Positions 1 through 64,000 of a stretch of DNA of 64,000 nucleotides are shown piece by piece (positions within the stretch are counted from its first letter, which is position 1; every line of letters begins with the position of its first letter). The position numbers were made by a program, and so were the translations under genes. The stretch is from NCBI GenBank assembly GCA_024137785.1, contig JAHRHZ010000065.1, positions 24,604,911 to 24,668,910 on the forward strand, read 5' to 3'. The DNA is from Ginglymostoma cirratum. Taxonomy: Eukaryota. Below the pieces are notes generated by a model. It was not told the origin of the DNA, did not search any database, and saw nothing but the letters and a program-made list of their open reading frames with translations.

Positions 1-914
1 TGAATTTCTTGTGTGTTTTGGATACTTTTCTAACATATTAGGTCCTAGAATTATCTAGAGTACAGGTCATATTCAATTTGATAATGAACCAAATTTAGAT
101 AATTCCAATTTCAGAAATGTTCATATGGTTTTGGGATTGGTTCAAGATCCATGCCTTGTTTAGAAGGGAAAATAAGAAAGATTTTAGAGTTAGGTAAGAT
201 TAACTTTTGGTGACATTAATGAGAGGTTCATAGTAACCTGGACAACTTGTTGGTGGGTAAAATTACAGATCATCAGGAGGAGGTACTTAACATGATCTAA
301 CATAACATAATTTAACATGATCTAAAACCAGTTTACACCACTGAAGGATAGGAATTCTATTTGGTACCATAGAAGGAACAAACCAACAACAAAAAAAAAT
401 GCAGATGGAAGTTCAAATCCAGCAGATGGGAAAGAAACAAAGAGCTGCAAAATTAAGAGTTCAAGAGAGAACAATAAAATGCTGCTGCTGCTATTCAACC
501 TTCAGGAGAGGGCAGTCAACACAGTTAGCATTAAAAGGAAAGTGGTTAATTTTTAACTGCCCTTTGAAATGCCTTGCATTCTACTCAATTGTATAAAATC
601 GCTACAGAATCTGATTTAAAGGAATGAAACCAGGCTGACCATCTGCTTTCAAATGCATGCCATGATTGGATAGACATGACAATAGCACGTAGCCCTGTTG
701 ACTCTGCAAAGTCCTCCTTACTAATATCTGGGGCTTGTGCCAAAATTGAGAGAGCTGTTCTCCCGTCTAATTAAGGAACAGGCTGACAGTGTCTGTGAGA
801 TATGATTCCACTCTTTCACAACAACATAAACCACAATAACATTTAATCCAGGGAGAACAACAGATTACTTTTTCTCAATCCAGCCTCTCTTTCATCTTAC
901 AAGCAAATGAACAG

Positions 915-1135
915 TTTACAGAGCAATTGCTACAGTTCAGTAGCTGGAATACTAGTTTGCAATGCAGAGTGACAGCAACAGCATGGGCTCAATTCCTGCA
1001 CCGACTGAGGTTACCATGAAGGGCTTTCCTTCTCAATCTGTCCCCTTGCCTGAAGTGTAGTGTCAGTCATGTTAAAGCACCACCAGCCTTCTCTAATGAG
1101 AGAGCAGCCTAGTGGGACTTCAGTGACTTTACCTA
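915..1135 (+). mobile_element. tRNA-derived SINE (diverged)
   Basis: B-box-like ggctcaattcc. A reverse-complement relative lies at 13940-14130. Confidence 0.5.
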
Positions 1136-1399
1136 AAACATCTTTTTAGGAGTTTGGGAGACTAAGTCTGCTCATTACAAACTGGTTTCACTGTCAACAA
1201 ACAGAAATATCCCATTAAAACAACCTAAGCCTTTCATTGATCTCCAACAGTTAAACTATACGGCCTTACTGTCAGACAGGCTTCAGAATAGATCTGACGA
1301 TGCCCATTGTTTGCATTAAACTTAAAGAAAGTTCCAGTCCTAAATGTAATCATCTTATAAACCTCAATTGTAACAACAGTTCTATCTGGAGATAATCAT

Positions 1400-3080
1400 C
1401 TGACCAAAATAAAGGGAGAAAATAAACTGAAGGAAAACTAGCAAGTAACATAAATATGGACAGTAAGAGCTTCTTTAAAATATATAAAATGGAAGAGAGA
1501 GGCAATAGGGAACGTAAGCCCTTTAGAGACAGAGGCTGTGAAGTAATAATGGGGAGCCAGGAAATGGCAAATTAGAGATGAATAAGTACTTTGCATCAAT
1601 CTTCACAACAGAAATCCTAAAATACTATATAATCAAAAGGCTAAAGTGGGAAAGGAGGAGAGGAAATAAACGCAATAGCTATCACTGCAGAACAGAAGTA
1701 TTGGAGAAACTAATGGGACTAAGGGTTTAAAAGTCCCCTGGACCTGATGAGCCACATCCTAGGATTTTAAAGGAAGTAGCTACAAAGTGGATACACTAGT
1801 GGTAATCATTCTAGAATCCTTAGATTCTGGAAAAGGCCAACACGATTGGAAAACTCCTAAGGTAACAACATTATTTAAAAAGAGAGGAAGACATACATAT
1901 AAGAAATTATAAGCCATTAGTTTAACATCTGTCTTATGGAAAATGTTAGAGTCTATTATGAAGGATGTAATAGCAGAGCATTTAGAGTAAGTATGGCTTC
2001 ACAAAGGGGATATCGTGGTCTTAGAGAATTTACTAGAATTCTTTGAGAGGATAACAAGCAGGAAAGACCAAGAGGAAGCAGTGGATGTAATATATTTGGA
2101 TTTCCAAAAGACATTTGATAAAATATCTCTCATCAGGTTCATCGATAAGCTAACAGCCTGTGGTGTTGGGTTGGTTTATTAGTATGGTTGTCTAGAGAAG
2201 ACAGAGAGTTGGGATAAAGAGGGCATTTTCAGGATGATAACCTGTAAGTAGTGGAGAGTCACAGGGATCATTGTTGGGGCAATAATTATTTGTAATAACT
2301 TAGATGAAGGAAGTGAATGTACAGTGTGCCTGTGGGGGACACAAAAACAGTTAGGAAGGTGAGTAGTGAGGATGATACATCTAATCTGCAGAGGGATATG
2401 GGCAGGTTAAATGGAGTTGGAAAAGTCTCGCCAGATGGAATACGAATGTGGGAAAAGCTGAGGTTATGCACTTTGGGCAGGAAGAATAGAAGAGCTGAAT
2501 ATTAAATGGGAAAAGACTGCAGAAAAGTGCAGCACAAAGAGATTTGGGCATTGAAGTGCATGAATCACAAAAATCTAGCATCCAAGTTCTATGGGTAACG
2601 GGGAAGACAAATGGAATATAAAAATAAGGAAGTCATTTTAAAACTACATTAAACACCAGTCATACCAAACCCAGACTACTGTAACCAGTTTTGGACCCCT
2701 TATCTGAGGAAAGTTATTCTGTCATTGGATGCAGTCAAGTCAAGCTTCACTAGGCTGATACTGGGTACAGAGGGATTTTCTGAAGAGGATAGGTTAAATT
2801 AATTAGTCATAAGACATGGGTGACGAGAAATATTTTCTCTCAGAAGGTGGTGAATCTGTGGAATTCTTTACCACAAGAGCATTTGAGGCTGGGTTGCTAA
2901 GTATATCATGGATGAGATAGACAGATTTCGAATCATTAAGGGAATCACAACTTATGGGGATAAAGCAGGAAAGTGGAGTTGAGGATTAGCCGGTCAGTAA
3001 TGTTCTCATTGAATGTCAGTTGGATTCACTGGGCCGAGTGGCCTACTTCTGCTTCTACTTCTTATGGCCTTATGGTCTTA
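1400..3080 (+). mobile_element. Degenerate CR1 LINE ORF2 (RT) with 3' end
   Basis: KSPGPD, NY.P.SLTS, VDVIYLDFQK.FDK, G..QGS.LG motifs and a CR1 3' tail. Confidence 0.85.
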
Positions 3081-3725
3081 ACTAAGTTAGGGAACGCTGT
3101 GACTCAGCTCTTCTTTAGAAGACAAGCCTCTCTTGTGAACTTAGGAGGATGGATACTTACTGGAGTATTGTTTAATTGGTCAAAGTCGTTATTACTGTAG
3201 TCAACATTAATAAAATAGTCAGAGAGGTTATAACTCAATCAAAGTTAGTGTGCTTTGCTGCATTGTTCCAAATAGCTAAAGTATTTCAAATAGTTAAATG
3301 ACAATAGGGGTTGACGGATATTTCAAAAATTAAGGAAGTAAAAATTGCAAATATGCCACATGTCAAAAGCTTCTATATTAAGAATCTATTAAATCAAAAA
3401 CTTTCCAGTAAATCTCATGTTCTCTGCTTTTTTCAGGGCATAAGTTCACATTCCATAAAGTGCTTCTGCTTCTGCCTTTTAGCCAAAAGGAGTTATTCTA
3501 ATACCAAAGTCATGCTAAAAAATTAGGATAATCAGCCAGTGCTGCATCTGGCATGGAAAAAGAATAATGATTTCCAACTATGTAAAGTAAAAATTCCCCA
3601 TAACTGTTCTGACCTTGCAGATTCCAATAAAGTAGCCCACAGCACCAAAACACATTCACATGACATGAAAATTATCCATGTCTATCTGATTGTTTGAAAA
3701 GGCAAAGGTTCTTCAGTTATATTGG

Positions 3726-4518
3726 AGATAAAAAGTACTGCAGATGCTGGAGAATCTGAGATAACAAGCATGGGGCTGGATGAACACAGCAGGTCAAGCA
3801 GCATCATAGGAGCAGGAAAACTTGACGTTTCGGGCCTAAACCCTTCGGCCCGAAACGGCGAGGGGAAGAGGGTTCTGAAATAAATAGGGAGAGAGGGGGA
3901 GGCGGATAGAGGATGGATAGAGGAGAGGATAGGTGGAGAGGAGGCAGACAAGTCGAAGAGGCGGGGATGGAGCCAGTAAAGGTGAGTGTAGGTAGGGGGG
4001 TAGGGAGGAGATAGGTCAGTCCAGGGAGGACAGACAGGTCAAGGGGGCGGGATGATGTTAGTAGATAGGAGATGGGGGTNNNNNNNNNNNNNNNNNNNNN
4101 NNNNNNNNNNNNNNNNNNNNNNNNNNNNNNNNNNNNNNNNNNNNNNNNNNNNNNNNNNNNNNNNNNNNNNNNNNNNNNNNNNNNNNNNNNNNNNNNNNNN
4201 NNNNNNNNNNNNNNNNNNNNNNNNNNNNNNNNNNNNNNNNNNNNNNNNNNNNNNNNNNNNNNNNNNNNNNNNNNNNNNNNNNNNNNNNNNNNNNNNNNNN
4301 NNNNNNNNNNNNNNNNNNNNNNNNNNNNNNNNNNNNNNNNNNNNNNNNNNNNNNNNNNNNNNNNNNNNNNNNNNNNNNNNNNNNNNNNNNNNNNNNNNNN
4401 NNNNNNNNNNNNNNNNNNNNNNNNNNNNNNNNNNNNNNNNNNNNNNNNNNNNNNNNNNNNNNNNNNNNNNNNNNNNNNNGCTTGACCTGCTGTGTTCATC
4501 CAGCCCCATGCTTGTTAT
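3726..4518 (-). mobile_element. Penelope-like element with inverted ends spanning a 400-N gap
   Basis: Near-identical to 24945-25300. Inverted tail at 4480-4518. 14-bp TSD ttcagttatattgg (3712-3725 / 4519-4532). Confidence 0.85.
4080..4479. other. Assembly gap (400 N)
   Basis: Run of N. Confidence 1.
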
Positions 4519-4761
4519 TTCAGTTATATTGGTATTGGTTATATTGTTTAAATTCAGTTTTGCAATTGGTATATATATTCAGTATATCAACAGCCAAATT
4601 AGCTTCAGTGTCCATCTTGACATCAATTCCAATTTGATCTTTCAAAACTATTTGGTCTACCAGGATGATAAGTGAGCATTCCAAATGGAAATCTCATCAG
4701 TTAAGGTTTAAACGTTTGTTGTAAATATACATTTATTTCATAAAAGACTGAAAGAACTGTG

Positions 4762-4945
4762 GGTGCTGTAAATCAGGAACAAAAACAGAAGTTGCTGGAA
4801 AAGGTTAGCAGGTCTGGCAGCGTCTGTGAAGAAAAAATCAGAGTTAGCGTTTCGGGTCTGGTTACCCTTCCTCAGAACAGACATGACCTTTTCTTCACAG
4901 ACGCTGCCAGGCCTGCTGAGCTTTTCCAGCAACTTCTGTTTCTGT
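4762..4945. mobile_element. Short Penelope-derived inverted-repeat (hairpin) element
   Basis: acagaagttgctggaaaag...gtctgtgaagaaaa recurs in reverse complement. Hammerhead-like core on the minus strand (ctgagga..gaaac). Confidence 0.7.
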
Positions 4946-7619
4946 ACATTTATTTCATACTGAGGTTTAATTTTGTAATGGTTCAATTTAGGCATAATAT
5001 GAATTATCGGCACTTTAAGCTTCAGTCTCTAAGTGACTTCATGATTTCACTTCAACCAAGATGTGACCAAACAGGAAGCAAAAGAATTAGATACAGAGAG
5101 GAAAGGAAGAAGATGAAAGGCTTAATAGGCTAAAGTCAAATTTTAAAAGATTTTGAAAACTCAAAGAGAAAAAATGCATAGAAGTTGCAGCATTCTGTCA
5201 GTATCAGATTAGATCATTTTCTGGGGAATTTATTTCAATTCAGTGTCAGAATGAGGAATTTACCCAATATTGTTTCCTGTGAGATTGAAGTTGGGCTGTG
5301 GAAGGTGGTGGTGGAGAGCTGGTCCCACAATGATGTCTTGTAGAACTTTACAGGAGCTTGAGAGCATTGTATACCATCATTTCTGGAATCAGCTTTGCGT
5401 TATGCAAGATTCCTATTGAAAAGTCACTAAAAGACATGACCCTCAAACCCTGTGTCTTAATACCGAGTCAGTCTCCTGTGTGATTGATTTTTCGCCTTCT
5501 TGTTTTCTGAAGATTAAATGTTGTTCTTGCCAGAACAGGCTTGGCCAAACCACAATTGCTAAAACACATCTTATTATGGATCAGTCTTAGACGGATCCAG
5601 AAACAGGATCTTAGGAATTTGTAATTTGTTATTTCTCAATGTGAAAATAATTCTTTATGATTAACACTACCAGGCTACTCCTCATTTAAAGATGAATAAA
5701 TCTGTAATAGAATGTCCTTTTTAAATGCTGTTGTGTTGTAATTAGCCATTCTAAGTGGTAATTTCCCTTGTTTTAAATCTCTTCCAGGTGTAATGGAACA
5801 TTCTGAGCTACAGACAAATCTCAAGATCTCATGCATCATTGGCAAATTTGCAAAATTAACAAGAGAGCTTTTAAAAGGCAGGCCTGTTAAAATTCCTCTC
5901 TTAACTTGTGGCTCTCTCCATAGAGAAGTACTACTTACATACTTCCACTGAAAAAGGAGTCATGCATCAGTATTTGAAGTGTACTGAGGGCATTATAATT
6001 TTGTAAAATATAGCTTTTCTCCCAATACAATTGATGAACAACATTGTGCATATCTGGAATATCAGACATTTGTCTAAATTCAGCAAAATATGTTTCACTG
6101 CAAATAATAAATAGAAACAAGTGCATCTTTAAAAGTAGATATATTATTTTGAAATTAGAGCTTATAAGTACAAAAGGTAGTTATGAAAGAGACCAGAAAT
6201 GCTTAAACATGTCACAACAACCAACTAGATTATGGAACATTTCAGTAAGTAACAGTAAACTTAGCATCAGATTGTTGGTGCAAGATTAAGACATTAATAA
6301 TGGATTGCTTGTATATGTACCAATAGGAGCATGACCTGCTAAAAGTACAGTTAGACAACCTTCATGCTTTTTGAAGTTTTCTGCACATAATGTGAAACTT
6401 TTTCTAATGTTGTATTTTAGAATTGTAAGTCTTTATTGAGAATGGAAAATATTTTACTTCTTTTAGAGTAACATTGCTATAACTGTATTCTATTTTTGAT
6501 TCCAAAGTGCGAAAAAGGTTTGTTAATGTAGCTGTGGTTTTTGACCTTGCCCACTTGTGTGTGTCCTTACATATCTGTAAAATGCAATTGTAAACCTTGG
6601 GATTCCTCTATCTCTTTTTCCACTCGTCTCACGATGTTTTCTTTACATTTATTTCTCCGTTTATTTCTTCCTCTGCACCACTTTTGCTCTCTATCTCCAT
6701 TTTGAACTCTTGGCTCTGTATATTTGCCTTTAGTTTTTTGTCCAGGTTATACTTTCCTCCGTTTGTGATTTATGATCCTTCACAATGATGAACAACTTTG
6801 TATTGCTTACTTTGTATCTGCTTTTCATCACTAATCAGCAATCTCTGGTGAAAATGCATGATGTAGATGTTGGACAAGCATAGTATCAGGCTTGACTAAG
6901 TTCTGCTGTGCTATGGTAAATTGGCACTCAAAGTCTGGATGGACTAAACAGCTAAGCTGAAGGCAGACATTCTCGACTGAATTCATAATGACTGACTTGT
7001 GAGCCGAAGATCTAGAAGATCAGGAGAAGAGGAAAAAGTAACATCGGCCTCCAGCTTCAGGAGACATGTGCCTCAACAAGGAGCTCGCTATTATGAAAGG
7101 CTTTTTTGTGGCAGTCACTGACACTGAAGGCACTTCTGCTCCTCTCTGAACCATTTTCTGGCCATTTACTCATTAATGTAGAAGCCAGCATAGGTCACTG
7201 TATGTTGAAGCATTCTCCTTGTCCCTAGTCTTTAGCGGCACCCACCTTGCTCAATGGAGCTGCTGAAACAAGGAGCTGCCTGCCCTTTGACGGGCCCTGC
7301 ACTATTGGGTGCCTATCCATAGTTGGTGAGCTGGGAGGCTGCTCCGAGAAAATTTCATCACAGCCTTGTTGACAACTTGGGATCTCAGATTTGATATTCA
7401 CACCAGGCTCCCAAACCCTGGAGGAAAGATCTGCCCAAAACATTTTTCTACTCAAGATTAAAATCACGTGGGTTCGAAATGATTGTCTAAGACAGATGCA
7501 AGCTATATTATCTCTTCCTCTATAAATAAATGATAAATTGCTTTCAGTATGTGCAAATTGTAAGTTCCACCTGATCTCATCTAAAAAATGTTAAAAAAAT
7601 CTCTTCTCATTTACAACCT

Positions 7620-8125
7620 TCTGTAGGAAGGATGTTGTTCAACTTGAGGGGATGCAGAAAAGATTTACAAGGCTGTTGTCAGAACCAGAGGGTTTGAGCT
7701 ATAGGGAGAGGCTGAATAGGCTGGGGCTATTTTTGTTGGAGATCGGAGGCTGAGGGGTGACCTTATAGAGGTTTATAAAATCATGAGGAGCATGGATAGG
7801 GCGAATATCCAAGGTCCTTTTCCTAGGGTGGTGGGAATAAAAAACTAGAGGACATAGGTGAGAGAGGAAAATTTTAAAAGGATCTGAGGGGTAACTTTTT
7901 CATGCAAAGGTTGGTGCATGTATGGAATGAGCTGCCAGAGGAAGTGATGGAGGCTGGTACAATTACAACATTTAAAAAGCATCTGGATGGGTGTATGAAT
8001 AGGAAGGGTTTAGAGGAATATGGGCCAAATGCTGGCAACTGGGACTAGATCAGATTGGGATATTTGGTCAGCAATGATGATTTGGACTGAAGGGTCTGTT
8101 TCCATGCTGTATGACTCTATAACTA
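7620..8125 (+). mobile_element. CR1 LINE 3' fragment
   Basis: RLRGDLIEVYKIM and WNELP motifs; tail tgactctat. Confidence 0.85.
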
Positions 8126-9899
8126 AAACATTAAATCAATAATATGATCACAAGTGATAGGATGCTCTCTGTCTCAGAGTGTGGCTACCAAGATAAGAAC
8201 AACTAAAATAATGTGGGTAGAACCAGTCAGCAGCTATAAATTGGATGTCGAACAATGGCCACAGCACTGTGAATCATGAATACAGGAGTAAGCTACTCTT
8301 ACTTCCTTTGTTTTCGTGTTAGTTTTGTTTTAAATGGGTTAAATGAACAAAGGATGGATTATAAAGTACAGCCTTATACTTTGAATTTCACTGTTTTAAC
8401 AATATTAGAAATGAAAGCAAACATTAAAGTATTTTGACTGTCTCTTCTACCATTGTATACAATTTATATTGCGCAGAAGCACAGGTGTATTATTAGCTAG
8501 AGAAATCTTAATAGTAAGAGTCTTTTCTTTATAGTTTGAGCAGCTAGATTTTTTGAACAACTATTGAGAGTTTCATGTAGGTTTGTTTTAAATATATATT
8601 AATTTTTACATTAAAAATCTGCTTAGAGGAATTTTATATTGTGAAACAGTAATGGGATTTACAAAACAATAAAACATCAAAAATAGTGCATGGTGTAAAC
8701 TGAGAAACTCCCGAAAGGAGCGGTGTGTTAATAATGGAATGTTGGCTACACTCCTTTCATAAGATCCATCTGGGATCTTCTTCCTTCTTTTGCATGGCTT
8801 TAGGAGCAGAAGCTGACAGCAGAGTTTCAATGTCAAGTTACTTAATCAGTCCAAGGCCTTTTTGGAGAGCAAGCGTAACTCCAAATCGTCGCCTTCAAAC
8901 TTGAGTCAGAGACAAGATGTTACTATTTGCTTTATTGTTTCATCAGGGTTTCCGCAATTGATGCCCAGTACTACTTGTGGCAACACCAGCCATGCCTAAT
9001 CTGTCTTCTGTTGAGCATTGTCAACATTCTCCAGAGGGAGACTGAGCCTGGTTGTTGAGATGTTGGTGTTGGGGCAGTGCGTTTGTATCAGATGGTGTTC
9101 ACTGCCGAAAGTTTCGTCCAGATTTCATCAGTGTGGAAGAGTTGAAAAAGTTCAGTTCATACCCAAATGGGATTTCATAGAGGCATGTGGCAAGTTGGGA
9201 GAGCTTGAAGGGCTCTCTAGATGGGGAGGTTCACATTGCTGCTGATAACTAGTTGGTTATCTTGTGTCCCATTGAATAGAGGGAGGAAAGATATGGTTTA
9301 CCCAATATCCTTAAACTTTGACTCCAGTTCTAGATTCCCCTGGTCACCAGGAACGTGCTTCCTGCAACCACCCTGTCTAGACTGCAATGGATTTATACCT
9401 CTATTGCCTTGTTTTATGACAGCTGCTTTTCCAAAGATGACCAGCACCCAGCTTTATCATAGGCATCAGACCAAGTCAGATTGATTCACATTCAGCAGAT
9501 GTTACCTCTAAGCTTTGTTGCTGGAACATTGATGTATCTTTCCAAACAAGCCTAAAATTTTCAAGGAGTGCCCACCTAACAAAGCTAGTCTTCAAGAGGT
9601 TAAAAAAAGGTGACTAATGAAGTATTCCTCCAGTGCCTGTGTATACAGCAGCTATCAACATTTTAAACATCTCAGTTTTTATTCCATGTCGTAACTTAAA
9701 TGTATTTGTTATGAAATATTGCACTTTACAATTAAAATACTTTCTTCTACAAAATTTCTGTCCATTTTGACATCTGTAAGTTCTTGTCTATTTTGTTTAG
9801 AATGTGAACTTTATTTTAACCTGTTTTTAATCATTATTAAGCAATTTGTCAACATACTGCTTCAGCACTATATTGAGTGACACACAAACATCAGGGACA

Positions 9900-10505
9900 C
9901 GTGAAGACCATTAAAACAAAGAGTGGAAGCAGGCCCTTCAGCCCATCAACTGTGTTCCGCTATTCACTCAGCTCATGGCTGATCTGATAATCCGAAATTG
10001 TTTCCTCTTGTGCAAGAGTCAAGTAATCTCTCTGCATCTACCCTGTCAAGTCACCCAAGAATCTTGTATGTTTCAATAAGGTTGTCTCTCATTTTTCTAA
10101 ACTCAATGAGTACAGGCTTAACCTACTCAACTTCTCCTAAGACAGACCCTCCACACCTGGTATCAGTCTAGTGAACCTTTTCAGGACTGCCTTTAATGCC
10201 AGTCTTTCCTTAGGTTAGGGGACCAAAACTGTCCACCGTATTCTAGCTATGGTCTGACTACCAGCTTGCATAATTTTAGCAAGACTCCTTTATTTTTATA
10301 TTCCATTTTCTTTAAAGTAAATGCCAACATTCCATTTGCCTTCCATATTCCCTGCTGAACTTCTATGCTAGCCTTTTGAGATTTATGTACAAGGAGTCCC
10401 AAATCCCTCTGTGCTGTAGCTTTTGCAGTCTTTCTCCATTTCTGATAATATTCAGGTCCTTTATTCTTCCTGCCAAAGTGCATAACCTCACATTTTCCCA
10501 AAGAG
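9900..10505 (-). mobile_element. CR1 LINE 3' fragment
   Basis: KCEVMHFGRKN, QRDLG, KANGMLAF. Confidence 0.85.
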
Positions 10506-11379
10506 ATAACCATGAATTTAAAAAAACAATCTGTATCCCTCCATCTGCTCCAGGGAAAGATTCTGCAATGGTTTGATTATCCCCGATTGTATCCTGCTTC
10601 ATTCATCCACTCCTCAGCCACAGTTCAGCACAATGTAAGATTTGATCAAGTATCACAGATTACTCAAAAAAGTGTTAAGACGCAGCAGTTTATTGAGAAG
10701 TGATAATTTCTATGCAGTAAACAATTAGAATAGACATAGTTGACAATGTGTTAACAGTGAGGACAGTTTACCAGTCCTGGAATGAATGGATCAGGTAGAC
10801 TTTTTGGTCTTTATAACTCCTGTTTTCCAGTTGTCTCACAAGTCGACTGAGATGCTATAATGCGTGGATCCATCTCAGAAATCCTTTCTGCTGTTCAATG
10901 TATTTGTACATTTGACACTTTTGGTTAATGATTTCTGCATTTTAACCCAAATAGGTTTTGAAAGAAAACTGGCTCTTGTTAACTTGAAGGTCCCAGCTGG
11001 CTTATTTCTTACACAAAACTACTTCCATTTTAAATTCAAACTTTGTTCTAACTAATTCAGGAAGAGGGCAGAAGAGGAGTCAGTTTACCCCTCCTAACTT
11101 GCTTGTAACAAAATGTAGAGTAGGTAGATTGTGATAACAGTAATACTTTTAGTCTTGGTTACAGCTAACACACACTTAACCACACATAGCTGACCATGCA
11201 TTTATCAACCAGTGCTAGTAAAGGCCCAATAACCGCCTGCAGGTTAATTCTTCACTAATTTCTATTAGGCATTACAAAACTAGTAGCAGTGTTTGGTGGT
11301 TTATTCTCTCGGTTAATGTTAGCAAAGTCCAATGGGAGTGATGTGGGTTTTTTAATTCATTCATGGGCCGCAAATGTGG

Positions 11380-12920
11380 CTGCAAAGGATTATGAAAGGA
11401 AACTTGCAAGAGATATAAAAGACAGGAAGAGAAGATTTTATAGTTACATAAAAGGGAAAGCAGCTAGTCAAGAGTTCTTTGGTCCACTGAAGGCTGAGAC
11501 TGGGGATGTTGTCTGTGACCATGAGGAAATGGCTGACAAGCAGAACAATTATTTTGCTTCAATGTTCATAGCAGAAAGGGAGGATAGCTTGCTAGAAGTC
11601 CCAAAGAAATTAAAAGAGGATCTGGGACACGGTCTAAGTAAAATTAGCTGAAATAAATCATCAATAATGGCAAAACTGGTGGAACTGAAGAGTAATAAAT
11701 CCCCAGGACCTGATGGTTTCCATCCACGAGTGTCAATGGAGGTGGAGAGCACATTGCCGATGCCCTAGCCATAATTTTTCAGAGTTCCCTGGATTTAGGA
11801 GTTGTACCTCTGGATTGGAAAATTGTTCATGTCTTTCCACTCTTTAAGGAGGTGACGGAGAGAAACCAGGCAATTACAGAGCAGTTAGCCTGACATCTAT
11901 GGTGGGGAATTTGTTGGAGTATATAATCAAAGATAGGGTAACTGACCACCTCAAAAGATTTCAGTTAAACAGGGAGAGTAGGTTGGATTCATGCCAGGTA
12001 GGGGTCAAGCCTGACAAAGCTCAGTTTTTTTAAGAGGTGACAAGGTGATGGACAAAGGTAAGTCCATGGATATAGTTTATTTGGACTTCCAGAAGGCTTT
12101 TGCTAAGGTCGTACACAAGAGAATGTTATCTAACATGGAAGCATATGGAATTGATGGCAAATGACTGACACAGAAAAAAGAAATGGTTGGATGGCAGGAC
12201 ATAGAGTTTTGGAATAGTGGGTAAGTACTCAACTTGGCAGGATGTGACTAGTGATGTCCTGCAGGGATATGTGTTGGGATCTCAATTATTCACAATATTT
12301 ATTAATGACTTGGATAACGGCATAAAAAATTAAATATCCAAAATTTTCTGACAACACAAAATTTGGCAGCATTGTAGACGATGTTGACAACAGCATAAAA
12401 TTACAAAGGCTATTGATAGATTAGGTGATTGGGCAAAGCTGTGGCAGATTATTTCAATATAAGCCAGTACAAGAGTATGCATTTCAGACCAAAACAGGAT
12501 GAATTAGGGTATCTTTTTTTAAGAGGACACTAAGTTACATTGTGGATGTCCAATGAGATTTGGGGGTTCAGGTGCAAAGCTCTTTAAAATGCCATGAACA
12601 GGTGCAGAAAATAGTCAAGAAGATTAATGGAATGCTGGCCTTTGTATCTAAGAGGGCTTGAGGTTTGAGATGTAGACTTTATGCTGCAGTTATACAAAAC
12701 CCTAGTTAGACCCCACTTAGAGTGTTGTGAGTAGATCTGGGCAAAATGCCTTAGGGTGGATGTTTTGGCCCTGAAAGGAGTTCAACACAGGTTTACAAAG
12801 GTGACACTTGGACTTCAGCAGTTATGAGGAGAGCTTTGACAAATTAGGTCTTTATTTTCTAGAATTTAAAGGTTAAGGGGCAATCTAATTGATGTTTTCA
12901 GGATATCAACAGGGAAAGCT
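11380..12920 (+). mobile_element. Degenerate CR1 LINE ORF2 (RT)
   Basis: FYSYIK, KSPGPDGFHPRV, VYLDFQKAF, FTIFINDLD. Confidence 0.85.
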
Positions 12921-12929
12921 AGGGCAAAT

Positions 12930-13370
12930 AAAGATAGTCAGAGGCACAGACATTTCTGTGGTCAACAGAGAGACATCAGAATGGTGTGCTGCCTGTCTGG
13001 TGCCAGGATCAAGGATATCTCAGAGAGGGGGCAGAATATTCTCAAAGGCTAGCGGGACCAGCAGGAGGTTGTTGTATACATTGGAACTAATGACATAGGA
13101 TGAGAAAAGGATGAGATTCTGAGAGAACATAGGAAGTTAGGCAGGAATTTTAAAAGGAGGTCTTCAAGAGTAGTAATATCTGGATTACTCCCAGTGCCAC
13201 GAGGTAGTGAGGTTAGGAATAGGAGGATGGAGCAGATGAATGTGTAGCTGATTGGCTGGTGCAAGGGAGAAGAATTCACATTTTTAGATCGTTGGAATGT
13301 CTTCTGGAATAGAAGTGACCTGTATAAGAAGATGGATTGCATCTGAATTGAAAGGGGACTAATATACTAT
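12930..13370 (+). mobile_element. CR1 ORF1 esterase fragment
   Basis: IVRGTD, HIGTND, VVISGLLPVPR and DGLHLN remnants; homologous to 38180-38670. Confidence 0.75.
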
Positions 13371-13939
13371 TTTTCTGTCAAGTTCAGTTTTCACTATCTG
13401 CCATGGTATGATGCAAACACATGTCCCCAGAGCATTGGCTTTGGGTTCTGGATTGCTTAGTCCAGTGACATTACTGCTGTGTCACTGTGGGATGTAGTGA
13501 AGGACGTGGTTTTTACATCAAGAAATCCTGCTCAAATCATTTGCTTCTATGTATGGGTGCATAATTTTTCATGCTCCTTGGCTGGCAGTGTGACATGGAG
13601 AATGAGCTGAGACAATGCAAAATGATCATGCTACTCAATGATGGAAGAGCAGAGGGTGGGAAAGTAGGGCTCTCATCAGGCAACCATATCCACTTTTGCC
13701 TCAGGGAGGAACAATATGTATGACATCTGTGTTTTACTAAGAGCTGTGCACGGAATTCTGTCATCTGAGACAGGCAGATCTGTGGCCTCAGAGAAGGCTG
13801 AGGCTGTGAATATTTTTCTCACGAGTGATATTTCCAACACTTCTCAGTTCATCACCCAAATGGATTGAAGCTCTGTTTGCACAGACACATTTTGCTCTAA
13901 ATAGTCATTTGTTAGTAAAGATGCTGTAGTTTCAAACAA

Positions 13940-14130
13940 AAAAAGTTGCTCTCTAATGAGAGAGAGATCACTGGGAGTAATTTAACTGGAGGGCCACCAC
14001 ACGTCAACAAATGGAGATGTTGAGAAGCACATTCCTTCATGATAACCTCAGCCAGGGTAGAAATTGAACCCACGCTATTGGCATCAATCTGCATTGCAGA
14101 CCAGCTATCCAGCCAACTAAGCTAATTGAC
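13940..14130 (-). mobile_element. tRNA-derived SINE
   Basis: Minus strand ttagcttagttgg (A box) and gggttcaatttc (B box); related to 915-1135. Confidence 0.55.
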
Positions 14131-14339
14131 CATCTCAGTTGTGAGTACAGAACCTGAGTATTGCTGAAAAAAGACATTTTGTCTATAAATTTTCATCCTG
14201 CACGTATCAGGACATTTTGCAAAAATAGGAAGGAAAAAAATTGAAAATGTAAACTTCTCGAGAGGACTGGGCTATTTGTTTATTCTGTTTGCTAGTGGCA
14301 CTGCCATAGGCAATGCACCCCTTAACATTGATTTTTAGT

Positions 14340-15055
14340 GTTATAACTGGACTGGAACAGCTTGACCAGGGGAGCAGCAAGTTCTAGAGCACAAGTCATC
14401 AGTACTATTGCTGAAATGTTCTCAGGACCCATAGTCTTTACAGTATCCAGGGCCTCCAATTGTTTCTTGATATCACATGGAATCGAATTGTCTGAAGACT
14501 GGTATCTGTATTGCTGGGGACCACCAGAGGAGGTTGAGATGATTCATCCACTTGACACTTCTACCTGGAGATTGCTGTGAATTCATCAGCCTTAACTTTT
14601 GCACTAATGTGCTGGGGTCTTCCATCACTGAGGATAGGAGTATTTGTGACACCTCCTCTTCCTCCTTCAGTGAACTGTTTAATTGTCCACCACTATTTAT
14701 GACTGGGTGTGGCAGAGCTGCAGAGCTTAAATATAATCTGTTAAAATTCTTTAAGGAAACAATGAGCAAATTAGACAAAGAAGAGCAGTGAATGTGATAC
14801 ATTTGGATTTCCAGAAGGCCTTTGACAAGGTGCCACACAGGAGGCTGCTAAATAAGATATGTAAAAGGGGCAAGGTATTGGTATGGATGGAGGCTTAGCT
14901 GACTGGCAGAAGGCAGTGAGTAGGGATAAAGGGTTCTTTTTCAGGATGGCAGCCAGTGACTAGTGGAGGGTCAGTGTTGGGACCACAACTATTCACATTA
15001 TATATTAATTATCTGGACAAAGGAACTGAGGGCATTCTTTGTTAAGTTTGCAAAT
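14340..15055. mobile_element. Two CR1 fragments (minus 14340-14720, plus 14735-15055)
   Basis: GPENISAIVL..ALELAAPL on the minus strand; LDFQKAFDKVPHRRLL on the plus strand. Confidence 0.7.
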
Positions 15056-15179
15056 TCTTTCATTCTCCTTTCATGCAAGCTTTTTTGGAAACCTGCAAAT
15101 GCAACAAGGATTTTGTGTGAGAAAGCAAGAGGTGCATGTTTGCATTATTTGCAGTTTGAAAATCAGAAGAGATCATAGG

Positions 15180-15900
15180 ATGAGGGAGAAGTGAAATGCG
15201 AGAAGGGAGAATGATCCTTGAGCATGCTTTCATCTTCCATCTTTTGAATCCCACTGCTGTCCATGATCTCCATCATGACTACTCCAATAATGCTAATGCT
15301 GTCCTCCCCATGGAGCTAAGGATATACAGCCATTCCTGTCCCAGCTGACTGGGTGATGCTGCCTCTTTCGATGTGTCTCTTTGACCTGTATGAGAGAGGA
15401 ACATTTGTCAATGAGCATGGTGTAATGTGCAGTTGAATAACTGGCAATGAATGCCATCTGTCACCTGTGAGTATGAAGCTTACTTTAGTAGTAAGTATGT
15501 GAGCATGAGGTGAAGTTATGAATGGGAAACTCACGGTTTATTTATAAAGATAGAGTAGGAGAATGCTTTTACTGACCTTGAGCTCCCAAATGAGGTCATT
15601 AAGCTTCTTTCTGCACTGTATCCAATCATCAGCACTAAACTGCTTGGCGGTAATGGCAATCTGCACCCCATGCCTTTACAAAGTTTGTCTGAAGGGTGTT
15701 CTGGCCTTCCTTTAACAATGTCAGAACACCCTCGTGTATGCTTTTTTCTTGGCTGCTCCATAATTACTCTTCTTGTAGGTTGATTCTTTTCCCCAACTAC
15801 TTCCAGAACTTGCTCCAGTCTAAATGCAGTTCTCCTTTCAGAGGTGCATTATTTAAGTTTAGTACAAACTTTAAGTATTGCAAGCTAACTTTAATAAGCT
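15180..15900 (-). mobile_element. Degenerate PIF/Harbinger-type Myb/SANT remnant
   Basis: Frameshifted minus-strand peptide ..AW....WIQCRKKLNDL, resembling the Myb/SANT-like DNA-binding proteins of Harbinger elements. Confidence 0.4.
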
Positions 15901-17066
15901 GCTGCTGCAGCACCACTTGAACACTAACAGAGGCATGCGGCCATTCAATATAGGGTTGCCATCTACTATCATTTGCACTAGCAAGCAGTAGGAAACTTAA
16001 AGTACTGGGTCTGGATTAATCCCTTATTGCAATCCCCATGCCTGGTTTTGATAGGTATCATACTACTACCATATATAGAGAACTAAAGACACACTCAAGT
16101 GCTCTGCTTGTTAACTGGAATGAAAAAAGTATACAAAATACTCAAAATACAGAAGGTTAGAAAGTTCATTTTGACAGGACCTTAATTTAAAATCAAAAAC
16201 AAAAGATGAACAATAAAATCAAGATACTTCAATGACAGAACTCATGGATGAATAACTTGCAACCTGCTTTTAAAGAAAAGATTTGACCATAAAATTGTTT
16301 CACAATGACGTTAATGAAACCAAGAAACATACAGATGTGCGAAACACTGTGGTAAAGGGCATGAAATGAGAAAGTTGAAAAGGAATAAGAAAACAGAAAT
16401 GAAATTAAGATGCCTGACACACAGTTGCATCAGTGCTGCAAGGAAAGCACATGCAGCAATACTAAACAGAGACATATATCTTCCCATTCTCACAGAAACA
16501 TGTTTTGATGAAAGTTTGCATTCAGAATGTCAGTGTCCGATCATGACAGACTTCTAACCATTACCGCAATTGTCCGACATCACGAGATACAATGAAGTTG
16601 CGCAAATGGTTGTCATTAATAAGGTCATGAAACTCAAATTAATGTTTCAGAAAAAGTTGTAACTCAGAAGGAAGTAAGCGAACAATAGGTCTTGCAAGAT
16701 ATGGGTGGAAGTGTTTTTAAACAGCTCTAGGTAAAGATGAGAGGTGACTTAAAGCGTGAGCTCTAAACCAAGCAGGATCACAGTTAACCAGATAGGAGAC
16801 CACATGCTACTTATGCTCGATTGCAATAGGTGTTGTACAATCTTCTTACTGATCCATCTTTGACCTCCACAAAACTTAGTGGTGCATGCTAGAAATAGGT
16901 TCTGCCTGCTTCAACTAGTACTAATTGGCTGCTGGCTCTATGCAATTTCCACATGATTTTTGGCCTTTGAAAACTGGAAAACTGCAGTGGAATTCAAATG
17001 AGGCCAGTATCTGAGGAAGGCTCAAGCCACTTAACAATTTGGCAGTGGCTATGTACAGCTAACATG

Positions 17067-17076
17067 NNNNNNNNNN
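17067..17076. other. Assembly gap (10 N)
   Basis: Run of N. Confidence 1.
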
Positions 17077-18224
17077 TCTATGCTACTTCTTCTTTCTATG
17101 CCACGAGAGATGCTACAGTTGGGGGAATGGCTTGTGCACTTGATTAACATTTTGGTGGAAAATATTTCTCAGGAGAAGGAGGAAGATTAGGAAATCTATG
17201 CCATTGATGTTTTTGACTACTCTGTCTGAATTATTGCATAGTTGTGCATTTCGAGTTTCATATTTAGTTCTTTCAATTTCTTCATTTCCTTTTCTTGGTA
17301 TTTGAATTGGATGTAATTTGATTTCTTTAATGTTTTGTACTATTCACGCGATCTTTTGTAATAGTCTACAAGTCATTCAACTCATTATTTCCCTGAATGA
17401 ATTTTCACCCTGCTCACATCTCCCTTTTTTCCTGTTTCTATCAATGTGTTGTTCACCTTTTTCTTTTATGAGTATTAAAGAGGGGTTCCATTCAAATGTT
17501 AACCTTTTGGTATTTACAGTACTTTGTTCTTAAATTATATTTGTTGATTTATGTGTTTAAGCTGATTAGAGTCCAATTTGTGTTTGCCTACTCAATGTAG
17601 GCATATTTACCCATTCACCAGCCCCGTTCAGAGCATAAACTTAACATATAAATGACAATTAACTGAAATGAAAAGTCAATATCATGCTATGTGGGATTTT
17701 GAAATTGATTTCTATTTACATTGCCATGATTCCGCACAATATGCCAACAAGTATTAAATAATACCAAAATGTGTCCATGTCCTAGTTTCGACGTTTTAGT
17801 TGACAAGCAGTGAATGATGTTAACAGCTGCAGTCACCAGTCTTCAGGCACAAATACACAGTCATGCTCAAATCCATGAATCAATAAATGGAGTCATTCAC
17901 TTGTTTAATAATATGAGCACGGGAAATTTCAACTGCCTTTCCAAAGGGGACTCACTGGTGCTATAATAAACTGTGTCATGAATTGGTTTGCACTTACAAC
18001 TTCCAATGAATGGAAATCAATGACCTTGCCTGTGCCACCTTAGTGAAATCAAACAAAAACTATCCAATAAACCTACCAGGTTGTTCTCTAAAATCTCTTG
18101 AGTATCTCAAAAGTAGTGTTGGTCGAGGGCCTACAGCAAGGTTCTTGCCAGATAGCTGATAAGTAACTGCATGGAAGGGAGAGGAAGAAGCACCAAAATA
18201 TTTTAAAATTTAAATTTAAATTAA

Positions 18225-19080
18225 GTCAGAAACGGGATGTTTGCTGATGATTTCGCAGTGTTCTGTTTCATTTGCGCCTTCTTATATACTGAAGCAGTAC
18301 CTGCCAGCATACAGCAAGACACGTACCACATTCATGCTTAAGGGGTTAAATGGCAAGTAATCCTTGCCCTAAACAAATGCTAGGAAATGGCCATCTCCAA
18401 GAAGAAAGAATTTAACTATTTCCAGTTGATATTCAATAGCATTGTTATTGTTGAATCCTTCACTATCAACATTTTGGAGGTTTACCTATAACCAGAAACA
18501 GAACTGGACTATTCAAATAAACATTCCGGCAATAAGACCAAGTCAGAGGCTCGGAATTTTGTAATAAGTAATTCATCACCTGAATTTCCAAATCCTATCC
18601 ATTATCTACAAGGCATGATTCTGGAGTATGATGGAATACTCTCTATTTATCTGAAAGAGTCCAACTTTAACAATGTTCGAGGAAGCTTGATGCCAGCCAC
18701 GACTAAGCAGCCCATTCACCACCTTAAACATTTATTCCTTCTGTTACTGGTTCATTGCAGCAGTAGTGTGCCATCAGCCATATGATGCACTGCAGCAATC
18801 TGTTAAGCTTCCTTAAACTTTTCAAATCCATAACATCCAACAACTAGAAACAGAAGGACAACAGAGGGAATGGGAGCATCACCACCTGCAATTTCCACTC
18901 CAAGCCACACATCATCTTAACATGGAATTATATCACCATTTCTTCACTGTTGCGAGATCAAAAGCCTAATCTCTGTACGTACACCACGTGGACATGCAGC
19001 TCACCACCACTTTCTCCAGAACAGTTGGGATGAACAAAAAATCCTGGCCTTGTTAGTGATGCTTACACCTGATGAGCTAA
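18225..19080 (+). mobile_element. Degenerate CR1/L2-clade LINE 3' fragment
   Basis: FADD, KWQV, IYKA..MEYS; 3' tail gcagctcaccaccac. Related copy at 61190-61720. Confidence 0.7.
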
Positions 19081-20299
19081 GAGAAAAACAGGTAAAAATT
19101 AATTCAAAGAATCATTGATAAACAAGTATTAAGCGTGTTATGAAAAGAATCAAATAATTTATTTTAATCAAGATGCCCTCATGATTTCTGTGCTACTGGC
19201 TTGCATGGAGAACTTTGGCATTCCTAAATGAGTACAAGCAGAAAAAGTATACAAGATAAACAAAATTCCTGACTGCATCCAATGGACCTGATTCCAGTTT
19301 GTATGTCAATGCTGATGTCTGTTATGTCTGGTTAGAATGTGCTCAGTATTAGCTGTTCTTAGGAAGCCATCTGTCTGATGTGGATATTAATGTAGCTCTG
19401 TTCAAAAGTTGGCACGACAGCCGTAACTGTTTGGTCAGACTGGAATTTACTGGACCAGCAGTCAAACAGAGCTCCTCAGTGTTTCTGTAACACACCCTGC
19501 ATGTTACTAGAAGTGAATCTTCTCAACATATTTCATACACAATTTATTTTTTAAAAATATGATTTTCCTACTTCAAGATTGATATGAACCCTTTTGGCCA
19601 CCCATGATTACTGTTCTGTGATGCAAGTTGTTTTCTGTCATTTTGTATTTTATAAAGATGCTTTATTGTATGAACCAATGAATAAATAGCATGTGCTTCA
19701 AAGTCTGATGTGAAGGAATTGTACATCATGAGCCATCAGTGTCACATAACAAAATTCCGACAGGCACCAGCGAAGACGCCTATAAACTCATGATGAAGCA
19801 TCAATAGCTCTAACAGCTACAGAAAATCAACATTTTTAGAAGTGTTCATTTGGAACTTGACATTCCTGTCATGCTGCAAATTGAAGTCAGACTAGGGCGA
19901 AGAAGGGGACTCAAATTTGATGTGTTGGAAAGTTCGATATTATTATGGTTGGAGAAATGTTTTTATAGTGATCTCAAAGAAATCAATAATAACCTAGAAA
20001 TCAAAAAGTGTCTTCTAGAGACAACCTGAGAGTATTTTGGTACATTTGAGTCATTCCTTCCAATGGACTAGAAGTCTATACGGCTGCAATGATTATGTCT
20101 GCACTGTATGAGATACTAAGGACTGTGGCCTGGGCTTTTAGCATAAAGATATCAACAGCTGCAAACTTACAAATCCCATAATATAAGCAGACAGAATCTG
20201 AGTATTCCAGAGTACTGTGATGAATAACTGGACATAGCAAAGAAATGAGATTATATTTGTCACTGTCACTGAGATGTAATAATTCTCTCCATATGACTG

Positions 20300-20900
20300 C
20301 AAGTATTCTTACAAAGCAATATGCTGACAGATAAGGCAGTGTTTAATGTATAAGCTCTGGTTAGGCCACAAAGTGAGTTTTGTGCCAGTGTGCAATACCC
20401 TACTTCAGGAATGATGTGAGGATGCATTGGGTAGGTGCAGAGGAGATTTACCAGAATAACTCCAGGAAGGAGAAGGCTTAGTCTCAAGGTTAGGTTGGAA
20501 AGGCTGGGATTGGTCTTCTTGGAGCAAAGGAGATTGAGATGAGGTGAAATAGAGGCGTACAAGATTGTGACAGGATTAGATAAAGAAACAGGGAAAATTC
20601 TTCCCATCATGTAATAAGAGAAGGACTAGAGGGTACATTCAAGATCTCTGGCAAGAGATGCATGGGTATAGTGAGAAATGACTTTTTTAATGCAGTGAGT
20701 GGCAATGACTTGGAGCTCAATGTACTTGAGGATGGTGGAAGTGGAACCAATCAACGGTTACAGAAGGAAATTGGATGGCACTTGAAGGAAATAAATTTGC
20801 AAGTTTAGGGGATTAAGTGAAAGGGTGGGATTGACTGGATTCCTCTGTGGCAAACTGACTTGATGGGCTGAATGGCCTCTTTCTGCATCACAAATAAAGC
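20300..20900 (+). mobile_element. CR1 LINE 3' fragment
   Basis: YKLWLG/VRP, VQRRFTR, RLERLGL. Confidence 0.75.
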
Positions 20901-23039
20901 TGGGACTAAGTAACTGAATGGTATGAGCTGGTCAGCAGCATGGAATTAACATCCCAACTCATATCCAGTTATCAGGTTTTGGAGCGTTAGGGGAGTGTCT
21001 TTCAGGCCTGCTTTTTTCAAACTGCATCTTTTGTTTCCACAGTTATTAACTATCATGCATCTATATGATGAGGAAAATGTTACACACATCCAGAAAAGAA
21101 GAAACTTTAGGAAGGTAATTTTCACTTCTGCTACTAGGACAAAACTAATTTGAATCAGATTCCATAATGGTAAGTAATCCATTATGAACAGTTTAATTGC
21201 AATGAAGGTAAAAGCTCACCCTGCTATCTGTGTCAATTCTCAGTGCAGGTTGGAAATTTCTGCTTTCAATTCTGTTTCACGATCACAAGCCAAAACCTCA
21301 ATGGAAATGAAAACAAAGCCCAGCACATGGCATTGAAGCACCTGATCATAAACACTTATTTTGCACTCCTGCCACAGTTGAACTTATTCCCAGGTACAGG
21401 TCACTAGGAGAAGCAGATTACTTCCTGTTTGAATCCACACAACTCCAACTGGCCCTAAAGCATGGAGTTCTATCTGTGGCTCAGCCAAAACTACAGGAAA
21501 GGCCAATACAAATGTGGGCATCCAGTGCTTGTGAAAGAGGTCACTGATGACCCCTTACCTCATGTAAACTCTTCCAAATCTTGATTTGACATGATTAAAC
21601 TTGATGGATTGGAATTAAAATATTTTCCAACCTTCAGGGCACATTTCACAAAGTGAGAACAGCATAAATTTTATTCACTGAGCTATGCAGAATTAGAAAG
21701 GATGCTTTTGATTGTGCAATTTAAAGTGGTTCATTCAGACAAAAGAACCAGGTCCATCCAGCTCTGTCTTTTTTTAAAAATAAATTCATTAGCATGCAAA
21801 ACTAAATGATATTTGGAACAAATTAACCAAGAGTAAGTACCTTTGATAAAATCTACAAACTGCAGTATGCTGTATAAGACACTGTATCTGAAGCTATCAC
21901 AAAATAAATTCTGCCCATCTGGATGAAGGGCTTTTCCTAGGATGAGCTAACTAACATTCTCTTTGTGCCCGTGAGTTCTACATATGTTCACCAGAGGGTG
22001 TATAGTGCTTCATTGGCTTTCCTCAGCGTTGAAGTAGTAATGCATGCTTACATTGAACCTGGCAGTCTCACAAAAAAATCCAAGTATCTCAGATGTAATG
22101 TAATTATCTACTAAATAAATGTAAGAAAACATATGTACTGTTCATCAAAGTAGAACTTTCTGTTCCCCATATTGTATAAGTAGCTTAGACTGCTACCAGC
22201 TGGAAAGGTTCGTGGCAGTCAATCTACCCAAGGCAGTCAATCTATTAAGCAGAAACCAATACAAGTCATTAGATTCTGCAGAGGCAGAGACATGTACATA
22301 AGATCACAGTTGTTGAAAATGTATAATCAGGACACTGTCTTGTGAATTTATTTGTCTTCTTATATTTATAAATGCTTGGTTTGAAATGCTGATTGCCGAT
22401 TTTGAAGGAACTTCACCCATTCTGTTTCTTGCAACGGTGCATGTCATCCCTGGACAATGGAATACATAAAGAACTAACTTATATGCCTCTCCTAATGCTG
22501 CTTTGAACATCTGAGCTAGCAAGTTTAAAATGGTGCATTGAGCTACCTCATCCACCCTGTAAGAACAGTGTTTTCTAATGTTGCAGGGCTGAAATAGGGA
22601 ACTCATTATCTCTCATTGTTAAAGCATGTGCCCTAATGATACTGCATGAACCTCCTCTTTTCAGGTTTAAAATAGAGCAAAACAGCAAGCGAGACAAAAT
22701 AGTGCAAGAGAGCAGCAGAGGTGAATGACAGTATGACAGAATAGTGCAAGGGAACAGGGGAGACTTAAAACAATGCAAGAGAGTGGCAGAGACATATAAT
22801 AAGAAGCAGGGGCTGGCACTAGGGCTGGGACTCAGACTCTGTCATGACCAATTACTTTGAGAGAAAAGATTCAGAAGTTTTGCAACAGATAAAACAAACA
22901 AATGATTGGTTAGTCAACATTCTGCTTATTTATCTTTCAGAACAAAGATAATTCATTAGTAATTGTAAGGTTTTTTTCAAGTGTTGGTAAAGTTTCTATT
23001 GTTATAAAATGTATTGATTGCATAGTAGAGTTATTGACT

Positions 23040-23885
23040 ATAAAGGCAGATTATTATCTTAATAGCTATAAATTAAGAGAGGGGAATGTGCAACAAGACC
23101 CTTGAACACCAGTTATTGAAACAAGCATGAAGGTGCAGTAGATAATCAAAAAGGCAGATGGAATGTTGACCTTCATAGCAAGAGGTTTTGAGTACGGGAG
23201 CAGAGATTATCTTGCTGCAATTATACAGGGTCTTTGTGAGACCGCACCTGGAGTATTATGTGCAGTTTTAGTCTCTTCATCTGAGGAAGGATGCTCCTCT
23301 TATAGGAGTTCAGTGAAGGCTTACCAGTTCCTGAGATGGCAGACTGACATATGAGGACAAGTTGAATTGGTTATGATTACATTCACTGGAGTTGAGAAGA
23401 ACAAGGAAGGATCTCACAGAAACTTGGAAAATTCTAACAAGTCTACACAAGGTAGATGCAGAAAGAATGTTCCCAATGGAGCAGAAGTCCAGCACCAGGG
23501 ATTGTAGTCTAAGAATACTGGCTAAACCATTTAGGACTGAGATAAGGAGAGATGTTTTCGCCCAGGGAGTGGTGAGCCTGTGGAATTCACTACCATAATA
23601 AGTACTCAAGGCCAAAACTTTCTTTGATTTCAAGAAGGAGTTGGATATAGCACTTGGGGCTAAAGGGATCGAAGGATATGGGCGGAAAGCACAACAGCTA
23701 TTGAGTTGGATACAGTAAGAACTGCTGATGCTGGAGTCAGAGATAACACAGTGTGGATCTGGAGGAACACAGCAGGTCAGGCAGCGTCAGAGGACCCGGA
23801 TGAGCAGCCATGATCATAATGAATGGCACAGCAGGCTCAAAGAGCTGAGTAGCCTACTCCTGCTCCTATTTTCTATGTTTCTAAT
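23040..23885 (+). mobile_element. CR1 LINE 3' fragment with a nested Penelope-tail fragment (about 23715-23795)
   Basis: KADGMLTFIARGFEY, VVSLWNSLP; nested ctgatgctggagtcagagataac. Confidence 0.8.
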
Positions 23886-24551
23886 AAATACATTTCTTAA
23901 AAAAACACAAGTATTAGATTGTAAACAAAATTACTCATTAAAGATACAACGATTTGTTAACATACACAGTTAGTAAAATTAAAGTATAAATGCTTATCCC
24001 TTTAAGTTCTCTCAAAACACGTGCACTCTCTTCAGGAAAAGAGGAGAAAAAAAGATTTATTGGCATAGACTGGCTTTCAGATTTTTTAAAGGCGGCTATT
24101 GAATTAGTCTTAAAGGCAAAAGGACAAAGCATAGGATGTTCCAGACTCTGTTGCTCTGATAGTCTGGCACATCTGGCCAAGTCTCCAAAATCTTGTAGAC
24201 ACAGCTTATTCAGGAAATATAATCTTGAGGTGTTTCTTCAATCACTCATTTAAATGGATTCAAAAAGATGGTTTTCTTTTCACAAATGAGAGAGATCTGC
24301 TGAGTAGTTTGTTCTTAACAAACTCTTCCAGCTCAGCTTGATCTTAAAATGCTCACGACCCCCCCACCCCCAACTCAGCCAGATAAAATAACCTTCCCAG
24401 GCCAATCACTGGTCAAAAACAACCCCAGGTTTACAGCAAAACAAGCAGTTATCACCAGTCCTGTGATTTACAGGATGTCTTGTTTTAAAAAGCCCTCCAA
24501 AGTCCATAGTGAATCTTCAATTACCTCATTTAAGGAAACCATTCCTTTGTA

Positions 24552-24875
24552 GGTGACACAGTGGATCAGTGGTTAGCACTGCTACCTCACAGCATCAGGA
24601 ACATGAGTTCAATCCCACCCTTAGGCAACTGTCTGTGTGGAGTATGTAAATTCTCCCTGTGTCTGTCTGGGTTTCCTCTCACAGTCCAAAGTTGTGCAGA
24701 TTAGGTGGCTTGGCCGTGTTAAATTACTCACAGTTTCCAGAGATGTGCAGGCTAGGTGGATTAGCAGTGGGAAATGCAGGGTTACAGGGATTAGGTAGGG
24801 TGTCAATCTGGGTGTAACTCTTTTTGGAGGTATGGGCCAAATGGCCTGATTGCATACTGTAGGGATTCTACGATT
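24552..24875 (+). mobile_element. HE1-like tRNA-derived V-SINE
   Basis: A box tggatcagtgg, B box gttcaatcc, V-SINE core tgtgtggag..ggtttcctc.cacagtccaaa. Confidence 0.85.
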
Positions 24876-24942
24876 CCAGGTCCTTCCTCAAAACTTGAAA
24901 TTCATTTCCCTTAAGTCCTCCAAGCAATGCTAAATACAGTGT

Positions 24943-26018
24943 ATCAGAGATAATAGGAACTGCAGATGCTGGAGAATCTGAGATAACAAGGTGTGGAGCT
25001 GGATGAACACAGCAGGCCAAGCAGCATCATAGAAGCAGGAAAGCTTGACATTTCGGGCCGAGACCCTTCATCAGAAATGGGGGAGGGGAAGAGGGTTCTG
25101 AAATAAATAGGGAGAGAGGGGGAGGCGGATAGAGGATGGATAGAGGAGAGGATAGGTGGAGAGGAGACAGACAAGTCAAAGAGGCGGGGATGGAGCCAGT
25201 AAAGGTGAGTGTAGGTGGGGAAGTAGGGAGGAGATAGGTCAGTCTAGGGAGGACAGACAGGTCAGGGGGGCGGGATGAGGTTAGTAGGTAGGAGATGGGG
25301 GTGGGGCTTGAGGTGGGAGGAGTGGATAGGTGAGAGGAAGAACAGGTTAGGGAGGCGGGGACGAGCTGGGCTGGTTTTGGGATGCGTTTGGGGGAGGGGA
25401 GATTTTGAAGCTTGTGAAATCCACATTGATACCATTGGGCTGCAGGGTTCCCAGGCTAAATATGAGTTGCTGTTCCTGCAGCCTTCGGGTGGCATCGTTG
25501 TGGCACTGCAGGAGGCCCAGGATGGACATGTCATCTGAGGAATGGGAGGGGGAGTTGAAATGGTTCGCGACTGGGAGGTGCAATTGTATGTTGCGAACCG
25601 AGCGCAGGTGTTCTGCAAAGCGGTCCCCAAGCCTCCGCTTGGTTTCCCCGATGTAGAGGAGGCCACAATGGGTACAGCGGATACAGTATACCACATTGGC
25701 AGATGTGCAGGTGAACATCTGCTTGACGTGGAAAGTCTTCTTGGGGCCTGGGGTGGGGGTGAGGGAGGAGGTGTAGGGGCAGGTGCAGCACTTCCTGCAG
25801 TTGCAGGATTTCACAAGCTTCAAAATCTTCCCTCCCTCAACCGCACCCCAAAACCAGCCCAGCTCAATCCGCCTTCCCCTCTCTCCCTATTTATTTCAGA
25901 ACCCTCTTCCCCTCCCCCATTTCTGAAGAAGGGTCTAGGCCCGAAACATCAAGCTTTCCTGCTCCTATGATGCTGCTTGGCCTGCTGTGTTCATCCAGCT
26001 CCACACCTTGTTATCTCT
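24943..26018 (-). mobile_element. Penelope-like element 3' fragment (GIY-YIG) with an inverted pseudo-LTR
   Basis: ORF 25347-25823 contains VVYCIRCTHCGLLYIGETKRRLGDRFAEH. The terminal segment recurs in inverted orientation from about 25807. 16-bp TSD atgctaaatayagtgt (24927-24942 / 26019-26034). Confidence 0.92.
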
Positions 26019-26689
26019 ATGCTAAATATAGTGTGTCCTTGTTACATAAAATAAGAATGGCTAGGCAGGTGAGGTGCTGTAACTGCAAGTGCATATATAT
26101 CTGCAATGAATGGCTGTGGTTGGAGGGACAATGATTCAGAGTTTATGAGCTGAGGCCAAGCTGCAGATCCTGTTGCATATCAGAGAGAGCAAAAGTTACC
26201 TGGACACTTTATTCCAGGAGACAGTTATATTTCTTAGAATAGAGTCTTTTAATTGGGCAGTGATCACAGACAGGAGTGCGCAACTGTGAATGAAGCAGTT
26301 AAAGTTGTTGGAGGGTGAGAGTGGAGGAGCCTTGTTATTTTCAATTGTCCAGCAGGTTTTAGATTCTTTCTGGTGGTTTGGATGAGAATGTGTACTGCAG
26401 ATTGGCTGAGCTGACAATAATATTGCAGGACAGGAAGCTATTCAAGCAAAAAGGAATGCAATGCTCGCATGGGACAATATAATGAGGAGAATGAACAGTG
26501 TTTTCTACAGCAGTGTGAGTCCAGATAACTGTGCTGCCTGCCCAGTCCCATGATTCAGGATATCTGCTCTGGGCTGAAGAGGAATTTCCAGTGGTAATTA
26601 ATACTAATTACTAATTAGTATTAGTAATACTAATTACTATTAGTATAATGGGCAATAATCACTTAGATTCAGGAAAGCAGTATGTGAAA

Positions 26690-27900
26690 ACAGAGATGGG
26701 AGGATCACAATCTTTGATTCACTGAAAAAAATTAAAGATAATATCAAACTTTTAAAAACAGGTGTATAATTAACTGAAGGTCAATGGTAGGTCAGAAGAT
26801 TGGACAGAAAATAAGAAAGAGTAAAGAATGACTAAATGCTTAATAAGGAGAGAAAGATCAGAGTACAGTAGAAAGCTAGTTAGAAGTATATAAACAGATA
26901 GAAAGTGTTTCTATCTTTTTAAGGAACATGTTAACATTGTGAGTTTTGGTGCTGTCGAAAGAAAGTCTGAGAAATTAATCATGACAGTGAGCAAGACAGA
27001 TGTTTGGAATAAGCATTTTGCAATGGTCTTCACCAGGGAAATGACAGGTAGCAAATTGTTGGAGCTGCAGGCAGGCAAAATTCAAGGTCCTGATGAGTTG
27101 GATCTTTGAAGAAATGGCTGGTGAGATATTGGATGTGTTGGTTTTACGTTCCCAAAATTTGCTAGATTTGAGGAAGGAAAATTAGAAATACAATTCATCT
27201 ATTCAAAAGGAGGGAGACAGAAAGCAGAAACTCCATGCTCATTAGCTTACAACAGTAATAGGAAAAATGTTAGAAGCTATTACAAATGTCATTATAGCAG
27301 GGCACCTAGAAAAATTCCAGGCAATCAGTCTCAGAGTTGACATGACACAAAACCACGTTTAACCAATTTGTTGGAGTTCTTTGAAGAAGTAACATGAGCT
27401 GTGGATAAAAGGGAGACAGTGGATGTATTGTACTTAGACGTTTAAAAGGCATTTGCTGTAAAATGTAAGGCATAATATATTGGTATGGATAGATCAGCTA
27501 GTTAACTAGATACAGAGATTAGGCATAAATAGATTACATTCTGGTTAGCAAAATGTAATGAGTGGTTTGGCACACAGATCAGTCTCAACATTTTACAATT
27601 TGGATGAAAGGGCCAAAAGGTATGGTTACTCATTGCTGTTGACACAAAGGTAGGTAAGAATGTAAACTGTGAAGAGGACGTAAGGAATCTACAAAGGGAT
27701 AGTGGTAGGTTAAGTGATTGGGAAAAAAAACTCTGGAAAATGGAGTAGAGTATAGAAAACTGAGAGATTATCCATTTCTGCAGAAAGAATAAGTAGAGAA
27801 TTGTATTCTCGAAATAAAGATAGATTGCAGACAATCTGTCTATTCAAGTCCGTGAATCGCCAAAGGTCCAGTAAGTAGTTAAGGAATTTAATAGAATGTT
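26690..27900 (+). mobile_element. Highly degenerate CR1 ORF2
   Basis: LTNLLEFFEEVT, VDVLYLDV, VDTKVG, NLQRD remnants. Confidence 0.75.
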
Positions 27901-28159
27901 ATTAAAGAATCTCAAATCATAATGAATGATATTCCACTCTTGTAAATGCCAATTTTCAAGGTCAGAGAATTTGTTTGGCAGTAATTATCAGTTTTAAAGT
28001 TGAAAAATATCCTTACTCCTGAATTCATGATTTATTTAATCATGTTTAGTGGGTATGTAAGACAATTTCTTGCTGAGTCAGTTTTGATACTGAGTCTAAT
28101 GTCAAGATACTGTTAAATCCCAGCCTATGGAGCAACAAGATAACTCAGATCACAGTTCT

Positions 28160-28810
28160 GGTCTAAATGACATCCCCCTTATTTTTAAATTCTGCCACCT
28201 GTTTCTAGACTCCCCATCCAGGAGGAAGCATCTTAACCAACATCTATCATGTCGATCCTTTTAAATACTTTGTAAGTTACAACGAAATCACCTCTCATTC
28301 TTCAAAACCGATAGAGAATGCAGGCTTAGTTTGCCCAATCTCTCTTCAGTGGACAGTCCCACCATCCCGGGAACAATTCTGGTGAACCTTTATTACACTC
28401 ACTCCTTGGTAATGATATCTTTCCTGAAATAAGACCAAAATTTCAAACAGTATCCCAGGGTACAGTCTAACCAAGCTCCTATACAATTGAAGTAAGACTT
28501 CAGTATTCACATACTCAAATCCTTTTGCTACAAAGGAAAAAAATCCCATTAGTCTTCCCAATAGTTTGCTACCCCTGCATGTTAGCCTTCAGTGACTGAT
28601 CAACAAGGGCACCCAATCCCTTTGCACATTTACACTTTCCACCCAGTCACCATTTTAAAAACTACACTGCTGCGTCCTTCCAACCAAAGTGGATAATCTC
28701 ACATTTTTCCATCCGCCATGTTCTTGTCCAATCATTAAGCCTATCCAAATCCTCCTGAAAAAGTTTTACATCTTCGTCACAACACACATTCCCGTTTAGC
28801 TTTCAAATCA
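28160..28810 (-). mobile_element. CR1 LINE fragment
   Basis: VAKGFEYVNTEVLLQLYRSLVRL. Confidence 0.8.
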
Positions 28811-29224
28811 TTGTTTTATTGCAAATTTTGGGAAGAGTTTGTTTATTTCCTAATGAAAAGATAGTAAGAAATAGTGGCAACATCATACAGGGAAGAATAT
28901 GAAGATGGTTTTACCATTTAATTGCTGTGATTATTTACAAGCAACAGGTATCACCCAATCACCCACTGTTAAAACAGTTTTTACATTTAAGCTTTGGTCG
29001 GCCTATATTTTTATTTTTCCATAATCATAAGTCATGGATAAAAAGGGATTTTCTTCCTTTTCAAATCCAGTGGATCTTTTGTCCTCTGACAATGACAGGG
29101 TAATAATTGATTGTCGCATCAGAAGGTAGATGTAAAAATATTCACAATGACCATATGATTTATAAAAAGCAGGACACTTGACAGCGTCAGAAGTTGATTT
29201 CTCTTTGAGGGTCACAAGATGAAT

Positions 29225-29243
29225 TGCACCATCTAGTGGTGCA
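29225..29243 (-). promoter_or_regulatory. CTCF-binding-site-like motif
   Basis: Minus strand reads CCACTAGATGGTGC, close to the CTCF core consensus, in non-repeat DNA. Confidence 0.5.
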
Positions 29244-32200
29244 CAAGATGAGCAACAAGATACTTATTAATATTTCATCTCAAACCTTTACTCTGTACCA
29301 CAGCACCCCATCACAAAAAGAGATACAGAGGTCTAAAATGTCAGCCAAAGTTTAAGGACCTCTGCATTAGCACTTGAGCTTTGGTAAATAAATCTTTTTT
29401 TTCCACTGGCAGATCACTGAAATGTGTTTGCATTATTTTTATTATTTAAAAAAGCTAAGCCGGAAAAGAGTTGATGCAACACAACACAGTTTTTCAAATG
29501 AAACTCTAATATGAACTTGCACATTTAAACAGGTCTTAAACAGTTAAATGTAAATTGCAACATAGTAAAATATTAAAAAAACAAAGACAATCATAGTTAC
29601 GGATGCTGTTGAACAAAAAACATCAATTGCTCAAAAATGTGAATACATTGAAAGTGATCTCTCAAAACTGCATAAAAAACAGTTAATAGAGTATGGTACA
29701 TGAGCTAATGTAAAATAAAATTTCTATAACTTGGACGGTAAGAGGTTAATCACCTTTTGATAAAATGGGTGGAATCTTATAGGGGCCTGAAAGACGTGGG
29801 CAATGGTGAGGAATCTGGTAGAATCATGCAAAACTGCCAGAGACCTTTCTCGACAACAGGAACAACTCACGGCATCCTTTAAATATCTTCTGGCCTTGAA
29901 GCGAGATTCTTGCTAGATATTGGTGAGTTGCCATTATTCCCTGTTAATGACCGTATTAATGGCAGTTCTTCCCTCATTATCATACCATGAGCAAACTGGA
30001 CACGAGAATTCCTGACATGGAATTCATTATAGACACGTGGAGACTTCATCTTGCCAGTTGCTCCAAAGGACCTCCATGTTTGGCGACCAGGCAACCACAT
30101 GATTTATGTTCCATAGGCACAAGTCACATGCACCCCATATCCGCAGGCATTGATATTTGACATGTGCCAACCTTTAAGTACCTTCATGACACATCTGCAA
30201 TCTACTTATAGGTTGTTACTGCACTTCAGTGCTGCACCTTGGGCTGTAATGGCAGCTATCGTTGTAACAGTGCAGGAAGGACACTCTTGCATTCAGGGAT
30301 ATGCACTCAGCTCATGGTCTGGATCAGGCTGGTTCTATGGGCAGTTTGCTACCTCTCTTTGTGCTGACCCACTTTAGTCTATCAGGATGCTCATAGCATC
30401 CCTGCCTTGCCTTCCCTTTTGATGTCTTTCCCCTCAGCCAGAGGTTCAGAGTACTACTGTATTGCCATGACATTGTCATGTTTCTTGGTAATTTTCCCTT
30501 CTCTGTCATGTCATGGGTCAAATACCAGGAACACTGAAGGGTAGCTCTGGACTAACAATGCTTCTCTGAGTGCACAATGGCCTTAAAAATATGGTGTTGG
30601 TGCCAGGAGTGGCAGTCTATTCCATGATTTGCAGGCGGTGGCATGCTGTCCAAGGTTATGGTGAGTGGTAAATTGTGACTAGAATCAGATAACGGGAGCA
30701 TTATAGGACTATGGTAGGTGGTTAATGAGATGCGTTTAGTCAGACATGGTGAGAAAACTTGCTAAGCTTCATGGAGAGAAACATTTCATGAAATTCAATA
30801 AAGCTCACGCTTAGCCAAACAAAAAAATGAAATTTAGTGCTATGTTCCATTTGGTGTTGAGCCTAAAATAGCAGAACAGTTATCAAATTACTACCAGCTA
30901 ATTGTTTGGGTCAACTCTGAACAATGAGATTCCGAGCAATGACCTCCAACAACCTCGGAGATCGGTGTGGCAAATAAGCTACAGGAAGAGGAATGCTTGT
31001 TAAAACTAAAAGGTGTTAAAAAAACAATTAAGTGTATAGAGTAGCAATTCTAAAGTTACTCAATTAATAAATTAAATAAAATACAATATGGTATATGTCA
31101 GGACAGGTGATGTGTTGCTGCTGCACATGTGGGTGCTGCTGGACATCAAGGGCCAGTAATAAATGTTTGCAGCTTGAGGAACATTGGATCTGAGTTGAGG
31201 AATTCAAGCAGAGCTGTAGACATCGTGCCACAACAGGGAGAGGGCAAGTTACTCGTACACTATGCTTTTGGAAGGGAGTGGTCACATTCCTTACATGATC
31301 TGTGGGGGGGTGCAGTCACATTCCTTTTATTGGGTCATTTCAATTTGGTCTATGATCAGGCATGATCTCATTGGATAGCGCGGAAGATTTGATGGACCAA
31401 AACACCTATTTCTGCCCCCATGTCTTAACGTATCATAGTGTCAGCAACTGACTATGGGCCAAGTGGGAACTACTATCATTTCAAAGTCTATTTACCATAT
31501 AGTGAAGTAGTCACTGAGCATTAGGGAAACATTAATTCAGATGTTTCCAATTTTTTGTTTAAAGAGTCTTGTGCATCTTAGTTCTTAACTTACACTGCAG
31601 GATGCCAAAGTGATTATTTCTCGATAGTGTACAGTACAGAATGCTGAAATAGCACAGATATCAACCAAAGTGCATGAACGATTTAGGATGGGATCCAAAG
31701 CACAACCCACAGATTTCCTGAATAAATGGAGATTTTGTTTTTGAGAAACCAAAATCTCAACTTATTCCAACCCATTTCCCTCTGTACGTTTCTAACTATT
31801 AATGAAGCAACCTCATCTGTTGAAAACTTATTCAGAATTTTTAGATATTGGATTACTTCATGAAATCACATGATCATTGTAACAGAGGAAGCGATTTATG
31901 CCTTGTAACTAGATCTCTTGAGAACTAATGGCAACAAAGATGTTTTATTGCTGAGCTCAAATAAAATTTTCTGTCATAAAGCCTCAGTAATAGAACTTTC
32001 CTACATTTAAGCAGCTGGTAGGCTAACATTTCTGGTTCCTGACATTCTAGCAATTTAATCATAAATTACAATTCAATCACAACTTTTCAAACAAATTGCA
32101 TTTTTACGCATAGAATGTTAATCATTCATCAGACAAATATGATTCACATAACAGCCTCACTTCTGTGAATGAGGCAATTGTTAGTACATGATGTTTATAA

Positions 32201-32689
32201 AAAAAAATTTGGGGACTTTCTACACACATAATAAGACGAGTCAGCTGCTTTTATTAACGATTTAGAAATCAGAATTCAACAGTCGTTTTAGTTGCTGTGA
32301 GGCAGAAAAAAATTTTCAAGTTAAAAAAAAGCCGCTTAGATTCATAAAATTATTTAAGAGATAATGCATAGATTTTCAATGATAATCTACAGCCATCAGT
32401 AAAGATAACAATACTGCTGTTAACACAACGGTAACTCTTCTTTTAAAATTGAGTCCTCTTGGAGAACTTAAGACTTCCAGTTTCGAAGCTGCAAAAAGAA
32501 AGATTAAGCTGGTATGAAAACAGTAGACACTTATGTAAGTTCATCTATAAATCAATGCACAATAAACAAGTTCTAGAGATAAATCACCAGGCAGTGATTA
32601 CCTTGCATCAGAAGACATCATTAAAAGCACTTCAATTTTTAATGATTCATCCTTTCTCCTTAGCAAAAAATAGTTACTACAGGATCAAT

Positions 32690-33425
32690 TTTTAATCACT
32701 GATGCTGTTTGTAGGAGATCACGATTGGCCATGCTCAACCGCTATCCTCACACACTATGGAGATACTCTGCGACATCCATCATCCAACTATGTCCAGTTT
32801 GACCCTTCATTTTGCTGTCCTCTCTCTTCCCTCTAAAAGAGAGCCCTGAAACTTTTCCGATCAGTTGGCTGATATTCTGATATTTACATTTCTGGCTGTG
32901 ACTCGAGAGTTCTTTTTGCTCTTGCAGTTTTCAATACCGCTACATATTTCTTTCTCCATAAATGGACTTTTTAACATATGTGTCAGCATCCAAATTTCAA
33001 AGTCTTCAATTTCCATCCAAAGATCTTTATTTATTGTCTGGGTTTCTAAGGCATATTAGAAAATGGAAAGTATGTAATGTCTCTTTTTGCCTTGTTGCAA
33101 GCTTCAGCTTTCTTGTTAAATTTTTTTTTCACAAAATTACTTCTAGCTATCTCTATCCTCCTAACTTCTACATCACACCCACCAACTTCTGTTATCATTT
33201 TTCTAAATGGACAGATCTACTTGTTCCAGTGGGACACCATTCAGTTCAATCTAGTTTCTTTTAATACACTCCTTCCAACAACCATTGATTTTGTCTTTTT
33301 GGTGATCTCATTCAACTGGTATTCCAAACTTCTAGATATTACATGATATTTGAAGGGTTTCGTCTGATTCTGCAGGCAGTCAGCATTCCACAAGTTTGTT
33401 ATGCCCTTCCTCCAATTGTTACCCC
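32690..33425 (-). mobile_element. Degenerate RTE LINE, 3' part
   Basis: KKTKSMVV, LEQV, GGCDVEVRRIEIARSNF, TINK..IEDFEIWML, LLEGR. Confidence 0.7.
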
Positions 33426-34169
33426 TGAAATTACATTTAATTCTCAATATTGACCTGGGTTTTCGACTGGCTAGACAGACATTATTCCAGTCTAGATTGG
33501 AGTTCTGCATGGGGATCTTGTGGAATCCTCATCATAGCAGATTCCAAAGGAATTTCCAAGAAAATTGAATATTCCACTGGGCAGTTCCCTAACACTTGGA
33601 ACCCTCCGAAAGTCTCCATTTAAATCAGAGGCTTTAGATGGTTCAGATGAAATTGCGTAAACTACTTATTCAGGAAAGGCTAGACTATTAAATACATAAT
33701 CTAACTCCTGAGTTCACTGTTCAATAGATCCCATACTTACCTCACACACCTCTCCAAGTACAACATCCCCAGATCCCTTACACATCCCAGGACTCTGACT
33801 TGACACTCTACCGGGATCTCCCACTTTGACAGCAGCCCTGACAGCATTTCCTCACCCAACCAGGCCTCATCCAAACCGTTGCAGCCAGACCCTGGCCGAT
33901 ACAACACTCCCCTCCCCCTAATGCCAGGCCAAAAATGACCCCTTCCTGGTATAAACCTCCCCCCCAACAGACTGAGCCCCCACAGACCGACCCAGCCCGA
34001 TACCCCTTCCCAACTTCCATTGGAACCACTGGACCAGATGCAAGCCCTACCTTTGCCACTGGCCCAACAACACTCTCTCATAGGATCCAGCCTGGCAACA
34101 GTCTATTTCTTGATCTGAGAACTATTTTTGTTCTGATTCCTCAATCCTGGGGCATTCATTCTTATTCTT

Positions 34170-34660
34170 AATTTAAGAGCAAATACCTCTCTGATAATTA
34201 AATTCTTCAACACATCGAGGTCTACTGTAAATTGTCACACATGTTTCTCTTTTTAGGAAATTAATTTTCAGTTTAATTTTTGCCAAAAAGAGAAAATGAT
34301 CTGAATTGATATTTGTGCCACAGTACATGCGTTCTTTATATTCTTTCTGAAACATTGTTTCACAATCGTATAATCTAAATGATTTCTCTAGACAGTGTCT
34401 TTTTTCAAATACAGGTTTCCCAAATCTTTCCCAATAATATTTTCCAATTCTTCCTGTAAATAAACAAGCAACCCACTTGCCTGAAACAGGCCATTTGAAA
34501 ACGCAAGCTAAGGCCCCTACAGTGTTGTATAACAATTTTGATGTACATATGGAAAGACCACGTACATTTCATCCATCTGTACAAGGCATTGACCATTGAG
34601 CTGAAGTAAAATTTTACCATCCTCTTAGATGGGGTGAGATGGGCTCAACAGCAATTCAAT
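34170..34660 (-). mobile_element. Degenerate RTE endonuclease fragment
   Basis: GRIGKY, YCGTNINSDHFLFLAKIKLK. Confidence 0.6.
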
Positions 34661-34791
34661 CCTTGCGGCCCATCAGCAGCAAGTAAATGAATCTGAAGCT
34701 TCAAAATGGCATGGATTCCTCACTGGCAGAAACAGACAGGCTGCTTTACCAATTCAGTGACAATTATGGACCATAGTCAAAGACCACTTAC

Positions 34792-34828
34792 TGCATATTT
34801 AAGTAATTCACTCTGTCCTTAAATTGAC
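34792..34828 (-). CDS. Candidate small exon C2 after CARD2
   Basis: ctcctaatgtttaag|37 nt|gtaagt, 144 nt after B2 (mirrors the 145-nt intron after B1). Phase 1 reads GQFKDRVNYLNM; phase 0 reads VNLRTE*. Confidence 0.35.
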
Positions 34829-34972
34829 CTTAAACATTAGGAGATGGCTAATCACTTTCTTGTTAAAATATTTGGTCTCTGCCAACATAACACATTTTTA
34901 TCTTTTACTGAACTTATCTAAGAAAATGGGACTGTTCAGAAGTTTTCATGTTTTATCTTGTAAAAAGATTAC

Positions 34973-35125
34973 TTCTTTTACAGTGCTTGGTAATTCCATG
35001 TATCCCAGTGGATTCCGCTTCTTGTAGGCAGCGTAGAAGAAACTACAAGCTTCTTCTCCCTTATTCACCAATCCATTTAGCAGGTCAGTAACCCGAAGAT
35101 GCAAGTCATGGCCATCATTTAAAAA
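34973..35125 (-). CDS. CARD19: CARD19-like exon B2 (second half of CARD2)
   Basis: ctttttactccatag|153 nt|gtaatc. Encodes FLNDGHDLHLRVTDLLNGLVNKGEEACSFFYAAYKKRNPLGYMELPSTVKE. Shares the R-x3-LL-x2-L, KGEE-x-C-x2-F and LPS motifs with B1. Confidence 0.88.
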
Positions 35126-37104
35126 CTATGGAGTAAAAAGATTTCATGACGACAATCATATGGAATATCAGGAAAATGTGCATTAACTCATCCGAATAAA
35201 ACTTTTTAACTCTGCAAAATATATTCTTTGCTTTACTGACACAAAACAATGTTAAACGTACAAAGTAAAAAGTCATTAGTGCTTGATTCGTGCCTTTCGC
35301 CTCCTGAAAACAAATTGTGTGGGAGGAGATGCAAGTGCAAATTCATCTATTCTTGCTGGATGTATAACGTTTGTTGATATCTCATATTGAGTCACCACCC
35401 AGTCCAGATTCCACTGAACAATGAGCTAGGTCAAAAAGAAATACATCTTACTGTTCACGCGTACGGCATGTGTTTCACAGAACACTTCTGTAAATTGGTT
35501 CTTAATTCACATAAGCCACAAAAAAACACAAAAGCATCCAATCATGCCTTCATCCTGATAAAGATGCTGGTCATTACCTTTTGTACCATCATACAGTCAT
35601 ACAGCACGGAAACAGACCCTTTGGTCCAACCAATCCTTGCCGAACATACAGTAATCCCAAACTAAACTAGGCCTATGTTGTTCTCAAGTATTTCATTTTT
35701 ATTTCCCCCCCAGTGGCTATGAAATGAGAGGCATGATGTTTGTTTAGTGAACAGGCCAAGCATTTTCACAAAGATCCTAACTAAACACAAAGGTCTTTGT
35801 TCAATCAGAAAAGGACATATGATTTTGTTAATCCAATGCAATGACTTACTCACTTAACTGCCATGGTAGGTCTGCCATATCTAATATAAACTAGTGTGGC
35901 CCTGTTGGCATTTTACCGACCAAGTGCACTTTGCTTTAACCAAACCGTGTAACAAACTGTAGTGCAGAAAAACATTGGTTAACAGTATGGGTTTTTTTTG
36001 GACAATCTTGTCTATACTAAAAAGAAGTTCAAAAGCAGCAAAACACCAATTGGCCTGTGTTAAGTACACATGAAACCGAACTTTTTCTGTGGTCAGAAAG
36101 GTGTTCACGGGAAAATTCTTGGAAATATGGATGCACAGTTGGAAAGAAAAAGAAATAGTCCAGGAGTTTATAAACAGGAAAACCTTATTTATCATTTTAC
36201 ATTACTCTAAGGATGGAAATATTAGCACTCATAATATTTGGATACTTGTAAATAAACTTTCCCAGTGGATCAGCTAGTTTATCCTGTGCAAACATAAGTC
36301 ATTCAACTGAGAAAATTCCAAATTTATGCCCAATTTGTACTGAGTTAACAGATCTTAACTTTGCACTGTAGATTAGTCCATGCACGCTCAATGTGATCAA
36401 TGGCACGTTCTTGGGATTTTGGAAAGTGGGAGAGATACATTAGAGAAATGTTGGACTACAGAATAATGGAATCTGAGAGAACTGGAGTATTATGATCATT
36501 AACAGTAGTAGGAGTTAGAACTGGTGAGATGAGCAGGTACTGCAGAATCTGAGGCCTGGCAATTTTTCTGATCCATGTGCCACAAGGGAATTCCTTCATT
36601 AATTCCTTACCTGCAATCCACTCTCCCAAGTTATACAAGAATGCTTTTTCAAGTTTCTCAATTTGACAGTCAGAGGCTCCTGGGTCAAGTCAACACGGAG
36701 GTAGATGGTAATCATGAAAGCTTCCCAGATTCCTACTACAGTTTGTAATTCCAGAAATCTCAAAGAATATTGAAAACATTTCTTGCCACCCGCACCACCC
36801 ATTCGGCACTCCCAGGCCACTAGCAATTCCTTTTTCTTTCATCTGGAACTTGTACATGACAATGCTTGGACAGTGTCCACACCATGATCATTTCGTCCAA
36901 CAGTTATTTCCACCTACAGTACATGGAATTGGGCAGCAATTTTTCATTCTGTCTACCTTTGATCCAATGAGAACATAACTGGAATTGACTATAAAATCTA
37001 GTCATCATAGTCCACTTGTATTTGGTCTATGCTTTAGTTAAAAGATGCAATACTCCTAGCCTTAATGTTGAGCAAGCTGTTGATGTCAATTCACCCATTT
37101 AAGG

Positions 37105-37397
37105 GGTGGCATGGTGGCTCAGTGGTTAGCACTGCTGCTTCACAGAGCCAGGGCTGGGTTCAATTCCACCCTCGGCCAACTGTCTGTGTGGAGTTTGCAC
37201 ATTCTCTCCATCTCTGCGTGGGTTTCTTCCTGGTGCTCCGGTTTCCTCCCACAGTCCAAAGATGTGCAGTGTATTTGGGTCGGCCATGCTAAATTGCCTG
37301 TATTGTTCAGGGATGTGTAGATTAGGTGGGTTATAGGGGGATGGGTCAGGGTGGGATGCTCTGAGGGTCGGTGTGGACTTGTTGGGATTCTATGATT
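37105..37397 (+). mobile_element. HE1-like V-SINE
   Basis: tggctcagtggttagcactgctg, ggttcaattcc, ctccggtttcctcccacagtccaaagatgtgc. Confidence 0.88.
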
Positions 37398-37681
37398 TTA
37401 TAAAGACATATATGGCTCTTTTCAGGCTGAGCTGCTTTTTAAAAGTGCTTACTTTACCGTAGTTCAGTTCCTGGCTCATAACCCGTGCAAGACAATTTGC
37501 CCTACATTGAGTATTGTGCGAGAGCACACAGAGATGGGTAACTGGATTACTGAGCAAGGAAGAGGAAATGAAAGTGTAATGTTACTCCCATTACGAACAC
37601 TGTATCTCCTTACCTTCTGTGACCAGTAACACAGGAAATACACTAGTCAAAAAAGACCATTAGTTAAGTAAAGTTCTGTAC

Positions 37682-37813
37682 TTTCTCAGCCTCTGATCTA
37701 TTAAGTACTGGTGGGTTGTGGTTTCGAAGTTCATTTATCACTTGAAGCAAGTTTTCCTCACTGAGATGCCTATCATTAGTAAAGTGTAAATGATCTTCTT
37801 TTAACTTTTTTTT
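37682..37813 (-). CDS. CARD19: CARD19-like exon A2 (first half of CARD2)
   Basis: tctgtag|132 nt|gtacag. Encodes KKKLKEDHLHFTNDRHLSEENLLQVINELRNHNPPVLNRSEAEK. 21/44 identical to exon A1 and ends in EAEK, like the recalled human exon. Confidence 0.85.
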
Positions 37814-38170
37814 CTACAGATGTCGAAATAAAGGACAATGAGTTACATGGAGCAATGTAACATCACAAAATGTTACCATCCAAAGATATTTAATTTGACA
37901 TTTCAAGTTGAGGAGACCCAGAGGGGAACAGTGTTACATTCATAGTCTTTAGTATGTACATTTTTTAAATGTCTGAACAGACGTCTTCCCAAGCACTGTA
38001 GGGCATAACCATGAAGTGTCATTAATGAATTCATATCCTTAATATTTTCTGTTTCTCTCTTGAAAATATTTGATTAACACATTTCATAGCAAATTAACAC
38101 ATTTTACTTGTCAACACAGAGTGATTATTAATCATGAAATATGGCCATTGCACATGCTCAAATGCAGCCA

Positions 38171-39333
38171 GTGATGTCATTGGGTACTCCATAGTTAGGG
38201 GGACAGATAGGAGATTCTGTGGGAACGAGAGAGGCTCGCGGTTGGTGTGTTGCCTCCCAGGTGCCAGGGTCCGTGATGTCTCAGATCGTGTTTTTGGGAT
38301 CCTTAAGGGGGAGGGGGAGCAGCCCCAAGTCGTGGTCCACATAGACACCAACGACTTAGATAGGAAAAGGGATGGGGATGTAAGGCAGAAATTCAAGGAG
38401 CTAGGGTGGAAGCTTAGAGCTAGAACAAGCAAAGTTGTTATCTCTGGTTTGTTACCCGTGTCACATGCTAGCGAAGCGAGGAATAGGGAGAGAGAGCAGT
38501 TGAACACGTGGCGACAGGGATGGTGCAGGAGGGAGGGATTCAGATACCTGGATATTTGGGGCTCATTCTGGGGTAGGTGGGACTACAAACAGGATGGTCT
38601 ACACCTGAACCAGAGGGGTACCAATATCCTGGGTGGGAAATTTGCTAATGCTTTTCAGGAGGGTTTAAACTAATTCAGCAGTGGGGTGGGAACCTGAATT
38701 GTAGCTCCAGTGAACAGGAGGTTGAGAGTAGTGAGGTCATGAATAAGGTTTCAAGGTCGCAGGAGTGTACCGGCAGGCAGGAAGGTGGTTTGAAGTGTGT
38801 CTACTTCAACACCAGGAGCATCTGGAATAAGGTGGGTGAACTTGCAGCATGGGTTGGTACCTGGGACTTTGATGTTGTGGCCATTTTGGAGACATGGATA
38901 GAGCAGGGACAGGAATGGTTGTTGCAGGTTCTGGGGTTTAGATGTTTCAGTAAGATCAGGGAAGGTGGTAAAAGAGGGGGAGGTGTGGCATTGTTAGTCA
39001 AGGACAGTATTACGGTGGCAAAAAGGACGTTTGATGAGGACTTGTCTACTGAGGTAGTATGGGCTGAGGTTAGAAACAGGAAAGGAGAGGTCACCCTGTT
39101 GGGAGTTTTCTACAGGCCTCCAAAAAGTTCCAGAGATGTAAAGGAAAGGATTGCAAAGCTGATTCTGGATAGAAGCGAAAGTAACAGGGTAGTTGTTATG
39201 GGGGACTTTAACTTTGCAAATATTGACTGGAAACGCTATAGTTCGAGTACTTTAGACGGGTCAGTTTTTGTCCAACGTGTGCAGGAGGGTTTCCTGACAC
39301 AGTATGTAGATAGGCCAACAAGAGGCGAGGCAA
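38171..39333 (+). mobile_element. CR1 LINE 5' fragment: ORF1 SGNH esterase + ORF2 APE endonuclease
   Basis: VIGYSIVRG..CCLPGARVRD..HIDTND..DGLHLN (esterase), then VYFNTRSI..ETW..GGGVAL..YRPP..MGDFN (APE). Both frames are open. Confidence 0.9.
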
Positions 39334-39944
39334 CAGCCATCATCTCACTGAATGGCAGAACAGGCTCAATGGGCCGAATGGCCTACTCCTGCTCCTACAT
39401 CTTATGGACATGGCAAAATGACTTGGAATTTCTTGAAACAGCATCACCAGTAAGTTAAACCAAACTTCATAACAGTTTTTACATCTAACTTGCTAGCTGG
39501 ATCCTCAGTTAAAACTTTCTATCACTCTCATTAACATACACCAGAATTTAAAACTCAGTGGAATCTCTTGTGGTTTGAAGGAAAGCATACGACTTACTGT
39601 ATCCTCCTTCTTTAAATCCATCTTTACGTATTAAAATTAAATTTTGTAGCTGTCAAACAGTGCCTTATGAACATTAAGCAAAGCATATTTAAGAAATCTA
39701 ATTATGGAAGCTCTACACTTTTACATAATATTTTCATAAATATGAGAAGATACAAAAAAGTAGACAGCAAGTCCGAGTGACAAAAAACCAACAATTTAAA
39801 CAAAAAAAAAGACTATAAAGCACAAAAAAATGTGACTGCATTTGGTCTCACTGCACCTAATATTTTGAGTATAAATTTAAATTTAGAACTTGTATAAGTG
39901 CAGGAAACACTTATTCGCTTGTCCTCTGCAGGAAGAAGGCCTAC

Positions 39945-39996
39945 ATCGATGCATGGTTTTTAAATTGTTGGCAGAGGAATCACTGCATAAAAGGTT
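39945..39996 (-). CDS. Candidate linker or alternative first coding exon D1
   Basis: Strong acceptor cttgtcttccacag, 52 nt, donor gtaggc. Phase 0 to 1, NLLCSDSSANNLKTMHR. Contains an accATG near its 3' end. Confidence 0.35.
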
Positions 39997-40275
39997 CTGT
40001 GGAAGACAAGTCATAACAAATTATTTAACTGTGAAGTTATTGCACTTGTTGCACTGAAAATCAGTATTAAGCCACTGTTCCAATGCATGCTTTGTGGAAA
40101 TACCAATTATGAATTGATGCTACAGACTGAAAAGCCTATGAGAGACAATGCAGTCTAATATATACTTTTAAACACAATTGACAAAGCAAAGGACTAATCA
40201 GTGTGATTGTTGGAAATGCACAGAAATTGTGTCAAACTACCATGAAGTTACAAACTCCCAAACAAAAGCACAGAC

Positions 40276-40358
40276 TCTAGTATCTTCTTTATGCAGAGCT
40301 TGACATTTCTCTTCAATCTTTGTTGAGTTTTGCTTATTGGCATAATTAAATTCATTAC
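40276..40358 (-). CDS. Candidate linker exon C1 after CARD1
   Basis: Acceptor tcattgcag follows a 145-nt intron. The phase-1 frame is open (GNEFNYANKQNSTKIEEKCQALHKEDTR). Donor uncertain: gtctgt at 40275 or gtaact at 40251, both phase 0. Confidence 0.5.
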
Positions 40359-40503
40359 CTGCAATGACATTGAATGAGCAGTAAATATTTTATCTTTAAT
40401 CCTCACAATTTTCAAATATAATTGATAACAACACACAATAAATCACAGCCACCTAGAGTGTGTTAAAAATAAATTGTTTCTTATTTGCGATTAAGAGATT
40501 TAC

Positions 40504-40657
40504 CTGTCTTTCTTTGGCTTGGAAGCTGTTCGTACAGATATGAATCATACAGTTTCAATACTGTACAGAAAAGATTACAGCTTTCTTCACCTTTTCGTCA
40601 CAATAAATCAAGAAGTGTGGCTGCACGACTGTGTCTTTCCATTTTAGGGTTTTGTAA
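40504..40657 (-). CDS. CARD19: CARD19-like exon B1 (second half of CARD1), contains an in-frame TGA
   Basis: ttttaacag|154 nt|gtaaat, phase 0 to 1. Encodes LQNPKMERHSRAATLLDLL*RKGEESCNLFCTVLKLYDSYLYEQLPSQRKT versus human FRNPKASLRVRLCDLLSHLQRSGERDCQEFYRALYIHAQPLHSRLPSRHAL (17/51, recalled). Confidence 0.85.
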
Positions 40658-40946
40658 CTGTTAAAATCCAATGGAAACTTTACAGATTATTTATCAATAG
40701 GGTGTAAAAAAGAAGTGGGTAGTTCAGAACTAGAGCATTGCTGCAAATATCATATTTTGTTGAAGTTTTTTGTCATACGCTTATCAAGGCAAATGACAAG
40801 AATATACCGACAAAGCAGAAATATTCACACTGTATAAGAGAAGAGTGGTGGTCAGATGGCAAGTGGATACAGGCATTGCCATGGAGCATGCAGCAGTTAA
40901 TGTTTCCAGGGTTTGTGTAGATTTCAAACCAAACTCTGATTGATCA

Positions 40947-41165
40947 AAGATAAAACAGTGTGGACCTGGAAGAACACAGCAGGCCAGGTAGCATCAGAGG
41001 AAAACAAAAGTTGACGTTTCAGGTTAGGACCCTCCTTCAAAAAAAAAATTTCTGAAGGGTCTCATGTTAACTTTCCTGCTCCTCTGATCCCGCCTGGCCT
41101 GCTGCGCTCCTCCAACTCCACACTGTGTTATCTCAAACTCCAGCATCTGGAGTTCCTACTATTTC
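40947..41165. mobile_element. Short Penelope-derived inverted-repeat element (diverged)
   Basis: Head-to-head copies of the Penelope terminal sequence, with imperfect flanking direct repeats tctgat..atcaaag. Confidence 0.7.
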
Positions 41166-42399
41166 TGATCAATCAAAGCAGTGCCCTGAAAGATTAGCCA
41201 GCAAATGGTACCTATTCAGTTAAGTTGAAACAGTGCCACGCATGTATATGTTCTTTTTGTTTGTAAAGAACGGGGCCCTTTTATATACTATAAAAGCTAG
41301 TATATGTAGCTTTTATTACGTGCAAGTGAGAGCCTGACTGACATGCGTAATTTGATTGTCCTTGTAACTTATTGTACATTCAGGATTATTCAGCAAACGT
41401 TGTTCAGTTGCAGAATCACACCTAACATTAGGCACTGTATTGTGAGATTTGCAAGTGTAGGCTGATTTCGTATTGTTGGTACTAGCTTGTTGAGAATAGC
41501 CAAAGGGAAATGCTGTTTGATATGATCCGCTGTCTTTGGGACATACAGTCTACACACCGGCACAGAAATTCACAAGCCACTTTACTCATTTGTAATAGGC
41601 AGAATGTCCTTTTGGTTTGACAGCAGCATCCTATTAGTGGTGAATACCACTTGTGTTACTGCTGTGCAGTAGCAGCATGAAACGGTTGCTGAAACTTTTG
41701 AGATACCTCACCCTTCTAAAATCTCTGACAGGATGGGCACTTTTCAGGACCAACAGTGGCCATGCAAGGGCATTTGGTGAATTTGTGTGATACACAGGGA
41801 GAAATTATCTGAACAGCGAAGTCCCCATCCTGAAGGATGGTCTTGGTGTGCCCTCTTCAGCATCAACCTTGCATGGTGACCAAATGCCTTGAAATCAGGT
41901 TCTTTCACAAGTAGAGAATTGAGCGTATGCAAATTTTCCCCTTCATTTATAATCCGCGGGGAGAAATTTTACATAAACTGGTTGCTTAGATTCCATTCTA
42001 CAAAGGAGACGTGACACACACTGCTGTTAAATAATAAGTGTAATGTAATTTTGCTTTTTAAATGTTAGCTGGATTAGCCTAAATTGAGTCATAGAATCAT
42101 ACAGCATGGAAACAGACCCTTTGGTCCAACCAAAGTGCTGGCTAATATATTGAGTCGTATAATATATTGAGTCGGATTTCATATAATGAAGAAATATCAC
42201 AGTATTTCTGTGTAAATACTCATCAAAATAATTTATTAAATTTTCAATAATTTAGTTGTCATGCAGACAGAGCTAGGTGTGACAATGAATACACAAATAA
42301 AATCAGACACACAGCTGGACTCCATTGGGTCCCTGCAAGGTTACAGCACAGGAGATAACAACTTGTGAAATAGCACTCAACTTTAACTATCTAAAACAA

Positions 42400-43080
42400 T
42401 ATCTGCATCAGTAGTACTGGCGTGGAGATGGTCGAGAGTGTCATGTTTCTGGGAGTAATGATCACCAACAATCTGTCCTGGTCCACCGACGCCAACGTGA
42501 TGGTCAAGAAAGCACAGCAACGCCTCTGCTTCCTCAGGAAGCTAAGGAAATTCGGCATGCCCACAAAGATTCTTACCAATTTTTATAGGTGTACCATAGA
42601 AAGCATCCTATGCAGATATATCACAGCTGGGCTCAGCAACTGTTCTGCCCAAGACTGCAAGAAACAATAGAGGGTCATGAACACAGTCCAATCCATTAAG
42701 CAAACCAGCCTTCCATCCACTGACTACACCTATACTTCCCACTGCCTCAGGAAAGGAACCAACATAATTAAAGACCCTCCCACCCCGGTTATACTATCTT
42801 CCACCTTCTTCCATCAGACAGAAGATATAAAAGTTTGAATACAAGTACGAACAGATTCAAGAACAGCTTCTGCCCCGCTGTTATCAGACTTTTGAATGGA
42901 CCTCTCAAATGCTAATTTTGATCGCTCTCTCTGCACCTTCTGCACGGTTGTAACACTGTATTCTGCACTCTGTTCTGCTATCCTGATGCACTTTGCATGG
43001 TGCGATCTGCCTCTGTAGTACACAAAACAATCCTTTTCACTGTTTCTCTGTACATGTAACAACAATAAATCAAACTCAAA
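42400..43080 (+). mobile_element. Rex1/Babar LINE 3' fragment
   Basis: VESVMFLGVMITNNLSW..KKAQQRLCFLRKLRKF..LTNFYRCTIESIL; tail caataaatcaa. Confidence 0.85.
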
Positions 43081-43250
43081 ATAATAAATGTTATTTTAGT
43101 ATATTTTAGTTCAATAAGTTTAATTTAATAATTCACCTGCAGTATAAGTTTTTGGTAGAGATTATATTCACCCATGCATATAGTGCAACTATAAAAAAAA
43201 TGAAAAATACTACGAGATGGGCTAAACAATATAAAATTGTTGTATCTTAC

Positions 43251-43393
43251 CCTGTTGTATTCTCCACTGTTCAAAACAGGAGGCTCTGTTTTTGTCAAAT
43301 AAATAATAACCTGATTTAACAAAGTTTCATAGAGATCTCCCTCATTTGTAAAATACAGTCTGTCATTCTTCAGAGCATCTTTGCAGCTCTTTC
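43251..43393 (-). CDS. CARD19: CARD19-like exon A1 (first half of CARD1)
   Basis: tttttgttgcag|143 nt|gtaag, phase 1 to 0. Encodes KSCKDALKNDRLYFTNEGDLYETLLNQVIIYLTKTEPPVLNSGEYNR, ungapped against human QTYCDRLVQDTPFLTGHGRLSEQQVDRIILQLNRYYPQILTNKEAEK (12/47 identical, recalled). Confidence 0.88.
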
Positions 43394-44086
43394 CTGCAAC
43401 AAAAACAAAATGATTCGTAGCTGTACAATAAATTATTGTATGTATTGTATATTATGGAGGAGGTACAACTTTTAAATGGCATCGGGATGAGATATAAGAA
43501 TAGGAAGGATTTAGAGGCACATGGACCAAATGCTGTCAAATGGGACTAGGTCAGATTGTGATATCTGGTCGGCGAGGATGAGTGAGACTGAAGGCTCTCT
43601 TTCCGTGCTGCAAATTAAACTTTGACTCTATGACTTTTATTTTGTTGAGATATTTTCTGTTAATTGGTGTCAGATCATATGTAAAACATATTCCACAGCT
43701 AAAATCTGGCAGCTGTTTATAAAAACAGGTTTTAAATTATATCTCAAGGAACATTTCCTCACTTTCTCTCATTATCATGGGATTTGAATGCAACAAATAT
43801 TAAAATTTGTACTTTCATTTTTTTTATTTCCAGCTTCAATGCAATAAAAAAAATCTTTTCCAGCAAGTTCCGACACAATGGGGGTAACTTTCATTCGTGG
43901 CTTCCCGGTTCAAGCCTAGAAAAATGAGCAGCCCATAACAACATACCAGGAGGGCACACTGAACACTCAGCTGACTGCAAAGCGTATCTAATGTGAACAT
44001 TTGAATGGGCAAACACCCATCCTATCTTCCTAAAACAGATGAGGTTGGTTTAAATTTATAGTTCAAGGGTCATAATCAGTAATATA

Positions 44087-44440
44087 GGGTGGTACAGTGG
44101 CTCACCGATTAGCACTTACCGCCTCTCAGTACCAGGGACCCAGACTGGATTCCTGCCTTGGGTGACTATCTGTGTGGAGTTTGCAAATTCTCAGGGTCTG
44201 CGTGGCTTTCTGTTGGATGATCCAATTTCCTCCCATAGTCCAAAGGTGTGTAGGTTTGGTGGATTGAACACTGTAAAGTGTCTATTGCGTCCAGGGATGT
44301 GTAAGCTAGGTGGATTAGCCATGGAAAATGCAGGGTTACGGGAACAGAGTAGGGGTCTGGGTGGGATGCTCCTTGAAGGCTTGGTGCAGACTTGATGGGC
44401 CGATTGGCCTCTTTCCACTCTGAAGAGATCTATTCTATGA
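44087..44440 (+). mobile_element. HE1-like V-SINE
   Basis: Same family as the copies at 24552 and 37105, with a CR1-like tail. Confidence 0.85.
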
Positions 44441-44959
44441 TTGGAAGTTTGATCACAAATTTCACATGCAACAAGGCCATGTGTAACCAATGCCCTTCAA
44501 AGTGCTCAAACAACAGACCAGAAAAATAGCACGAGTGCTTCGACTGAGCCCACAAGATCAAGTTCCATTCCACCCCTCCCCCCATAACTCCTTTCAAAAT
44601 ACTAAAAGAAAATCAATCCAATCACCCCTTTAAATGTCTATATTCCAGAGAACATAAGCCTGGTTTACGAATTTCCCTTCATAACCTTCCAAACACTGGT
44701 GACATTCTAATAAATCTACAATATATTTGTTCCAAGGCAAATGCATTTAGATCTTGCATGATGTTTGTAGTGGCATTCCAGAAAAGTGTAACAACAAGTG
44801 AAACAGCATTAAGCAAATCAAATCTCTCCATTACAACCAATGTTAAAACTGTAATTAGTTTCAGTATGAGTTTTCATACTGAAATGTTACATTAAAGCAA
44901 TAATAACATTATTGGTTTAATGCATACAAAATAACATTAAAGCAATATAGCCTGTGAAT

Positions 44960-45510
44960 TGATGTGGAGGTGCCAGTGTCGGACTGGGGTGGACAAAGTC
45001 AGAAGTCACACAATCCCGGGTTATAGTCCAACAGGTTTATTTGGAATCACACAAGCTTTTGGAGCACAGCCCCTTCATCAGGTGCAATGAGACAGCAGGC
45101 CACACAGACACAGAGTTTATAGGCAGAGAGATCAAAAGATCATATAACTAGTGTATATGGAGTGTCAAGTGATAAGTCTCTGCAGGTGACCAAGAGTGTT
45201 AGATGGTGTGTAAAGTGTTTATAAAGTCAATGTCAGTGCTGTACTATCATGACAAGCAGGCAGAGCCACAGGAATATACAAAAGGTCAGATCTCAGGTCA
45301 GACTCTGAATTGTAGGTGTGAGGCTTTGTTCAGAATCTGTGTCAGAGTTTTAACCTGGAATCAGGCCGGTTTTATTCCAAAGATGAAATTTATAAGATGC
45401 CATGCTGACTGATTGTGACTACAAATTATGTATTTTTTGAACAAAATAGAATGTATCTGCAAATAGGCAAACTTCTTGGATGGAATGATTCACCCCATAG
45501 ATTTGTGTGT
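44960..45510 (-). mobile_element. Second Penelope-like family fragment
   Basis: Minus strand cctgatgaaggggctgtgctccaaaagc..acctgttggactataac. A related plus-strand copy lies at 49270-49480. Confidence 0.5.
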
Positions 45511-45954
45511 GTGTGTGTGTGAGAGTGAGAGAGGGAGTGTGTGTGTGAGTAGGGGGAAATGGAGAGATGGGGAGGATTGAACAGGGGAGAGATGGGGAGA
45601 TGGGGGGATTAAATGGGGGGGTGAGATGGGGAGAATTGAGTAGGGGAGGGGGGAGATGGGATGGATTGGGTAGGGGAGAGGTGGAGAGATGGGGAGGATT
45701 GATAAGGGAGATGTGGGGAGATGGGGAGGATTGAGCAAGGGAGAGGTGGAGAAATGGGGAGGATTGGTGAGGACATGGGGGGATTGAGTAGGGGAGAGGT
45801 GGGGAGATGACGAGGATTGAGTCGAGGAGAGGTGGGGAGATGGGGAGGCATTGAGTAGGGGAGAGATGGGAAGATGGGTAAGATTGATAGTGGAGAGGTG
45901 GAGAGATGGGGAAGATTGAGTGGGTGGAGAGTAGGTGGCGAGACGGAGAGGAAT
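45500..45954 (+). repeat. (TG)n plus G-rich purine minisatellite
   Basis: Imperfect units of about 30-35 nt, gagtaggggagaggtggggagatggggaggatt; similar sequence resumes after 46626. Confidence 0.8.
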
Positions 45955-46626
45955 TGTTATGGACCAGACCAAACTCCCTTCAAATATATCAAGGAGATGG
46001 CCTAGACCCTAACTTTTATCTTAATTAAAGGCAACTATAAGGTACTTTGTTCCAGATGTAATTCAATTGATTACACTACTCAGCTTTATTCTTACCCTAT
46101 GGTTAAAGTACAAATAAAAGAAGGGAGAATTGCTCCAGCTTTAACCCTATTGGAAAACTTAACACAATAATAGATTAGTTAACTACTGAGCAGCAACTGT
46201 TCTATACGGTAACATCCCACAAACACACCCTTGGCAAAGTCAAATTCAGCAAAACAGAGTGTCTCACATGTAAGTTTCTCCAGAGCAGGAGGAGAAAACA
46301 TCCAGCAAAAATTCTGGAAGAACAAAGAAAAAAGGGGAAAAAAAACAAAGACAAAGAAAACGCAAGCGTTTTGCTGTAGCAGGGAGAGAGGTATAGTCGC
46401 TTCAAAACTCCAACTACTGAAAGCTAAATAAAAACCCTGGTTTTGTGGGAGCCTGACTCCACCCATTCATGCTGCTTCTGTTGTTCCAACTTAAAAAAAA
46501 ACACAAGGCATCACAAGCTGTTTATTTTATTGGCTTTGAACAGGCTGCTTTGTACCTCTGTCTCATATTTTCTTCATAAACATAAAAAGGACAGAATACA
46601 CCTCTTAAAGCCATAGTACTGTCACA
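45955..46626 (-). mobile_element. Probable solo LTR
   Basis: TGT...ACA termini (tgttatgg / actgtcaca), about 670 bp, with AATAAA on the minus strand. Interrupts the G-rich repeat. No clean TSD. Confidence 0.5.
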
Positions 46627-46839
46627 AAGGAGGTGGGGAGATGGGGAGGCGGCAAGTGGGACGGAGGTGGAGATAGCAAGAGACAGTGAGCAGGAGAGAG
46701 TTGGGGAGCGGGAGGATCAATGAGCAGGGGAAGACCAATTCAGAGTGACGTTGATTAGGTCCCACTATGGATCCTTATGTTCACCCATTGCCACCCCCAG
46801 AGCTGTTATGACAAGTGTTGCTTTTAGCAACCATGTCCC

Positions 46840-47225
46840 CCATTCTCAGACCTACTATCACATTACACGGTTTGCTTTCAGCACAGACTACCCATTTGCT
46901 ACTACCTTCTGCTCTCATTATCACTTATTCAGCTTCCCCTCTGTCCTGGCCTTCCATCCATAATCCCCTAGTTTACCTACCCCTTTCATATCCCTCTCTC
47001 CACCTGGGCTCTATCTCAACCCATCCGCTCCCTTCCCCCTTCCTCCTTCCCCCAACCTCTCTTGTCTTCAGCATCAAAACCACTTATTCCTAGCTGCTAT
47101 CAGTTCTGATGAACAGTCACCAGACTCAAAACCTTAACTCTGCCTTCTTGCCAGAAATGCTGTCAGACCTGCTGAGTTCCATGAGCAATTTCTGTTTTTG
47201 TTTCAGATCTCCAGTTTTTTGTTTT
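46840..47225 (+). mobile_element. Diverged Penelope-type 3' end
   Basis: C-rich tract, then ctgatgaacagtcaccagactcaaaac and a tail related to 4762-4945. Confidence 0.55.
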
Positions 47226-47754
47226 GTATAAATAGTTGAGACTCAGCATCGATCCCTGTGGAACTTCACAGCACACGTAGTGCATCCAAATTTCCAAGAG
47301 ACATTTAACAGACATAAAGATTACTAGAGTCACAGAGTCATATTACAGAAGAAAAGACCCCATTTTGTTAGGGGTGATACATTACCATGGGAAGAGCATT
47401 CACTAATTAACAGGAAACAGAATCAGGGTTATGGTTTGGCATTCTCATCCACCGAGGGGTTATTGACTGCATTCGAGACTGAATAATTTCGATTTCAATT
47501 TGATCGATATGGGAGTTAATTGTTCTGGGGGACAGGTAAGAAAGTGGAATTAAGATCACAATCAAATGGTCCCAATGGCCCACCTTCTATTTCTTATGAT
47601 TTCAGGGTTGCTGTTGCCTTTAGACACTCTGGCTGGGTTTTGCTGCTGTATTGATGTATCATGTATGTCAGTGCTGTGTTTCTCAAGTGCAGGTTATATG
47701 ACACATGGTATCCTTTCAGAACATGAGTTACTCCCGTTCTACCTAAATACTCAC

Positions 47755-47809
47755 GATTTTGGTATAACCCAGAGAAACAGGACGTTTGATGATGCGACAG
47801 ATTGTACGC
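47755..47809 (-). CDS. Candidate 55-nt upstream exon of the CARD19-like gene
   Basis: ttgttgcag|55 nt|gtgagt, phase 0 to 1, AYNLSHHQTSCFSGLYQN. Could also be 5'UTR. Confidence 0.4.
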
Positions 47810-48479
47810 CTGCAACAACTAGAATCCTAGTCACGTTTAATATGCTACAAGCATCAAATTAGCAGCATAAATACATTTTCTAATCTTTTATCATGCATCC
47901 GTTTTAAACGTGCTACTTAGTTTAAATCGGACCAATACTCTGCCCTTTTACCGCCATGTACAGATAAATGACATAACTCTTACCTTCTATTAGTTTCACA
48001 GCCTCTCGTAAATTTCTGCTACTTCGGCTTTTCGCTTTAGCTGTCAGACCGTCCAGACAGTGCTCACAAACCAATCTCCTTGTTGGGGTCAGACCCGGAA
48101 AACACGGACATCGGCTCAGATTTACAACATTTTTCACCGACAGAGAATTCTCTCTTGCGCCACCAATTGAGGAATTGCAAAGGGTTCTTTTTATTTAAAC
48201 ATTATGCGCAGAAAATCTCTTGAGGCTCATCCTATTTATTAGAATTCATGTCAAATATTTACGTAAATTATTTCTCAACATTTTAATTTAGCTCCAGGTA
48301 AATTTTGAAAATGCTCAGGAGGTCAAACGGGATATTAAAAGCGCCTAAACTGGGTATTACAACTGCCAAACGACCCAATAGGCGAGGTCCGTGTTGTGAA
48401 ATGTTAAGCCATCCACACCAATGTAGTTTCCTGCTTCAGGGGTCTCACTGCCAGTATTCGGATCAGACACAAGACTCAC

Positions 48480-48560
48480 GGAAGAATTGCAGTATGAAAA
48501 GGCTGTTTGTGGTACAGATGGTGTTCGAGTGCCACCTGCTCTAAATGTCTGCAATAACAT
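48480..48560 (-). CDS. Candidate first coding exon of the CARD19-like gene
   Basis: ATG at 48560, 27 codons MLLQTFRAGGTRTPSVPQTAFSYCNSS, donor gtgagt (phase 0). Phase-compatible with 47755-47809 and then A1. Confidence 0.3.
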
Positions 48561-50036
48561 CTCTGCGCAGGTTAATTAGAAAATATCTAGAATTAACATG
48601 TAACATGCTAATCATTTGATTCTTTGAATTGACTAAAGGAGATAAGAAATAACTCGCATTTACTTAACAACATTCATACTCTCAGGACATATTAAAGTGT
48701 TTCATGGCCTATTAATTTTTAATTCCATTATTTTGTTTGGTAGGAATAGTATATAAATGCCTTCATATCAGTTAGTTAAATGAATGTTAATATTTTCAAT
48801 CAATTATTGATTGTTTTTTCCCTAGATATGCTGGTGCAGTGGTGCTACTGGTCTAGTCATTGGTCTGCAAATAACATAGAAAACTAAAGCGCAAATTACG
48901 TAATGGTGATTTGAAAATTTGACATTAGTTGTAAAATTTTTCAAATAAAACTTTAGTACAAGTAAAATGACCATTATGTTGCCAACAAGCCCAACTGGTT
49001 CACCGGTATCTTTTGAGAAAGCAATCTATCCCTTTCTGTGATTATGCGATTCCAGTCTGCAGTGGATGACCATGATGTTACCTGCAAATTACACCTCTCC
49101 ATAGACTACTGCAGCACAGATTATAACACTTCAGTTAGGAAACCCAAAAGCAACCTTTCAGGCAACTAGGAATGCTGGTATTTTCGTCCATTCCTAATGA
49201 AGCCAACATACTGAGAACAACTTTTTCAAAAAAATTGGAGAACTTACTCCTTCTAAAATCTTTGCATATTAAATCCTTTCTAACTGATTAAAGGTTTAAC
49301 GGCCATCTTCGGTCTGATCAACACATCCACATCAGTTCTATGACCTTTTGATCTTTTGCTTATAAATTCTGTGTCGGATGTCACCTCTCTCACTGAAACC
49401 TGTAAAAGGACCGGGACTCCGAAAGCTTGTCTTCAAATAAACCTGTTGGACTATAGCCTGGTGTCATGTGATTTTTGGCCTTTCAACATACTTGCTACCA
49501 GATTTCCTTCTTTTAATAGATGGAAGGGCAGTTAAGAAGGAAAACTACTTAATATTGCCTAGAATTGTTGTAATCAGGAAACTCAGTTTATTCTTACCAT
49601 TAAATAATTTGCCACAAGACATTGTCATTTCCTGCAGCCTGCAAAAATCAAGAAAACCTGTTCATGAAAAGCAACCAAGCCTGTTGCTGCGTTAAAACCA
49701 CAATATTTACCCAAGCTTTGCTGCAAATCTGTCAGTAAATTCTTAGAGCAGCATAGGGCTTACTGGACTCTTCCATTTCATTTTCTTCTAGACCAAACAA
49801 AAACTGAAGCCTAAAATGCATCTTCAAATTACGTCAACTATTGTTACAGAGACATGTTATACTAAACATTGTTTGGATGACTTACATTTTGAAGAATGTG
49901 GGAAATGAAATTTATTTCAAGGTTTGTAGAACTACATAGAGTGATTCCTTTGAAAAAAGTCAGTAAGAGTTCACTGCAGATATTGTAGATGTGTTTTAAA
50001 CAAAACCTTTTAGCAATCCCAAGACTGATGATGAGA

Positions 50037-50165
50037 GAGATAGTAGGAACTGTAGATGCTGGAGAATCTGAGATAACAAGGTGTAGAGCTGGATGAACAC
50101 AGCAGGCCAAGCAGCATCAGAGGAGCAGGAAGGCTGACGTTTCGAGCCTAGACCCTTCTTCATTT
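50037..50165 (-). mobile_element. Mini Penelope terminal fragment
   Basis: Same family as 24945-25075. Confidence 0.8.
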
Positions 50166-50465
50166 CTGAATGAAGAAAGTTAGCAAGTCAGTTAGGAAGG
50201 CTCTGGTCAGACCGCATTTGGAATATTGTGAGCAGTTTTGAGCCCTGTATCAAAGGAAGGATGTGCTGGCCTCAGAGGGAGTCCAGAAGAGGTTACAAGA
50301 ATGATTCCAAAGGTGAAGGATGTGTCATCTGGGGAGTGGTTGAGGCCTATGGGTTGTGCTTAATGGAGTTTAGAATGATGAGGGGGAATCTGACTGAAAT
50401 TTACAGACTACTGAGAGCCCTGGATCAAATGGATGTGGAGATGTTTCCACATCTTCACTGGTAGG
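50166..50465 (+). mobile_element. CR1 LINE fragment
   Basis: ALVRPHLEYCEQF, MRGNLTEIYR. Confidence 0.75.
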
Positions 50466-51589
50466 ACCTGAAAGCAGAAGTTTTGTTTTGATAATAATTG
50501 TTTCATATAAAATTTGATCGATAGCTCATTTTGTTTAAAATATGATATAAATGAATTATTTAATTGGTTGTCCTGGTAACTGGAAAAAGTATTTATATTT
50601 TTATGTGATCTGTGGAGTATTGGGGCTAAAACAATGACGCAATCCTCAAGAATGGTCATAATCAACATTCTTTCCAAACCGGAGTTTTTGTGCGTTCCAA
50701 TCGGAGTGCTGATACATCAGCTTCCCTTCCAGAAGCTGCTGCAGTATACAGACCTCTGAGGTCAATGCAGCAAAAAGAAATGTGAGAGGAAATGCTGGCT
50801 GTACTACTAAAAACAGTAGCTAGAACTCAAAAATATCAATGGAATCCTCTCCATCTTGTTTCAGCTGTGAGTTAACTTTACATGGAAGCTGATAGACTGA
50901 GGTAACAAAGATGATAGCACGGAACATAAAATACACTTTCTCCATTTAAAACAGTGATTGCGACTACCTCAGTTATATAACGGCAATTAAATTACAGGAA
51001 CACTCAAAACACATTATACATTAAGCTAAGTGTAACAGAATAAAGCAACACTATTTTAATTACCATTCCAGCAGTTGATGTTGTAATTCTGTTGTTGCAG
51101 TGTAACAAGCATATAAATCCCTTTTGAGCTCATGATTCATTCCAAGTCTGAGGTAAGAAATGAATTATTCCTGTGCCAATGCTGTCAAACCTCAAATAAT
51201 TAAGTTTTTAAAATGTTACCAGGTCAAGGTTAGGAGTAATAAGCACAGGGGAGCTTTGAGTGATACAAAGATTGATTTATAGTATTGTATTCAATAAAAC
51301 ATTATACACAGCAGCTCTTTCTTTTACTTTGATTTTCTCCAATGAATGTGTAACATTTATAATATCGGCACATTTATAATATTGCAGTTTCACGTTTTGA
51401 ATTCAGTGCCCATTTAATATGTAGCATTTGATTCTGTTAGTTTCTTTAAAAAATTATACACATTCATGGATTATGCAAATAAATTCGTAGGTAGGAACTG
51501 CCAATAACACAACAGTCAGATTGCAGCAAAGTAAAGTTCATTCAAATTCAGAATTTTAATTTTAAGGAAAATGGAATAAGATAAATGAC

Positions 51590-52172
51590 TATATTGACAG
51601 TACAAAAGCAGGGAAGTTATGCTGAACCTTAATAAAACATTGGTTTGATCATAACTAGTGTATCATCCCCAGCTCTGGTCATCACACTTTAGAAAGGATA
51701 TTAAAGTCTCTTTCAGAGTACAAGGAGATTTACCAGAATGCTTTCAGGTCTGAGGAACTTAGCTACAAAGTTATATTGGAGAAGCTAGTGTTGTTTTGCA
51801 AATTAGGTCAAGGGAGACTGATAGTGGATTACAAGATTATGACAGGTTTAGATAAGAAGGAAAAAGCTATTCCTGTTGGCTAATGGTATAGGGACTGGAT
51901 GTCACTGATTCAAGGCTTTAAATTCTAATGTGTACAGAATGTGAGAAAAAACATGTTTTATTCAGTGAATGATAATGACTGGGAATGTAGTGTTTATGAG
52001 GGTGGTAGAAGTGGAGATGTATAACAATTCCTAAAGGAAATTGGATAGGCACTTCAGGAAAATAAACTTGCACAGTTAGAGACTAGAATAGGAAATGAGA
52101 TTTAATGCTTCGCTCTACAGAGTACAGGCTGGATGTAAAGGACTAACTGGCTTTTTTTGTACTGTTGTGACT
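51590..52172 (+). mobile_element. CR1 LINE 3' fragment
   Basis: YKSREVMLNL; related to 20300-20900. Confidence 0.7.
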
Positions 52173-52191
52173 CCAGGAACACTGGCAAATT

Positions 52192-53110
52192 GATTGATTG
52201 ATTTATTGTCACTTGTCAAGGCAAGATCAACATTAGCAAGATCAGCATTTTTTGAGGCAGGAGAGTCCATTCATCAATCTGATTATGCCGGGACAAAGCT
52301 ATTTCTGAGCTTGCTCATGCTGTAGTCAGGCTTCTGTATCTTATGCCTGATGGAAGAGGTTGTAGGAGATCACTGCGGGGGTGCGATGGGTCTTTGATGA
52401 TGTTGGCAGCCTTTCTGCAGGAGTAAGCCCATGGAGTCCATGCATAGAAGGTTGGTTTCCATGAGGGTCTGAGCTTTGCACACCATCTTCTGTAATTTTT
52501 TATGGTCCTGGGCAGAGCAGTTGTCATACCAGGTCGTTATGCACCCGGACAGTATGCTTTCAGTGGTGCATCTGTAGAAGTTGGTGAGGAACCTTATGGA
52601 CATTCGAAATTTCCTGAGCTGCCTGAAGAAGAAGAGGTGTTGTTGTGCCTTCTTGACTGTCGCAATTACGTTGGAAGTCCAGAACTGGTTGTCGGTTATT
52701 GTCCCTTTGAGGAACTTGATGCTCTTCACTCTCTCAACCACAGACCCATCGATGTAGATGGGGGCATGTTCTCCTGCTTTCTTTCTGAACACAATGATCA
52801 TTTCTTTAGTTTTGCTGACATTGAGAGTCAGATTGTTTTCATTGCACCACGTCACCAAGCCCTCTATCTCTCTTCTGTTGTTTGACTCGTCGTTGTTAGA
52901 AATCCATCCAACTAGGGTGGTGTCGTCAATGAACTTGTAGATGGCATTTGTTCAGAATTTGGCAATGCAGCCATAAGTGAAAAGGGAGTACAGTAGGGGT
53001 CTGAGGATGCATCCTTGGGCGCTCCAGTGTTGACTGTTATTGTGGAGGAGGTGCAGTTACATATCTTCACTGATTGCAGCCTGTGGGTCAGAAAGCTGAG
53101 GATCCAGGAC
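52192..53110 (-). mobile_element. Rex1/Babar LINE 3' fragment
   Basis: WCNENNLTLNVSKTKEMI..KKAQQHLFFFRQLRKF; (aatc)n tail. Confidence 0.85.
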
Positions 53111-53193
53111 ATGATAAACTGGCTCATTTAGTGGTTACATATTCTGTGTATTCTATTATTGTATTTACACTTACTGCCCCATCCAAAGGATAA

Positions 53194-53227
53194 TTTCTGA
53201 AGAAGGGTCTAGGCCCGAAACGTCAGC
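53194..53227 (+). ncRNA. Minimal hammerhead ribozyme motif (Penelope-associated)
   Basis: ttt-CTGAAGA-a-gggt/ctag/gccc-GAAA-c-GTC-ag. Confidence 0.6.
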
Positions 53228-53289
53228 CTTCCTGCTCCTCTGATGCTGCTTGGCCTGCTGTGTTCATCCAGCTCTACACGTTGGTATCT
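53194..53289 (+). mobile_element. Mini Penelope terminal fragment with hammerhead motif
   Basis: ctgaaga-agggtctaggccc-gaaa-cgtc; 10-bp TSD caaaggataa (53184-53193 / 53290-53299). Confidence 0.8.
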
Positions 53290-53639
53290 CAAAGGATAAA
53301 TAATCTGCTGGTAAGTGTAAAACAAAATTAAAAACCTACACCAATTAAAGGGTTATAAAATGTTGACCTGCTTGCCTGAGAATTCAATCACGCTAGCCCT
53401 AAGTAGTGCTATGGCGCACCTACCTCTTGTATGAAGCCTCAGCCAGGAACAGATTCTGTTTATGTGAGGGTATTCTGCAAATCAGCATTCCCAGAAACAT
53501 CAGCAGTCTGTTTCAGAGATCCAATATTCTCTGGGAAAACAATATCTTACCTAGTTTTAGCTTTGAATAACTTGTGATCCTTAGTCCTAACATATTTAGT
53601 TAAACTATTGTTTGCTAAAACAGCTTGGAATATGTTTGA

Positions 53640-55665
53640 GACAGGAGATAAGTGGAGATGAGTTTGGTGGGGCAGGAGCAGGTGGGGACAATGGGTCGAC
53701 CAGGGCAGTCAGGTTCGTGGATTTTGCGAAGGAGGTAGAAGTGGGCCATGCGGGGTTGGGGAATGATGAGGTTGGAGGCTGTGGGTGGGAGGTCACCCGA
53801 GGTGATGAGGTTGTAGATGGTTTGGGAGATGATGTTTTGGTGGTCAGGGTTGGGGTCGAACTCATCTCCACTTATCTCGACTCCATTTTCTCCCCTTTGG
53901 TCCAGGAACACCCAATCTACGTCCGTGACACCACCCACGCCCTCCACCTCCTCCAAAACTTCCAATTCCCTGGTCCCTAACACCTGATCTTTACCATGGA
54001 CATCCAGTCCCTATATACTTGCATTTCCAATGCAGATGGCCTAAAGGCCCTCCGCTTCTTCCTGTCCCACAGGCCCGACCAGTCCCCCTCCAATGACACC
54101 CTCATCTGCTTAGCTGAACTCGTCCTCACCCTCAGCAACTTCTCCTTCAATTCCTCCCACTTCCTACAGGCAAAGGGGTGGCCATGGGTACCCACACGGG
54201 CCCAAGTTATGCCTGCCTCTTTGTAGGATACGTGGAACAATCCCTCTTCCAAAGCTACACTGGCCCTATCCCCCACCTCTTCCTCCGCGACATTGATAAC
54301 TGTATCAGCGCCACCTTGTGCTCCCACGAGGAGCTCTAACAGTTCGTCCACTTCACTAACACCTTCCAGCCCAACCTTAAGTTCACCTGGACCATCTCCG
54401 ATACCTCTCTCTCCTTCCTGGACCTCTGTATTTCCATCTCTGGCAACCACCTGGAAACCGATATCCATTTCAAGCCTACCAACTCCCACAGCTACCTAGA
54501 ATACACCTCCTCTCACCCACCTTGCTGCAAAAAGGCCATCCCCTATTCCCAATTCCTTCGCCTCCGCCGCATCTGCTCCCGAGATGAGGCATTCCACTCC
54601 TGGACATCCCAGATGTCCTCATTTTTCAAGGACCGCAACTTCCCCTCCACAGTGGTTGAAAACACCCTCGACCGTGTCTCTCACATTTCCCACAGCTCCT
54701 CACCCTTATCTGCTTTCCGGAGGAACCACTCTCTCCATGACTCCCTTGTCCAGTCCACACTCCCCACCAGCCTCACCACACCCGGTATTTTTCCCTGCAA
54801 CCACAGGAAGTGCTACACCTGCCCCTACACCTGCCCGCTCACACTCATCCCAGGCCTAAGAAGACTTTCCAAATCAAACAGATGTTCACCTGCACATCTG
54901 CTAATGTGGTATACTGTATCCGCTGTTCCCATTGTGGCCTTCTCTACATCGGGGAAACCAAACGGAGGCTTGGGGACCACTTTGTGGAACACCTACACTC
55001 AGTTCGCACCAAACAACTGCACCTCCCAGTCACGAACCATTTCAACTTCCCCTCCCACTCCTTGGACAACATGTCCATCCTGGGTCTCCTGCAGTGCCTC
55101 AACAATGCCACCCGAAGGTTGCAGGAACAGCATCTCATATTTCGCTGGGGAATCCTGCAGCCCGATGGTATCAATGTGGACTTCACAAGCTTCAAAATCT
55201 CCCCTCCCCCGACCACATCCCAAAACCAGCCCAGCTCATACCCGCCTCCCTATCCTCCCTCCCTATCCTACCTGTCCTCCCACCTATCCACTCCTCCCAC
55301 CTCAAGCCCCACCCCCATCTCCTACCTACCAGCCTCATCCTTCCTCCTTGACCTGTCAATCCTCCCTGGACCAACCTAGCCCCTCCCTACCTCCCCACCT
55401 ACACTCACCTTTACTGGCTCCAACCCCACCTCCTTGACCTGTGTCTCCTCCCCACCTATCTTCTCCTTTATCCATCTTCTATCCGCCTCCCTCTTTCTCC
55501 CTATTTATTTCAGAATCCCCTTCCCCTCCCCCATTTCTGAAGAAGGGTCTCGACCTGAAATGTCAGCTTTCCTGCTCCTCTGATGCTGCTTGGCCTGCCG
55601 TGTTCATCCAGCTCTACACCTTGTTGTCTCAGATTCTCCAGCATCGGCAGTTCCTACTATCTCTG
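53640..55665 (+). mobile_element. Penelope-like (Neptune-type) retroelement, 5'-truncated with a 5' inversion; frameshifted RT + GIY-YIG
   Basis: RT motifs FTMDIQSLYT, AMGT and a degenerate YIDD. Cys linker CNHRKCYTC; VVYCIRC..LYIGETKRRL. 15-bp TSD ttggaatatgtttga (53625-53639 / 55666-55680). Confidence 0.92.
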
Positions 55666-55736
55666 TTGGAATATGTTTGATTAGGTCTGAAATTATCCAA
55701 TTAAGTCAATTGCTTTCTGCCTAAATTTGATTTTGA

Positions 55737-56420
55737 TTTTATTGCCACACGTATTTTACAGAAGTATACAGTAAAATACAGTGAACAGGTTTCATTTGTC
55801 ACCATGATATGGTGCCATTTTGAATTATTTAAGAATAAGGGAAAAGAAAGATATAGCTTGATAAGAGTCCATCAGTCCTGAGCCAGCTCATCACCACCAA
55901 TGATACCTGTGCTGCCATCCCTCTGCCACCACTTCGCCGCAATCTACACCAGACCCAACCAGCATCAAAATTACCGATGCTCAGGCACCATTTTTGCTGT
56001 GGGCTGATACTCCTCTGCCTCTGCCACTGCCTCGTGCTGCCTGTGCCAGACTAAGCAACATTAGAGTCGTGTCTCTTGCCACTAGGCACCCCCCTCATTG
56101 ACGTTACAGTATGCCCTTCCACCACTGCCTTGCTGACACCTGCACCAGAACCAACCAACAAAAAATGTGGTTGATCCTCGGGCACCGCCTTTTGACACTG
56201 AACCAACCTCGATTCTGCCAATTTGGCAGCCGCTGGTTCCGGGTCACTGTGCTTGCTCCAGAAAAGTAAGTAGGGGCTCACTCGAGGTCCACGTGCTGGG
56301 CTCTCACCGCTGCCAATGCCGTTCAAGCTCAGGACAAGGTAAGTGAGTGAAAAAAAGGACAAGACAGTAACAAAAAAGAAAAAGAAAAGCAGTTGGGCAG
56401 ACAAGCTGCAGCACAGGACT
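55737..56420 (-). mobile_element. Non-autonomous repeat, related to 63165-63690
   Basis: Shared left end tttattg.cac..agtgaa..gtc.cca..ggtgccattttga, GC-rich middle and A-rich right end. Confidence 0.45.
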
Positions 56421-56607
56421 CTTACTCTGTTGTCCTCTAAATCTACAGGGGTGAGTGGAATTCTTTAAGAAAGAAAGTTTTACATAGTTGGAGCAAAAGA
56501 ACATAGCAAGCAAGATGAAAATAGTAATGAAAGCCTCGAAACATTCCACCATCACTTAGCACTTCCTCTTTAAGATGTAAAAACACAAGCAAAATAATTG
56601 ATTTATT

Positions 56608-56744
56608 CAGAGATAAAAGGTACTGCAGATGCTGGAGGATCCGAGATAACAGAAATCTGATGAAGGGTTTAGGCCCGAAATGTCAAGTTTTCCTGCTCCT
56701 ATGATGCTGCTTGACCTGCTGTGTTCATCCAGCCCCATGCTTGT
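56608..56744. mobile_element. Mini Penelope inverted fragment with hammerhead motif
   Basis: 13-bp TSD taattgatttatt (56595-56607 / 56745-56757); ctgatga..gaaatgtc. Confidence 0.8.
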
Positions 56745-57867
56745 TAATTGATTTATTGCTTTAATTAAAAATATTAATTTATGTAATGACTGTTTACATT
56801 TTGAAGAAAGCATTTTTTCTTGGCGGTCTCTCAAGATTTCTCTCACAAAAGGCTGTATTGTCATTGACATTTTCTAAGTTGAACAGTTTGGCTCAAGGTG
56901 CTGCGAATGCTTTTCCACACCAAGATGTTCCACAGTCAAGGTCAGTCTGTCTCTGTAGCCAATGTATCTGATCCTTCCCAAGACACACAATTTACTCATC
57001 TGACTAACATTTAACATGGAATTCAGATAATTATTGAATATGGAACAGATATATTTGTCCTTTAAAATGTTTCCTGCCCCTCACTCCCCAATTCAAGCGC
57101 TTTGGGTTTATGAAGGTGACAGATGCTAACATTGGTAAATGGACCATTTTACACACAGGTATTGAATAGTTATTCCAGGACATCAAATGTTAATCAATCA
57201 GCTGTAAGATTCCAGATAAGCAGATGTTGCAGTTTTAGGCTGCATGCATAATAAATGAACATCTGAAAAGTTTCTGTTGATCAGATCTGCTGTTCATTTT
57301 ACGTGCTTACTTTCTTTTTCTTGATCAGCAATTTTCCTTTTTTCGATCGTATTGATTCCTTACTTAAGTACCGCTCAGCAGGCTCTGAGTGTCAGCTGAC
57401 ACTTTGCCAAAGATGAATCATCATGGGATCATAAATCAGGAGAGGGATGGAAGCCTGGCCAATTTTCCCCTCCTTACCCTTGGCTACTAAATTCACCTGC
57501 TTCACCTTCTACTGCAGCCTGGTTGAAACGAGCTAACTAACTTGTCGGGCACTTTTCATGCTGGAGGCACACCTTTGCTTTGGAGATATTCATATCTGTG
57601 ACAACTATCATTTTGGTCTCTGTATCTTAGTCAGACATTAAAGTACAGAGGGGTCAAACATTTGTCCAGCATCAAGACTCATTTATCAGATCCCTGCTTT
57701 GTCAGGTAAAACAGCAATTAAGGTAATAGAATACAGGAAATATTTTAATTTCACAAGTTTTGCATTATGAATTCTGGGAAACTTAAAATAATACTTCAGG
57801 GAACAGTTAAGAATCTCAAGCTATTTTCTTGCTGTAACATATCTCATGAGTTAAGTGAAACACTGAA

Positions 57868-57898
57868 CTGATGAAGGGTTTAGGCCCGAAACGTCAAG
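57868..57898 (+). ncRNA. Minimal hammerhead ribozyme motif (Penelope-associated)
   Basis: CTGATGA-a-gggt/ttag/gccc-GAAA-c-GTC: intact catalytic boxes, stem II and a palindromic ACGT stem III. Confidence 0.6.
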
Positions 57899-57995
57899 TT
57901 TTCCTGCTCCTATGATGCTGCTTGACCTGCTGTGTTCATCCAGCCCCATGCTTGTTATCTCGGATTCTCCAGCATCTGCAGTACCTTTTATCTCT
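57868..57995 (+). mobile_element. Mini Penelope terminal fragment with hammerhead motif
   Basis: Nearly the reverse complement of 3726-3846; begins exactly at CTGATGA. Confidence 0.8.
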
Positions 57996-58854
57996 GTAAC
58001 AAGTTATTGTTATTTTAAGCTATGTGCCTGCAATTTTATTTCTGAATTGGTCTAATTGTCACTTCCTAAATGGAATTATCTGTTTTCTAAAAGTTTATCA
58101 AGCTGTCAGTAGAGCATATGGGAGTATCCTGTATTATTTCCAATATGTACTCTATTGTTCACCTGTGCATGAGTTACAACTTTCAACAAGATTCTGGTAG
58201 AAGGAAACAATGCATTGACTTAGAAAAAAAAATTGGAGTTATAGTAGTCAACCATTAGAACAGATACATAATATACATTCCAGTCAATGCTTTCAAAATC
58301 CTCTCTGGAGCCACAGTGATTCATATTACCATATCTGGGAGCATTCATCATTATCATTGTTCAAAATGGCACGTATAACTACCAACACCACAATATTGTT
58401 TCAATATCAAAATTCTTCCTGAAATGCCTTGAAGGGACACTTCTGAGGAGTCATTTATAAAATACCTAACTCAATATTGAGAGAAACATCAAACTGGATG
58501 GAGTACTGAAATTATTTTTGTTTCACTAGGGAGGCAAAAAGTGGCCAATATACTTGAAGCTATGAACATGTACTGGTTTAGAAAAACACAATGGGCTTAA
58601 TTTCATTATTAGATGACCTCAGAAAAAGTTTTCTGCAATGATTTGGCAATATTAGTGTCACAGTTTTCCCTATTCTCCATGTCAGTATGAAACTAATGCC
58701 AAGCCAGGATTCTCTATGCATCCAGTTACAGTGATGTCATCAAGAAGCGTAAACACTACAGCAAATAACAAGTATAGAACACTGCATCTTCCAAAGAGAA
58801 AAATAAACACTTGAGACACAAAAATGATAAGAAGTATGAGCCAGAGAAGAGCAT

Positions 58855-59372
58855 AAACTATGTAAGCTGGGAGGAGGATAGTGTAGAACTCCAAAAAGGA
58901 CATTGTGACAAGTTGGTGGTGTGGGCAAATAGATCACAGATGAAGTTCAATATGGAGGAATGCAAGGTGATGCATTTTGATAGGGAAAACATTGACAATA
59001 CAAAATAAAGGGTATAATTGTTAACAGGATGCAACAGCAGAGAAACGTGTGTGTATAAGTGCATGGATCACGAAGGTGGCAGGACGGGTGGAAAGACAGC
59101 ATCCTGGGTTTAAATAATAAGGTCATAGAATACAACACCACAGAGGTTATGCTGAACCTATACAAAAAACTTGGTAGACCTCACCTAGGGGTGCAGTATT
59201 GTATGCAGCTCTGAGTACCATACTATATGAAGGCTGTGAACGCGTTAGAGAGAGCACAGAAGATATTTTAAAAATGGTTCCCAAGATGAGAAACTTCATG
59301 GGGCTAGATTGAATACATTAGAGCTGTTTCCTTAGAAAGAAGAAAGCTAAAAGGAGATCCAATAGAAATGAA
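58855..59372 (+). mobile_element. CR1 LINE fragment
   Basis: QMKFNMEECKVMHF, EVMLNLYK. Confidence 0.75.
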
Positions 59373-59658
59373 ACCATTTGTCTTTTTTTTAAGAAAAGGC
59401 TTTTTATTTTTACATTTCAACCCATACAATATGATATACGTGAGTACATGAAGAAAATGACACAAAACAAAATGAATAAAACAACTCAAAACCACACCAG
59501 TAATTACAAAATTGGAAGAGGTGCAAGTCACTCAATTCAGGCAGAAGGTATCAGCAATACTTGGTTAAGGACGTGACAAGTAGAAATAAACAAAAACAGA
59601 GCAAATTGGGATGCTCAAACCTTGAATTTCATTTCATTTTTTCCAGGTTATCCTAGAC

Positions 59659-59866
59659 CAGCGTCTACCAAATGTTCACCCATTGTGACCCCTTGACAAG
59701 GTTTGAAAATTCTCTGAGTCTTTCAGTGAGAATTGGGAGAGCACATGAGGAAAGAGTGAGAGCTTGATCAGGGTACTGGTGACAGTTGCTGTGTCAGAGG
59801 CTAGGACAACAAAATCTCAGCTTGTGACCCCACTTGGGGTCCCAACCCCTAATTTGGGAAGCCCTG
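59659..59866. mobile_element. hAT-type MITE
   Basis: Imperfect TIRs cagcgtctaccaaa / tttgggaagccctg; 8-bp flanking repeat tcctagac / tcctagct. Confidence 0.6.
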
Positions 59867-61189
59867 TCCTAGCTTATGCACCCTTGTAACATGTGGCACA
59901 AAAACATTGGCATCAGTCAGGGAAAGTATTGACCAAGTGTTCAAAGGAAAAGCAACCAAGAAAGATACAAATAAATAATGAATGGACAACTGCAGTATTT
60001 TGTTGAGTGTTTTAGTAGTCATTTCCATTGCACAGTTTCTAAATTATTTACAGCTGAAGAATAGATGGATGCATACAGTGCTAAAACATGAACTTTTGAT
60101 GCTGAGCTATGGGATCAATGACTACCGGTAAAAAATTGATTGCATTTCTGTCATTCCAATCCGAGAATCTGTGATTTGATGTGTTATATATTTAAATCCA
60201 CAAAGGATCAAAGAAACACAACTCTGCATTTCAGTTTTACAGTGAGACTCTGGTTCTTTGTGATAAATATTATGAAAAATACAGAGGCAATACACAAATT
60301 TCACTTGCTGGATTTTGTAACATCAAATGATTCTTCATAATGCAAACAATTGGCTTTCAGATGCATAAAGATAAAAATAAAAGAGCTGAAAGTTTATCAA
60401 AGGCTGATTATTTTACAACAAAACAATACACTTGGTTCAGAGTAATCTGATTGTATTTTTCGTCTAATTCTGCAATACAGGAAGAGAATTTGTATAGAAC
60501 AGGCTTAACACTACCTTCTCAAGAGCAATGATGGACTGGCAATAAATATTGGCCTTGCTAGAAATGCTCATACAAAATGAATTTTAAACATGCTACAGCA
60601 AAATTCTTTCCATTAAAATAGTTCCTGAAGAAATATATGTTGCATAATTGTAGTGACAAATTTTAAATGGATGAAATCCATCACAAATGTGGTCCCTTCA
60701 CAAAAATTAAAACTCTCAAATTGGAAATGAAATTTGCATATAACGGCCATAATGACAAATCAGTAACAGTTTTAGAATGCGCATGCTTTTGGGCTCTTTG
60801 TTTCTTTGGAATGAAATGCATTAGAAATTGCAAACCAGTCACTGTGTACCTATTAGCTATAATAGAACTGAAAAATGTCATGAATGAACTGCTAAATGCT
60901 GTGCAGTCCTGAGATTTTGGTTGCATGGTTGTACAGTACGGTTGTAACCTAATGCAATGAAGTAGCAGCAGAATCCAAAGGTGTGGCTTATAAGAGGGAT
61001 ATGTAGTGGGTCATTTCTAATGATTGAAAATGCAATGCTAATGTCTAATTATAACTAGAAAGAGCTTACAAAACATTGTATGTTTTCTTTCCAGTTTACT
61101 CTCCTATTGTGGCACTTTTGGAAGTGCATTGAAACAAATTATTCTTAGGCTCCTATTAATACCAGTCATTGTGGCAAACAATTCCAATC

Positions 61190-61722
61190 TGACTCATCAA
61201 AGCCTGTCCACCATCTTCAAGGCACAAGCCAGGAAAGTGATGCAATATTTCCAATTGTTTGCATGAGTGCAGTTCCAGCAACAATCAAGAAGCTTGATAC
61301 AATTCAGGACAAATCAGTCTGATGAATGGCGCCCCAAAACACCACCTTAAACATTCACTCCCTCCACCACTGATGCACAGCGGTAGCAATACACATCACC
61401 CACGTGATGCACTGCAGAACCACACCAAGGCTCCTTTGACAACACTTTCCCAACCTGCAACCTCTACCATCCAGAAAGACAAGGACAACAGATGCATGGG
61501 AAATTCTGCAAATTCTCTTGCATGCTAGATCCTGATTTAGAATTGTTATCACTGTTCCTCCACTTTTGATGGGTCAAAATCCTGGAACTCCTTTCTTAAT
61601 AGCACAATGGAGTACCCGCTCCACAAGTACAAGGTAGTTCACAACCATCTTCTGAAAGACAGTTAGAGATGGGCAATAAATACTGGCCCTGCCAGTGTTG
61701 CCCTCATCCTATAAATTAAAAA
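61190..61722 (+). mobile_element. CR1/L2-clade LINE 3' fragment
   Basis: SLSTIFKAQ, KKLDTIQDK; tail gatgggcaataaat.ctggcc followed by poly(A). Confidence 0.75.
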
Positions 61723-62069
61723 AAAAATCAATAAATCAGTCTCCTTCCCTCTGCGATGCAGTCACCAATGAAACTAATTTGTCTTCCTATTAGGTGGCAG
61801 GGAATAATTTAGTTTACCAATACATGGCCCTCCTGAGCTGTTTAGCGCGTAGACTAAGTTACTTCCATACAAATGCACCTGCTGCAAATTTCTGACATTG
61901 TTATCATTGCATATCATACTAATGATCTTACAATGTCCACATTAGTTCAGCATCAGCTGGAATATTGTGATCAATTCTGAACACTGTACATTCAGAAGAT
62001 TGTTAAGGCTTTAAAGATAATGCAGAGGACATAGCTGTGCCCATCCTGACCGGTATTTGAAAATGTAGC

Positions 62070-62690
62070 CCAAAGAGCCAGCAGCACTCAAACAGGCTAT
62101 TTGGTCCAACTAATCCATGCTGCTCCTTAATCTACATGTGATCCTCCTTCCATTCTTTTCTCCAGTCCTTCTATTCCCTTCTCCCCAAATCATGCATCAA
62201 GCCTCTACTTGAATGCAAAGCCATTGCTTTCAACTATTCCACATTCTCAGCACACACTGTGTGAAGAAATTACCCCTATTGTTATTTACCAGTGGCTATC
62301 TTATGTTCACAATCCCATACCCCACCCAAGTAGAAACTCTTCCTCTACATTCATCCTATTGAATCCTTTCGCTAGCTTGAGAGGGCGCTGTCAGGGCTTC
62401 TCTTTTCCAAAGAAAAGAGCCCCAGTCTGCTCAAACCTTTCAGTTGCATCCTCTTCAATCTATCAACTTCCCCAAATACCTGTCCATCATTTTTCCATTG
62501 CTTCAAAACATTTTCTGTGATATGGAGAGCTGAATCCCACACAGTGCTCAAAGTAGAATCCAATGAACTCACTTTAATATTACCTCCCTGCTCTTGTATC
62601 CTATTTCGATAATAATGAATCACAATATTTTGTTTGCACCTTTTATAGTTTTACCAATTAATGTTATTACTTTAAGTGATTTATGAAGTG
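62070..62690 (-). mobile_element. Degenerate CR1 fragment
   Basis: LSRLGLFSLEKR. Confidence 0.6.
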
Positions 62691-63164
62691 GTATAAATTT
62701 TTGCTAAGACCCGCAGTGACCATAAATCTAATTATACATCTGGCTGTAGTTCTGGGATTCTGTCCAACATATTTTTCCTAGCCAGGCTGGCCTCTGACCA
62801 TCAGAAGTTGTGTCACTCAGAGCTGCCAAATTGCACTGGGCCACCAACTTGGCAGCTTGCACGTGGCCACGTCGAAAGTAACGAGGGAAAGTGGATGTGC
62901 TCTTGACAGAGTTAAAATTTATGCCATATTTCCTGAACTGAGAATTAACTGAGAATTAGTGTGTTTATAGCACACTAACAATGCTGTTCTGCAACTAACT
63001 AATTAGAAACAATAAAGGCAGCTTGCCCTGTGAGGAAGTGGCTCACAGCTCCTTGCTCTTCCTTCTCCAACCATCAACTGCCAACTGACCTTGAGGACTA
63101 CACGTGAGACTCCAGAATGCAACTTGTTTTCCATCATTGTACAGCACGGGCAATGATATTGAGT

Positions 63165-63690
63165 TGTTTATTGTCACAAATATCTAGAAAGAGAGTGAAA
63201 AGTGCTTGGTCGCCACAATCCGGTGCCATTTTGAGTTACAAGAAGAATAAAAAGAAATTAAATAAATAGAGTTCATCTTCTGTGTGAGGGGTTTTCAAAC
63301 ACAACTCCAGGGCTTCTGCGAGGGCTCTGCAAAGTGTCCCAGGTCTCAAGGAGTCCCCACTCCAGGTACAGTGATAACAAAGCCACCAAGAATATACTCT
63401 TCAGGCATATCCCAGCACAGCTCCCTACTCCGGGCACTGCCTCTGCCGCTGCAACCCACCACCAAGAATCCCTGCTCCAGGCACTGCTACCATCGCAGCC
63501 AAAGACCCGCCGAATCCAAGCTCCAGGCCTTGAGTGGCCAGGAGTCCACGCTCTGGGCAACGCCACCACTGCAGCTGATGTCCAGCCCACATTGCTTGGC
63601 TTCCCAATGATGTCAGAAGATAAACAAATGAAAGAAAAAGAGACAGAAAAAGACGAAACAGGAGAGAGAGAGAAGCATGCTGCCCATGTG
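63165..63690 (-). mobile_element. Non-autonomous repeat, related to 55737-56420
   Basis: Same architecture as 55737-56420; the tttattgtcac end matches the Rex1 3' tail at 52202. Confidence 0.45.
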
Positions 63691-64000
63691 GACATATACC
63701 AGGCACAGAGAAAGCTCTTTAAAAGCACAATCAGCCAGGAACTATCTGATCAAAGTGTATTCTTCAGGCCTGAGAAATCAACATAAACAGAGAAACAGTA
63801 TTAATTTCATTTGTTGCAAACATACCAGTTGGCACAGGCAGACAGCAAAGTCAAGGAGTTCTCGAGATTTTTATCTGAATTAATGCAATGCATTGGTGTC
63901 ATGGACTGAGTTTATGGTGGAATGCTGCTGAAAAAGACACTTGGGAGCACACAGCAAGACAGATAGCACTGAATACGTCATACTGACACGTTCACAATTG

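Follow-up and report, generated by a model that had tools for sequence, protein, structure and literature searches.

Two CARDs of the CARD19/BinCARD type stand in tandem on the minus strand of the window, a stretch of 64,000 nucleotides from the nurse shark Ginglymostoma cirratum, and raise the question whether they belong to a working twin-CARD gene, to two neighbouring genes or to the remains of one. An earlier note described the locus as a hidden twin-CARD gene, perhaps for a lineage-specific innate-immune adaptor or decoy. We put forward, with a probability of roughly 0.8, that it is a dead copy of an old CARD19 duplicate with two CARDs and without a membrane anchor. By analogy, and with less confidence, we propose that the intact form of the protein would be a soluble, CARD-only decoy damping CARD-CARD signalling.

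Results

Each CARD of the locus is interrupted by a phase-0 intron. The first half of CARD1, equivalent to orthologue residues 3-50, is encoded by the open exon A1 (43393-43251, 143 nt), the second half by B1 (40657-40504, 154 nt), which carries an in-frame stop and matches the Pfam CARD profile with an E value of 3.7e-8 once the stop is replaced by X. The linker exon C1 (40358-40284) spans 75 nt by orthology. For A2, the first half of CARD2, orthologue proteins suggest the bounds 37823-37682, while a cryptic TAG acceptor opens a form of 132 nt (37813-37682); the second half resides in the open exon B2 (35125-34973, 153 nt), which is 86-92% identical to its orthologues. The exon lengths, strand and intron phase given in the earlier note were re-derived from the sequence, and its gapless CARD pair, put at about 38/95 identical residues, has 38 identities in 92 aligned residues on recount. 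The lack of obvious similarity between the internal introns also held, comparison yielding one 45-bp match, read as the end of a common repeat, and four matches at chance level.

The four exons stood, but the gene extent drawn around them proved too narrow, as candidate exons ending at 47984 and starting at 32488 lie beyond. The 3' end of a candidate first exon (47990-47984, minus strand) reads ATA GAA G and is followed by a GTAAGA donor, the strongest in the CpG-rich interval 47750-48400 (CpG o/e about 1.0). Since orthologue proteins begin with M-E-G, the start codon has probably been lost by a change from ATG to ATA; no in-frame ATG occurs upstream. The alternative first exons of Cetorhinus and Carcharodon gave no match by tblastn. 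A candidate last coding exon (32488-32468, minus strand), recognized by its likeness to the orthologue end, would encode LRNWKS followed by a stop, the orthologues finishing with LQN, and AATAAA-type signals are located 3' of it, the first at 32255. A hydrophobic alternative frame in the same exon is used by none of the orthologue models and was left as chance.

True CARD19, with its single CARD and membrane anchor exon, is situated separately 24-35 kb upstream (G000:C65:24.672-24.683 Mb), and NINJ1 follows just downstream of the twin-CARD locus. In trees this upstream gene joins vertebrate CARD19 with a support of 99/97-98. The locus is therefore a tandem CARD19 paralogue without anchor and not CARD19 itself, a distinction already drawn in the earlier note. 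Mouse CARD19 adjoins NINJ1 as well (PMC8547626). Both genes thus share the place beside NINJ1, and CARD19 likewise splits its CARD over two exons at a phase-0 intron, with a second exon of 154 nt; CARD19 combines one CARD with a transmembrane tail, whereas the paralogue has two CARDs and no tail and is broken in this genome.

Sequence profiles and modelled fold agree on the CARD19/BinCARD type (C9orf89; PDB 4dwn, 4fh0). A profile search against PDB sequences returned only BinCARD (4.5e-13) at E<=0.01, and a profile of 21 single-CARD proteins gave the twin CARDs 44-78 bits (58 and 60 for those of the window) as compared with 19-25 bits for four other CARDs. Identity amounts to 32-38% with BinCARD versus 19-24% with the caspase-1 CARD and to about 31% with CARD19 CARDs, and intact twin-CARD orthologues keep 10-12 of the 18 CARD19-invariant residues. 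The Heptranchias orthologue model superimposes on BinCARD with a Foldseek TM(target) of 0.92 and an rmsd of 1.3, and the CARD2 model reaches Z 18.3 (rmsd 1.1, 95 aligned), the next family scoring 15.2.

Six sharks and one chimaera, Callorhinchus, have full two-CARD models of about 227 aa, distinct from true CARD19, while the model of Mustelus is partial; among them are LOC144681671 (Cetorhinus), LOC121280474 (Carcharodon), LOC103185066 (Callorhinchus), XP_067854826 (Heptranchias) and XP_067907844 (Heterodontus). These proteins are automatic RefSeq-type models labelled just "uncharacterized" or "CARD19-like", and shark orthologues share 67-92% identity with the window per CARD exon. The gene is consequently less hidden than had been supposed, and the family, which comprises a second twin-CARD paralogue, is chondrichthyan-wide and not narrowly lineage-specific; the presence of the orthologue in the chimaera bears out the age proposed for the duplication. 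Literature searches found no paper on a twin-CARD19 family or naming the orthologue models, and this old chondrichthyan family is apparently undescribed.

For intact orthologues Pfam gives CARD and nothing else, and the models stop a few residues past CARD2, with neither helicase nor NACHT-LRR. Structure prediction for an intact orthologue yields two six-helix bundles, as anticipated, connected by a low-confidence linker (pLDDT under 50; pTM 0.49) of 25-28 residues that is skipped in some isoforms. The best 19-residue hydropathy stays below 1.0 in 16 of 17 twin-CARD models as against 2.17 (shark) and 1.88 for CARD19, and the shared form of 221-232 aa has no hydrophobic tail; the exception is one Heterodontus isoform (P0009) with such a tail and a value of 2.09. 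The net charge of CARD1 is basic or neutral, that of CARD2 mostly acidic.

Both paralogues occur in sharks and chimaera. The second is intact in seven chondrichthyans and contains two TGA codons in the nurse shark genome, where this sister gene is likely dead, too. The best trees join the CARD2 of both paralogues (92/85); separate internal duplications were not rejected (p-AU 0.17 and 0.24) by this analysis, from which 16 of 48 rows were left out. Two-domain matches outside chondrichthyans came to 2 of 65. A Myotis two-domain model that repeats half a CARD is probably an artefact, and the tandem CARD of a catfish scores like unrelated CARDs; both were set aside. Word-limited or 50%-clustered searches, which cannot show absence, found no twin-CARD protein in rays and skates, and a protein atlas search gave nothing but CARD look-alikes under 0.9.

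Within the nurse shark copy, B1 codon 20 (40600-40598), corresponding to orthologue Ser70, is a premature TGA where two related species (B and C) read TCA. The C1 donor (40283-40282) is AT here and GT in both relatives. The expected A2 acceptor before 37823 reads CG and A2 exceeds the 140 nt implied by orthologue proteins by 2 nt, from which it appears that the acceptor was lost along with a +2 shift, although the shift falls within a run of A and might stem from the assembly. The earlier note had A1-B1-C1-A2-B2 splicing in frame; in fact, the B1 stop is present in all four splice routes tried, and the frame is otherwise kept only if a C1 of 107 nt, ending at a weak cryptic donor, is joined to the cryptic A2 acceptor. 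The stop in B1 and the splice lesions, which had been overlooked, preclude a twin-CARD protein from this copy.

The TGA is present in run X1 (42 of 42 sampled words), possibly the assembly's own source, and in run X3 from the same organism and another study, which covers 40417-40604 with one difference elsewhere; the X3 contig has a depth of 4.2 and ends within 5-7 bases of the TGA. Run X3 spans intron and exon and therefore shows no splicing. The polyA run X21 has 0 reads over 40130-40720, which carries no weight as an expression test. Searches of the animal's own genome point to at least one copy of the twin-CARD gene (8/8 and 10/10 candidates scored).

Relatives have lesions of their own, each read from one contig: species C has TAA at B1 codon 5, and species B a GC donor after B1, a type that can work, plus changes at an invariant G and E. 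The Chiloscyllium plagiosum CARD19 model (P0098) runs on into exon A1, where a 3-residue deletion and a frameshift are found. By the similarity of its CARD19, the genome of the window falls among the carpet sharks. Among the matches listed there was no twin-CARD protein from carpet sharks, although the collection does contain CARD19 from this group. Between the three species B1 and C1 differ by 13 nonsynonymous (2 of them nonsense) and 3 synonymous changes, corresponding to an omega of about 1.1 (P=0.003 if omega were 0.2), with 16/229 changes in exon versus 19/310 in intron; this test comprises 16 changes and covers CARD1 and the linker only. The terminal branch of the window CARD1 is long (0.25-0.27 versus 0.04-0.11). 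Invariant sites are changed at 13/64 positions in CARD1 versus 5/70 in CARD2 (p=0.04), and the window CARD2 has diverged no further than intact orthologues have.

Discussion

Disabling changes at positions where orthologues are intact, together with neutral change in B1 and C1, make it likely that the window copy is a pseudogene. A rival reading is that CARD1 alone has died and that the locus still yields a protein consisting of CARD2, its transcript running from an internal start into the cryptic A2 acceptor. Both CARD2 exons are open, the count of CARD2 invariant-site changes is in the range of intact orthologues, and a donor just past the ATG at 40243-40241 would, on paper, join that acceptor in frame. 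This donor is weak, however, and lies behind upstream stops, no in-frame Met occurs between the stop and late B2, the neutral rate since the three-species split (13/539 sites) alone predicts about 4 such CARD2 changes, and none of 7 matches of at least 91 aa is a short carpet-shark protein; we consider such a product improbable. That the gene functions here, the stop being a mistake of the assembly, an uncommon allele or subject to readthrough or recoding, is very improbable: all exons are present, most junctions are AG/GT and, but for the stop, the frame survives along one cryptic route, yet the TGA appears in two sequencing runs, comparison with relatives confirms a second lesion and shows different stops there, and the substitution pattern is neutral. 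Selenocysteine was rejected because the TGA replaces Ser, as encoded by relatives, and not Cys. Two separate single-CARD genes in tandem are scarcely credible; both modules do have the two-exon layout of the CARD19 cassette, yet models of eight species join the modules into one gene, with and without C1, and a search for a separate start or terminal exon found none for either module.

Returning to the dead twin-CARD duplicate, its closest functional analogues may be CARD16/17/18 (COP1, INCA, ICEBERG), which likewise have a CARD as sole domain and are described as tandem duplicates beside their parent gene that were repeatedly pseudogenised (PMC11383037). They are young, caspase-1-derived and possess one CARD, whereas the twin-CARD gene is CARD19-derived, has two and is older than the shark/chimaera split; inhibition of the parent CARD is a trait of CARD16/17/18 and putative for the twin-CARD protein. 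CARD19 for its part is characterized by an outer-mitochondrial location and by binding to MICOS. CARD19 is reported to require its C-terminal transmembrane anchor for mitochondrial targeting (PMC8997538), and its function is still presented as disputed (PMC8997538; PMC8547626). The intact protein, lacking this anchor, would be a soluble decoy. By analogy with CARD16/17/18 on caspase-1, it might bind the CARD of either CARD19 itself or one of its partners and so cap the assembly of that CARD or compete with it, a proposal to which we give somewhat less than even odds; the twin CARDs may bind something else since they resemble CARD19 CARDs so distantly.

On the other hand, RIG-I/MDA5 and NOD2 also carry two CARDs per chain, and tandem CARDs are described as nucleating MAVS filaments (PMC6365033). 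The intact protein could be an adaptor that activates signalling by seeding a CARD filament, as do the tandem CARDs of RIG-I/MDA5 on MAVS; retention of two twin-CARD paralogues in sharks and chimaera and the charge split between the CARDs speak for this. We regard it as rather unlikely, as the linker is long, optional and predicted with pLDDT <50, the switching sensor domain is absent, with neither helicase nor NACHT domain, and the whole model fits RIG-I/MDA5 2CARD poorly (rmsd 12-14 A, with an inter-domain geometry that is not reliably predicted at pTM 0.49). The CARDs of RIG-I/MDA5/NOD2 furthermore belong to an unrelated subfamily with 14-17% identity to the twin CARDs.

The history that we propose would start, ahead of the split between sharks and chimaeras, with duplication of the two exons encoding the CARD of CARD19; function would then have been lost in the carpet-shark ancestor, CARD1 and the linker probably being relaxed first. 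That one lineage has lost both twin-CARD paralogues is a hint of a single shared pathway. It is a speculative extension, and on balance a doubtful one, that the two genes form a soluble tandem-CARD19 family peculiar to cartilaginous fishes and older than the shark/chimaera split, that this family serves as a dedicated control module on mitochondrial CARD signalling next to the CARD19-NINJ1 locus, and that carpet sharks dropped both genes together. If true, carpet sharks, which are the main laboratory sharks, would be a natural knockout of the whole twin-CARD module. The anchor-less paralogue separates this type of CARD from its mitochondrial anchor and offers a route to its binding partners, and the double loss warns against taking carpet-shark genomes as a full record of the innate-immune genes of chondrichthyans.

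A twin-CARD gene family related to CARD19

The four minus-strand exons that the earlier note had placed within 34973..43393, A1 and B1 for the first CARD and A2 and B2 for the second, were borne out, with AG/GT ends and a phase-0 intron within each CARD. As claimed there, the CARDs are of the CARD19 type by sequence; BinCARD is the best structural match of the predicted fold, and the structure prediction proposed as a check, run on an orthologue model, returned two six-helix bundles, the linker having a pLDDT under 50. CARD1 and CARD2 are identical at 38 of 92 residues and, at the DNA level, at 61/129 and 70/153 positions. The introns are as little alike as had been stated, just one 45-bp match, read as a repeat end, being common to both CARD introns. 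Decayed retroelement fragments of the kind typical of shark introns lie at 25000-26000, 38100-39450, 42380-42900 and 53600-55700 (endonuclease, reverse-transcriptase and GIY-YIG-like pieces, judged by eye).

A protein search with exon B2 gave seven protein clusters among nine candidates, sharks throughout. Full two-CARD models of 221-247 amino acids are available from Heterodontus, Heptranchias, Cetorhinus, Carcharodon, Pristiophorus, Scyliorhinus torazame and the chimaera Callorhinchus, and a Mustelus model lacks A1. Because these automatic models join both modules, with or without the 25-residue linker exon C1 that some isoforms skip, we regard the modules as one gene and not as two tandem single-CARD genes. 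The duplication is old, as the note had supposed, since the Callorhinchus model places the gene before the shark/chimaera split, dated to over 400 million years ago.

A profile search (65 matches, 20 of them named) uncovered a further twin-CARD gene with intact models in seven chondrichthyans, among them Callorhinchus; the nurse shark copy (C4:22182727-22192928, plus strand, L029-L033) carries a TGA in both CARD2 exons of the assembly sequence. Two domain matches were found in 7/65 hits, five being chondrichthyan twin-CARD genes that the profile itself included. In a reduced tree the four CARD groups of the two paralogues form one clade each, and the tandem may have had one origin or two. In the Pristiophorus model P0111 a PRY-SPRY domain is fused to the second paralogue; as the CARDs of this model are not quite those of P0108, a further copy or read-through is possible. 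No PRY-SPRY match occurred in the 50 kb around the second paralogue in the nurse shark.

Position between CARD19 and NINJ1

True CARD19, apparently intact with a single CARD and an anchor exon (C65:24672343-24682952, minus strand, L011-L012), lies outside the window on the strand of the twin gene, 24-35 kb upstream of A1, with more 5' exons about 23-30 kb upstream. It has the same exon phases (exons of 137 and 154 nt), groups with vertebrate CARD19 in a tree, and its CARD is identical at 86-87/93 residues to those of bamboo and epaulette sharks and at 80/93 to that of Carcharodon, which points to a likely carpet shark. The twin gene is thus distinct from CARD19, as had been held. The NINJ1 coding exons (C65:24598086-24603920, plus strand, L034) run on the opposite strand and stop about 1 kb short of the left edge of the window; two further Ninjurin loci are on C21 and C222. 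Mouse Card19 likewise adjoins Ninj1 (PMC8547626). Lying between CARD19 and NINJ1, the twin gene is therefore a tandem paralogue.

Probable decay of the nurse shark copy

The family is real and apparently undescribed, and its nurse shark copy at this locus is likely dead. The expectation that the exons splice in frame failed: codon 20 of B1 is an in-frame TGA (40600-40598), kept in all four splice routes tried, where two related species, B and C, have TCA. Of the sequencing runs from the organism itself, X1, possibly the source of the assembly, contains 42/42 sampled words around this stop, and X3, from a separate study, supports it near a contig end, the sole difference being at 40566. The C1 donor reads AT in place of the GT of both relatives. 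Judged against orthologue proteins, the A2 acceptor seems lost (CG, with a +2 shift within an A-run); ATA appears to stand in the candidate first exon at the place where orthologues begin with Met.

Relatives carry lesions of their own. Organism C has TAA at B1 codon 5 and organism B a GC donor plus changed invariant residues (one contig each), and A1 of Chiloscyllium plagiosum, into which the CARD19 isoform model P0098 runs on, bears a deletion and a frameshift. Across the three lineages, B1+C1 show 13 nonsynonymous vs 3 synonymous changes (omega about 1.1; 29/33 and 21/22 differences listed and used), and exons change at the intron rate. As fewer invariant sites are altered in CARD2 of the nurse shark copy (5/70) than in CARD1 (13/64; p=0.04), CARD1 probably lost constraint first; with so few CARD2 changes, a CARD2-only remnant could persist in this species, though this is unlikely.

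Possible function and novelty

By analogy, an intact twin-CARD protein could be a soluble CARD-only decoy, our favoured though tentative reading, to which we give a probability of about 0.4. It would consist of CARDs alone, with neither anchor nor effector domain; 16/17 models tested lack a hydrophobic tail. For CARD19, mitochondrial targeting depends on the transmembrane segment, and some of the interactions depend on a folded CARD (PMC8997538); a copy lacking the anchor could therefore titrate those partners. Parent-adjacent birth and proneness to loss would resemble those of the CARD-only proteins CARD16/17/18, whose neighbouring parent is caspase-1 instead of CARD19 (PMC11383037, PMC6365033). 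The main rival, an activating tandem-CARD adaptor, we think less likely. Searches of the open literature on CARD19 and shark tandem CARDs gave no description of twin-CARD genes, which subscription papers or supplements may list; the main text of the whale-shark genome paper names neither CARD19 nor BinCARD.

Read in another frame, the candidate last exon (32380-32488, minus strand) encodes a short hydrophobic tail, either chance or an anchor relic. Elsewhere, the Aix galericulata protein P0084, named TMEM40 isoform X1, has a divergent CARD19-like domain at 22-112 and may be either a distant paralogue or the result of gene-model fusion, and L010 (C54:22306569-22306811) is an unrelated single-exon CARD with an open frame of 103 aa.
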